Below, in pieces: positions 1 through 64,000 of a stretch of DNA of 64,000 nt (positions are counted from its first letter, which is position 1; each line of letters opens with the position of its first letter). The DNA comes from Camelus ferus (Eukaryota): NCBI RefSeq assembly GCF_009834535.1, contig NC_045696.1, forward strand, positions 57,972,001 to 58,036,000. Direction: 5' to 3'. The notes beneath the pieces were generated by a model. The model was not told the origin of the DNA. It did no database searches and saw only the letters and a program-made list of their open reading frames with translations. The translations under genes and the position numbers were made by a program.

Positions 1-992
1 ATTCTGAATACTTACTTTCAGTGATTTATAAAAGTCTTGCATAATCTAGGCCCAGCTACGGTCTGATTTCTTGAAAGTTCCTTTTTTTGCCTTACTAACT
101 CCTACCTACTCTTCACTTCTCCATTTACGACACCTCCTCTGAGAAGCTTTCCCCTTACCTCCCATGTCTGGGTTAGGTGGCTTTCCTGGTTGCTGCCAGA
201 GAACTTTCACCTTCCTCTTCCATAACTAACCTGCTTACTTCTCAGTTTCCCCAATTCGATTTTGAGTGGGAACAATGTCCGTCTTATCACTGTATCCCCA
301 GCAACTAGCACAATGCTTGGCACATATCATGGGTGCAATAAACATTAGCTGAATAAATTAATCAAATAAGCCTCAATCTCCCCAGGCAGTATTTTCAACG
401 GTATAATTTCCTAGTTAGCTCTAGGGCTAAGTTAAAAGGATCTCTCCAGACCCAAATTCCTAGTCATCCTGATGGATTTTGCCTCACTGATTGATACCTG
501 AGTGGACCACATGGTACCAGTAAATAATTTACTTTGGTGAGAGGGTTCAAAGTAAGTAACTTTAGAGACCCTAACGCTGCCAGCAATAAATGATCGCAAT
601 AAAACCCTATTAAAGAAATGAATTAAGTGGGATGTGTCTATATTTAAACGCTTCATCTGCAGAATTAGGGATGGACATTTTTTCCTGAGAGCCTGGGCTT
701 GGGTTACCCTGAGCTTTCCATGTAATTGCCCCTTAGGCAATCCATGTCATCATCAGCAAAGCCAACTTTGTGTGTATGTGTATGTGAGTGTGTTTTCATT
801 TACTAGTAACTAATCCTGCTGGTAGAAAGCAAGCCAAAAAATGGCTATAGAAGTTTATGGCCCAACACAGACGGAGCTTGGTTTCCTCGCCTCTTCCATT
901 CTATCTTATCCACTGACACACATGCGTGTTCACACTGCAAAGAAGGAACAGGTGGGAGAGCCGACTTTCCAACTTAACAAAAAGTTACTCAC

Positions 993-1364
993 CTGATAAG
1001 CTCCAAAGGACTCGCTCCTTTTTTCTTACCATTTCCTCTTGAACTTCGCACAGCATATGTTCAATCTTCATAACCGCCTCAATGAGGTCGGCCTGGGCTC
1101 CTTTAATCTCTAACTTTGCCTTTCCTGGACTGATAATCTCTGAGATAGAGACCTGTAACATTTTCTGAAGCTGGGATAAAATGTCATGTTCCTCTTCCCC
1201 AAGGTAGAGGATATGGTTATCCTCAATGATGTGGCAGTCCTGGAGGGTCAGGATCCTCTGGATCCATGCTTGAGCCTCATCTACCTTTTCCTGGTTGGAT
1301 CCCATCAGCTTGATGACAGGACCTTTGAGTCCATTTTCTCTCTTCTCTCTGGTCCCCTGGCAGA
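993..1364 (-). CDS. PARP9: PARP9 coding exon ([12 protein letters not shown]...ERVLWSLSG), region between macrodomain 2 and the ART domain
   Basis: 372 nt, acceptor tttttag, donor G|gtgagt, phase 1-1; ORF 985..1389. Confidence 0.93.
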
Positions 1365-4300
1365 CTAAAAAGACTATCGTAAGTAACAACAGAAGGCAGC
1401 CAGTTTAAAATCAATGCATGAAAAAAACCACCATGGCCAGTGTTGCCCCGAGGATATTGTCACCATCCTCAGCAGTAGCAGCTTCAATTAAGTACCTACA
1501 TCTGAGCACTGAGCACTGTGCTGAGTACAAAGGAAATCTAAATGCATGGTTTATGGCCTTTTGGGGAACACAGGGTTTAGTCTGTAAGGGGGGTGCTTTA
1601 TCATGTCTTGACCCTGCTGTGTTGCATTAGTCAATTCACAGATGAGCTCACCTTGTGATCTCATCCTGGATGTTAACCAACTATCAATTCCTGCTGAATG
1701 GGATTTTTCTTAAAGTCTTGTTACCACTGGGTTTAAAATCAAACATATATGAAAGCCACAGAGCTTAAAGAGCAAAAATTCTTTTTTAAAACAACAACAA
1801 CATGTGTTTCTGATTCTAAAAAATAATACCTGTTTATTATCGAAAAATAGGAAATTATCAAAGTACTACAAAAGGAAGAAATACCCATAATTTCACTATC
1901 TGGGATTCCTTTTTATAACTTATCTGTATATGGCAGGACATTTTGTACCTCCACAACTAGCATTTGGAGCTTAGCAGCTGCTGCTGCTACTGCTGCTGAA
2001 CATAATATACATTCCAGCAGAAAAGGAAACAGGACTTGTTTCCAACCCATCCACCTGTACCCTTTTCCACAACTCCCCCCCTCCAAGGAATAAAGATATA
2101 TATAAAGAGCAAGAATCTCTGATGGATTAGAATGACTGAACCCAATGTGACATAAAAGTGGGATGGGCAATGGACTAGCTAAGAGGGAATTCCTAGGTGA
2201 AGCAGTATCTAGAATACATAAAGAATTCCCTCAAATCATGAAGAAAAAGAAATAATCCAGTAGCCAGTCAGGCAAAAGATTTCACAGAAAAGGAAACAAA
2301 AATGGCCCATACATGTGAGAAAAGATGCTCATCTTCATTGGCAGTCGGGGAAATGAAAAATAACCAGATTGACAAAAATTCAGAAGTCTGACAACATCAA
2401 GTGTTAGCAAGAACACAGAGCAACTGGAATTTCTATAAATTCAAATCACATGTAAAACTGGAACAACCACTCCTGTAATTAAAGAACTTTGGGACTTGTG
2501 TATCAGGAGATACAAGAAAGTTCACATTCTTGTTTGTAACAGAAATTACCTGCATGTCTTTTAAAAATAACTATTAGAGTAATGAAAAGGAATAAACTTT
2601 AGCTACATGGATAGATTTCAGAAACACATTTTGATAATAAAAAGTAAACTGAGCACTTACTATGTTCTAGGCATTATTCTAAGTGCTTTACATGTATTAT
2701 TTTATTTGATTCTCACAATCCTACAGATAGGTACTGTTAGTAGTACCCATCATACAAATGAGGAAACTGATTCATAAAGTTATTAACTAAGATGCCCATG
2801 GTTATAGGACTTGTAAGTGGTGGCCATGGAGCTAGTAGGTGTGAACAGTCTGACTCCAGTACTCATACAATTCTGCTTCCTAGCAAGTGATCCCAAGACA
2901 ACAGTGGTCATGAGCATCTTTCCCCCTGTTACAGTAGTTGCATGGTACCAGGAGCTATGACAAAGTACCAGGACACACCTTTCTAGGTAGGCAGGAGGAG
3001 ATGAATGGCTTTCCTCTGAGTAAAATTAAAAGCCAGTGTTTTAGACAACAGTAAGAAGTGACAGAGAGCCTTAAACTGATGACATATTTTTTTTAACCCT
3101 TGTTCTGCCTGGGAGATTATTTAATTTTTAGGAGAAAATAAAAACAATACATGGTGACACCTCACCTGTCCATGATTATCAAGAAAGGAGAATTATTCTT
3201 CTAGGTAACTAAATTGTTCAGATCGCTAAAGGAGTCTCTCCTAGCACCAAAACTTGTTTGTTTGTTTGTATATTTAAACATATTTAATTTTAACAATTTA
3301 TTAGTTACATATTTCTAATGGAAACACACTTCCCTGCTTTCCTAAATAGTTAAACTTTCCTTGATAATCTGAGATGATCATCATTAATCATTATTAGTAT
3401 CAATTACTGTCCTAGGCTATAATTTACAAATGTCAAGAATTACTGAAATAAATGGTGCTGCCTGGCACCATTGTTCAGATTAATGATATAGAGACACTTG
3501 TATGTTCCTTTTCCATATTATCATCACCTAAAACTCCTCCTATCCAGCTCCCCTAGAGTCACTGTGGTTCCCCAAATATGCACTCCATTTGTTTGCTTCT
3601 GTGAGTTTTCTTCACTTTAGGTGCCCCACCCCACCAACTCTGGCCATTGAGAATCTTGCCATCCTCAAAGCTCAGCTTAGTTAGAATCATCTTGCCTATG
3701 AAGTCATTCTTGCTCCCTTCCAGGAAGAAGGCATCTCTCCCTCTTCTGAGCCACCTGGGGAGTTTGTCCGTCCTCTCATTCATTATTTATTCCCTGGCAT
3801 CTGTTTAATGCTTTGCAATTTACAGAATATTTTTTACATACATAACCTCCAGTTATTCTCACAACAGTCTGTTGTTATCATCATTTTACAAATAGATAAA
3901 TAGGCTCATACGAGGTGCAGTCACAGGCCAGAGATTTTAAAGTCCCTCCTTCTCATTTCCAATCCTGCTGGACACTGAATGTCTGTAAGTGAACTCTTCT
4001 ATTTAAAGGGCATAAACAAATCATTTTGACCCTAATGGAAAATATCTTAACAGTTTCTATTGCTGGTTGAATGTCTGGTGTTCTTAACGTCTATGGGACA
4101 CTGTGGATTGAAATGTAGTTATAAGATAAAGTTAATCCTTATCCAATGACAACCAGGACTGGTTTAGTCCAGCGAACCCCAAAGCTGGTTCAGCAGCAAA
4201 ACTGACTGGGCAGCATTAAAAAATATACATGCTTAGCCCAGACTCAAGAGTTCCTGAATCAGAATCTGTAGAGTTAGGGCCATACATATTTTTGTTTGTT

Positions 4301-7300
4301 TTTTAAAGTTTCTGTCATGATCCCAATGATTACTCAGGTTTGTGTAGCATTGGGTTAATTCATTTGTTATCTGGTATTACTGAGCTGTGTTTTCTATGAC
4401 TACTGATAAGTAACCCCATTTAGATGGCACTCCATTCAAAGCAGAAAGCGTAACTGGCTTAGTAAGCTTATGAAAAAAATAATAGACAGCTATTTGTAAA
4501 TGAACTACCCACATTGTGGATTACCCACTGCGACTTAGCTTCTCTCTGTTCATATCATGAAAATAGACTGAGCAAAAATAGAATCATGGTCAGGTGTAGA
4601 GCAGGCTGGCATTCAATTACAATTAAATGTTTTTGGCTTATTTCTTCTTCTTCTCCCCTCCACTAGTTCAGATGATCAAGAATAGCAAGAGCCTATGGTG
4701 GTAGACTCTACTTCCAGGCCCGTGAATTTCTTACTCACCACTAGGGTAACTGTTAAGACCGTGCAGCTTGACCTTATTCTTTTCCATTTCAGTGCTGAAA
4801 AACTACAAGAAGCAAAACAGAGCAGAGAGTCCTAAGTGAGGCTTTTAGTCACTGTCATCATTATTATTATATGACAGTCTACACACAAAGATTTATGTAT
4901 ATTGCCAAGCAGATCCTTTAACAGTGTCTATTTGAAAAAATTCATCTCTCCCAGGGTTTGGAACCACCATGCCCAGTGTCTTCCTTGTTTAAAGTTGATG
5001 CACTCGATATTAATTACTTCATTGAAAAAGATGGTAAATAATGAGGTAAAGACTAGATTTTTCATTACATCTGAACTTCGACAATGAAGTTTCTTAATCT
5101 GTAGGACATTTTCTTCATAAATCATATTTGCACTGCAATTTTCAGGGCAAAAAGCTCTTGATCTTACCATACTTATGCAGTACCTGAAGAGGTCATGACA
5201 GGGAAATTCCCTGCCCTTCAAAACAAATGAGATAACATTACCTGCTTATAAATAGACTAATAATAGCTGCCATATGCAAAATGGATAAAAATCCACTTCG
5301 AAAGACAACAGTAACTTAATCAGCATCAATAACATAGAAGGTGTGGATAACAAGCAGATGGTCTGCAAGGAGTTTGGAAAAGTAGATCCAAATGGCAAGA
5401 ACTTGGCAGTTTTTCTAGCTATGTCCACAAATGTCCAATACCCAATGTGAGGGATGTCAGGAGTGTTCCTAGTAAGGTATTCCTTATTCTAAGACATAAT
5501 GTCTGACACAAGGTAGATGTGCAATAAATATTTGTTAAATAACCAAATGAATGACTATCCACCACCTTTATAGATACTCAGCTTCAGCCAGGACCCTTAT
5601 CATCATGAAATACTGGGTAAACACAGTATTTTGGTCAGCTAAGGAGTTATTTACTCGTCATTCATGAATTGGAAAGTTCACGCGTGTGAATATAAGTATA
5701 CTTTATTGTGAGTTTAGTATAGGTTGGTCTTTCTGAGTCAGGTCAGACTCTAGATGTCTGACAAATCTATTTTCTGGAATGCAGGGACCTTGCCAAGGTA
5801 ATGCCCCCTGTGAACTGTGTCAGTTGTCCTCTGATCTTTCTGAACACACATCCCTCATTAAAAGACCTGTTTACAAAGAAAAGATGTGCTTAGCAGAAGA
5901 CCAGAGATATATACGCATCTGTACACACACGTCATACTCCCACATGGATATAATGTAGTGGTAACACTGTAAAATGCCTGAACGAATGGTCAATGTCCAG
6001 GGTATTACATAAATTACTGTGTAAGATAATCCTCTCCTTTGAGCCAAACTGAAAGTTGTATCATCTCTCAAGTCATTTTTTCTGTATTTTTTGTTTAGTG
6101 GCTCAGAACACAGGCTTTGGGGTCAGACCAACACCAAAAGACCCAGGTTGGAATTCTGGCTCAGCCACTGGACTAGTCGTGTGCATATTAACTTCTGGTC
6201 CCATGTGTAAAATGAAGAAGACAACAGTGGCTTCATCACAGGATTGAGGGGAGAGTGAAAAGATACACCTTCCTCCTGGCACAGTACCTGGCCGATGCAT
6301 ACAAGGCAACTACTTTTATTATTAGCCCCTAGGAGTGCCCTCCAACTGTGGTTGATCTTTGTGTATTGTTGAGTGACCGTGTACATTTTTGTTTGTATGT
6401 TAAAGAGAATGAGCGCCTTCTTTTCTAGATGTGGTTAATTCCCCTTACAGGGATATGGGGCTTTATGGATAGTTCAGGGATATACTCAGGGCACCTATCT
6501 AGGCCCTGTAATAGTCCTCTGCTTGGGGGGAAAGCTGCTGAACTTCATTTGAATGACAGTATGATTCATTTTGTCAAGAAGGTAAGCTACTTCATTGGGT
6601 AATTTTCCCCCATCCTGCAGGTCAGCTGTAGATGAGACAGTGGTGTACAGGAGCTGGCTTACATCAGCTCACGAGACCCCACTGTGAACATATCTTCCAA
6701 TTCCTCCTTCAGCCATGCAGCATCGATAGCATGATGTCAGTAATGGAAATCAGCACACTACAGACCTCCCTGTGTCCAGTGAGGCAGCAAAAGGACTAAG
6801 AACCTTTACACCGGTTCCAGGAAAGAGCAAGCTAGAATAAGTCTAAGTTTGTTTCCTTGTAGGGAGAGAGAAAATGGCAACCACCCACGTGGAGATAGTC
6901 TGGGAGGTAGGGAGGAGAAGCGGGAGGAGCAGAGGACCCCACACTAAAAACTAGGAAGTCATTTATTTTTAAGGAGCAGAGGGAAGAATCAATGCCAACA
7001 AAGGAAAAGAGAGAAGCTAGGTAGTGTGGTAAATATGCCTTCGACAATAACTTTCTTCACTAGGTCAGAAGTGAGCAATTTATAAAAATTAAATTTCACC
7101 AAGTTAGAACATCACCATGCTGTACAGCACTTGACCCTGTGTCTTACTTTAGAGATACCAAACAGATGTTGTTGAGTGAATGAATGAATGAACTGTAGGA
7201 CATTTTTAAGATATTAACTCACCTTATATGTCTCCAGTTCTTTTGGAAAGATCACAAACTTTACAGTTAATTGTTTTTGCAAATGGTGTTTGGCAAATAG

Positions 7301-10300
7301 TAAAACTTCATTAAACATTATCTCTGCTGCTGTACCCTTCGAAATACCTATGACTCCAGTCCCAAGGGCAGGAAAGGAAATAGAAGTTATATTTAGCTCA
7401 AGACATTTTTCCAAGCATTCCTTCATTGCATTTTTCAATACCTGTAGGAAAAAGACAAATTTAAGATCAGCCTTGAATCAAAAATAAGACTTCACTTACA
7501 CATTAACCCTGCCCATATTTTACAGTGCCAACATCCACTATCCTTCAGGGCCATGTCTACATCTCCTCAGGGGACAGAAAAGGTCCCATGAGACAGGAAA
7601 CCCATTACAGTGATAAGGTTAGATGAGAAATGAAAGGGCTGAGAAACTGAAGTAACTGAATGGTCCATTTTGTGCCATTCAGGACATCTGGGTATTGTGA
7701 TTTCTACCAGTTTATGTACTTCTCCCCAGGTCAGAGAGCCAAACTTCAGTTTATCCCCTTTCACTGGGCACTTATAGGTCAACATAAAGAGCTTTTAGTA
7801 AAGGAGAGAGAGATTAAAGCAAATAAGCAACATTTATTCAGTGTCATTAAGTACTGTCGTATAATTTATTTTTGGCAGATTTAAACTTCCATCAACATTT
7901 TAACATTCAGACTGAATACTAATTTAGAAAGGTTACCTATGGAAGGACCTTGGAAAACTGAGGGGTAGAGAATGACTGGAGGACATATTTGGGATCTGAG
8001 GGCTCTCCAGACAAAAGACCAGAAACGGTGACAAAGTAAATAAAGACAAAGGTAGAGAAGGGGATTAAGTTTCCCTCTCTCCGCATCTCAGTAGGTTTCC
8101 CCTATTCTCTGATGCATGTATCTTATGTGCCTCAGTTGTAGAGTCAGCCAGAGAGCTAAGCTCTACCACAAGCACAGGTGGGAAGACAACACAGGTAACA
8201 GATTTGACCAGAATGATACTGGAAGGGAAATCCCAGGTGGTCCTGGAATCTAACCGATGGCAGGAAATATGGAGAGCCTGAATCCCAGGCCCTGTAGGAA
8301 AAGGCCTCCAGGGTCACTGGGTGTGGCAAGATGAACAAGTGTGCAGAGTGTCTGTGTCTATCTGACGTGTAACCACTTAAAACTTAGACATGGGTTAGGT
8401 GATATTTTAAAATAAACTTAAGATAACTTGTGACCACAACACCTGTTTTGTATTTCAGGTATTCACAGGAGTCGTAGAGAATGGGGACTATTCCACTTGA
8501 CAATATTTCATGAATGTAATGACATGATGGAAGTTCAACAAAGACTACATAGACTCTGGAGCTACAGAAAGATAAATTTATTTTAACTTACGGTGAGGAA
8601 GAACATGAAAACGAATACATGTATGTTCACGTGACTGAAGCATTGTGCTGTGCACCAGAAACTGACACAACAGTGTAAACTGACTGTACTTCAATAAAGA
8701 TATATATTTTAAAAAAGGTAAATTTATTTTGACCTTACCAGATTTTGTTCAGAATATTGCCACAACACATGGTATACATATTTGCAGGACAATTTAAATC
8801 CTTTTGTGACCAGTACAGACTGGGAATCTAGCGGTGTCTTACTCATCTTTTGGCTAAATTCCTGTTCTAGTTCATCTCCTGCTACTCGCAGAATTGATTT
8901 CGACACAGACCCAAATCCAAAATCATAATATGAATCTACAGAATTAACAATTACATCCGTCTGCAAAGGGAAAAAATGAACAGGATTAAATCACTTTTTC
9001 TTAAATGACTAACTGAAATCTTTATTTCCCTGAAAAGCTTTGAAAAGCACTTTTGAAGATCCTAAATCCTATAAAAATACCATTTAATAATGGATATAAA
9101 CTCATTTCCAAAGAGTGATCATTTGATTGCCATGAGTCTGTTTGTCCTATTCTCCTACTGAGAAATTAGGTAAAGTTGTGTGGATGATATAATTTTTATT
9201 GCAAACTTCTGTCAGCCCCTTGCTGGCTTCTACCTCCAATATTCCCAGATTCTGAGCAGTCTCTGTGATTTGTTGTATGTTATCAATCAGTGGTTTCATT
9301 TCCTGCCCTAGTGTCATCACTTTTTTGCTGTTTCTAGGTGATTTTTCATTTTGCTTTATTTTAAACAGAGTGGAAATAAAATTTCTCAAAAAATTTCTAC
9401 CTCCTAATTTGTATTTTTAAGGTAAGTAGTACATGATTAAAGAAAGCACAAATAAGACAAAAAAGTCTTTGGTGGAAAGCAGGTGTCCCTTTTGGTGGTG
9501 TCCCCAGATCCCCCTCACCCACCTGTCCTACAGGCAACCATTTCACCAGTTCTTCATCTGTCCTTTCAGACACAGACTGTACATACACATGGGCTGTATT
9601 TTAAATAATGTCACCTCTTAGAGTTGTGCTAAAAGGGGTTGTATCCTTCTTTCCTCCCATGCTCAAATCCCCCTAATTCATCCTGATGGTTTTGGCTCCC
9701 TTTGGGAGTAACTTAGGTACTTCTCATGGATGTTAACAAATGTGTCACTTTGAAAATGCAATCAGAATTTGCAAGTTGGGGGCACTGGCACCCTCTACAA
9801 ATTTTAAAATCTCTAATGTTGGCAATAAATAGATACAATAAAATTTTAGTTAAAGGAATAAGTTATTTAACCAGGATGTTTCCCCTTTAACTTCTAATCG
9901 ACATATTAATGACTTATCAAATAAATATTTCATTTCATGGGTCCCCTCAATCTTCTTTCTAATTGTCTTGAAGGCAATAAGTGGCATTTTTCTACTTGTG
10001 ATTAGGTCATTTGATTGTGGCCATAAAAAAGTCCCTGATCCAGGAAAAAAAAAATGTATATATATATATATATATATGGCTTTATATAGTCTTTGTCTTC
10101 CTCCACTGAAGCTCTTGCTCCCTGCTGCCCCCTGAAGTTATTCATCAATAATTTGGTGAACACCTAGATGCATGCCCAGAGACCAGCTCTGGGACTACAA
10201 ACCTTGATCCCCACCCTCAAGGTGCTCTTTGCCTAGCAGGGAAGCAGCACTAATCCAGAAATACCTAGGTTCACTGCCACCCTGACTCCCTCCTCTCCCT

Positions 10301-13300
10301 GCAGGGCCCTCACCTTTGTGCCCAATGATCCCTGGCTAAAAGCTAAGTTACACTTTGTATCCTCCACAGTCCCTGGCACAGAGGCATATACTCAGAAGAT
10401 AATCTACAGCTCCATATGGGTCTGATGACTGGTCCAGCCTATTATTTTTAATCTGTCAATTCCTCTGTATCTCTCTGATTAGTCATTGTAACCACCCAGG
10501 CCTCTCCTCCTGCCAGTTCATAACCAACTTAACTTGATATCAGATTCAAAACTCACATCTTCTAGAGTAATCCTTCATGGTCTACTACACTCCACACCTG
10601 TCACAAGTGTACATACTCATATATATTATGAATACACTTTCTATTAAGACTTCCTTGTTTATTATTGATAGGTTGCTTTAGAAATGTTCAGATGATTTGT
10701 CTCCCCAGTGAGATTTTTCAAATAGAGAATCTTTTTACTCAAAGAGAATATGATAGATTTTAACTACCCTGGAATCAAAGATTGCTCTATTTCCTCATGG
10801 TGCCTAAGAATAATAGTAATAATAATCATAAATAGTTATCACATGCCAAGTTCTACTCTAATAAGTTTATATGTATTGATTCCAACTCTAAGATATAAGT
10901 GCTATTATTATCCTCATTTTACAGATGAGAAAACTGAAGTCCAAATGGTAAAGTAACTTGATTCAGGTCACCCAGTTAGTACAGGGCAAAGCTAGTATTC
11001 AAATCCAGATGGCCTGGCTCTGAAGTCCACACTCTTATCCTTAACAAGATACTTTCTAAGCAGTGTTTGAAACAGTCTATACTCAAAACATAATTGGTAG
11101 CTAATAAACAGTTCAGAGATCCCCTTTGGCAGTGCAAGAGAACGGAAACAAAGACCTACCTCTTGCAGTTCAATGAGGCCCAAGACAATCTGGAGAGTCA
11201 GGTTGTTCACCACCATTGTATCAAAAGGGGAGATGACTTCTTGACTCGCCCAGGATTCTAGCTCGTTCCTCCCTAGGATGACTTCTGAAGCAGTTTTAAA
11301 GGCAGCAACAGTAGGGTCCTCATTGCTTACCAGATGAATTTCTTTCAAATTACTGGCTAGTTTCTCACTCTGGGAATAACTCTTGATAGCTTGCACAATG
11401 ACCCGTGTACACAAATCCAGAGGGAATTTGAAAATTCCAGAGCTCAAGGCTGGAATTGCTATTGTCTTGATGTGCAAATTTTCATCACTGACTTGATTCA
11501 AAACATTGACAATGGCCAAATACAGATTCTCGACACATTCTGATGCATCCATTGACCCCCACCGAGGCCCAACAGCGTGGATAATGAATTTGCAGGGAAG
11601 CTTCCCTGCTCCTGTGATAGCTATCCCACTAGTCGGTATTTTGCCAAATGAAGAAATGAATCTTCTGCTCTCCTCTTGGATTTCAAGGCCACCAGCTTTC
11701 ACAAGGGCCAGGGCCAGGCCTCCCCCATGTATAAGGTCTTCATTGGCTGCATTCACCACAGCATCAACAGCATGTCTGGTGAGGTCATCCTTCCAGACAG
11801 ATAACTCTAGCCTGGGAGTCAGCATTTTTCTGAAGACTTGTAGAGACTCATTGTTACCTTCCTGAGTTGGAGAGACCAGGGTAGAGATACACCCAAATTT
11901 ATTCTGGAGGACTTCCCATAGCTGACTCTTATTATTTTTTAAAATTTTGAAGTCACTGTGATTAATGGAAATCTGTTGACTATAGTTTTCTCTGAGCATG
12001 TCAGTCTCTGAAAAAGGAGAGGAGATAAAAAATAAAGAAACGAGCAAAGGTTCCTTTGAAAAGGATGTAATTCTACTTCACACCAGGAGACTGAACTTCC
12101 CATGTGCAAAAGAGACATGAACTTCCTCTAGGCCCCTTCCTGATCCTCCCTCTCACCTCGACCTGTAATTAGACCAAGAGTTTTCAATGGTAAGTTACCA
12201 TAAAGTGCCTAGTCTTATGCCTGGCATATACCAATAAATGGTAGCTACTATGATACCATGATGGTGGTAAGAAAACTGCATGCATCGAGGCTCATAGATT
12301 TTAAAAATCCACATAAAAATGGTGAGTTTGGGAAGACCCATGCTTAAGGCACAATTATTGGAAAGGACTTAATTGTGAGTCAAAAATATGTGGAGGCTCT
12401 ATTCATAGACTTAAATTTTTTTTCTATTTTCTTTAATGGGGGAGTTGGTTAGATTTATTTATTTATTTATTTTTAAACAGAGGTACTGGGAATTGAACTC
12501 AGGACCTCGTGCATGCTAGGCATGAAGACTACCACTGAGCTATACCCTCCCCTCTTGGAGGCTCTATTCATAACTTGTTTGCTTTTGTCTTAGTTTGGGT
12601 TCTCCTAGAAGCTGACTCTGAGACAAGGATTTGAGTGTAAGTTTATTTGGGAGGTGATCCCAGAAAATACCAGGGGCGTGAGACAGGGAGAGCAGAGAGG
12701 GAAAGTGAGACAGGGGAAGGAAGGAAACAAATGAAGGAGATGTTACGAAGCAAATGAAACTTAACTCCAAAGGGGTGTGGGTGGGCCAGTGTAGACCACA
12801 CATCTCAGAGTTATACCACAAGAGGGGTAAAGGAGCTAAGATATTTATCCAGCTTCTATCAGTCACCAGTCGAGGATGCTCCTGGGGTCATGGTCCAGCA
12901 GATGGGTGGAGCACTGACAATGCCACAGTAAATAATTCTTCATCATACTCCTGTTTTTGTGGCACGATTTTGGTGGAATTAAAACTGATTGACTAAAAAT
13001 GATTCTGTGTATGTGGCAGGCAAAAAGATGTGCTGCTCAGATCACCCCTCAATGAAGAGGGGGATATGGTTATCTGACAGCCTCCAGTTGTTAGCCCCTC
13101 GGGGCCCATCTCAGCTCTCCAGGCCGCATCATGCTATTTTCAGGGTGGCCCCCATCAATGGCTGAAAAAGGCCACTGATTCCAACGTGGGACCCCACCAG
13201 CGGGCAATCTCAGGCTGCCAGAGCTTTGCCAGGTTTTTACAACAGCCTGATGGCTCTGTCTGCCCAATACAGTTTCTTTCTTACCTTCACAATAAATCTT

Positions 13301-14865
13301 TTGCATTCCTAACTCCATGTCAGTTTTGCTTCCTGGAGAACTCAACCTGTGACAACCCTAATTCATGGAGTCTAAGGCATTGTTATTTAGATGCTCCTGA
13401 TGCCAATTAAGTCATAGCGTACTATCAGTGGCTAGGGAGTGGCCTTATTTCAGAGATGTGAAAAAAATGTGTGCCCTAAAATAGATATAATATAGTAACT
13501 GATTATTTTTTCACTTCAACTTCCATTTCTAATCTGAACCACCTAGAAAGACCTCTGGTGGCCTCAGTTACCTAAAAGAAGCATCATATGAGTAATTAAA
13601 GCCAACAGGCCTGTGCTTTGGTTGAAAATCTCAAGTGGGCCACCCTAGGATTAGGCAGGTTCCATTTGGCTCTTATAAGCCTTGTTGAGCAAGGAGATAA
13701 TCAGTGGGTCACCTTTTCTGGTCAGTTTCAGGTCTAGGGCTGTGGTCAGAAGAGTCTCACATCTTGCAGGCAAAGGATAGAATCAACGGGAACTCAGAGA
13801 GCACATCTGGTGCCACATTGCCTGTGAAGCTGTCCCCCTTCCGAGGCATGTGCCGGGTCCCCACAAGTCCTGCAGTCACACACCTAAGCACTTGTGGGGG
13901 AGACAGTCCCCTTCTGTATTCCCCTTTCTCCACTGAGGAAAGATCTGAGCAAAGACTTTCTGAGACAAGAGAATGAGGAGATCCTACCTGATTTCTCACT
14001 GTAAGCTGCTGCTCCAACACCCTGTGAAAAGTGAGAGTGGTTTAAAAAAAAAAAAATGAGACCGAATGACTACAGATTACTGATGACAAACAGCCTAATA
14101 AACACAAAGCAACAGAAACCTTCCTAAAAGCACTGGGTTTGAGGGGAAAGAGGAACACATTTGTTTATCTGTTCGTTTGATCAGTGTGCCTAAAATACTT
14201 GAAACACTAAATGTTCCAGCAAACACTGACCCTATCCCACTTCCCTAGAGGCCAATGCACTTTAATTCAGGATGAGATGAAGGGTTAGAGATTAACGCTT
14301 GAAAGGCTCAAAGGTCACATGCCAAAATGTCCCAAAACTCTCAGAAAGGACTCCAATCTCCAAAAGCTGGTGGGGTTTCCCAGGGAGAAGAAAAGACAAG
14401 GGCACAAGGGCCTCATTGGCTACAGCTCCCCATCTACCAGTAAGGACCCACTTTCCACTGCTTATTTCATGACACAAGCCTGAAGGTGGAATTGTCAGGG
14501 TAAACAAATGAGGTGCCTTTTCCCTAGGCTTTATTTTTATTCCTCCTCCATCACCCTCCCTTTCCCAATCCTGCAAAAGCAGAACTGCTGAATGAGTAGA
14601 GAATCAAAATGATACTGAAGTGACATTTAAAAAAAAAAAATCACCCATCCTCATGTTGACTCTGTTGATTAGATTAGCATATTCTTGATTTCCCATCTCT
14701 CACATGGGGCAAGGAGAAAAATTTATTGGGATATTAAAACCAAGTAAGAATGCCAGGTGTAACTGAAGACCCCAGATTTCTTGCTGTTACAGGAAGAACC
14801 ATTCACATGCTGATCAAGGTTTATTATTTATATACATTTATGCTTTTTACCTTGAAAAAGTCCAT
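993..14865 (-). CDS. PARP9: PARP9 (BAL1/ARTD9), 5' part of CDS, 3'-partial: join of 14851-14865, 13988-14021, 11160-12007, 8739-8960, 7223-7441, 4739-4802, 993-1364; catalytic-domain exons lie beyond the window start
   Basis: Seven exons with canonical AG/GT ends and compatible phases (0,1,0,0,0,1,1) join into [24 protein letters not shown]...; two macrodomains plus the following KH-like region, closely resembling human PARP9; head-to-head with DTX3L. Confidence 0.96.
2205..2640 (+). mobile_element. Old LINE-1 ORF2 3' remnant
   Basis: tctagaatacataaagaa...ttcacagaaaaggaaac...gaaaagatgctcatcttca, typical of L1M. Confidence 0.6.
2645..2880 (-). mobile_element. MIR SINE
   Basis: gagcacttactatgttctaggc...cccatcatacaaatgaggaaactga core. 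Confidence 0.65.
4739..4802 (-). CDS. PARP9: PARP9 small coding exon ([21 protein letters not shown])
   Basis: 64 nt, acceptor cttcttgtag, donor G|gtgagt, phase 0-1 bridges the flanking exons; resembles human AFSSEMAKRSKMLSLNNYS. Confidence 0.88.
7223..7441 (-). CDS. PARP9: PARP9 coding exon, C-terminal half of macrodomain 2 ([12 protein letters not shown]...FPALGTG...ETYK)
   Basis: 219 nt, acceptor cctacag, donor AAG|gtgagt; [10 protein letters not shown] macrodomain motif. Confidence 0.95.
8585..8713 (+). mobile_element. Short LINE-1 3'-end insertion beside a PARP9 splice donor
   Basis: Similar to the L1 tail at 56610-56740; AATAAA and A-rich tail; flanking repeat aaagRtaaatttatttt at 8568-8584 and 8714-8730. 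Confidence 0.8.
8739..8960 (-). CDS. PARP9: PARP9 coding exon, macrodomain 2 (TDVIVNSV...[12 protein letters not shown])
   Basis: 222 nt, acceptor ccctttgcag, donor CTG|gtaagg; DVIVNS motif. Confidence 0.95.
10815..11045 (-). mobile_element. MIR SINE
   Basis: attatcctcattttacagatgagaaaactgaag core. Confidence 0.7.
11160..12007 (-). CDS. PARP9: PARP9 large coding exon with macrodomain 1 ([32 protein letters not shown])
   Basis: 848 nt, acceptor cctttttcag, donor GAG|gtaggt; MacroD-type motifs NAAN, GGG and GIF intact. Confidence 0.97.
12408..12555 (-). mobile_element. tRNA-Ala-derived SINE (Vic-1-like, camelid)
   Basis: Reverse complement reads gggagggtatagctcagtggtag...cctagcatgcacgaggtcctgagttcaattcccagtacctc plus (TAAA)n tail; 17-bp TSD tggaggctctattcata at 12391-12407 and 12556-12572. 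Confidence 0.88.
12585..13350. mobile_element. MaLR (MLT1-type) LTR fragments, two adjacent pieces
   Basis: tgtcttagtttgggttctcctagaagctgactctgagacaaggatttgagtg start, and an inverted counterpart ending near 13350. Confidence 0.55.
13988..14021 (-). CDS. PARP9: PARP9 34-nt coding exon ([11 protein letters not shown])
   Basis: Acceptor cttttcacag, donor CAG|gtagga; resembles human VAGAAAYNEKS; phase 0-1 fits neighbours. Confidence 0.88.
14851..14865 (-). CDS. PARP9: PARP9 start-codon segment MDFFK (exon 14851-14932 including 5' UTR)
   Basis: gaagATGG Kozak-like context, donor AAG|gtaaaa, acceptor ttcattcctag; resembles human MDFSM. Confidence 0.85.
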
Positions 14866-17842
14866 CTTCCAGGTCTCTGGGGTCTTTGTATGTTGACTCC
14901 GTTTTGCGTTTCCCAAATATGGCAGCCCCCTTCTAGGAATGAAAAGAAGGATGTAACAAGCATTGAGTAGCATCTTTAGGAATTTAGTGAGAATACACAA
15001 CAGGAAGATTAAACACAATTTCTGATCTTGAGTTGTTTTTAATTTCATTGGTGAAGAGGCACACATTGTTTTTGCTGCTACTGTTACTGTTTACCTTCCA
15101 TCCTTTAAAGAGAGGTTCCAGTTGAAACCGTAATGGCATTTCAAAGGGAAATAGCTGTATGGCACATAGCAGGGGAAGCTTTATGGGGAAGGTGAAGCTA
15201 GAGCCAGGCCTTGAAGGATGGAGCAGGCTTTTACATATTTAGAAGAGGAGGATGATAACAAGTGGTAAAACTGAGCAAAGCATTCAAAGAACAATGAGGA
15301 AAAACCAGTCTATGAGTGAGTGAAGACCCCTGGAGAGTGTCTGAAGAAAGAAGGAGCTGTGCTTGTGCCATGAAAGACATATAGTATTGAGTTTGTGATA
15401 AATATCCCTGATCTATTAGAATGGGGACTACCTAGATAAAGATCAGAGACCTTGGGAAAACATATTTTAATGATTTTTTTCCCCATCTAACAGGTAGGAA
15501 TTAAAGACTGGATTTTGAGGAGAATAATGACGAAAATGACTAAAGACACAGTTACCCACACTTGTTGCCACATGGTTGCCTTTAGGCCTATGAAATGATT
15601 TCTAATACCTTTGCAATAGGAAACCTTTGTGCAACTATCTACAGTATCAGAGCACTATTATTCTTAAGCGTCAGGAAAAGCAGTTAAGTCCAAATACAAT
15701 CCTAAAATACAAGAAGATGCATTTTTGCCTCCAGAGGGCACTGCTGTTTACACAAAAGGACGCCTTCTGCGTCTGCTTCCGCTGTGGGGTTCCCAGTGGG
15801 TTTTTGCTTTAGATGATGCACTTAATTTCCTTCTTCAGCCCAGGCTTTAAAGGTCCTGGGACAGACCTGGCAGTGGGGGTGGCATTCATTTAACCCCAAA
15901 GAAATTAGAAACAAAGAGCATATTGTCCAAAACATTCAATCTCTTCCATTTTAAAAACAATAGCAACAAAAGCCTTCCCAACTTTCCATCACTGGTTCCT
16001 ACCTCTTCACAGGCAGCATGAAGGGGCTGACTCTGCCCATCTGCCTGCTCAACCCACTGTAGTCTAGCTCACCCCCAGGATCCTCTGAAACGGCCTGTCA
16101 GTGTCCTCCAGGTGGCTAACCCCAGGGGACTCTCTTCTGTCCTAATAATCTTTATTTGACCCCTCTCTCTAGTTTCATCCTTCATTTCATTCTTTGATTT
16201 CAGAACCTCTGCTTTTTGGCTTCTCCTATGCCATCTTACCTGGGTTCTTTTGTTACTTTTCACTTTACCTTTAGAGGCCTTTCCCCTGGATTCACATCCA
16301 TGGTTCACCCATTAATCATTTGCCCCAGGATTCTGTCTGAGAAGCACATCTCAGCTCATTCTACCCACTCTCTAGGGGTGATCTCATCTACTCTCATGGC
16401 TTCAACTCACCAACTGCATGAGACTCCCATATTCGTATCTCTAGGCAATTGCTCTCCTAAGCCTCATTTTTCAAGTCGACCTGATGTCCCATAGTCCCTT
16501 CAAACACGCTGCAAAACTGGACCCATAATCTCCTCATCCCCAGTCCCCTACCCCACTACCTACACTCAGCCAATCCCCTCCAAAATCCAAGCTTTATCTC
16601 CTGGATTCTACAGTTCAGTAAATGATACACCATTCATCCACTCAAGTCAGAAATCTAGAATTTTCTCTTCTGTCCTATATTCAACCCATCACTGGGTCCT
16701 GTCCAACTAAATCACTTTCAAATATGGCCCTACCCTCCTTGCCCACTAATACCACTTCACTTAAGGACCTCAGGGCTTCTTGCCTGAACTATGGCAACAA
16801 ATTCTTTTTAAAGATTTAAATGTATTTAATTGTACATTTATTGTTTGAATAGGTATTATATTAATAGGCTCAATTTTATAAAGTGTATAAGGCTCCCTCC
16901 TACTCCCCTCACTAAATTTCTTTCCTAGAGGCAATAAGTTACTAGCTTCTTCCGCATTCTTCCAGAGGCATTTTTACATAAAAGGTAACATCTTTAAAAA
17001 AAAAAAAACTTACAAAGATGGGTTTTATTTGAGAAGCATTCTCTGCTCAAAATCTTCAGCAGACTCCATCACCTATGGTAAAGACCAAACTCTTCAGCCT
17101 GACATTCAAGGGTCTCTGTCATTTCTGTTTTCCAGATTCCTTTATACATACCCCACGCTCCAGGGGAACTGCAGTGCTGTGAAATGGCACTACTTGATGT
17201 TCTCCAAACTCTCCTTCACCTCTGAGCCTTTGCCCTCATGGGGAGGATGCTCTGGGACACCAGCTTTGGTCAGACTGCTCTTCAGAGCCTGTGCCCATCC
17301 TCAAAAGGTAGCATCTTTTACACACTGCCCTGCATCTTGCCTTATCCATTAATGAATCCTAGAGATCTTTCCATATTAGCACATAGCATCTTCATTCTTT
17401 CTACTGTTCATTGCATTCCGTTGTATAGATGCACTGTAAGTTAGTCCCCCTTTTTATGGACATTTATGGAGTTCCTTATCTTTTGCTATTATAAAAAAAG
17501 AATAACTTAGTACATAGGTCACTTGACACAGGTACTAATCAGTCAACAGGACAAAGTCCTAGAAGTGGAACTGCAGAACAAGGATGTATATGCAGTCATT
17601 ATTCTGGTAGTACTGTCAAATCGCTCTCCATAAAGACAGACTCATTTCTAGTCTTACCAGCCAGGTGCAAAAATCTTATCTCTGGCCTCTCCACCTCCAT
17701 TCATCACAGATGGAAATGTGCCCTCCACATCACTGTCAACATCAGCTTTCTAAAATGCATATCTGATATGACACTCTCCTGCTTGCCCTGCTTTCAAGCT
17801 TTCCATATCTCCCCATTGATTTTCAAGACCTTTCACCATCTA

Positions 17843-18155
17843 GAACTGTGCTGGCCAGTGTGGGCCATTAGCCACATGTAGGTCTTGAGCACTTGAAATG
17901 TGGCTAATTCCAACTGAAAGGTGGTGTAAATGTGAGATAAATACTGGATTGCAATGACTTAAGATGACAAAAAAGAATGTAAAATACCTCATGAATATGT
18001 TTTTTAACATTGACTGCATGCTGAAACGGTTAATTTAGGATATAGTGAGTTAAAGAACATAAAATTAATTTCGCCTGCTTATACTTAAAAATATGGCTAC
18101 TAAAAATTGTTAAATTAATCTGTAGCCCCCATTACACTTCTGTTGGACAGCACTG
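17843..18155. mobile_element. hAT-Charlie MITE (MER3/MER33-like)
   Basis: tagccacatgtaggtcttgagcacttgaaatgtggcta...ttggacagcactg terminus. Confidence 0.65.
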
Positions 18156-18797
18156 ATCTAGCCCCTTCCTCTGTCGGCTCTCTCACCTATCTCATCTCCT
18201 CCAAGGCCTCAGTGTGCCCTCTGTGCTTCAGATACAGTGGTCCCTGTGCCTCGGATCCTCCCCATCCCTCCTCCTCCTCCTCTCTTTTAGGATTCTACTT
18301 CAAACTTCCGCCTGAAGCCTTCCAGAGATTCTGCTTCTTTAATCACAAGTCTGCCTCCCTTTACCAGCTGGTGCGGTCAGGTGCCTCCACTCTCACCTTT
18401 ACGCAGGGCAGCACGCAGTTCAGCACTGTGAGCTAAATGTTGAAAGAAGGGCAGAAAAACCGGAAGAGCCAGTCTAAACGATAGTTAGAGGGAGGTAACG
18501 GGTTATACGCCATAATGCAGGTGAACAAATTCAAATTTTTTAAAAGTGTTGGTAAATTTAACCTGAATTCAGAATGTGGATTATATTTCAGCTGCAAACG
18601 AAAGTAACAACAATAAGAGTCAACCACAAACTCAGGAGAAACTCTGCCTTGAGCATCTCTCCCAGTCTCCACCCTCACCAGCCTGGCCCTGGGAGCCCAC
18701 CCCTCGCCAACCCGCTCCCTGCCCGAGCCTGCAGGAGAGGAGACCTGGGAGGCTCGGGCGCCCACCGCCCCGGGGACGGGAGACGGGACCTACTCAC

Positions 18798-18850
18798 CCG
18801 GCAGTCCGCGGCGAGGCGAGGAGGAGGAGTGGCTCTGACGGAAAACAGAA
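18798..18850 (-). other. PARP9: PARP9 non-coding exon 1 (5' end approximate)
   Basis: Strong minus-strand donor CGG|gtgagt at 18797 inside the CpG island, directly beside the ISRE. Confidence 0.6.
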
Positions 18851-18860
18851 GGGATTACGG

Positions 18861-25036
<6,176 letters not shown>

Positions 25037-26854
25037 GAAGACTACGGGAAGTCTTGAGCCCAGCTTGCAAAAGGCACAGTCAAAGACACAGAGTAAATAC
25101 TAATCTAAATCTTTATGTAAGAACACCTTTTAAATTTTTCATCTCAAGAAATGGTTTGTGTAAGAATAAGTAGTTTTTCTGGAGTGTTTAATTGTACGGA
25201 AGATAAAAGCCCCAAAGATCTGTGTAATATTTTGCTGCAGAGGTACTGTGCCTCATTCTCATGGCATTCTTGCAGGGCTGTGGAGGTGGAGCATTGTGGC
25301 TGTGGAATCGTCTTCTGTGTTGTGCAGCTGAAGTACTAGCTGCTAGCTGATCCTCTTATTGCCATCTGTGGGGCAGTCCTTCAGTTTTGTTTGTTTGCCC
25401 TTTAATCTCTACCCTAAAAGTAAAATCCTAGTGTGAATAGGGGAGAAGAAGGCTTTGGTTATGGAAAACTGGAGACCCACGTTCCCCTCCCTGCCCCACG
25501 GCCAGAAAAGTGGCCAGGGCAGAGACTGAGCAACCTTTGGTAATAAATGGAACAAGGCTATTATTTTTCAGGACACCTAGTATACGGCTGGTGCTTAATC
25601 AATTGTTGCTGCCTGACTCAGGTTGCTAACAACCCAGCAGAGGATATATGCTCCCTGAATCTTGGGCAGAGGCAGGAGTAAAGAAGCCATTTCTGGAGAC
25701 CTCACCACTGATTTGGAAAACCGAGTCTTTTACTCCAGAACACTTGGCCTCTGAACTCTGACTGGCCTCTAACTTTGTCCTTGCTCCCCCGATCCCTGTA
25801 ATCTGCCACGTGGCATGCACTTGCCCCTCCATAGTAATGGTACATGCCTCTGAACATTTTTTTCCTCTAGATATTATTATACTTTTGAGTATACCCCACT
25901 TCTAGTTTTAACAGGCAAATCCCCAAAATTTCCATAGACTATCATTTTCTCAGTAACTGTAGTCCCCACAGTAGCACTTTTCTCATCCTTTTGCCAAGTC
26001 CCATCAAGCCACGCCTTCTGCCTTAAAACCTTTCTCCCTGATAATCTCTGGACAGAGAAAAGGCCAGAGGTGAGCCTACTATAAGGAATATATGACCGGT
26101 CAAAATTTACTTTTACATGGTCCTCCAAGTCAGAAGAAAGTTATAGTAAGAAACTACCTGGCTATCCATGTCCCAGCCTCTCTCCAAAAGTGATGAATTT
26201 TTTGTTCAGATAATAATAGTTAATATTGTGTCCTTATTTTTCCCCTTTATAAGAGCTTTATATCTATTAGTATCCCCATTTTATAATTGAGAAAACTGAT
26301 GCACAGAGAGGATAGGTACTTTCACAAAGGTCACATAATTAATAAGTACAAGTGCTAGGATTTGAAGGAGTTAGTCTGGCTCCAAGGCTTCTGTGCCCCA
26401 GAGCCGTACTGCCTTCTACAGGGGTCTTCTCCCGCGTGGAGCAGGCTAGGGAGTTCCCATTATTCTGAGCTTCTCTCAGAATGGATTCCTGCACAGTACT
26501 CAAAGCAGATTTCCTCCAAGGAAGTCTTGATTGAAGAACTTAAAAACCCAAAATCATTTTCTTTGTCCAGAGAGTTGAGGAAGCTTAAGGTAAATAATAT
26601 TTTTTTTAAATCAGATTAGATATTTAGCTTAGTCTGATGAATTATTCAGTGATTCACTAAAGCCTTACAATTATTATTGTTTTGTATCTATTGATATTTT
26701 AGCTAAATTTGCTTCAAAAAAGCAAAAGTTTGGTTCCTGCTAATTTCTGGATCCTTGACAGCAAGGTGTGTGTTTCATATTGTGTGAGTGGTTGGAAAGC
26801 CTTTGCATTATTGCTTTTGCTCTGTGGAAAGTATTATCATCTCTATCGGCTATA

Positions 26855-26860
26855 AATAAA
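26855..26860 (+). terminator. Candidate DTX3L polyadenylation signal AATAAA (3' UTR about 1.8 kb)
   Basis: AATAAA followed about 25 nt later by GT/T-rich sequence; a weaker AATAAA is at 25542-25547. Confidence 0.5.
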
Positions 26861-27389
26861 GTTATATCCTTATTAGGAACAGACTGTCTGTGTTCTTACC
26901 CACTTCTTTTTTCTTTTTCCTGAGGATGAGATTCTGGGTGTTTCCCACAACACATACAGTGTACCACACACCATGTGGGCAGATGTCTTTGCTTGGTTTT
27001 GTGTGTAGCTTTTGCTAAATAATATCACAGTAGAATTTTACTACTATTGACTTAACTGCTGCCACTTTCAACTATAACAATCACATTTACTAATATTTTT
27101 CTTTCTTAACACATGGGTTGCCACAAAGGTAAAAGTGGGCTGTAGGTTTCATCTCTTCTCTCCTTTCTGAAGAAAGCATGCGTAATACCCTATCAAACTA
27201 CACCTGCCCCTCCTTGCTCCAAGAGTTTTTGTTTCACCTCTCCAGTGTCAGTGCCAGATTACCCAGATGCTCACTAGGCAGCAGCAAATCAGGGCGCCTT
27301 TCTCTCCAAAGGAAAAAAGAGAATTACAAATAATATTGAGATATTACAAATAATATCTCTCTAAAGATAATACATTTCTGCAACCAATT

Positions 27390-29350
27390 TCTGTGTGTTG
27401 AATTTTCCCCTACACATCCAAGCAATCCAACACCAGCTTCATGTCCTACAATCCAACTCAATTCTGACACTATCAACCTGGGGATAGCATCAGATTCCAC
27501 AGGTAAAGTCCCACAAGACTGCGCTCCACTTCAGATGCCAATTGCAAGTCCAGATTGTTACCAGCGCTTCTGACCGAATGGATATAAAATCAAAGGTTTC
27601 CACAACCCCCTCCTGTGGTTCAATTAATTTGCCAGAGTGGCTCACAAAACTCAGAAAACCAGATTATTCACTAGATTACTGGTTTACCATAAAAGAATAT
27701 TTCAGGAACAGCCAGATGGAAGAGATGCATATGGGGAGAAGGCATCCATGCCCTCTCCATGTGTGCCACTCTCCCCAAATCTCCAGCTGTTCACCAGCCT
27801 GGAAGCTCTTTGAACCCCATCCTTTTGAGTTTCTGTGGAGGCTTCATTACAGAGGCACGACTGATTGAATCATCGGTCACTGGTGACTAGACTTTCTCAA
27901 TAAAGCTATCTTTCCTTTTACCCAACGCTTGTCTCTCAATATTTGGTTCTTTTATTTCTTTTTAAGTTGAGAATTATGTTTTATTCGCCAGACTTTCTGA
28001 GGACTTCAAGCCTGGGAGGCAACCTCTCGGGTAGCTCTGAGGGACTCGGTATTAGATTCTTGAATGACAAGCAGGTGAACCTGAGTTTGGTAACAAATTT
28101 TTGGTGAGCCAGCCAGAAGACTCTCGTCCCTGTGGTTCTTAGCCACCCCCACCATCCAAAAGGCTGACAGTGTTTGGCTGGGACTGATGTGAACCCAGCA
28201 GCTCACAGCTTGCCAGGCCTGAGAGGGGGACTTTCAGGGATGTCCTGGCAGTTGCTAAACTGTTTGTTCCCCAAGACTCTCCCTGCTTCTCCCCTGCTCA
28301 GCCCCGACAGCCTACTTTCACTTTTGTTGGGAAAAGGAACTGCGCTGCTGAAGAGGAGATGTACTCCAGACTGGGTAAATTCCCTGGTGTGCACACTGGG
28401 AGCCCTTCTTTTTGCACTTGTGTCATTTGGACCTGAAGGGTCACTGTTAGTACCAGTCGAGGCAGGGAGTGGCTCAGTAGAGACTCCGTACCAGTCCCTC
28501 AGAAAGAAAAATCTGTCTGTCTGTCTGTCTGTTGACTAGTCATTTGAAATGAAAAGGAAAAGTGCCCAGCTAGGATGAGGGGAAATATATCCACTCCTTC
28601 TCAAAGCCCAAAGGAACAATTTTAGCAGGTTGACAGAATTATAACTATAATCCTATGACGAAAAAGGAAGTGATGTTTTTTAAACACTGTGTGGCCACAA
28701 TATTCTTTAGATTATGGAGAAAATTGGTTAAGATGAAACTCTTTTAAAATTCCAAAACTGGTTCTTTTTGCATATGCAGTCAGAAAAAGCTGTCTTGCTA
28801 AAATACTTCTTTTCAGAATTCTGACCTCGAGGGAACAAGTCCTTCTAGGAGAACTTGCTTTTCTCTCCTTGTGCCTTGAGATGTAAATGTTTACCAGGGT
28901 TCTCAATGGGATAAAAAAAGGCAGTGTAGGCTTCTGCTTTGTCAACTGGAAAAAAGTACAAAACCTAAAAGTTGAGAACTGTTTTTCATTCAGGGCATTA
29001 CTAAGACTATAGCCCAGAAACAGCTTCTCAGATACCTCTGAGGGCTCTTCCAAAGAGGTAAGGGAGGAGCCAGGACATATAGAAATTTTTGCTATAAAAA
29101 AATGTAGTTAAATATCAAAAGAGTACTGCTAATCACCAAAAAAACAGACATCTGAAGTTAGTGATTTTAGCGTTTCTACATGTGAAAAGATGCAAGAGTC
29201 TGGGCTTATTAAAATTATTCCTTTGATATGCATCTTATCTATGGCCAATATCCTGTTTTTCTCCATTCTGAATTCCCCTTGGGGTGCACTGTAGGGGTGC
29301 AGCTAAGGGGGGAAGGTGGCTGTAGTGGCTGAAGGTTTTATGGTCTCAAC
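27390..29350. mobile_element. Cluster of ERV LTR and internal fragments (MER21-like LTR about 27390-27890; leader/internal piece about 28085-28560; further LTR piece about 28975-29345)
   Basis: gaacagccagatggaagagatgcata shared with the copy near 43555; tttggtgagccagccag leader-like motif. Confidence 0.55.
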
Positions 29351-31075
29351 ATCCTCTGTTTACTAAAATGGCAATCGACTGTCTTTGTCCACACTCGCAT
29401 CCCACAAATCCATTGTCACCAGTCCTTCCTCTCCCTCTTCACTTCAGCTCTCACTGCCCAGCTGGCAACTTCCTAACTCCCTCAGCAGAATGAGTGGAAT
29501 ATCCACTACGGACTCTTTCCCTATCCCTCTTCTTCTTTCCGCCTCCAACCGACTTTTGAAAAAACAGCTCTGATTGCACCACTCCTGATGAAAGGCCTTC
29601 TGTGACTCCCTAATGCCTAGATGAGTGCTTCTGAAACTTGAACTTGTGTCAGATCACATGGAGGACTCAGTAAAACACAGATTGCTAAATCCCAACCCTC
29701 GATTTCTAACGGAAAGTTCTAACTGTATTCCTAACAAGTTCCTAGTTGATGCTAATGCTGCTGGTCTGGGGACCACATTTTGAGGATGCTGACCTAGGAA
29801 ATAAAGTTCAAACTCCACAGCATGGCCATCAAGTATTTTTCATTATGCTTGCTTACCCCTTCCACCCCACCAAGCCCCTAATGGTCTAGTCATACCAGAC
29901 TACCAGCTTTTCCTAACCACAGTCTATCACAGTCTGTACTTTTATTCTTCTGGCCTCTTCTCTCTCTCTCTTTCATGCCCTTGTACCTCATTCTCCTCTT
30001 AGAAATCTCCTACTCATCATTCAGGTTCTCACTCAAATGCTACCATTATAGGAACTTTCTTCCAAATTTGTCTCCAAGTCATGAATCACTTATTTTTCTG
30101 TGTTCCTAATACTTCATGCATATCTCTATTAATGCAGATGTGATACCAAAATCCACTTACCCTGCTTTCAGCCTTGGGGTGGTGCTGGGTGCTGACCTCT
30201 AAGTACTGCATCAACTCCATTCTCATGCTCTCTGATTGCTGGTTGGGTGTAGTCACAGGAGGTATCATCAAGAGATCGTAGGAGGGAGGGAGAGAGTGAT
30301 TGGGATAATTATTCCCGTGCTCTCTCCCCAAAGCAGCCATGGCTCCTGGAAAATGGCACTCTCCTATAGGCATGGCTCTTACCAAGTTCAGTGCATACCC
30401 TCTCCCTTGTCCCTTCAGCCTAGTTGGTTAAGAGGGGGTGGGGGTGCTTCACCATTTCTGGTTTCCCTTAACCCTTTGCCCATACCTAGGTAGGTACCCA
30501 TTTTGAGACTACCCTCTATATTCTGCCAGGGCCTTTCATGATAACATCAGGTAAAAGTGTATTCATCGTTTTTCGTTTCTCTCTCCCCTTACTTCTACCC
30601 TCACCCTAGAGAGAAGAGATCTGTGTCTAACTCATCCTTATAATCTTAACACAGTGCCAGGCATATCAAGGGCCTTCGTCACAAGTTGACTGAATGACAT
30701 TAAACAACGTCTTGTCAGGCTAGAGAGACACCTAATTCCAGCCCTGTCTTAGGGGGATGAAAAGGATCCAGAGTATTTTTCTGAACATGAGTGTGTAGGG
30801 AAAGCAGGGTGGAGGAGGAATGGGATGCCCAGCACAAAGGGGAACTAATATTGATATTTTAAAAATAAAATATGCCAGACACTCTAGGAACGTTACCTCA
30901 ATTAAACCTCACGATAGCATCTTGAAGTAGTTATGGCTACGCTCACTGTACAGATGCAGTTTACTGGGGCTGCACAACTAACTAACTTTGGAGCCCAGGA
31001 TTTTGACCCCAGCATTTGGGTGACAGCAAATACTGTTCCAAAAGAGTAACACAATTCTAAAGCAGCTATAAGCGA

Positions 31076-31099
31076 TTTTCATAGAAAAGAAAGCAGAAG
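31076..31099 (+). promoter_or_regulatory. Decayed GAS-ISRE cassette paralogous to the PARP14 promoter
   Basis: ttttcatagaaaagaaagcagaag aligns without gaps to ttttccaagaaacgaaagcgaaag at 63491-63514. Confidence 0.6.
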
Positions 31100-31148
31100 A
31101 AGATCAAGGTATTTCTGCTGCGGGGCACCAGCCCAGCAGTGAGGGTAG

Positions 31149-31331
31149 ATGAACAGGGCTGAGGAGGTCAGCTGGGCTAAGCGTCCTGGGGGGCTAGGGC
31201 CCTGGCCCGCGAACTGACCTCCAAGTTGCACTTCCAGAGGCCGAAGAGACGGGAGGTGGAGACCCAGACTTCCACCAGGAGCCGAGGAGCCAGCTCTTCC
31301 AGGCTTTCTTCCTGGTTCCTGGGGGAGGAAG
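31149..31331 (+). pseudogene. PARP15: PARP15-locus exon 1, degenerate paralog of PARP14 exon 1, in a CpG-rich patch
   Basis: ccaagttgca------cttccagaggccgaagagacgggaggtgg matches PARP14 ccaagttgcagatgtacttccagagcccaaggagatccggaggcgg; same donor G|gtgagggg; TGA at 31215 in the frame of ATG 31149. Confidence 0.8.
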
Positions 31332-31599
31332 GTGAGGGGCGCCAGAGGAGCAAGGAGGAGGGAGCGACTGGCGGCCCCGCTAGGCGTCCTGCGCACGCGC
31401 GATGCTCTGCCGCGCAGGGCGGCGCGGAGACCCCGGTCCGCGGAAGCTGCCTTCTGGGGAGCGCTGACCACCGCGCTCACCACCGTGACTTGTCCCGGGA
31501 GAGCAGAGTGTGAGGGTTCTCCTCCACAGGACGTTTCATCTCCTTCCCCTCAAATTTTAAACGTTCCTTATACGGTAGGGATAAAAATCCTTTAAATCC

Positions 31600-34500
31600 T
31601 TTAGTGTGATATATCCTGTGAATTTTTCCTCTCATTTTGTCATTTGTCTTATGAGTTTGCTTACTGTGGCTTTTTTTTTTTTTTTTTTTTTTTTACCGTG
31701 CAAACGTTTTTGTATTGTTATGTAGTAAAATTTACCAGTCTCTCATTTTATTGCATCTGGACTTTAAGTCATCTTTTAAAAGCTTTCCCCTATACCCAGG
31801 TTATAGTTATGCATGCTTTTTTTCTTTTTCCTATTTGTAATGCTTTATTTTTTACATGTAGACCTCCGATCCATTTGAACTTTACCCCTGTGTATGGTTT
31901 GAGAAATAGATCTAATTTTATCTTTTTTTCTGTATGGGTATCCACATTTTAATCTCCGTTAATGCTTCAATCCGAACATCATTTATGAAGCTTATCACTA
32001 TGTCAGTAAGATGAGTTACCACCTTTATTTATCATATACTAGATTTTTAGATGTAGTTTGGTTATTCTGAAACTTCTGTTCCGTTGGCTGCTCCATTGAC
32101 CTATTTGTTCATCTGTTTTAGAGAGGCTTTGTAGCATATGTTAAAGTCAGGACTAGTCCCCTACAGAGCTCTTCCATATCAATGTTTTCCGCTTTATTCT
32201 TGCGTGCTTATCTTTCTTTATGAACTTTAGGGTAGACTTCTGATTTATGATCAATGTCCAAAAAAAAAAAAAAAAAACTGGTTGGGATTTTTATTGGAAT
32301 TGCACTAAACTAATAAATTAAATTACAGAGAGCTGACATCTTGAGATGGTGTTGAGATATTCTCACCAAGAAGAAGGATGCCATTTCATTTGTTCAAGTT
32401 TACTTTTATGTCTTTAAAGAGTGTTTATAGTTTTTTACGTAGAACATTTATTGTTAAGTTTGTTTTCTATATATTTCCTCTTCTTTTCTTGCTATTGTAA
32501 ATGAGCTTTTCTCATATTTTTTCTTCATTATATCTTTTAGCTAATTACTTGTGTACATGAATGCTATTGACTTTTCCTTTCATTAGAAAAATAAGGTACA
32601 ATTTACATACAGCAGATTCATACTTTTAGTATATAGTTCTGTGAGTTTTGAGACATGTATATAATTGTAACAACCACAAAGTATAAAAGATATAAAAGAG
32701 TTGCATCACTGCCCGAAATTCCCACCAATCCCTTTGTAATCATCCCTTTCACTCAGGGTGAGCCCCTGGCAAACACTGGTGAGATTTTGGTCTCTATAGT
32801 TGCAGTAATATAAGTGGAATCATATAGCACATAGTCATTTGAGCCTTGCTCCTTTCACTTAGCGTAATACTGTTGAGATCCGTCCATGTAGGTGCAGCTG
32901 TCATTAGTTTGCTATTACTTTCTAATTTAATTTCATAGTGATTTGAGAACATACTTTGGGCTATTTGAATCCTTTTAAATTTACATTTTGAGATGTGTTT
33001 TCTGGACAGGATTTGGTCCATCTTGGTAAATTCACACACACACACTTTAAAACAGTGTATTCTGTTATCATTGGTTGAAGTCTTCTGTTTCAGTTAGATC
33101 AACTTGGTTAATTCTGTTGTTCGAGTCCTTATATCCTCACTGGTTTTATGTCTAGTTCTATCAATTATTGGGAAAGGCTGCTGAACTCTCCAACTGTAAT
33201 TGTGGATTTATTTCTCCTTAGGGGTCTATCAATTTTGGCTTCATATAATTTGAAGCTCTCTTTAGGGGCATAAATGTTTAGGATTGTTATTCTCCCTTGA
33301 TGAATCTTTTCATTTATCATGATAAAATGACAGTTTCATCTCTGATAATACCTGCACTGGAATATACCAGCTTTCTTTTTCTTTTTCTTTTATATTTTTA
33401 AAAATTGTGATAAAATACACATAAAATTGACCATTTTAACCATTTTAAAGTGTGTAGTTCATTAGTGTTCAGGGTATTCACATTGTTGTGCAGCCAATCT
33501 CCAGAACTTTTCATCTTGCTAAACAAACACTGTTTTTTGTGACTGGCTTATTTCACTTAGCTTAATGTCTTCAAGGTTCATCCATGCTGCAGCATGTGTC
33601 AGAATTTCCTTCCTTTTCAAGGCTGAATAATCTTCCATTGTACATATATACCAATCACTCCATTTATTGTTATTTTTTGCAGAAATTTTCAAGTTTGATG
33701 TCCAGTCCCACTTGTCTATTCTTGTTTTTGTTACCTGTGCTTTTGGTGTCGTAACCAATGAATAACTGACAAATTCAATGCCATGAAGCTTTCCCCTTTT
33801 GCTCCATCTATATGTCTGTTATCTGTATGTCTGTTTTCATGCCAGTACCATATTGTTTTGATTACTGCAGCTTTGTAGTATGTTTTGAAGCCAGGAAGTG
33901 TAAGGCCTCCAGCTTTGTTTGTTTTTCTTTATCAAGATTGTTTTGGATATTTGATTATTAAAAGTGATTGTAAAAATAAGGAAAGCATTATTTTATATTT
34001 ATTCACATATTCACCATTTTCATCTGGCATTATTTCCCTTCTTGAAGAACTTTCTTTAACATTTCTTATAGTGCAGGTCTTCTGGTGATGAGTTTTTCAG
34101 TGTGTGTGTATGTCTGAAAAGTTTTTAATTTCACATTTTTTTTTAAACATACTGCATTTTCTAGGTTGACAGTTAAAGACATTGTTGTATAACTTCTGGC
34201 TTGCCTTGTTTCTGACAAGAAGTCTTCTATCATTTTTATCTTTGTTCTTCTATGCATAATTCTTTTCTCACTGGCTACTTTTAAGATTTTTTTCTTTATT
34301 ACTTGTTTTAAGCAACTTATGATATGCCTAGGAGTAGTTTTCTTCATCTTTATTGTGCTTGGAGTTCATTGTGAATCTTGGGTCCATGAGTTTATAGTTT
34401 TCATCAAATTTGAAAAAGATTTTGGCCATTGCTTCTGCAAGTATTTTCTTCTCTCCTCTTTTATCTATGTATATTCATCCACATGAAGTTGTCCCAGGCT

Positions 34501-36050
34501 CACTGATTCTCTACTCATTATTTTCTCAGTCTTTTTTTCCTCTGTCTTTCATTTTATGTGGTTACTGTTACTAATGTCTTAAAGTTCACTAATCTTTTCT
34601 TCTTTATCCATTCCTCTGTTGTGGGTTGCTTCTGTATCTTGGCAATTGTAAATAATGTTGCTGCGATCATTGGGGTGCATATATCTTTCACCATTCAGTG
34701 TATTTTTCACCTCAAACTTTGTATTTTTCTCTCTAGAATTTGATTTAGTTCTTCTTTATATTAAGTCTCTGCTAAATACATTCTTGTTTTCCTTTACCTT
34801 CTTAAAAGTGTGCAGTTTTTTGTTATAATAATGGTTTTAGTATCCTTATCTAGTAATTCTGTCATCTGTGTCATTTCTGGGTTAGTTTCAGTTTATTTTT
34901 CTCCACATTATGCATGATATATTGATGCTTCTTTGCAATCCTGGAGGCTGGAAATAAGAGGTCAGTGAAGTTAGCATGACTGGGTTCTTGGTGAGGGGCC
35001 TTTTCCTGCTATGCATATGACCCCTTCTTTCTATTTTCTTACATGATGGAGGGAAAGAGTGTGTGTAAGTGCTGGTCTCTTTATCATTGTATAGGGCACT
35101 AATCCCATCATGGGGGTGCTATCCTTATTATGTCATCTAAACCTAATTACCTCCCATCTGACCCCACCTCCAAATACCACCACATTGGAGATTAGGGCTT
35201 TAACATACAGATTTTTGGAGGGACACAAACATTTTGTCTATAGCATATGCATACAAGTTTTTTGTGTGGACATATGTTTCATGTCTCTCGGGTGTATACC
35301 TACCTGGGAGTGAAATTTCCGGGTCATACAGTAACTCTAACTTTTTGAGGAACTGCAAAACTGTTTTGCTAAGTAGTTGTATCATTTAATATCTCATCAG
35401 AAATGTATGAGAGTTCCAATTTTTTCACATCCTGAACGACACTTATTATTGCCTTTTTAAGTTCAGTTATCCTAGTAGGTGTGAAGTGGCATCTCACTGT
35501 GGTTTTGACTTGTGTTTTCTTAGTGACTAATGATGTTGAGCAACTTTTTAATTTTTTTGGTCCTTATTGGCCACATGTTTATCTTCTTTGGTGAAATGTC
35601 TGTTTAATTCTTTGTCTATTTTTAAATTGTATTATTTGGTTTTTTTATTGTTGAGTTGTAAAAGGTCTTTATATATTCTAGATACAAGCCCCTTATCAGC
35701 TATATGACTGGCAAATATCTTCTCCCATTCTGTGGGTTGTCTTTTTACTTTCTTGATGTTATTACTGATTTTTAAATTTTCAAAGATGTGGCTGTGTTAT
35801 TTGTAAAGAATGACTGCTTGGGGCTTTTCTTTTCAATATTTATTCTCATTTCTTTTCCCCACCTTATTGTGATGACCAGGAAGAGTTTTGAAAAATATAC
35901 TGAGTAGAAGTAGTGACAGAACACATTTCTGATTTTTTTTTTAATTTTATTTTTTACTACTTCTAAGGAGAGTGACTGTTACATTTCTTCACTGTGAATG
36001 TTGACTTCTGAGTTCAGAATAAGCCTCTTTATCATGCTAAGGGAAAAGTC
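31600..36050 (-). mobile_element. Composite antisense LINE-1 fragments in the first intron of the PARP15 locus
   Basis: T-rich; minus-strand ORFs with L1 ORF1/ORF2-like peptides ([41 protein letters not shown]). Confidence 0.8.
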
Positions 36051-36539
36051 CTTTTATTTCTCTTTAACAGGTTAAACAATTAAAAATGGAAGTTAGAGTT
36101 TCTATTGTCCCCATAAATGTCTACCCATATTCAATCTTCTTTGTGAAGATGCAGAATTTTTTGTATTTTGGTTATATTTTTGGATTGCTCTTTCATTATG
36201 CAGTAACAGAAACATTTCTTCTCAGTAATGAGTTGTAGCCCAATTATTTTCGGTCAGTGGATGAGCACCACCATTTACTATCATGTTTATTTTTTTCCCT
36301 GTGATTTGGTGAGTAAATCTGACTTTACAAAGTATTATGTTTAACTTCACATTATCATTGAACCAAAGAGTTATTGTTTTCTTTCTTTAAAAAAAAAAAG
36401 CAGTAAGTAAAATCTATTTTCTTTCAAAGTATTAAACATCTGAAAGTAATATAAAGGCCAAAGGCTTTCAATTCTCAAATCAGATATAAAAATTACTATC
36501 TTGAGTGTTTCTGTCTCCTTAAAAATTGCTAAGTTGGAA

Positions 36540-36801
36540 ATCCTCAGTACAGAAGTAATAGTTTTCAGAAGAGTGGATAAAATGAATGAAATGGAAGTGG
36601 TTGAAACAGATGAATTTTCAAAAGACTCTTCACAAGCCTCCCTTTTGGTTGCATTTCACAATATCCAAGACACCATGGCTGAGGGTGTGCTATCCTTGTT
36701 TGTGGAGTCGATTAGTGGCCTGTCAGACATCAGCGGTGACTTCAGGGTGGAAGTAACATCCAGTATTAAAGTTGCTTTAGTCTCCTTTCTCAAAAATATT
36801 G
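36540..36801 (+). pseudogene. PARP14-like RRM exon remnant (SLLVAFHNIQDTMAEGVLSLFVESISGLS...DFRVEV...VALVSFLKNI); 5' boundary uncertain
   Basis: Resembles human PARP14 [38 protein letters not shown]...VAVVTFQKHI; intact donor G|gtagga. Confidence 0.8.
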
Positions 36802-36884
36802 GTAGGACAAATTACATTTTAAAATCTGTTTTCTTCTGATATGAAATGAAATTACAGTGCTATTAAACTGATTTTTATTTGCAG

Positions 36885-36960
36885 ATGTCAGAACATTTGT
36901 TAATGTTTGTAATGGATACCATAAAGTTGGGAAACCAGATTTTCCCAAGGCATCTGTAAC
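36885..36960 (+). pseudogene. PARP14-like next-exon 5' remnant (DVRTFVNVCNGYHKV / QIFPRHL*), truncated
   Basis: Acceptor ttttatttgcag after an 83-nt intron, phase matches; resembles PARP14 DTIRFVDDCTKHHSI...QLSPRLL with a frameshift. Confidence 0.65.
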
Positions 36961-38117
36961 CAGGTGGTAGGAACTTGGGAAATTTAATGAACCATTTTAA
37001 AGGCAGTCACAATCTCCTGAAAGATTTATGCCACAAAGAAGTTTATACTTTTGGATGGTACAACCATATAAAGAACATTTTTAAAGATCATACTTCACCT
37101 GCACATCACCTCCAATTGTGATCCTTAGGAATTGGTAGTGAAGCCAAAAGGTTTCCCTGAAACTATAGGTATGGATGGAAGACTGGAAGGGAAAGTGGAT
37201 GAGCTCAGTCAGAGAGAAGCAGACATTAGGATCTTCCTAACATAGCTTCAGTGGAAACTAGTCAGGCAGGAGAGCCAAACATTGAAAGGCTATCTAGAAA
37301 GAAAAGGAGCTTAACTTTCAGTAGTGATTTAAGAAGCTAATAGTCTTAGCATTAGATTGAAATAATATCTGATTCTTAATATAGCAATGAATTGGTATTA
37401 CTGCAAATTTTTAACTGGTACTCGGTGAGAACACGAACATTTAGGATTGGTTTCCCTCACTTTGCAGACTTCTACATTTAAAACTGCATGATTCTTAGGA
37501 CCAATACCAACCTCCCAATCTTGAAGAATTTGAAGGCCCATCTCTCTCCCATACTTGTCACCTTAAAGCTCTTGACATCTGGAGAACTTCTTTCAAAAGC
37601 CATTTACCATGGTTATATTCTGGTAAATGGTTAATATTTAAGCACATTCAGTGCTTCTGAAGATAACATGTGCACTTGAGTCTCAGTCTGCTCTCCATCC
37701 ATTAGTGAATAAACAGACCAATAGCAGAGGCTGAGTCATATAGAGTGCAGTGCAGCACTTTATAAACCTTTTTTTAACCACAGTGCACCATAAAAAAATG
37801 TTTATATTATACTCCAACCCATACTTTATTATGAAGACACAAGTATTTGTTGCAACTTGGAAAATAAAGTTTTGTTGCAACATGTGCATTTCTTGCTAAG
37901 GAACTGATGCACTCAATTTTCTATTCTACTCTAATATGTATATATACTTAAAATTTTTTGTTAAAACCCTTAAAATTCCTATCACTGGCATCGGGGTTAG
38001 AGGTTGGCTTTCAGCAGTGACTTAGCCACAGAGGGTTACGAGGCTGGGGGTTTTAGCCTTATTCCCACAATCTCCACCAGCCTTCTTCTTCAAGCCATCC
38101 TAAACAAGCATACAATC

Positions 38118-38605
38118 CATATTAGTTTTCCATTGCTACATGCCAGATAACCCCAAAACTAGTGACTTTACGTGACAAACATTTATTATTTCACATTTTA
38201 TTTGGGTCAGGATTTGGGAGCAGCTTAGCTGGGTGATTCTGGCTCAAGATCTCTCATACGGTTGCTATCAAGCTGTTAGCTGGGGCTGCAGTCATCTGAA
38301 GCTTAGCAGGGACTGGAGAGTCTGCTTCTAAGCTCACTCACATGGCTGCTGCCAGAGGCCTCTGTTCCTTGCTATGAGGGCCTCTCTAAAGGACTGTTCA
38401 TGACATGCCAGCTGGCATCCTGCAGAGAGACTTTTGGGGGTTGGGGAAAGAGCTGCAGTGCCTTCTGTAACCCAGCCTCAGAAGTGACAGAGCATGACAT
38501 CTGCCATATTCTGTTGGTCACAAAGACCAATCCTGATATGGCATGCAAGGAGACTATGCAAAGGTGTGATTGCTAGCAGTTAGGGATCATTTGGTGCCAT
38601 CTTAC
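38118..38605. mobile_element. MaLR (MLT-type) LTR
   Basis: tattagttttccattgct...ggctgcagtcatctgaagc. Confidence 0.6.
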
Positions 38606-40352
38606 TCACACAATCCAGGAAAACGTAGTTTCAAGACAAACTCCCTTCATCACCCCCTACTTCTAGCCAGGCTGTCACCCCTCAGCCTTCTATATAGAAA
38701 TTCTAGAGCATGACTGGCCTTTAGAGTTTCAAAGGTATATATTTAAATTTTCCTAGAATTTACTAGTTGGATAGCAATGGCAAAGTTACTTTCTGATTCT
38801 GTTTCCTCATTTAAAAAGTAGAGATAAAATCTATCTCACAGGGTCATTATGAAGATTAAATTAAATGGGATAATATTTGTAAAATATCTGACACATAACA
38901 GGTATTCATTAAATAAAGCTATTACAATTACCAACAAGAGAAATGGGAAACACAAGTTACTAATTTGTTGAGAAATGATAGATATGAATTTTGTTTTAGG
39001 TAGCTACACGTGTCAGCAGATACAGGGATAAAGAGCCATTATTAAACAGGGCTTAAATGGTTCAGTGGCCTCCATTTTGATATTGTTACCACCTCTGACA
39101 TAAGAGTACTATGATATACTGTTTCTACTGGGTAAAATGCATTTGAAAATAGGCAGGTGAATTCAATTAAGAAAAATATGCACTCTCCCTCTCTCCCACC
39201 CCCAGAAAAGCGAAATGGTTTCCTTAGAAGTAAAATCAGAGCATCTTCTGTTTGCCTGAGAACTCACTGTCTCCCAAGTTGACCCATTTCACCTTAGGAC
39301 AGTTCTTATTATTTAAAAAATTAGCGTTATTTCCCCCCCCCCCCTTTAATACAGCGACATCATTGTTGATTTATACTGAATTTACTGTCAACCAAAATCC
39401 CTTAGGTATTTTTCATGACTTAGCCACTACGCCACATTCTCTTTCTCCTAAACTTGTGCAGTTATTCTTTGGACTTCCCTTAGTTTTCTTCCTTTCCTTT
39501 GGTGCCTCTTCCAGATGCCCTGGATTCTCTTTTACTTATTAGGTACACTCAGAATCCAACTGCTGCATGTATTGCTGTGAAGAACTCACACTTAAAACCT
39601 TCTCCAGAGGATTGCCTTTGGGACACTGGAGGTGCCTGGGGATTTACATCCATCTCCCAACTAGAATGGCCCATAGCCAATAACTGACTGGTTTGGAGGT
39701 ATAAGAACCCAGCTCCCTTGCCTCAAGGTTAAGACAACACTGTGATCCAATCTGTATACTCTAGAGATCTCGGTGGGATCAGGCAGAAGCCAGGCTTAAT
39801 CTAAACCATATTCTCTCTCTTAAGCTCTCACTTCCTACAGATTTCTCCTAAGGGCACAACTTTAATAAATCACTTGCACATAGATCCCCATTTTGGGCTC
39901 TGCTCCTAGGCAATCTAACCTTTTATGACTTTTGGTTATAAGCAAACAATTGTTTTTAATGTTTTTTACTATTTTAACTATCCTTTTAAAAAATGATATT
40001 GGCTTTACTTCTAGTAGGTTATTTTGAACTTCTCATGCATTATTATTTGTATTTATTGAATCCTAAGGGCCAGATTTTTTTCAGAAAAAAATCACCTCTA
40101 ATATTGTACTATCGATGGGAAAATCAAATTAATTTTATAAAACTTTACTGTAAAATAAACAAGACTGGAATAGATCTATTTCATTAGGTGAGGATTAGCC
40201 CCATTGCATTCATGAATGTCACATCTTTCATCGAGCAGCTTGCCAGTGGTACCATTTTTAGGTAGACACTCTATTTCAGTCTCATTAGTATCAGGATTTC
40301 TTTTGTGCCAAAGATTTTTTTCTGAATGATATCTTTTATTTTTTATTTTTAG

Positions 40353-41420
40353 TAGTGGACACTTAATTGGCCAAAACACTTATCTTCAATGAAAGGCTCG
40401 TCTTTGTGTTCCCATATTATGTGTTATTTCTTGGGCGTAGCTTCCTATGGAAAAGGAGAAGCCCCTGGGAAGGCTGCCGGCCCCATTCCTGGTGCTCCTG
40501 GATCCTCTCATGTGGAAGATCTTGCAGAGAAAGCCTCACCTGATTGGAGTGATAAATTATAAAAGGAGAAAGTGTCACGGTGAGGTAACATGGCCCCACA
40601 TCAGCTGTAAGGAGCTGGCGGTAATCAGGTCTGCAACTACCTAACTTATTTAAGGAAGAACAAAGGTCAATGTCATCAAGGCCTAGAAAGATGTTTCTAA
40701 AAAATTCTCCTACATCATGTCTAAATATCATGTCACTGAATTGAATGTGAGGCCAGTGGTATGGGAGGACATAAAAAGCAGTGTAGAAGATGCTAGAGTT
40801 TTGATTGAGTCTGAAATGTTCAAGGAGATGGTCATAATCATAGGTTGTTTGGAAGATGTGAGAAGAATTGTAACAGTTAAAGACACCAACCAAAACATTG
40901 AAAAGGAAAAACACAAGTTGACAGAATGTGGCTGGTTCTTCTGAAGGTTTTCTAGTTTTTCCATCAGTGCTTTGTAAGAGTCTGTGTTCAAGGAATTCTT
41001 GGGCTGGGAGGTTGTTGATAATGCTTTCAGCAAACATACCAGGCTGCTCGCAGGAGAGTATAAAGTGAAGGATGAAGTTCCTTAGCGAGTGAGAAGGATT
41101 GTTCAAGAAGCCCATCCCCAGTCCTTCTGGAGTTTTCTGTTTGTTACAGAAAGTAGAGTGAAAAATTCTCTGAGATGGCTTTAAGCAAAGAGAATTCATA
41201 TACTTTTTGAGTTAGATCAGGCATGGAAAATCTGTTTCATTTCATAGGTTACCTTTGATCAAATGATGGTTGTCTGGAACTCCTTGTTGAGAAGAATTCT
41301 GAGATGATATCTGGGATGATGGAAAAAGAGTACTGACACCAGGTAATGTCTGTCACAGGTGTGGGCGGGCAAGGTGTGTGGAGGTGACATGTGCCATGTT
41401 ATTACTGGTTGTAAGTGTGA
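40353..41420 (+). pseudogene. Remnant of the large PARP14-like KH-region exon, with stops and frameshifts
   Basis: Acceptor ttttttattttag, then VVDT*LAKTLIFNERLVFVFPYY, EKPLGRLPAPF..LDPLMWKILQRK.HLI, SKYHV..WEDIKSSVEDARVLIE...KEMVII; resembles PARP14 VLDTIMATKLDFNKMPLSVFPYY..EKPLIKLPAPF..LDLPLWKFLQKKNHLI. Confidence 0.85.
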
Positions 41421-41609
41421 GAATACCGTCAGGTAGGTGGATTTCTCTTCCAGATCCTGTGCAGAGCAGATTCAAGTACTGTGTCCTTTGTTAGCTAGTA
41501 GTTTGACTTGGAGTAAGTGGTTTCACCCCTTCACTACACTGGTTTCCTTTACAGGAGAATGAAGTTTCTATACTGGATGATCTGTGATGACCCTTGAATT
41601 CTAAAATTC

Positions 41610-41717
41610 AAGGGGAGGGGGAGTACAGCTCAGTGGTAGTGTGCATGCTTAGCATGCACAACGTCCTGGGTTCAATCCCCAGTACCTCCATTTAAAAAAA
41701 AAGAACTCTTGCTGTTA
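41610..41717 (+). mobile_element. tRNA-Ala(AGC)-derived SINE (Vic-1-like, camelid)
   Basis: ggggagtacagctcagtggtagtgtgcatgcttagcatgcacaacgtcctgggttcaatccccagtacctcca plus A tail; 13-bp TSD aattctaaaattc at 41597-41609 and 41718-41730. Confidence 0.88.
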
Positions 41718-42377
41718 AATTCTAAAATTCTATGACTGATTGATAGTCAAACCACAAATGCATTATTGTGGAGGACTGAGGACTGTGTCTTAGTTTGGGT
41801 CTCCCAGAAAAAGACCTGAAAATAGGATTCAATTGCAAGTGATTTTAGTGGGGAACTAAACAACATTGGTAGAGGATGTTAGCAAATCAGTTACCACTTA
41901 ATCCCACTAGGGAAACTCAGAGTGAGTCCTCTCTGGGGGGCAAGGTTGCTGCGATAGTTTTACACCAACTCTAGTCAATCATTGGATAAGGGCTTGAGGG
42001 AGTGGGAGGGCACCTTAATTTACCTGCACTTTCTCTCCATGTCAAGCAAAGCCGACTTTGGCACTCCAGTAAATCCTGAGACTAGCAATACAGTTGGAAA
42101 TATGACCAAGGTGCGCTTTAATGGTTAAGAGCCAGGGGATACTGACAGAGTCTGTTAGCCTAGGATTTTTGGAATAAGTACAAGAGCTCACTGGCATTTG
42201 AGGTATTAAATACAACTGATACTCAAAAATCGTGGATAATAAATTATTTGCTTTTGAACCTTAGGCTCGAGTTAGAGAAATCTGTGAAATCTAATAGTTA
42301 TTTTCTATTTGGAAACCTATGAGGAAGGTTTTCAGATGGCGCTGCCTGGATAATGCCTCTTACTGTTTTCTTCACAG

Positions 42378-42491
42378 TCAAAAGACCAAGACAGCTGGAA
42401 AGACTGTCATTCAAACAATGTTCTAGCCTCAAGCCAAACCAAAGAAGGTCTGAACCTCGTGTTGGTAAGTGGAGATGTTTTATATTTCTTG
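42378..42491 (+). pseudogene. PARP15: PARP15 exon-2 homolog, open with intact splice sites (SKDQDSWKDCHSNNVLASSQTKEGLNLVLVSGDVLYFL)
   Basis: Hand translation resembles human PARP15 SRDNKFSKKDCLSIRNVVASIQTKEGLNLKLISGDVLYIW; acceptor ttcttcacag, donor TTG|gtaagt, phase 0-0. Confidence 0.88.
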
Positions 42492-43364
42492 GTAAGTGGT
42501 GCTGTTTAGTAAATTCTCCACAGAACAGTGGTGTGTAATGCATTGGTTCTGTGATTTAAGGTCAAGGATTGAGATCATATAAATCTGAGAAGTTAAACCC
42601 ACCAGAAGTTCATGCTGGGCTATACTTACCATCCCCTATAATGTCCATATGTGGAGAGACCCGAATTTAACCACAAACGAGGCTGTGCAAATCCACCTTT
42701 TATTTCTCTATAACTTACCTTGACTTACTCTCAACCCAGTTCTGTTTTTCTCTTCTGTTCCTCAGCATTAAAGGGGAAGACAATATGTTCATCACATAAT
42801 ATCACCCTTCACAAATGCACCCCGTCGCTCCGGCCTGAGCACTCTCGGGGACACAGGCAGAATGAGGAGGGAGAAAGGTTACTAGTACAGGTACTAAATG
42901 CTCAGTTTGGCTCTTGCCTGCCCTTCCCCTCTACTGGCTTCCTCTTCCTGGGAATCACCAGTTAGCAGAAGATGCAGACCCTCATATTCCAGTTAGTGGA
43001 CATCCATGACACTCAATCCCGGCTGCACATCAGCATCACCTGGGGAGCTTTATAAATACAGGTGCCAGGCCCCACCCCTGAAGAGCGTGATTTTAATTGG
43101 TCAGGTATCTGGTCTCAGTGTCAGTAGTTTTGGAAGACATTCCTGGTGATTCAAATATGCGGCTAGGCCTAGGTATGTTAATTAAATCAAAACAGTTACT
43201 CTCAGTTCCTGCCTGCCTGAAAGTAATTCTCTCTCTCCTTCAGTCTCTCCCCACCTGTGTTTGTCTCAGTCTCTCTATTGTTCTGTCTCCACCTCTGCCT
43301 TTCACTTTCACTTTCCTTATTTTTCTGTCTCTGTTTCTGGCCTCTGTTTCACTCATTTTCAAGT

Positions 43365-44010
43365 CCTATGAGCCTGCCCTGACTTCAAATGCCAGTCATA
43401 AGTCCCAGGAGCCTCCGCATCTGACCAACTGGCTTTAAAGTCCGGGGTTCCCACACCCCACTTCTCAGGTTTGGCACTTCACTAGAACAACTCACAGAAC
43501 TCAGAAAAACACTTTTCTTACATTTACCAGCTTATTATAAAGGATACAACCCAAGAACAGCCAAATGGAAGAGATGCTTAGGGCAAGGTGTGTGGGGAGG
43601 GGCACGGAGCTTCGGTGTCCTCTCTGGGCACACCACCCTCCCAGTACCTCGATCTCTTTACCAACCTGGAAGATCTTGAACCCCTTTATTTAGGGTTTTT
43701 TAATGGAGGTTTCATTATGTAGGCATGACTAATTAAATAATTAGATTTGTGACTGAGTTCAATCTCTAGCCTCTCTTCTCTCCCCGGAGGTCAGGGAGTG
43801 ACCTCCCCTGAGAGTTCCAATTGCTAACTGTGGCTGGGTCTTTCTGGAGACCGGCCTCTATTCTGAAGCCATCTAGCCCCACAGCCCCCAAGAGTTATCT
43901 CATTAGCATATAAAAGACAGTCTTTTATGGAGATTCCAAGGGTTTTAGGAACTCTGAGCCAGAAACCAGGGACAAGGACCAAATATTTATTTTTTATTAT
44001 ATCACAGTGG
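43365..44010. mobile_element. MER21-like ERV LTR (related copies at about 27390-27890 and, inverted, about 50070-50360)
   Basis: Shared sequence blocks among the three copies. Confidence 0.6.
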
Positions 44011-45155
44011 GAAACCTCTAAGAGTGATGGATCATAAACTATTTATCCTTTAAAACCAGGACTCATGCCTTGCCAGGTAGACAGTCAGCCATGAGAGTGA
44101 TTTGAAAATGTCATAGTTTCCCACATTTGACCATACATTCCCATAACTCACCTGCTATCACGCCTGAAATTCTCACCTTAATAGCTCTCCTCTGATTAAG
44201 ACATTTTCTCTGGAGTGAATAAATTCCTGGCAAGAAATCAGAGGCAGGTAATATTGATCACCAGCATGAGGATGTTAAAGGGATTAGTGCACCGGAAGAG
44301 CTGTCTGTACCTAGAAGACAGAAGCCTAAAATGAAGTTAGGCTGGAGAAGCTGGAAAAGCCCAAGGAGGCTGCCTGGGAGGGGAGGGGAGGTGGGACACC
44401 AGAGGGGCAGGGAGTGCCTGGGTGACAGAGCTTACCAGGAGGGCAGGGTGGTGGCAGACAGGGACCCACTCTCCTCCTCCATTTTGCTGGAACCCTGCCT
44501 TACTTAGGGTATGAAAGGGCAATGCCTTAAAACAAGCCCTGTAATTTCCAAGTGCTCAAGAGCTTTCAAGGTCCTGAGAAATTTTCATCCTTTCACATCT
44601 CCACACATCTGAGAATACATTGCTTTTACCTCCCTGAAAAATTAATCTGGTTGAATGAACATATATGTAAATTGCTATTCTGGACAGTAGAATGGGGGTT
44701 CAGAGATCTGGACACTGACTGCTTGGGTTCAAATCTTGGGCAAATCTTGGGTGATCTTAGTCTACTGACCTTGATTTCTCCGTGCCTCTCTTTAATCTGT
44801 GAAATGGATAAACCAGCACCTCATAGGCTTGTAAATCAGGTCGGGGGAGGGATTAAGAGTTAAGCTCACAAGCTTGTTTTGAGAACTGAGTAGATAAACC
44901 CAGCTTTTAAACAGCATCCAAAACACTCAACAATGTAGTTGTTGAGTTAAAGAATCCTGATTGTAAAAAAAAAAAAAAAAAAAGAGCCTGTCACAGTCCC
45001 AGTGAATGAAACCAGCTAGACTGAGGGAGCTGGACTTGGCAGGAATCCACAGCTTTTTCTGATGTCAGTTATTTTCATTTCTCAGTAATCAGATGGTCAC
45101 TTCCGGTAAGTAATGTGCTGTGTGTGTTTCGTTTTCTTCCTTTTTTTTTCCCCAG

Positions 45156-45323
45156 CTGCACAGCCTCACAGAGATTATATAATTACACAAGGTGGATACT
45201 TAATGTACAAGATAATAACTCATGTTCTTGGGGAAAATGATGTCATGAAAATGGTTTCCATTGTTCTAAAAGAGTGTAAACAGCGGAAGTACACATCTGT
45301 TTCCCTTCCAGCCATTGGAACAG
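45156..45323 (+). pseudogene. PARP15: PARP15 macrodomain exon (AAQPHRDYIITQGG...KYTSVSLPAIGT), donor mutated
   Basis: Resembles human PARP15 AAQPHRDFIITPGG...EQRKYTSVSLPAIGTG; strong acceptor; exon ends CAG|atttgt instead of GT. Confidence 0.9.
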
Positions 45324-46829
45324 ATTTGTAGCCTCCTGACACTCAGAGATTCTGAATAACCCAGACTCCTTTAGACTTAGTCTCACTAAGCATTGTTAAT
45401 GAACTCAATGCTGAGTCCAGGCAGCAACCTGTAAAGCAGAGAGTGGGCAACCTTTTAGACCCTGAGGGCCGGCAATGGGACCAATGCCTCTTTTATCCAT
45501 CTTTCCTCTTTATTTTGTGTTCCTTAAGTTCTTTCATATTTGGCCCCTTAACTTCATGGTTTTCTCACTCTTCATCTTTTCCCTTTGGGGGAGTCGTTTG
45601 CTCTTACTATCTCAGTTACTATTTCTGCCCTGACTCCCGAATCAGCATTTCTAGCCGCCTCCAGGTTCTCTTTGAGGGACTTCTCTGTTACCATAAACTT
45701 CATATCAGGATCCAAACTTGTCATCATCTCTTGCAAATAGCCACCCCTCTTGACTTGTCTCATTTCCTACTTTCCTCCTCCTGTGGTGCCACGATGCTTC
45801 CAGCTGTCCTGCCACCCTTGCTTCTTTGTGCCCCCAGACACCCTACCTCTACCGCTAGTCAGCAAATCCTACTAAATCTTATCCCACGGGATTTTCAGTT
45901 TCAGCCTTCCTTTTAGTTTCCAAACCCTTAATCCCTCCCCCATCTGATTTACTGCAGTGTCTCCCACTGGCTCCTCATTCATGCGTTCATTGAATAGCAT
46001 TCAACTGAAATGCTATTACCCTAGGGGATACAATCACGAGTAGGAGACAGTCACTCTCCTGTAGCTCAGGTTCATCCTGCTCAATTTCTGGGAACACTGT
46101 CCTCATCACCTCTATCATATCACCTAATAATTTGCTCTTAGTTGAAGATGATGCTAATGACCACTCCTGATTCATTCGCATCCAATTGCATAGGCTTTTT
46201 AAAAGGCCCCGAGAGGTACCCTAATGCTTTCACATGGTTTTATGATTTAGTAGCACCTCAAAAGTAAGATATTTTAAGCACCACGGGTTAAGACCACTCT
46301 TTTCTTCCCACTTTGACTTCTCAGACCTCTCAAACTTCCCTTGGGTGTTGGAGTGGTCATAAGCATTTTGGGAATACAGCCAAGGAAAGGTGTATATGGG
46401 AATATTGGGAATAGGATTTTCAACATTTTGAAATGTATACTTTGTTATGATTTCATTTCTGATTCTAAATACTCACTTTTATACGTAAGTGTATGTTTGT
46501 AATTTTGTATTCTTTTTCTGAGGTGTATAAATTTCAAAACCTGTGAAACTTGGACTCACCTCGACTGTTAGTTTCCCCATTTTGCAAATAAGAACTTGAA
46601 GTATTAAAGCACCAGGTCATACAGCTAGTAAGCAACATATGTGGCTTCAGACCCAGGCAGCCTGGCCTGTACGTTCCAGCCATTACATTTTTTCACATTA
46701 TGTGTGTTTTTTTTTTAACCGTTATGCCCTTAATTACTATATTCTTAGCTACCACATTCTTATCTCTATTATCTATTACCTTCTATTATCACCCCAATTT
46801 TATAGCTGAGTAAACCGAAATTTAGAGGT

Positions 46830-47215
46830 ATTGTGGGCTGAAGTGTGTGCCCCTCAAAATTCAGATATTGAAGTCCAAACCCCCGGTGCCTCAGACTATG
46901 ACTGTGCTTGGAGATAGGGTCTTCAAAGCAGTAGTTAAGTTAAAATGAGTTGTTAGCTGGCCCTAACCCACATGACTGGTGTCCCTGTTGGAAGAGGAGA
47001 TTAGGACACCAGTAGATATTGAGGGAAAACCATATGAAGACACAGGGAGAAGACAGCTATCTAGAAGCTTAGGAGAGAGGCCTTAGAAGAAAGAAATCTT
47101 TTCAACATCTTGATCTCAGATTTCTAGCCTCCGGAGGTTGTGAGAAAATGAATTTTTGTTGCTTAAGTCACCAGTCCATGGCATTTTGTTATGGCAGCCC
47201 TAACCAACGAATGTA
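46830..47215 (+). mobile_element. MaLR MLT1-type LTR
   Basis: tgtgggctgaagtgtgtgcccctcaaaattcagatattgaagtcc...ttgttatggcagccctaacc. Confidence 0.75.
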
Positions 47216-47829
47216 AGAGGGATCAGATGACTTACCCCAGATCACGCAGCTGGCCAGTGGAGAGCCAGGACATAAACCCAGAGCTTCTGCATCCACATCA
47301 CATGTTCTTTTCTCTGGACTACATGTTCTTTTCTCAGCAAGAGGTTGTTAGAAAGGCCTTATTAATGAAAAAACTTAATTGAATGGATGAACTTAATTCC
47401 TTAGAAATCCAGAAGAGAGAGACTCCCACAGAAGGGACAGAATTTAAAAGAGAAGATGCTTCATTATGTTAAAGCTGTTGAGACCACAAGAACCTCTCTT
47501 CAACTGTTTACCTAATATCTGCAACTTTCTTGGCTCTTGTCCTCCTATCATACCCATTTTGAAACACCCTGACTTTGGATTAATTCCATAACCTACTGTC
47601 TCTCCTGCTGCTCCTGGATAGAATCATTGCTAATTCATGGTCCCCAACCTCAGCTGGACTTCACGTGCCTGGAATCCCTCATTGCTTCCTCCAGTCAACT
47701 CCCTCATGCAGTTCCCATTTCAGCCCTCTCCGCGACGCCTTCATCACTCTCAGCTAAACAGCTTTCCCTCCTGCTTTTATTACTTGTCTTCTCCTCAACA
47801 TCAGTTACAATTAACCACTCCATTCTTCT

Positions 47830-48505
47830 CATTTATCTATTTATTTTCAATTATTTTAAAAAACTAAGATATAATTGATATATATTAGTTTCAGATATAT
47901 AAGATCATGATGTGATATTTGTCTATATTGCAAAATGATCACCACAATAAGTCTGGTTAATATCAGTCCCCATACAGGGTTAGAAAACCTTTGTTTCCCC
48001 TTGTGATGAGGACTTTTAAGATCTGCTCTCTTATTGTCTTTCAAATATGCAATATGGTATTATTGACTATAGCCATCATGCTGTACTTTATACTTTATAC
48101 ATGCTGTTTTATAACTGTGAATTTGTAGCTTTTGGTGCTCTTCACCTGTTTTACTCACCTCCCCCCACCACCCTTCACCTCTGACAGCCACCAATCTGTT
48201 CTCTGTATCTATGACCTTGGGGTTTTGTTTGTTTGTTTATTTATTTATTTGTTTGTTTGTTTTTGGATTCCACATATAAGTGAAATCATATGGTATTTGT
48301 CTTTCTATGTCTGACTTATTTCACTTAGTATAATGCCCTTAAGATTGATACATGTCATAATTGGCAAGATTTCATTCTTTTTATGGCTGAGTAATATTTC
48401 ATTTTATATATACCACATCTTCTTTATCCGTTCATCCATCAATGGACACAGATTGTTTCCATTTCTTGGCTATTGTAAGTTGTGCTGCAATGAATATGGG
48501 GATGC
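47830..48505 (-). mobile_element. Antisense LINE-1 3' end
   Basis: ttccacatataagtgaaatcatatggtatttgtctttct...catcttctttatccgttcatccatcaatggacac. Confidence 0.8.
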
Positions 48506-50404
48506 ACCCCATGCTTCTTGAACCTCTCTTCTTCCTTTTTTCTAGAATATCTTTCTCTCAGACTTCCTCCTCCCTCCCTAGAGAGGTTATTTGTCTAGAA
48601 AGACATACCTTTCATATGCTTTCACATTCCATATGTATTCTTCTAACTCATCCCTTATCACTTCTGAGGGGAAGTGATTTCTTGTCTTTCTTCCCAACTA
48701 AACTGAAATTTTCTTGAGGGCAGAGACCAAACACAGTGCTTGATACATAGAAGATGGTCATTAAATGATTATTGAATGTATGTTAAATTCATTTTCTAGA
48801 AGGAAGGAGAATCAGTGGAGAATGATATTTTGAAAAAGTGTTATAGAAGAACAAAATTTTGAGGAGGCTATAGTTCATGATTTGAAATGCTACTGAGGGT
48901 CTAGAAAGAAATAGTCATTAGATTAGGCAACTATGAGGTGATTTGTGACCATAATCGGAGCAATGCAGAAAGAACTGTTATTGGGAAGAAGCCCATGAAA
49001 TGGGTTTGGAGATCAGAAGAAGTTAAGGAAATAATTATTGAATGATTTCAAATTTTTGAGTAGGAATTTGAATGTCACTGAATCTCCTGGAATTCCAGGG
49101 AATATATGAGGTAAACATTTTTATATTAATTCTAAGTTCTCTTTGAATCTGCCCTTTGGAAACTGTTTGAATCTGCCCTTTGGAACTCAGGGAAGGTCAA
49201 GGAGGCTGAATTAAGCCTATTTCCTACAAACAAGAAACGAGGGACACAGAAAGGGACACATTTGTACCGGGAGGGCCCCACAGGATCCTGCTCCATTTCA
49301 CCAGTATTGCTAAGAGAGCGCTCTAAAATGGAGCTGGGAAGCCATTGAGGAAGTGGGACTTATGCATATCTCAGCCTGAATAGAATCTGAACTTTTGACC
49401 ATTTATTGTCTTAAACACAGGCATTCGGAACAGCTGCACACTATTCTAGAAACTCAAGATACTTATCAGACCCTTACACTAAATAACTCATGATAGCCTT
49501 TTCCTTAAGGACAAATATTACTTTGCACATCGGAGCCAATCACAATTCTGGCAAGACAACTTAGAACAATCTTGTGGTGTTTGCCCTTATAAGCATCTGA
49601 CTCTCTTCCCCAGAATACCCTCAGTTTTACCTGAATCTATGTCTCCCCAGTTACATGTCCTAGGACCCCCAAATAAAGTTCTTTGTTCTTTGCAGCCTGG
49701 ATGATTGTTGTTTGACATGTTTACCATTATGTTGAAACATGTAAAAATTCTGCTCTTTTATGTTATGAATCCTAAATTTCTGTTCTTCCCTGAATTATAT
49801 CTGTAGCCCTTAATGTGTTCTAGGTTCTAATATTCCCTTTTTGGGGGGCCGGGGGGTGGGGAATGTCTTTTTTTCCCCATTTATATTGAATTTTTAAAGT
49901 TTTGTTGACCCCATACTTGTTCATTTTAAGTTGCTGATTTTGTGTTGGTATCTTCCTTATCTCAGGCACTTTAGTTGGCATTTTGTTGGAGTTAATATGA
50001 AAGAAATACCAACCTGCACTATAAACTACAAAGGCCCACAGAGAAGCGTTTTCATTATTATTTTTTTCTTTATTGGCAGAAAGTTTGTTCTTGCTAGCAG
50101 CATGTTTTGTTTTAAAATTTTGTCTTTGAGCCCAGTTTCTGACAAGGAGTTCCTACATACCTTGAACTTCCTGGGTGTGGCAATGTCTTTTGTTCTAATG
50201 AGGCAACTCTGGGTGGGCTCCTGGATGGAGACTGGCTGCAAGAAAGACCAAGCCATGATTAGAAGCTTGGAACTTTCCATCCCCGATTCTCCAGGTAGGA
50301 GTGAGGGGCTGGAAACTGAGTTAACAATCATTCATGCCTACACGATGATACTTCCATAAAGAGGCAAGGTAAATGTATTTGACTACGTTAGCATTTTAAA
50401 ACTT

Positions 50405-50940
50405 GTGATTCAGGGTTAAGGTGACTACATATATGCACCTGAAGTGGATGGAAAGGGGGCAAGGCACAACCATTGAAGGAGTGACACAACAATTGAGGAC
50501 AGGACATAACTGGTTAGAACCAAGATGGCAGAATATTCGACTTCCAGTAGACCTTGAGCCTCATAATACACCAACAGGTGCCATGGCAGTTCCCAGGCTG
50601 ACCATAAAGGGTCAGAAAGTGGGCAGGGGGACGTTTCCTGGAAATCCTTGCCCCTTCCCCAAAGTCATTGAAATAATCCTCCTACTCATTAGCATATGAA
50701 ATTGCCAAGCCCATAGAACCTAAAACTCTGCACCTCCTGGTCACTCTCACTGTCCTCTCTCTCTTGCCTTCTGAGATGGGCCACACTCTGTCTATGTAGT
50801 GTGTATCTCCTAAGCCATTTTCCCTTCTGAAGGAGACAGATTGCACTCTGTCTATGGAGTGTGTCTCTCTAAATAAACTTGTGTTCACTTTACCATGCCT
50901 TGCTCTTGAATTCTTTCCTGTGTGAGGCAAGAACATCCCT
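50405..50940 (+). mobile_element. ERV solo-LTR-like element
   Basis: ccaagatggc, internal duplicated cactctgtctatg..tgtgt.tct block, AATAAA then ttgaattctttcctgtgtgaggcaagaac LTR-type 3' end. Confidence 0.6.
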
Positions 50941-51039
50941 AACACATCTAATTTTGGTTCCTCCCTAAACCCTAGGAAAACCACAATAAAGGTGTTTAAA
51001 TGGACACATAAACCCTTAAGAACAGGGAGAATATTTAAC

Positions 51040-51074
51040 ACAACAACAACAAAAAAAAAAAAAAAAAAAAAAAA

Positions 51075-51110
<36 letters not shown>

Positions 51111-51120
51111 AAAAGAAAAG
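51040..51120 (+). repeat. (CAA)n-(A)n-(GAAA)n compound microsatellite
   Basis: Read directly. Confidence 0.95.
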
Positions 51121-52849
51121 GGAGAATAGAAGGTGACAGCAAAAACATTTTTAGCAACCAACAAGCAAATGGATCAGTAATAATAACTATAGATAGCTCA
51201 CCCATCCTAGGTGACCAGCCACTGGTTAGAAATAAAACACTTCATAGAATTCATGTAGTTTTAATTTTATGTGGGAAAATAAATGGGCAAGAACATCAGA
51301 GTACTCCAGAGTCAAAAGGGGTCATGAGCAGAATTTGTCCTGGCAGACATTGAACCCTTTGAGACCCTTGGTATGTATATAAGAATATCAACAACAAGAA
51401 TATTAAAAAACCCATACCTTCCACCATACTTGCCAAAAAATTCCAGGTGGATTGAAAGCTCAATACTTAAAAATATAAACAGATATACTCCCATGTATGT
51501 GAACAGTCTAGCCCTGGGAGAAATCACTTTTTGACTGCTGATGGAATAGAAATGAAAAAAAGATGGACAGGTTTGTTACTTAGATAGTTTTAACTTTGAT
51601 GGAATGAACATCAATAAAGCTGAGATTTAAAAATTCAGAAGAATAGAGAAAATGTTGGCCCATAAACACGAAAGTTCAAAAACTGAAAAGTATAAAAGCT
51701 CATATCAATGGGCAAAAATATCAACTGTCCATTAAACAAATGATTAAAAGACAGTTCATATAAGAAGAAACATGATTTTAAATCATGGTTTTTAAAATAT
51801 TCAGTCCACCTTGTTGGTAAAAATGGAACCTACTGTTAAGTTTCATTTTCAACCTAAAAATAGAATTAGAAAAACTTTTGAAAAGTGATAAAAACCCAAA
51901 GCCTGCAAGGCTTCAGGAAAGCAGAGCGGCTCATGCATTAATGATAGTAATGTAAATGAAGCCAGTTTTTCCCAAGGGCAAAATGATGCTTTATTGAAAG
52001 AATCATAAATTTGCCTAACCCCTGACCAAGTAATAGAATTTATCCTGAGGAAAGAATGTTTAATAAAAAACAAAAAGTGTACATATGCAATGTTTATTTT
52101 ATGATAGTAAAACACTGGAAGATAGCTAAGATGCCAACAATGCCAAAATACAGAAGCTAACTTTGGTATATCAAAATGATATACTCAAAATATAAAGATG
52201 ATACAGGAAATAGAAAACATTTGGTAAAATCAATATATTATTGGTCAACTACATCTCAGTTTAAAAAATGTTTTGGTTTTAAAATATAAGAAGGTAAAAT
52301 GAAAATGTTTAGGGTGAAATGAACCTGTTTCCCAGTGAGATGGATTAGCCAGTGACAGACCAGCACTCCCACTTAAAACAACTAGAAAATCAAAACAAAA
52401 ATTAGTATAGTGATATATAAAAGATATAAAAATGATACAGGGGAATAGAAGACATTTGGCTAAATCATAAAAGGAAGAATACCAGACTGCGTTTACATCA
52501 GAACTTTAAAAGAACCCTGAGTATGCAGACATAAAGGAGCCATAAGCACAGATAGAGGGAACGTTTCTAGTTGGGTTAAGATCAACAGACTTGTGAATTA
52601 TTCCGTAAAGGTGTTAAAATTCAATTTTGAAAGAATTTACTATTCCTCTAATGAGAACAGGATTTTCTTTGCAGGACACTGAACTGGCTTATTAAAGAAA
52701 TACAGTTCATTGCTGCCCCCCTGACTGGACAGATGGAAAGATGATGATGTTTCACTTTGGTTCTGTGAACTTCACTGCAGCTATATTTACATAGAGAAGA
52801 GGTCAGACATAAAGGATGATCCAGTGGCTTGCCCTAGTCTAGGGGACTG

Positions 52850-53460
52850 TTCTGTAAGGAGGAAAAATAGCTTCCTTCTACCTTTCTGAGTATTTGGCTG
52901 AGACCCCTGTAATAAAAGCAGATTAACAAAAGACAGACAAACAGAAGTTTATTACATGTATACCTCATGTGCATGTGGGAGATACCCAGCGAGATTGCAT
53001 AATTAGGGTGAATAACCCGAGGTGGCTTAGAATCCAGACTTAGATACCATCTTAACAGGGAAAGTGGAAAGGGATGTAGGTCTCTGAGGGGAGAGTAAAT
53101 GATTTTTAGGACAGATGAAGGGCCCTTAAAAGGGTAGATGAGAGGTGTGATAGTTTGTGACAAAGTGTGTCTGGGTGTGGTGTCGACCTCTAGTCAGTCT
53201 CCTCTCCTGCAACAAGAGTTGATCTTCCCGGGCTGATGAAACTCTGGAGAGGGGATTTATGACAACTGAGTTCCCTTTGGAGTGTCTGTCTTTAGGCAGA
53301 TCAGGGGAGTTCAGAGAAAGCGTCTCCCTGCATTTGCTGTTTTATATGTCCTAACAGCTCAAAATTATCCAGATACCAAAGCAGCATATTTTGAGGGTGG
53401 CATGCCCTGAACTCCTACAGTCATACTTTGGGGTGGCATATTCTGCCACCCTTTAGTTAC
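52850..53460. mobile_element. ERV LTR-like element
   Basis: ctgagacccctgtaataaaagcagattaacaaaagac...tttggggtggcatattctg. Confidence 0.55.
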
Positions 53461-53559
53461 AACTGAGACAGTTAACAAAAAGAATGTTTCCTAGGAATTG
53501 AGCAGAAAGGAACTGTTAGGTACTAGCCACATGCCAGAAAAGAAATTTGAGAAGTGGGA

Positions 53560-54000
53560 TTGCACTGGGTAGAACTGTGTCCCCCAAAAGATATGCTGAA
53601 GTCTTGACCCCAAACTCATAACTGTAACATTTGGAAACAGGGTCTTGGCCGATGTAATCAAGCTAAAATGAACTCATACTGTATTAGGGTAAACCCTAAT
53701 CTGGTGTCCTTTTAAGAAGATGGATGTTTGGACACAGGCAAATATCAGGAAGACACTGTGTGACAACGGAGGCAGAGACTGGAATGATGCAGCTGCAAGC
53801 CAAGGATTGGGGGCAACCACCAGAAGCTTGGAGAGAGGCATGAGACACTTCCACCCTCAGAGCCTCCACTAAGAACCAACCCTGCCAACAACTTGATTTC
53901 AGACTTCTGGCTCTAGAACTGTGAAAGAATAAATTTCTTTTGTTTCAAGCTACCCAGTTTGTGGTACTTTGTTACAACAGCCCTAGGAAATTAATACAAA
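53560..54000 (+). mobile_element. MaLR MLT1C-like LTR
   Basis: tgtcccccaaaagatatgctgaagtc...gcagctgcaagccaagga...cagccctaggaaattaataca. Confidence 0.8.
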
Positions 54001-54153
54001 GACTAAAGGTGTACCATCCAGTAGAAATACTAATTAAAACAAAAAAACTGACTACAGCTGACTACTGGCTTCCAAGGCAGTGGCAAAATCCATGATTCAT
54101 TGTTTTTAGGAAAGCACTTTATGTGGAATCCCCATCACTGTCATAGTCTAGGT

Positions 54154-55204
54154 CAGGGCTTGGTAAACCACGGTCTGCAGACCCAGTCCACCTCACGGCC
54201 TGCAAGCCAAGAATGGTTTTTATATTTTTAATAGTTGCAGAGTAAAAAACCAAAAGAGAAATAGTGTTTCATGACATGTGAAAATTAAACGAAATTCAAG
54301 TTTGTGTGTCCATAATAGTTTTATTGAAACATAGCCACACTCCTTTATGCATGTACATTCTATGGCTGCATAAGGGCAAAATGAATAAAAAAATTTTAAT
54401 TAATTTGCTCAGGTGTTATAAAAGTAAGAAATCTCCACTCCACTTTCTGATTCAGCTTTGGAAAATTTGCAATCGTTAATTCTTTCCCTGCCCCTTTAAA
54501 ATATACATTAATCTTTTTGAAAGCTTAAAAAAAAAAAAAAAACCCTCTGGCCAGTTTTACAGCCCAGGACTGTTTTCTCAACAATCTGGGAACCATCTCT
54601 TTGAAATGCAATCATTAAGAAAGGTGGAACCCCATCTCCCAGTTTCCCTGGGAGGGTGGGAGCCTAACTTCACCAGGCTTCGGTCTCCAAGTTGTAACTA
54701 CCTACCTGTCATAGAGATAGCAGAACTTGTATTATTCTTCTGGATAAAGGCAATTAGCTAACACAGATGGACACCCCAATTACCAGGTGAGTTTGGGATG
54801 AACTATGTGTAACAAAAGGTGCTGTCAAGTCCTCTTACTTGAGGACTAGTTATCATTCTTCTTGAGAGCATGTGTCATGGCCTGTATCTGCCTGGCTATA
54901 CATATAGGTGAGATTTCTCTCCGTTTTAGCACCCCTTTAGTGGATTGCCTGTGATGAGCACCACATTCTGGTTTAATACTTAATCATTAACTTTTTCTTT
55001 CTTTCTACTCTCTTTCTTTCTCTTCTACTTTGTGGAACAGTTTTCTGGGTTGGCAGAAGATATGTTTTTTAATGATATTTCCCCCAACAGTTGCTTCTGG
55101 TCCATGACAGCAGAATTGAGGAGCTGCCGAAGAGACCATATGGCCTGCAAAGCCTAAAATATTTGCTATCTTGCTCTTAATAGAAAATTTTTGCTGCCCC
55201 TCTG
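54154..55204. mobile_element. hAT MITE (MER58-like) split by a nested ERV LTR (about 54414-55089)
   Basis: 8-bp TSD gtctaggt at 54146-54153 and 55205-55212; MER58-like halves on either side of a TG...CA element. Confidence 0.7.
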
Positions 55205-55908
55205 GTCTAGGTGACAAGGTGTGGGTGCAAGATATTAGAAAAGCTGAATCATTCAGTATAATAAAGTGAGAGGAATTTGAGGTTTGTGTGGGTGACTCAA
55301 AGAAAAGTGATCAAGGCTGAGGACGTCGGGACGGGGTGGAGGAGGAAGTGGATTTTAGGGCAAGGGGTTGCAAACCCAATTGTCTAGTGGGGGCTAGAGG
55401 TTAATGTCAATGAATGAAGTGAGCCAAATGGAACTTTCAGTGAACAGAAGCCAGGAGTTGGCTGATCCTGGCTCCACTTGATTGCTGACATGTGAGGGAA
55501 TAAATCAAGTGTTGGGAACTGGTCCAACTTTTTCCCAAGAGAAGCTGGAAATCTGAGGTTTATATGGTAAACTCACACTGTTCCAATGTTAGCATCTAAT
55601 TCAATTTTCAAAAGCAGGTCGTAGGCAGGCTTCAGTTGGGTGGCTACCAACTTTTAACTGCTGATCTAGCACTTGTGGGAAGACCTCTCCATATTAACAC
55701 TGAGTGAGGAGATGGTTTAGATAGGAAATGGCTGATAAATTCCTGGAAATACTTAGGAATGACATTGACCTAGGAGTTGATTCCTGCACTGAGATATAAC
55801 TAGTCCAAATCTTCAGTGAATGTGCCAGTGATGATTTGAGGGAAAGAAAGAAGATAGTGTCTTTAACACAGGAGCAGCGTGGAAACAGGAGCTAAGAAGC
55901 AGATTTCA

Positions 55909-56740
55909 TGCAAATCAAAACTACAATGAGGTATATCATCTCACACCAGTCAGAATGGCCATCATTCAAAAGTCCATGAATGATAAATGCTGGAGAGGGT
56001 ATGGAGAAAAGGGAACCCTCCTACACTGTTGGTGGGAATGCAGTTTGGAACAGTCGTTATGGAAAACAGTATGGAGATTCCTCAAAAACTAAAAATAGAC
56101 TTACCATATGAGCCAGCAATCCCACTCCTGGATTATACCCAGGGGGAACCTTAATTCACATGCACCCCAATGTTCGTAGCAGCACTATTTACAGTAGCCA
56201 AGACATGGAAACAACCTAAATGTCCATTGACAGATGACTGGATAAAGAAGCTGTGGTATATTTATACAATGGAATACAACACAGCCATTAAAAATAATAA
56301 AATAATGCCATTTGCAGCAACAAGGATGGACCTGGAAAATGTCATTCTAAGTGAAGTAAGCCAGAAAGAGAAAGAAAAATACCATATGATAGCACTTATA
56401 TGTGGAATCTTTAAAAAAAAAAAAAAGACAAACAAACTTGTAAATTTACAAAACACTCAGAGACGTAGAAAACAAACTTATGGTTATTGAGGGGGAAGGG
56501 GATGGGAAGGGATAAATTGGGAGTTTTAGATTTGCACATACTAACTAATACACATAAAATACATAAACAACAAGTTTATACTGTATAGCATATTCAATAT
56601 CTTGTAGTACCCTATGGTGAAAAAGAATACAAAAACAAATACATGTATGTTCCTATATGACTGAAGTGTTGTGCTATACACCAGAAATTGACACAACATT
56701 GTAAACTGACTATATTTCAATAAAATTTTTTTTTTAAAAA
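55909..56740 (+). mobile_element. 5'-truncated young LINE-1 (ORF2 C-terminus + 3' UTR)
   Basis: MFVAALFTVAKTWKQPKCP...DWIKKLWYIYTMEY peptide; AATAAA and tail; 15-bp TSD aagaagcagatttca at 55894-55908 and 56741-56755. Confidence 0.93.
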
Positions 56741-57044
56741 AAGAAGCAGATTTCAATCTGGAAAAGTGCAGTCCCCCTGAAAAGAGCTATATTGGTGAGG
56801 GAACTTCCCACAGTACAATGGATGGGGACTTGAGATATTTTATTTGGACAGTAAGTAAAGAATAATCCAAAACAGGATATAATTTGGGAACTAGAGTACC
56901 AGCACAGAGTAAGTCCTAAATAAATGTTGGCTTTTGTAATCAGCCATTCTTTGGGGGACTACAAATGAAAACAGGATCACTTGGCCCGGCAACATCAGCT
57001 GGGACAGAAATAAACAAAGGGAGCTCAAAAGGAAAAGATTAGGC

Positions 57045-57640
57045 GTATGTGGTGGCTTTAAATATGTCATCAAATTCTTATCAACACTCCTCCTGGGAGG
57101 AAGTGGAGTCTATTTCTCCTCTCCTTGAATGCGCACTGGTCTTAGTGATTCGCTTCTAACGAAGAGAATGCTGGAGAAGTGGTGCTGCATAACTTTTGAG
57201 GGCAGGTCATAAAAACACAATACAGTATTAGTCTCGCTCTTCTCTCTCTTTCTCTTCTCCCCTGTCCCTCTCGACATGCCTTAGGAGCCAGGCTGCCACC
57301 TTAGAAGTCCAGCTACCCTGAAGCTGTCATGCTGGAAAGACTACATGGTGAGCCTACATATTGATGGAGATGCCAGAGGAGCCCCAACTTTTCCAGCCCT
57401 CAGCTGTTTGAGTTGTTTCAGTTTAGGCACCGGACGTGTTTGAGTAAAATAGCCTTTGAGATGACTCCAGCCTCCCCTACAGTCGGACTACAAGCACACG
57501 AGAGACCTTGAGGGAGATTGCCCACATGAGCCCAGCCAACCCCCAGAATCTTGAAAGATAATAGTAATAAGTGAGTGTTGTTGTTTTATATCACAATATT
57601 TTGGGGATGGTTGTTAAACAGCAAAAGACAACTAGAATAA
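57045..57640 (+). mobile_element. MaLR MLT1-type LTR
   Basis: tgtggtggctttaaatatgtc...ttttggggatggttgttaaacagcaaaagacaactagaata. Confidence 0.65.
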
Positions 57641-59104
57641 TGTATTCAGCTCCTGCTGTGTCAAGAATTTTTAAAAGCTAGATTCATTGCTGGATATAAA
57701 AAGAGAGTTATTTATACTGAAACTTCTTTATGTTCTTGCCTTGATTTCACTGACAAATTATGGGAATTAAGGAAGAAGTTGATATGTAGGATAGAGATTT
57801 CATTTATTTTTAATTCAGGGATATGATTGACTTATGGAAACAAAAAAATTTACCAAACAGAGTAAAGACTTCTAGAATGTAAGGGCTTTAAAATATCTAC
57901 CTTCTTGTATGTAGAATAACTCACAAGATTGTGCTTTCTGACTGATGGTAATATGTCATCCAAATACCTTGAATTTGAAACTGCAAGGAGGAAGGACACT
58001 GCTGATTTTTTTAGAAGGTGCTCTGGTTGGGCTGTGAAAGATGCATGGATCGGGCCGATGGCCCTCGTTCCCAATTGCTGATCTGCCCTCATTCAATGGA
58101 ATGAAAAGATGCTTTAAAACATCATACCCAATTATGTTACAGGCTGGCTTCTCCAGGGATCTGACACTCACATGAAGTGTAGTATGCAGGATGTTTACTA
58201 GGGAATGCCCTTGGGGTCAGCACCTGTAGAAGGGAGACAGAAGAAGCTGGATTGGACAAAGAGGTCAAGCTGCAGTGTGGGCCAGAAGATAGCTTCAGTT
58301 GACCCCAAAGGGTGCTTGACCACTAAAATGGCCTGTCAGAGCTGTCCCATGTTTGGCTGGGAAGGCTGGGCCTTTATATTCTCAACCAAATCAGTCATTG
58401 GATGAAGGCTACCCCAGGAAGGGCATGGCCTTGGGCAAGGCAGCTCTGCCACTGATGTAATTCCTAATGAGCCGAGAGCTGAAGGCTGTTGGCTGATAGC
58501 ATGTCCAGCAGCTGAGTCAACAGGTCTCTCCTTAAAGCAGACCCTGCGTGGTGCGTCACTGTGACTACCTCAAAAGAGACAAACACTGTGGCTGAGAATG
58601 GATCATCCATTCAGTTTCTAAGTATGGCTTTTGCCTGCAAACATCAGGATTCCAACCAGGAGCGATGAGTTTCAAGGGGAATTGACTGAGCTATAAGCAA
58701 AGGAGACTTGAGAACATGACATAGTCTCCCTGGAGTTTGGGGATGATTTTATCAACCTCTGAATTTCTGAAATTTCTGCCTATGTGGTCAAATTCTAGGC
58801 AAAGTTGTGTCATCTCAAGTCTATGAATGTATTTTAGTTTCTGGCTATGAACTGCATTTTTATGACTCTTTTCAGCTTACTTTGGATTTGACCACTGCTC
58901 ATTGAACTTGAGAAAAAAAATTATTAGTAAGGACACAGGATTTGATAAAACAGATTTGGATGTTGTATTGTTAAAAGTCACTTTCCTGTACCCTATGACT
59001 TATTTAGTTATAAAACACCTGTAATTCGAAATGACCACATTATCTTTCAAGTTACTACTTTGAAGAATATTATTTAATCCAATTGATTTGACAGGACCAT
59101 GCTT

Positions 59105-59648
59105 GTGCAGAAAAGAAAGTTAATTAACGCAGCAGGCCTGAGACACATCCTTGGAAAGGCCTGCTTGCAAAGTTGGCCTCTGGTTGGCATCTGATCTTAA
59201 ATTTGGGGAGGGGCCCCCCAGTTCCCTAATTGATAAGAAATATGGCTCACTTTGTACGACCAACGTGGTTTGTGTTGAATGCCCAGCTTTCCTTCAGGGA
59301 GTCTGGAATTTTGGTTCATGCTAAGTAGAGAGTGCCTGCGTGACCAGCCCTAAATAAAAACCTTGGGCACTGAGTCTGTAATGGGCCTTCCTAGCAGACA
59401 ACATTTCACATGCGTGGTCATAATTCAGTGCTTGAGGAATTCAGTGCATCTTTTGCGACCTCACTGGGAAAAGACCCTTGGGCCATCTTTCCTCCAGACT
59501 CCCCCCATGCACCTTCCCACTGCTAACTTTGCTTTGTATCCTTTCACTGTAACAAATTGCAGCTGTGAGTATTTCTGTGCTCTGAATTTTGTGAGTCCTC
59601 TTAGATTATTACTGAACCCGAGGGGTGATCTTGGGACCCCCAACACAG
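59105..59648 (+). mobile_element. ERV LTR-like element
   Basis: tgtgcagaaaagaaagttaa...gcctgcttgcaaagttggcc...gtgatcttgggacccccaacaca. Confidence 0.65.
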
Positions 59649-62600
59649 TATTATTATCCTACATGTAATTAAATCATGTTTTTCTGTCTGATGGTCTACA
59701 CCTGGGAAATGTAGTACTCAATGATACCTTTTCTTAAATTAAAGCCAAAAGTAGTCATGTTTACTCATAAAGTTAAGTGAATAAAAGATTGGTGGTTAAT
59801 ACAGAAGACAGAGGATAGATTTCAAGGACTAATATCCACTATTAGCCATTTCCATAGAACTGATACAATCTGGGACCAAGAGCCAGTAACTAAGATCTCC
59901 AATCCATTTTCTAAGAAGCCTGGAAAAAAGCCTTCACCTCACCCCTTCTCATCACCCCCTTTCTACCTCCCCTCTCAAACAAAGGATGGGAGAGATGAGG
60001 CAAAAGCAAGGCCGGTGAGGGACCATGCTGTGAGCTGTCAGCAGCCCTGCGAGCAGCAGCTGGGGAGGGGGTTTATTACCCTGCAGAAGGGATCTGAGCA
60101 GAACAGCACTGAGAAGGATAGCGCTGAGCTCTAGGGGAAGATTGCCTGGGTTTGTATCCCAGCGTTACCTTTAACCAGCTGTGTGACACTGGGGCAAGAG
60201 AGTTAACCTTTTTGTGCCTCAGTTTCCTCTTAGTAAAATGGAGGAAATATTAATTTTCTCATAGGCTTGTTGTATTAATTATTACATTTTAACCTTTAAG
60301 CTACAGTGTGTCCTTGTTTTATGATTTTCGTTACTGCTTTTATTTTTTCCAAGGTATATTTCTCAAAGGTAAAGAAGAGATTAATGAATGTCTTGGTGAC
60401 TAACTGGGCGCAGAAATGAAAGGAAGCCATCAGCTTCAAAGCCTATTTGACTAGGAGAATATTAGTACAGCACTTGTACTAAGCTGTGTGTGGGGTTGGG
60501 AGGAGAGCGTACTGACTGCTCTATCTGACAGTACCACCTCTGTTGGGATAAGGGTATAGTTTTGTGCGGAAGCTGGCTCATACTGGATCACCAGAGCTGA
60601 CTGTTCAATTTTCAGAAGTTTTGTGAGCCAGATATTAACCACCATTATTTAGAATTACATTGTATGAATTTAGAGAGGTAACAGAAAAGTGGCTTACCCC
60701 ACTTCTGACATCATGTCCTCTTTTCGGGGTCCAGACTAGGAATTTCAGGAGCCAAGCGAAGCGAAGAGGTGAGCATGAGAAACAGGGGGCCTGGAGCTGG
60801 TTCGTAGAAAAGTTGAAAGGAGCCTGATGCTAGGTTTATAGAAGTTCGTAGAGAAGCTGAAAGGGGAAATTTTGAGGAAACAGAGAAAGGGAAGTTCAGC
60901 CCCCAAATGTAAATGTGAGTGTTCTATTAAAATCAGCTGAGACTATGAGGTGGCAGGAGAAACAAGGAACAGCCACGTAAAAAAACAGCCACCTCTCTGT
61001 TGGCGTCCGCTCCCCTTCCTCCCCCCCTCCCCCCCCTCACCCTTGATAGGGCACTTGCTTCCTTGGAAGGAAATGAGCTTCAGGAGGCAGACGCCCCTGT
61101 GAAACAGAAATGTGAGAGAATTAGCACACTGTAGGTGGGGGAGGTTATGGGTTCAACAAGTGAAAAGGGTCAAAATTTAGGAGAGAAGACAAAGTACTTC
61201 AGGGGCTAATGATGGTTAACAATTTGCTCCTAGAAATTTTTTCCCTTGGCTTTCAAGACCTGCCATCCTGATCCTCTGATAGTTCCTCCCCAGTCGACCC
61301 GGGAATGATGAGCAGACCATATGTGTGGCCAGGCACATTGCTGAGGATTAAATAAATCCTCAAAAGAAATCCAGAAATGGCTAGCTAAAACTTTTACTAT
61401 AGTTTCAGCTTCACTCTGATTTTTATAAAATGATGGTGTGAGGAAAAAGATAAACTGTTTGCCCTGTTCTGGACCCTCAAACTGGGGAGAGGAGAGTGCT
61501 GATTTTAGTTGTGGTTTGAAATGAAAGGGTGACAATGCTCTGAAGGGAAAGTCACTACTGTGTGGCTGAGAGCAGTTACCCCGCCCTTCTGCATCCTCCC
61601 CACTTACCCCTGTTGGGGTCCAGGGTGATTTGGACTGGGTGATGAGCGCCACCTGCAGGAAGAAAGCTGGAGGTAGTAAGTAACTTAGGGTTTAGCATTA
61701 TTCTGGATCAGAAATTAAAGTCCAGTAAACACTCTTTGACCCATCTCTGGTTCTCTTCTTCCTGAAATTTAGTTTCACTGTGACTAAGAGACAATACGTA
61801 AGGTCTAGCCCTGCAGGAAGAAGCAGCTCTAACTTTGGCAGAGTCTAAGAGACCTCATAACCTCCTTCACAAAGAAAACAGAATCCGGCAGGAGAGAATT
61901 CCCAGACCTCCCCAACACCAATCATTCAAAATCACCCACTTCCGTACTCCACCCGCACCTTCTTCCTGGTGCAGTGGGGAAACTGTCCCCTTCCTGAGGC
62001 TAGTGCCTCCAGTATCCCTTCCCACCATCTCTCACAATCTGTGTCCTCAACCTTCCTTACACTTCTTTCTACAAATATTTAAACATATCTAAGACTCTTC
62101 AATCTTAAATATATTTAAAAAGCCAGAAAAACAAAAATAACAACTCCCTGATTCTATAACCCCGCAAGATGCTACCTAACTTCTTCCTCTTGTTCACAGT
62201 CACACTTCCGGAAAAAGCTGACAATGCTTGCTGCCTCTACTTCCTTCCCTTCCTTTTGGCCCTCAGTCTACTGCCGTCTCCCTCTACTCCCCCCTCACCA
62301 GGAGACAGTGCTTGCCAGGTTCTCAGGGTCCAACAGACATTCTCTTATCTGATGTGTTGGTAGTATTTGCATGATGATCCCTCCTTCTCATTTGAAACAC
62401 TCCCTTACTATGGTCAAGGAGACACACATTCCTAGCCTCTCTCCCACCTCCGTGCTCCCACTGGGTAGATGCCACTATTAACTATTCAGTTGCTCAGGCC
62501 AGCGTGGATGACCATGGAGTCGCACTTGAGTGTCTTCTCTCCCTGCCCATATCCTTCAGCAAGAGCAATATAGTTTGGAATCCCACCCCTTCTCAGTCCT

Positions 62601-63452
62601 GCTTAGCCAGCACCCTGGTCTCAGCCACCCTCACCTCTCACCTGGGACACTACAGTAGCCACTTGGCTGACCTCCTGCCTCTACCCTGGCTACCACTCAG
62701 CAGCTCAGATGACCTTCCACAAGTAAATCCCAAGGAACTCCCCTCTTCCCAACCCTCCAAGTTTATCCCCAATCCCCTTAGGCTTCCAGTTACACGTTGC
62801 TTCCCCATAAACCCTCCCGGAGCCCCCACACCTGGGCTTGGAGCCCTTCCTCATTTGTTCCAGGAACATTGGTTATTCCTTCCAAAAGCACTTATTTCAC
62901 TGTGTCCAAACTCCTCTGTCCCCACAGCTTCATGAGCTCAGTGAGGGCAGGGACTCTGTCTGTCTGCTGCGTCCATTCTGAGTGCATGGCACCTAGCAAA
63001 TATTCCATAAAAAATAGCTGTGAATGTACTGATCTCCTCACATTTCTAGACATAATCTTAACAGATCAGGGAACAAATGCAAAAGAAGGAAAGCAGGGTA
63101 AAATTCTGATAATGAATTGATTGTGGAAAGAAGCGCTCAAATGGGCCCCAAACGTTCTAAAAACTCTGTAAAATACCAGTCTGCGGCAAAAGTGAAGCCA
63201 TCTTTGTGCCTGAACAAGGTCTAGTGACCCAGAGCTGCTGATTTCAGCTGTGGCTTGGGTGAGTGGAAGATAGTGCCCTGAGTTTACGGTCCCGCGTACC
63301 CAAACGGAGGGGAGCCACAAAGGCGATGGCCAGTCTTTGCTGTGGTCCAGAGATGAAGGTCAAAAATTGGGAGCTTTCTAGTCTAATCTTGGAGCAACTG
63401 TTTACAGCCAAAGGGAATTTGTAAACTTACAATTTAAAGAGAAGATAAATTT

Positions 63453-63514
63453 TTCCGGGGAAGCCATAGGCAAGAAACGTTGGGCGGGAGTTTTCCAAGA
63501 AACGAAAGCGAAAG
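63453..63514 (+). promoter_or_regulatory. PARP14 proximal promoter: TTC-N4-GAA (63453-63462), GC box, kB-like GGGAGTTTTCC, GAS TTCCAAGAA (63493-63501) overlapping ISRE GAAACGAAAGCGAAAG (63499-63514)
   Basis: Motifs read directly, 64-125 nt upstream of the ATG, at the edge of a CpG island. Confidence 0.75.
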
Positions 63515-63577
63515 AGACTTAACCTCTGGGAGTTTGGGGTGGGACCAGCAGTCTCAGCTGGACTAGCTGAGGTGAGG

Positions 63578-63764
63578 ATGGCTGCGTCCTGCTCCTTCCC
63601 GCTGCTGGTTGAAGGGTCCTGGGGCCCCAACCCCCCGAAGAACTTGAGCACCAAGTTGCAGATGTACTTCCAGAGCCCAAGGAGATCCGGAGGCGGGGAG
63701 TGTGAGGTCCGCCAGGAGCCGGGGAGCCCGACCCGCTTCCTCGTGCTCTTCGACTCCAACGACG
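63578..63764 (+). CDS. PARP14: PARP14 (BAL2/ARTD8/CoaSt6) exon 1; gene continues beyond the window
   Basis: [62 protein letters not shown] resembles human [44 protein letters not shown]; donor G|gtgagg; CpG island. Confidence 0.96.
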
Positions 63765-64000
63765 GTGAGGGGGACTAGGGGTGCGGGTGAGAGGGGACAG
63801 CGGGGCTCTCCTTCCAGGGGAAACTTGGGGCTGGGGACACGCGGCGGGAGAACCGGGCCGGACCCAGAAGCAGCTGAAGGGGAGGGCATGAGGGGCGCGG
63901 AATGGACAAGGTGCCTTGAGGGCGCTGCGGTTCCCCCTGAGCTGCGCTTCCAGGCGCTCCCGGAGGCAGACCGCGCCCGTGGGTTAAATAAACTTTTAGC

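Follow-up and report, generated by a model that had tools for sequence, protein, structure and literature searches.

Did PARP15 arise as a fragment of PARP14, or as a copy of the whole gene that was later reduced? The usual description of PARP15, found in passages of PMC4038475, PMC10221186, PMC12572374 and PMC13224862, is of a partial duplicate of PARP14 that comprises macro2, macro3 and the PARP domain, and a statement in PMC10450202 describes it without putative RNA-binding domains. The question is raised by a 64,000-nt stretch of Camelus ferus DNA (NC_045696.1, 57,972,001-58,036,000, forward strand; hereafter the window), in which the original prediction placed a fossil full-length PARP14 duplicate with RNA-binding exons in PARP15 'intron 1'. 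Our analysis identified the interval 31076..45323 as the decayed camelid locus of PARP15, an antiviral gene; it is flanked by DTX3L and PARP14 and runs in the direction of the latter. PARP15 itself likely originated before the placental radiation through tandem duplication of the entire PARP14 gene, from the promoter to the ART exons.

All features reported here lie on the + strand. Open reading frames at 18.9-24.3 kb are DTX3L-like, a gene name that we assume from their translation, and the source paralogue enters with its promoter block and exon 1 at 63491..63764 (PARP14 begins at 63578), running on past the window end. Comparison of window positions 25-62 kb with the PARP14 locus of the same genome by blastn returned 43 rows. 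Four of these fall on PARP14 exons, all collinear and on the + strand: 31171-31362 (65%, E 5e-11), 36639-36807 (63%, E 1e-10), 40334-41216 (62%, E 7e-67) and 45143-45335 (77%, E 2e-36). The remaining 39, short or with many partners, occur in both orientations and were read as dispersed repeats. Smith-Waterman alignment of 22 PARP14 segments against 25-62.8 kb, with 12 shuffles each, brought six well over the shuffles (z 9.6-107) at 57-75% DNA identity to PARP14, namely exons 1, 4 and 12, two parts of exon 6 and the initial 88 nt of exon 5.

Along the + strand, the locus presents a PARP14-like promoter block, exons 1 and 4, the beginning of exon 5 after an 83-nt intron, exon 6 and then two PARP15-type exons. 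The predicted succession of elements on one strand was confirmed by these significant collinear PARP14 matches and by Pfam. The description 'full-length' held in part: homologues are collinear from promoter to macrodomain, but only 5 of 17 PARP14 exons (1, 4, 5, 6 and 12) are detectable. The remaining 12 have no detectable homologue in the segment scan of 25-62.8 kb, in a locus also stripped of most PARP15 exons. Because exons 2-3 (no score above null in shuffle tests), most of exon 5, KH5-7, macro1 and the KH8-WWE exon went undetected in the locus, the term 'whole gene' is an inference from contiguity. The introns cannot be aligned to those of PARP14 and share no homology beyond repeats.

The 5' end of the copy is marked by a promoter block at 31076..31101, whose homologue lies upstream of PARP14 at 63491 and which carries overlapping motifs that we take to be GAS-like and ISRE-like. 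This block was unseen in the window-wide segment scan; restricted alignment found it with a score reached by 4 of 500 shuffles, and a post hoc pattern built from both promoters matches only at 31078 and 63493 (0.04 expected). From promoter block to exon-1 donor, the distance is 255 nt in the PARP15 locus versus 273 nt in PARP14. The homologue of PARP14 exon 1, encoding the start of RRM1, occupies 31149..31331, with indels and an intact GT donor. It ends in AAG, where primate PARP15 proteins place a Met before exon 2, and primate PARP15 exon 1 corresponds to an off-frame reading of PARP14 exon 1. The primate exon scores 101-108 against Camelus PARP14 exon 1 and at most 53 against the window fossil; since it is nearer to the PARP14 exon, later gene conversion may have overwritten exon 1.

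The exon 4 homologue, encoding RRM2, spans 36508..36801 and ends in an intact GT in phase 1. Its frame is open over 36603-36800 (0 stops, 0 frameshifts), and Pfam RRM_PARP14_2 is recognised at 36498-36800 (E 1.8e-13; 50.9 bits versus a curated cut-off of 27). An RRM exon had been expected at about 36540-36801; its RRM2 identity and 3' end agree, but the 5' limit shifts to 36508 with an uncertain acceptor, the AG homologous to that of PARP14 being altered and 12 candidate AGs lying nearby. The expected 83-nt intron (36802..36884), whose counterpart in the animal's own PARP14 measures 2,347 nt, leads at 36885 into what is left of PARP14 exon 5, about its first 88 nt (36885..36974), which outscores 500 of 500 shuffles. 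The remainder of exon 5 is not above null in the locus, and its 3' end is attested solely in proteins P0277 and P0408. Four RNA runs aligned over 36400-38150 yielded 8 short unspliced contigs, with no joints, in two runs and nothing in the other two.

The 5' part of PARP14 exon 6, residues 276-568 (the end of RRM3, KH1-3 and part of KH4), lies at 40353..41217, interrupted by 7 stops and 5 frameshifts. Pfam still recognises KH_PARP14_1 at 40453-40590 (E 2.7e-6; 28.0 bits, cut-off 21) and KH_PARP14_2 at 40687-40941 (E 1.2e-10; 41.5 bits, cut-off 27). This KH-region exon had been drawn as 40353-41420, of which the tail was not sustained: no significant exon-6 homology extends past 41217, with 26 of 100 shuffles matching the tail and 41218-41440 not above null. 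Within the exon, an internal splice donor, GAG/GT (GAG/CT in PARP14), occurs at 40584..40586 in phase 0, and bear and canid PARP15 models exit exon 6 at this donor. Downstream, the orthologue of PARP15 exon 2 (42378..42491; 65-79% identity to PARP15s) corresponds to PARP14 exon 6 at its 3' tip, and the acceptor region of this orthologue (42345..42377) aligns to exon-6 coding sequence of the macro1-macro2 linker. The match of the tip to 42345-42478 is weak in the wide scan (z 2.7), whereas in restricted tests no shuffle attained its score (0 of 200 and 0 of 100). The exon-6 pieces lie 1,128 nt apart in the fossil versus 1,228 nt in PARP14. SINE dating of the split gave a local-copy profile without a match in 41.3-42.4 kb, and a genome search with 41780-42200, in the gap, returned only itself.

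The final recognisable exon, at 45156..45323, is a PARP15-type macrodomain exon homologous to PARP14 exon 12; it shows 85% identity to seal PARP15 versus 63% to deer PARP14, and its donor is lost (GT to AT). Two PARP15 coding exons remain in 24.4-63.5 kb, short of the intact macro2-macro3-ART frame of a functional gene, and none of 22 genome matches is a PARP15 ART exon. The camelid PARP15 locus is a pseudogene; PARP15 loss in alpaca/camel is already reported in a passage of PMC4038475. Comparison of an extra exon of seal PARP15 with the KH8-WWE exon was not significant (score reached by 23-132 of 200 shuffles).

The PARP15 models of bears, canids, equids, a fruit bat and a tarsier begin with orthologous exon-4/6 pieces; this cross-species evidence comes from protein predictions rather than genomic DNA, and homology may have driven some of the models. 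Among 31 distinct PARP15 N-terminal extensions, 9 match the exon-4/6 fossils above null, 11 agree with the +1 frame of PARP14 exon 1 and 10 match nothing compared. The bear N-terminus comprises 118 residues with Pfam RRM/KH domains, is in frame in three bears, and has model splice phases that agree with the window; in the polar bear these domains score 42.7, 39.1 and 23.4 bits against cut-offs of 27, 24 and 21. It enters the RRM2 profile at position 16, past the first strand, and covers roughly half of KH1. P0402 is predicted to form a single RRM fold and stops before the macrodomains. A Foldseek search with the predicted model gave nothing at E<=0.001, the top rows listed being mostly RRM-containing; because PARP14 rows were used in the model, the predicted fold leans to RRM.

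The original prediction had these exons as fossils of 'intron 1'. They are decayed in the camelid, but they are not solely intronic, since several species' models use them as 5' exons. The fossil promoter and RNA-binding exons of the window, together with the matching pieces in other mammals' PARP15 models, make a whole-copy origin likely. Protein searches found no species with an intact long PARP15 reading frame: 53 PARP15-type matches measured only 375-685 aa, the longest PARP15 in a further search reached 731 aa, and the best 120 of 591 long matches were all PARP14-like and at most 58% identical. No afrotherian or xenarthran PARP15 was recovered in the protein searches. Two candidates were set aside: Galemys P0057 (2919 aa), a fused model with a PARP15-like tail and PARP14 copies, and an owl monkey N-terminus whose end resembles the internal donor, a similarity that was not significant (45-500 of 500 shuffles).

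Phylogenetic analysis placed the fossil outside all 15 placental PARP14 rows (support 100/99), and its identity is 41% to alpaca PARP14 versus 37-42% to marsupial PARP14s. The KH1 window measures 25-26 residues in 102 of 104 placental PARP14 rows (no data for the other two) and 31-37 in all 15 marsupial rows; the fossil fills both ancestral KH1 insertions, which are missing from all 102 scored placental PARP14s. Fossil, bear, panda and five further proteins form one clade (99/97), and the PARP15 macro-ART part likewise falls outside all placental PARP14. One tree was built with 38 of 57 rows, and for it supports were taken from the macro-ART tree. At four-fold sites, the N-terminal fossils have an identity of 0.54 (n=57) to the PARP14 of the same animal, versus 0.56 (n=16) for the PARP15 exon. 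Because these values match and both parts lie outside the placental PARP14 crown, the 5' and 3' halves share one duplication age. Dromiciops P0065, considered as an intact marsupial PARP15 for its exon-2-like motif, clusters with marsupial PARP14 in every tree.

Such a copy could have lost its N-terminal half at once, its RRM/KH exons then decaying neutrally or serving as untranslated exons, yet we consider this improbable. The stem branch of the fossil clade is as short as that of functional PARP14 in the N-terminal part (0.26 vs 0.20; macro-ART part 0.29 vs 0.20), and no KH1 lesion is common to the window, bear and further protein rows. Pairwise dN (0.47) is below dS (0.82). These constraint estimates draw on 183 columns, which are only partly filled, and on a fossil branch that is long (0.82). 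That branch exceeds the summed ~0.53 of PARP14, which, with the lineage-specific breaks in the reading frames of the N-terminal pieces and the missing intact long form, would suit early death. Neutral simulations cut both ways: the fossil-to-bear identity of 67-68% is reached in 44% of runs at distance 0.2 and 10% at 0.25, but in <=0.3% at distances >=0.3. Panda and polar bear differ at 3 of 118 N-terminal residues versus 38 of 613 (Fisher p 0.13), which is suggestive only.

Still less probable is a mosaic, in which a partial macro2/macro3/ART duplicate sits behind a separate, equally old PARP14 5' duplicate, or exon 1 and the promoter were gained by conversion. The undetected KH5-7/macro1 middle and the surprising nearness of primate exon 1 to PARP14 exon 1 fit such a history, as does the weakly supported difference in branching against marsupials between the N-terminal (87/88) and C-terminal (88/92) trees. 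The C-terminal data nevertheless do not reject the N-terminal topology (AU p 0.33), the four-fold distances match, both halves derive from one exon 6, in order and at the spacing given above, and a mosaic needs two events where one is enough. Proximity to PARP14 is all that favours a recent camelid partial duplication of the PARP14 5' end, unrelated to PARP15 and inserted in its remnant, to which we give virtually no credence in view of the 57-75% DNA identity, introns unalignable apart from repeats, kept ancestral insertions, orthologues in carnivores, equids, bat and tarsier, and AU tests that reject alpaca or artiodactyl PARP14 grouping of the N-terminal fossils (p 0.0018 and 0.0019), upholding the predicted placement outside camelid PARP14.

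Whole-gene tandem duplication followed by truncation via cryptic splice sites is a general mechanism. Under the preferred whole-copy origin, the protein of the copy would at first have included RRM and KH domains, under constraint resembling that on PARP14. An acceptor newly arisen close to the exon 6 end would then have allowed splicing past KH5-7 and the hydrolase macrodomain 1, and translation of the short macro2-macro3-ART protein likely came to begin at an off-frame ATG where exon 1 ends. Exons 4-6 would have decayed separately in each lineage, supplying alternative 5' exons in some species' models, and camelids would afterwards have deleted most remaining exons.

A bolder, joint reading is that, up to roughly the time when placentals radiated, ancestral PARP15 was an RRM/KH nucleic-acid-binding ART, and that an RNA-targeted isoform still lives on, with bears the best case; taken together, we regard this as doubtful. 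In the putative isoform, exon-5 skipping would join the front part of RRM2 with the rear part of RRM3, giving a hybrid RRM in frame with macro2-macro3-ART.

The locus resembles PARP15 (BAL3; a macro-PARP) in its DTX3L-PARP14 position and in its PARP15-type exons at 42378 and 45156; to published PARP15 it adds homologues of the promoter, RRM and KH exons, while being a pseudogene without an ART exon. PARP14 (BAL2) comprises three RRMs, a KH array, three macrodomains, WWE and ART. The locus shares with it the order, splice positions and phases of exons 1, 4, 5, 6 and 12, the promoter block, and the Pfam families RRM_PARP14_2, KH_PARP14_1 and KH_PARP14_2; it differs in its broken frames, in the new donor and acceptor that split exon 6, in the undetected macro1, KH5-7 and WWE, and in the ancestral insertions absent from placental PARP14. 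The full-length duplicates of PARP14 that a passage of PMC4038475 notes for bats, guinea pig and bushbaby are likewise tandem same-strand copies with their own promoter; PARP15 is far older, and in contrast has retained the C-terminal third, its 5' exons being alternative first exons.

These findings revise the history of one known gene and describe no new kind of system. They provide a dated ancestral RRM/KH sequence and predict species-specific N-terminal isoforms. If PARP15 was whole at birth, it inherited PARP14's interferon-type promoter and shed both the RNA-binding modules and the ADP-ribose-erasing macrodomain 1. PARP15 would then represent specialisation by domain loss, a writer-reader without an eraser, in a family under virus-driven selection.

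Fossil PARP14-like exons are a real feature of the PARP15 locus in Camelus ferus. A blastn comparison of the window at 25-62 kb with the PARP14 locus returned 43 rows, 4 of them exonic matches to PARP14, all plus-strand and collinear. Among 22 PARP14 segments, six outscored their shuffles by a wide margin (exons 1, 4 and 12, the beginning of exon 5 and two pieces of exon 6), and RRM_PARP14_2, KH_PARP14_1 and KH_PARP14_2 exceeded the Pfam cut-off in the window. These results bear out the ordered, single-strand series of PARP14-homologous exons described by the original prediction, and the 83-nt intron is as described there. As reference, 17 exons of the same genome's PARP14 were mapped using the 70 kb downstream of the window; exon 1 lies at the window end (63578-63764, +), and exons 1-6 translate without stops, with 97% identity to alpaca PARP14 across 1,024 residues. 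In the alpaca PARP14 isoform P0124, 11 residues are inserted where exons 6 and 7 meet, and this insertion matches an alternative acceptor lying upstream in the camel genome (L004:1262-1294).

Frameshift-aware alignment, used to score the fossil reading frames, recovered 66 codons of exon 4 with neither stops nor shifts, 15 codons of exon 5, and an exon 6 fossil at 40352-41217 (7 stops, 5 shifts) equivalent to PARP14 residues 276-568. The predicted KH-region exon at 40353-41420 therefore stands as far as 41217; for 41218-41420, exons 2-3 and the remainder of exon 5, a search of the locus left homology to PARP14 unconfirmed, and 12 of the 17 PARP14 exons had no detectable homologue there. Because intron 4 of the camel's own PARP14 contains repeat copies, the 83-nt fossil intron may retain the ancestral length. 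In wombat, a PARP14 model (P0164) that continues into intron 4 looks similar to read-through of the fossil intron (36802-36830).

The predicted PARP14-like promoter cassette was also recovered: the fossil block (31076-31101) aligns with that of PARP14 (63491), at a score matched by 4 of 500 shuffles. An overlapping composite of what we take to be GAS- and ISRE-like motifs occurs three times in 133 kb, twice at these promoters, and a tighter pattern, drawn after the fact, occurs solely at these two. The third composite lies at 2281 (+), inside a presumed PARP9-like gene with minus-strand exons. The first exon of a neighboring gene, presumably DTX3L-like (19020-19100, +), matches PARP14 residues 17-44 (64%, E 0.002), consistent with the RRM/KH architecture common to both that is noted in PMC13224862.

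Only two PARP15 coding exons are left at the camel locus, 42378-42491 and 45156-45323; PARP15 loss in alpaca and camel is reported in PMC4038475. The latter exon shows 85% identity to seal PARP15 versus 63% to deer PARP14, 53 of its 56 matches are PARP15-type proteins (375-685 aa), and its donor is AT, not GT; the exon 1 fossil terminates in AAG. PARP15 exon 2 corresponds to the 3′ tip of PARP14 exon 6, and the 33 nt 5′ of it align to exon-6 coding sequence of the macro1-macro2 linker (no shuffle out of 200 at the DNA level, or out of 100 with profiles, matched the score); the copy therefore reached further 5′ in exon 6 than present PARP15 uses. From KH fossil to exon-2 tip the distance is 1,128 nt, versus 1,228 nt in PARP14. 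An extra exon of ~50 residues precedes the ART domain in four PARP15 proteins (P0004, P0012, P0021, P0335); its best alignments, at the KH8-WWE exon start of sloth and ass PARP14, were not significant.

Cross-species comparison used predicted protein models, with genomic DNA from camel only. Exon 2 was present in 135 of 149 PARP15-type proteins, which carried 31 distinct N-terminal extensions of at least 12 residues. Nine matched the exon-4/6 fossils above null (four bear-type models, a canid group, donkey, horse, Rousettus and tarsier), 11 corresponded to the +1 frame of PARP14 exon 1 (primates plus one other group), one matched on the minus strand and 10 had no match. The RefSeq models of polar bear (XP_008706472.1), giant panda (XP_019658661.2) and black bear (XP_045668549.1) begin with 42 exon-4 and 76 exon-6 residues in the PARP14 frame, followed by exon 2, and parts of RRM2, RRM3 and KH1 are recognized by Pfam in the polar bear model. 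The phases of the window's splice sites are compatible with this path, which includes an internal donor following 40584; PARP14 reads CT at that point. Exon 4 joins exon 6 in proteins P0318, P0401 and P0402, and the exon 5 end joins exon 6 in P0277 and P0408. The brown bear model (P0381) is without the exon-4/6 start; its first 18 residues match the window near 41969 (-; score 44 versus a null maximum of 35), in what may be an old interspersed repeat; a genome search with 41780-42200 matched itself alone.

On sequence divergence, the long RRM/KH form was probably once a protein. Fossil-to-bear identity (67-68%) equals that of PARP14 orthologues over matching blocks (69-71%). Neutral drift can also yield this value: 44% of neutral runs reached 67-68% at a distance of 0.2, and 10% did so at 0.25. 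Regarding a once-coding long form, the stem branch of the fossil clade (0.26) was similar in length to that of placental PARP14 (0.20), and the functional macro-ART part gave a like comparison (0.29 versus 0.20). Pairwise dN and dS between fossil and own PARP14 were 0.47 and 0.82; rough arithmetic splitting dN by tree branch lengths (fossil 0.82, PARP14 about 0.53) put dN/dS at roughly 0.7 for the fossil branch and 0.45 for the PARP14 branch, the former being roughly the expectation for about half a history under constraint.

An RNA-binding PARP15 in living mammals is possible, at a low probability. An intact long form did not turn up among the 120 listed of 591 long matches, all PARP14-like, and the longest PARP15 from a separate search was 731 aa; both searches, blind to proteins without shared words, recovered no afrotherian PARP15. 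Skipping of exon 5 places the RRM2-RRM3 junction at matching positions, and AlphaFold, given 50 rows, modeled P0402 as one beta-alpha-beta-beta-alpha-beta domain (pLDDT 79-88, residues 21-90). Its nearest structures were mostly RRMs, none at E<=0.001, and P0402 ends ahead of the macrodomains. The bear models begin downstream of the first RRM strand; between panda and polar bear, 3 of 118 N-terminal and 38 of 613 other positions are different (p 0.13).

In primates, PARP15 exon 1 has greater similarity to camel PARP14 exon 1 than to the exon-1 fossil, so exon 1 alone cannot date the copy. Indels and decay of the camelid pseudogene could explain this closeness, as could conversion at a later time. 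The exon 1 fossil (31171-31331 against 63578-63764) is 75% identical to PARP14 and exons 4-6 are 57-67% identical; gene conversion of the promoter exon is possible on these comparisons.

Phylogenetic analysis placed the N-terminal fossil outside 15 placental PARP14 rows (branch supports 100/99) and 8 marsupial rows (100/99), with 41% identity to alpaca PARP14 and 37-42% to the marsupial rows (357 scored columns). Fossil, bear, panda and five further rows formed one clade (99/97), whose sister group was placental PARP14 (87/88). A recent camelid copy of PARP14, the origin that would have refuted the original prediction, was rejected by trees that forced the fossil with alpaca or artiodactyl PARP14 (AU p 0.0018 and 0.0019). 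Of 104 placental PARP14 rows, 102 have a KH1 segment of 25-26 residues (the other two are without data); the segment measures 31-37 residues in all 15 marsupial rows and 27-32 in 8 outgroups, and the fossil shows its long form. Identity to own PARP14 at four-fold sites was 0.54 for the N-terminal fossils (n=57) and 0.56 for the PARP15 exon (n=16), and fossil and PARP14 introns did not align except in repeats. The macro-ART part of 10 PARP15s likewise fell outside placental PARP14 (100/100); relative to marsupials its placement (88/92; AU p 0.33, 24 of 38 rows) is compatible with either order, as the Figure S6 legend of PMC4038475 also leaves it. The Dromiciops PARP14-like protein P0065 (1865 aa) is a divergent paralogue, basal among marsupial PARP14s, that has an exon-2-like motif in common with PARP15. 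P0057 (Galemys, 2919 aa) is a fused gene model joining a PARP15-like tail to two PARP14 copies, pointing to an additional duplication of PARP14 in Galemys.

PARP15 is described as a partial PARP14 duplicate in PMC4038475, PMC10221186, PMC13224862 and PMC12572374. The PMC4038475 analysis left out sequences containing stops or frameshifts, so such fossils would stay hidden. In a search of openly available literature that covered the main text of PMC4038475 as well as PMC10450202 and bioRxiv 10.64898/2026.04.23.720386, RRM/KH remnants at PARP15 were found in no paper, a result on which the PMC4038475 supplements may bear; the phrase 'full-length duplication' together with 'PARP15' returned 0 literature matches. 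Collinear matches and trees support PARP15 as a whole PARP14 duplicate that once carried RRM/KH domains, within narrower coordinates than predicted, and duplication of the whole PARP14 gene is very probably the origin of PARP15.
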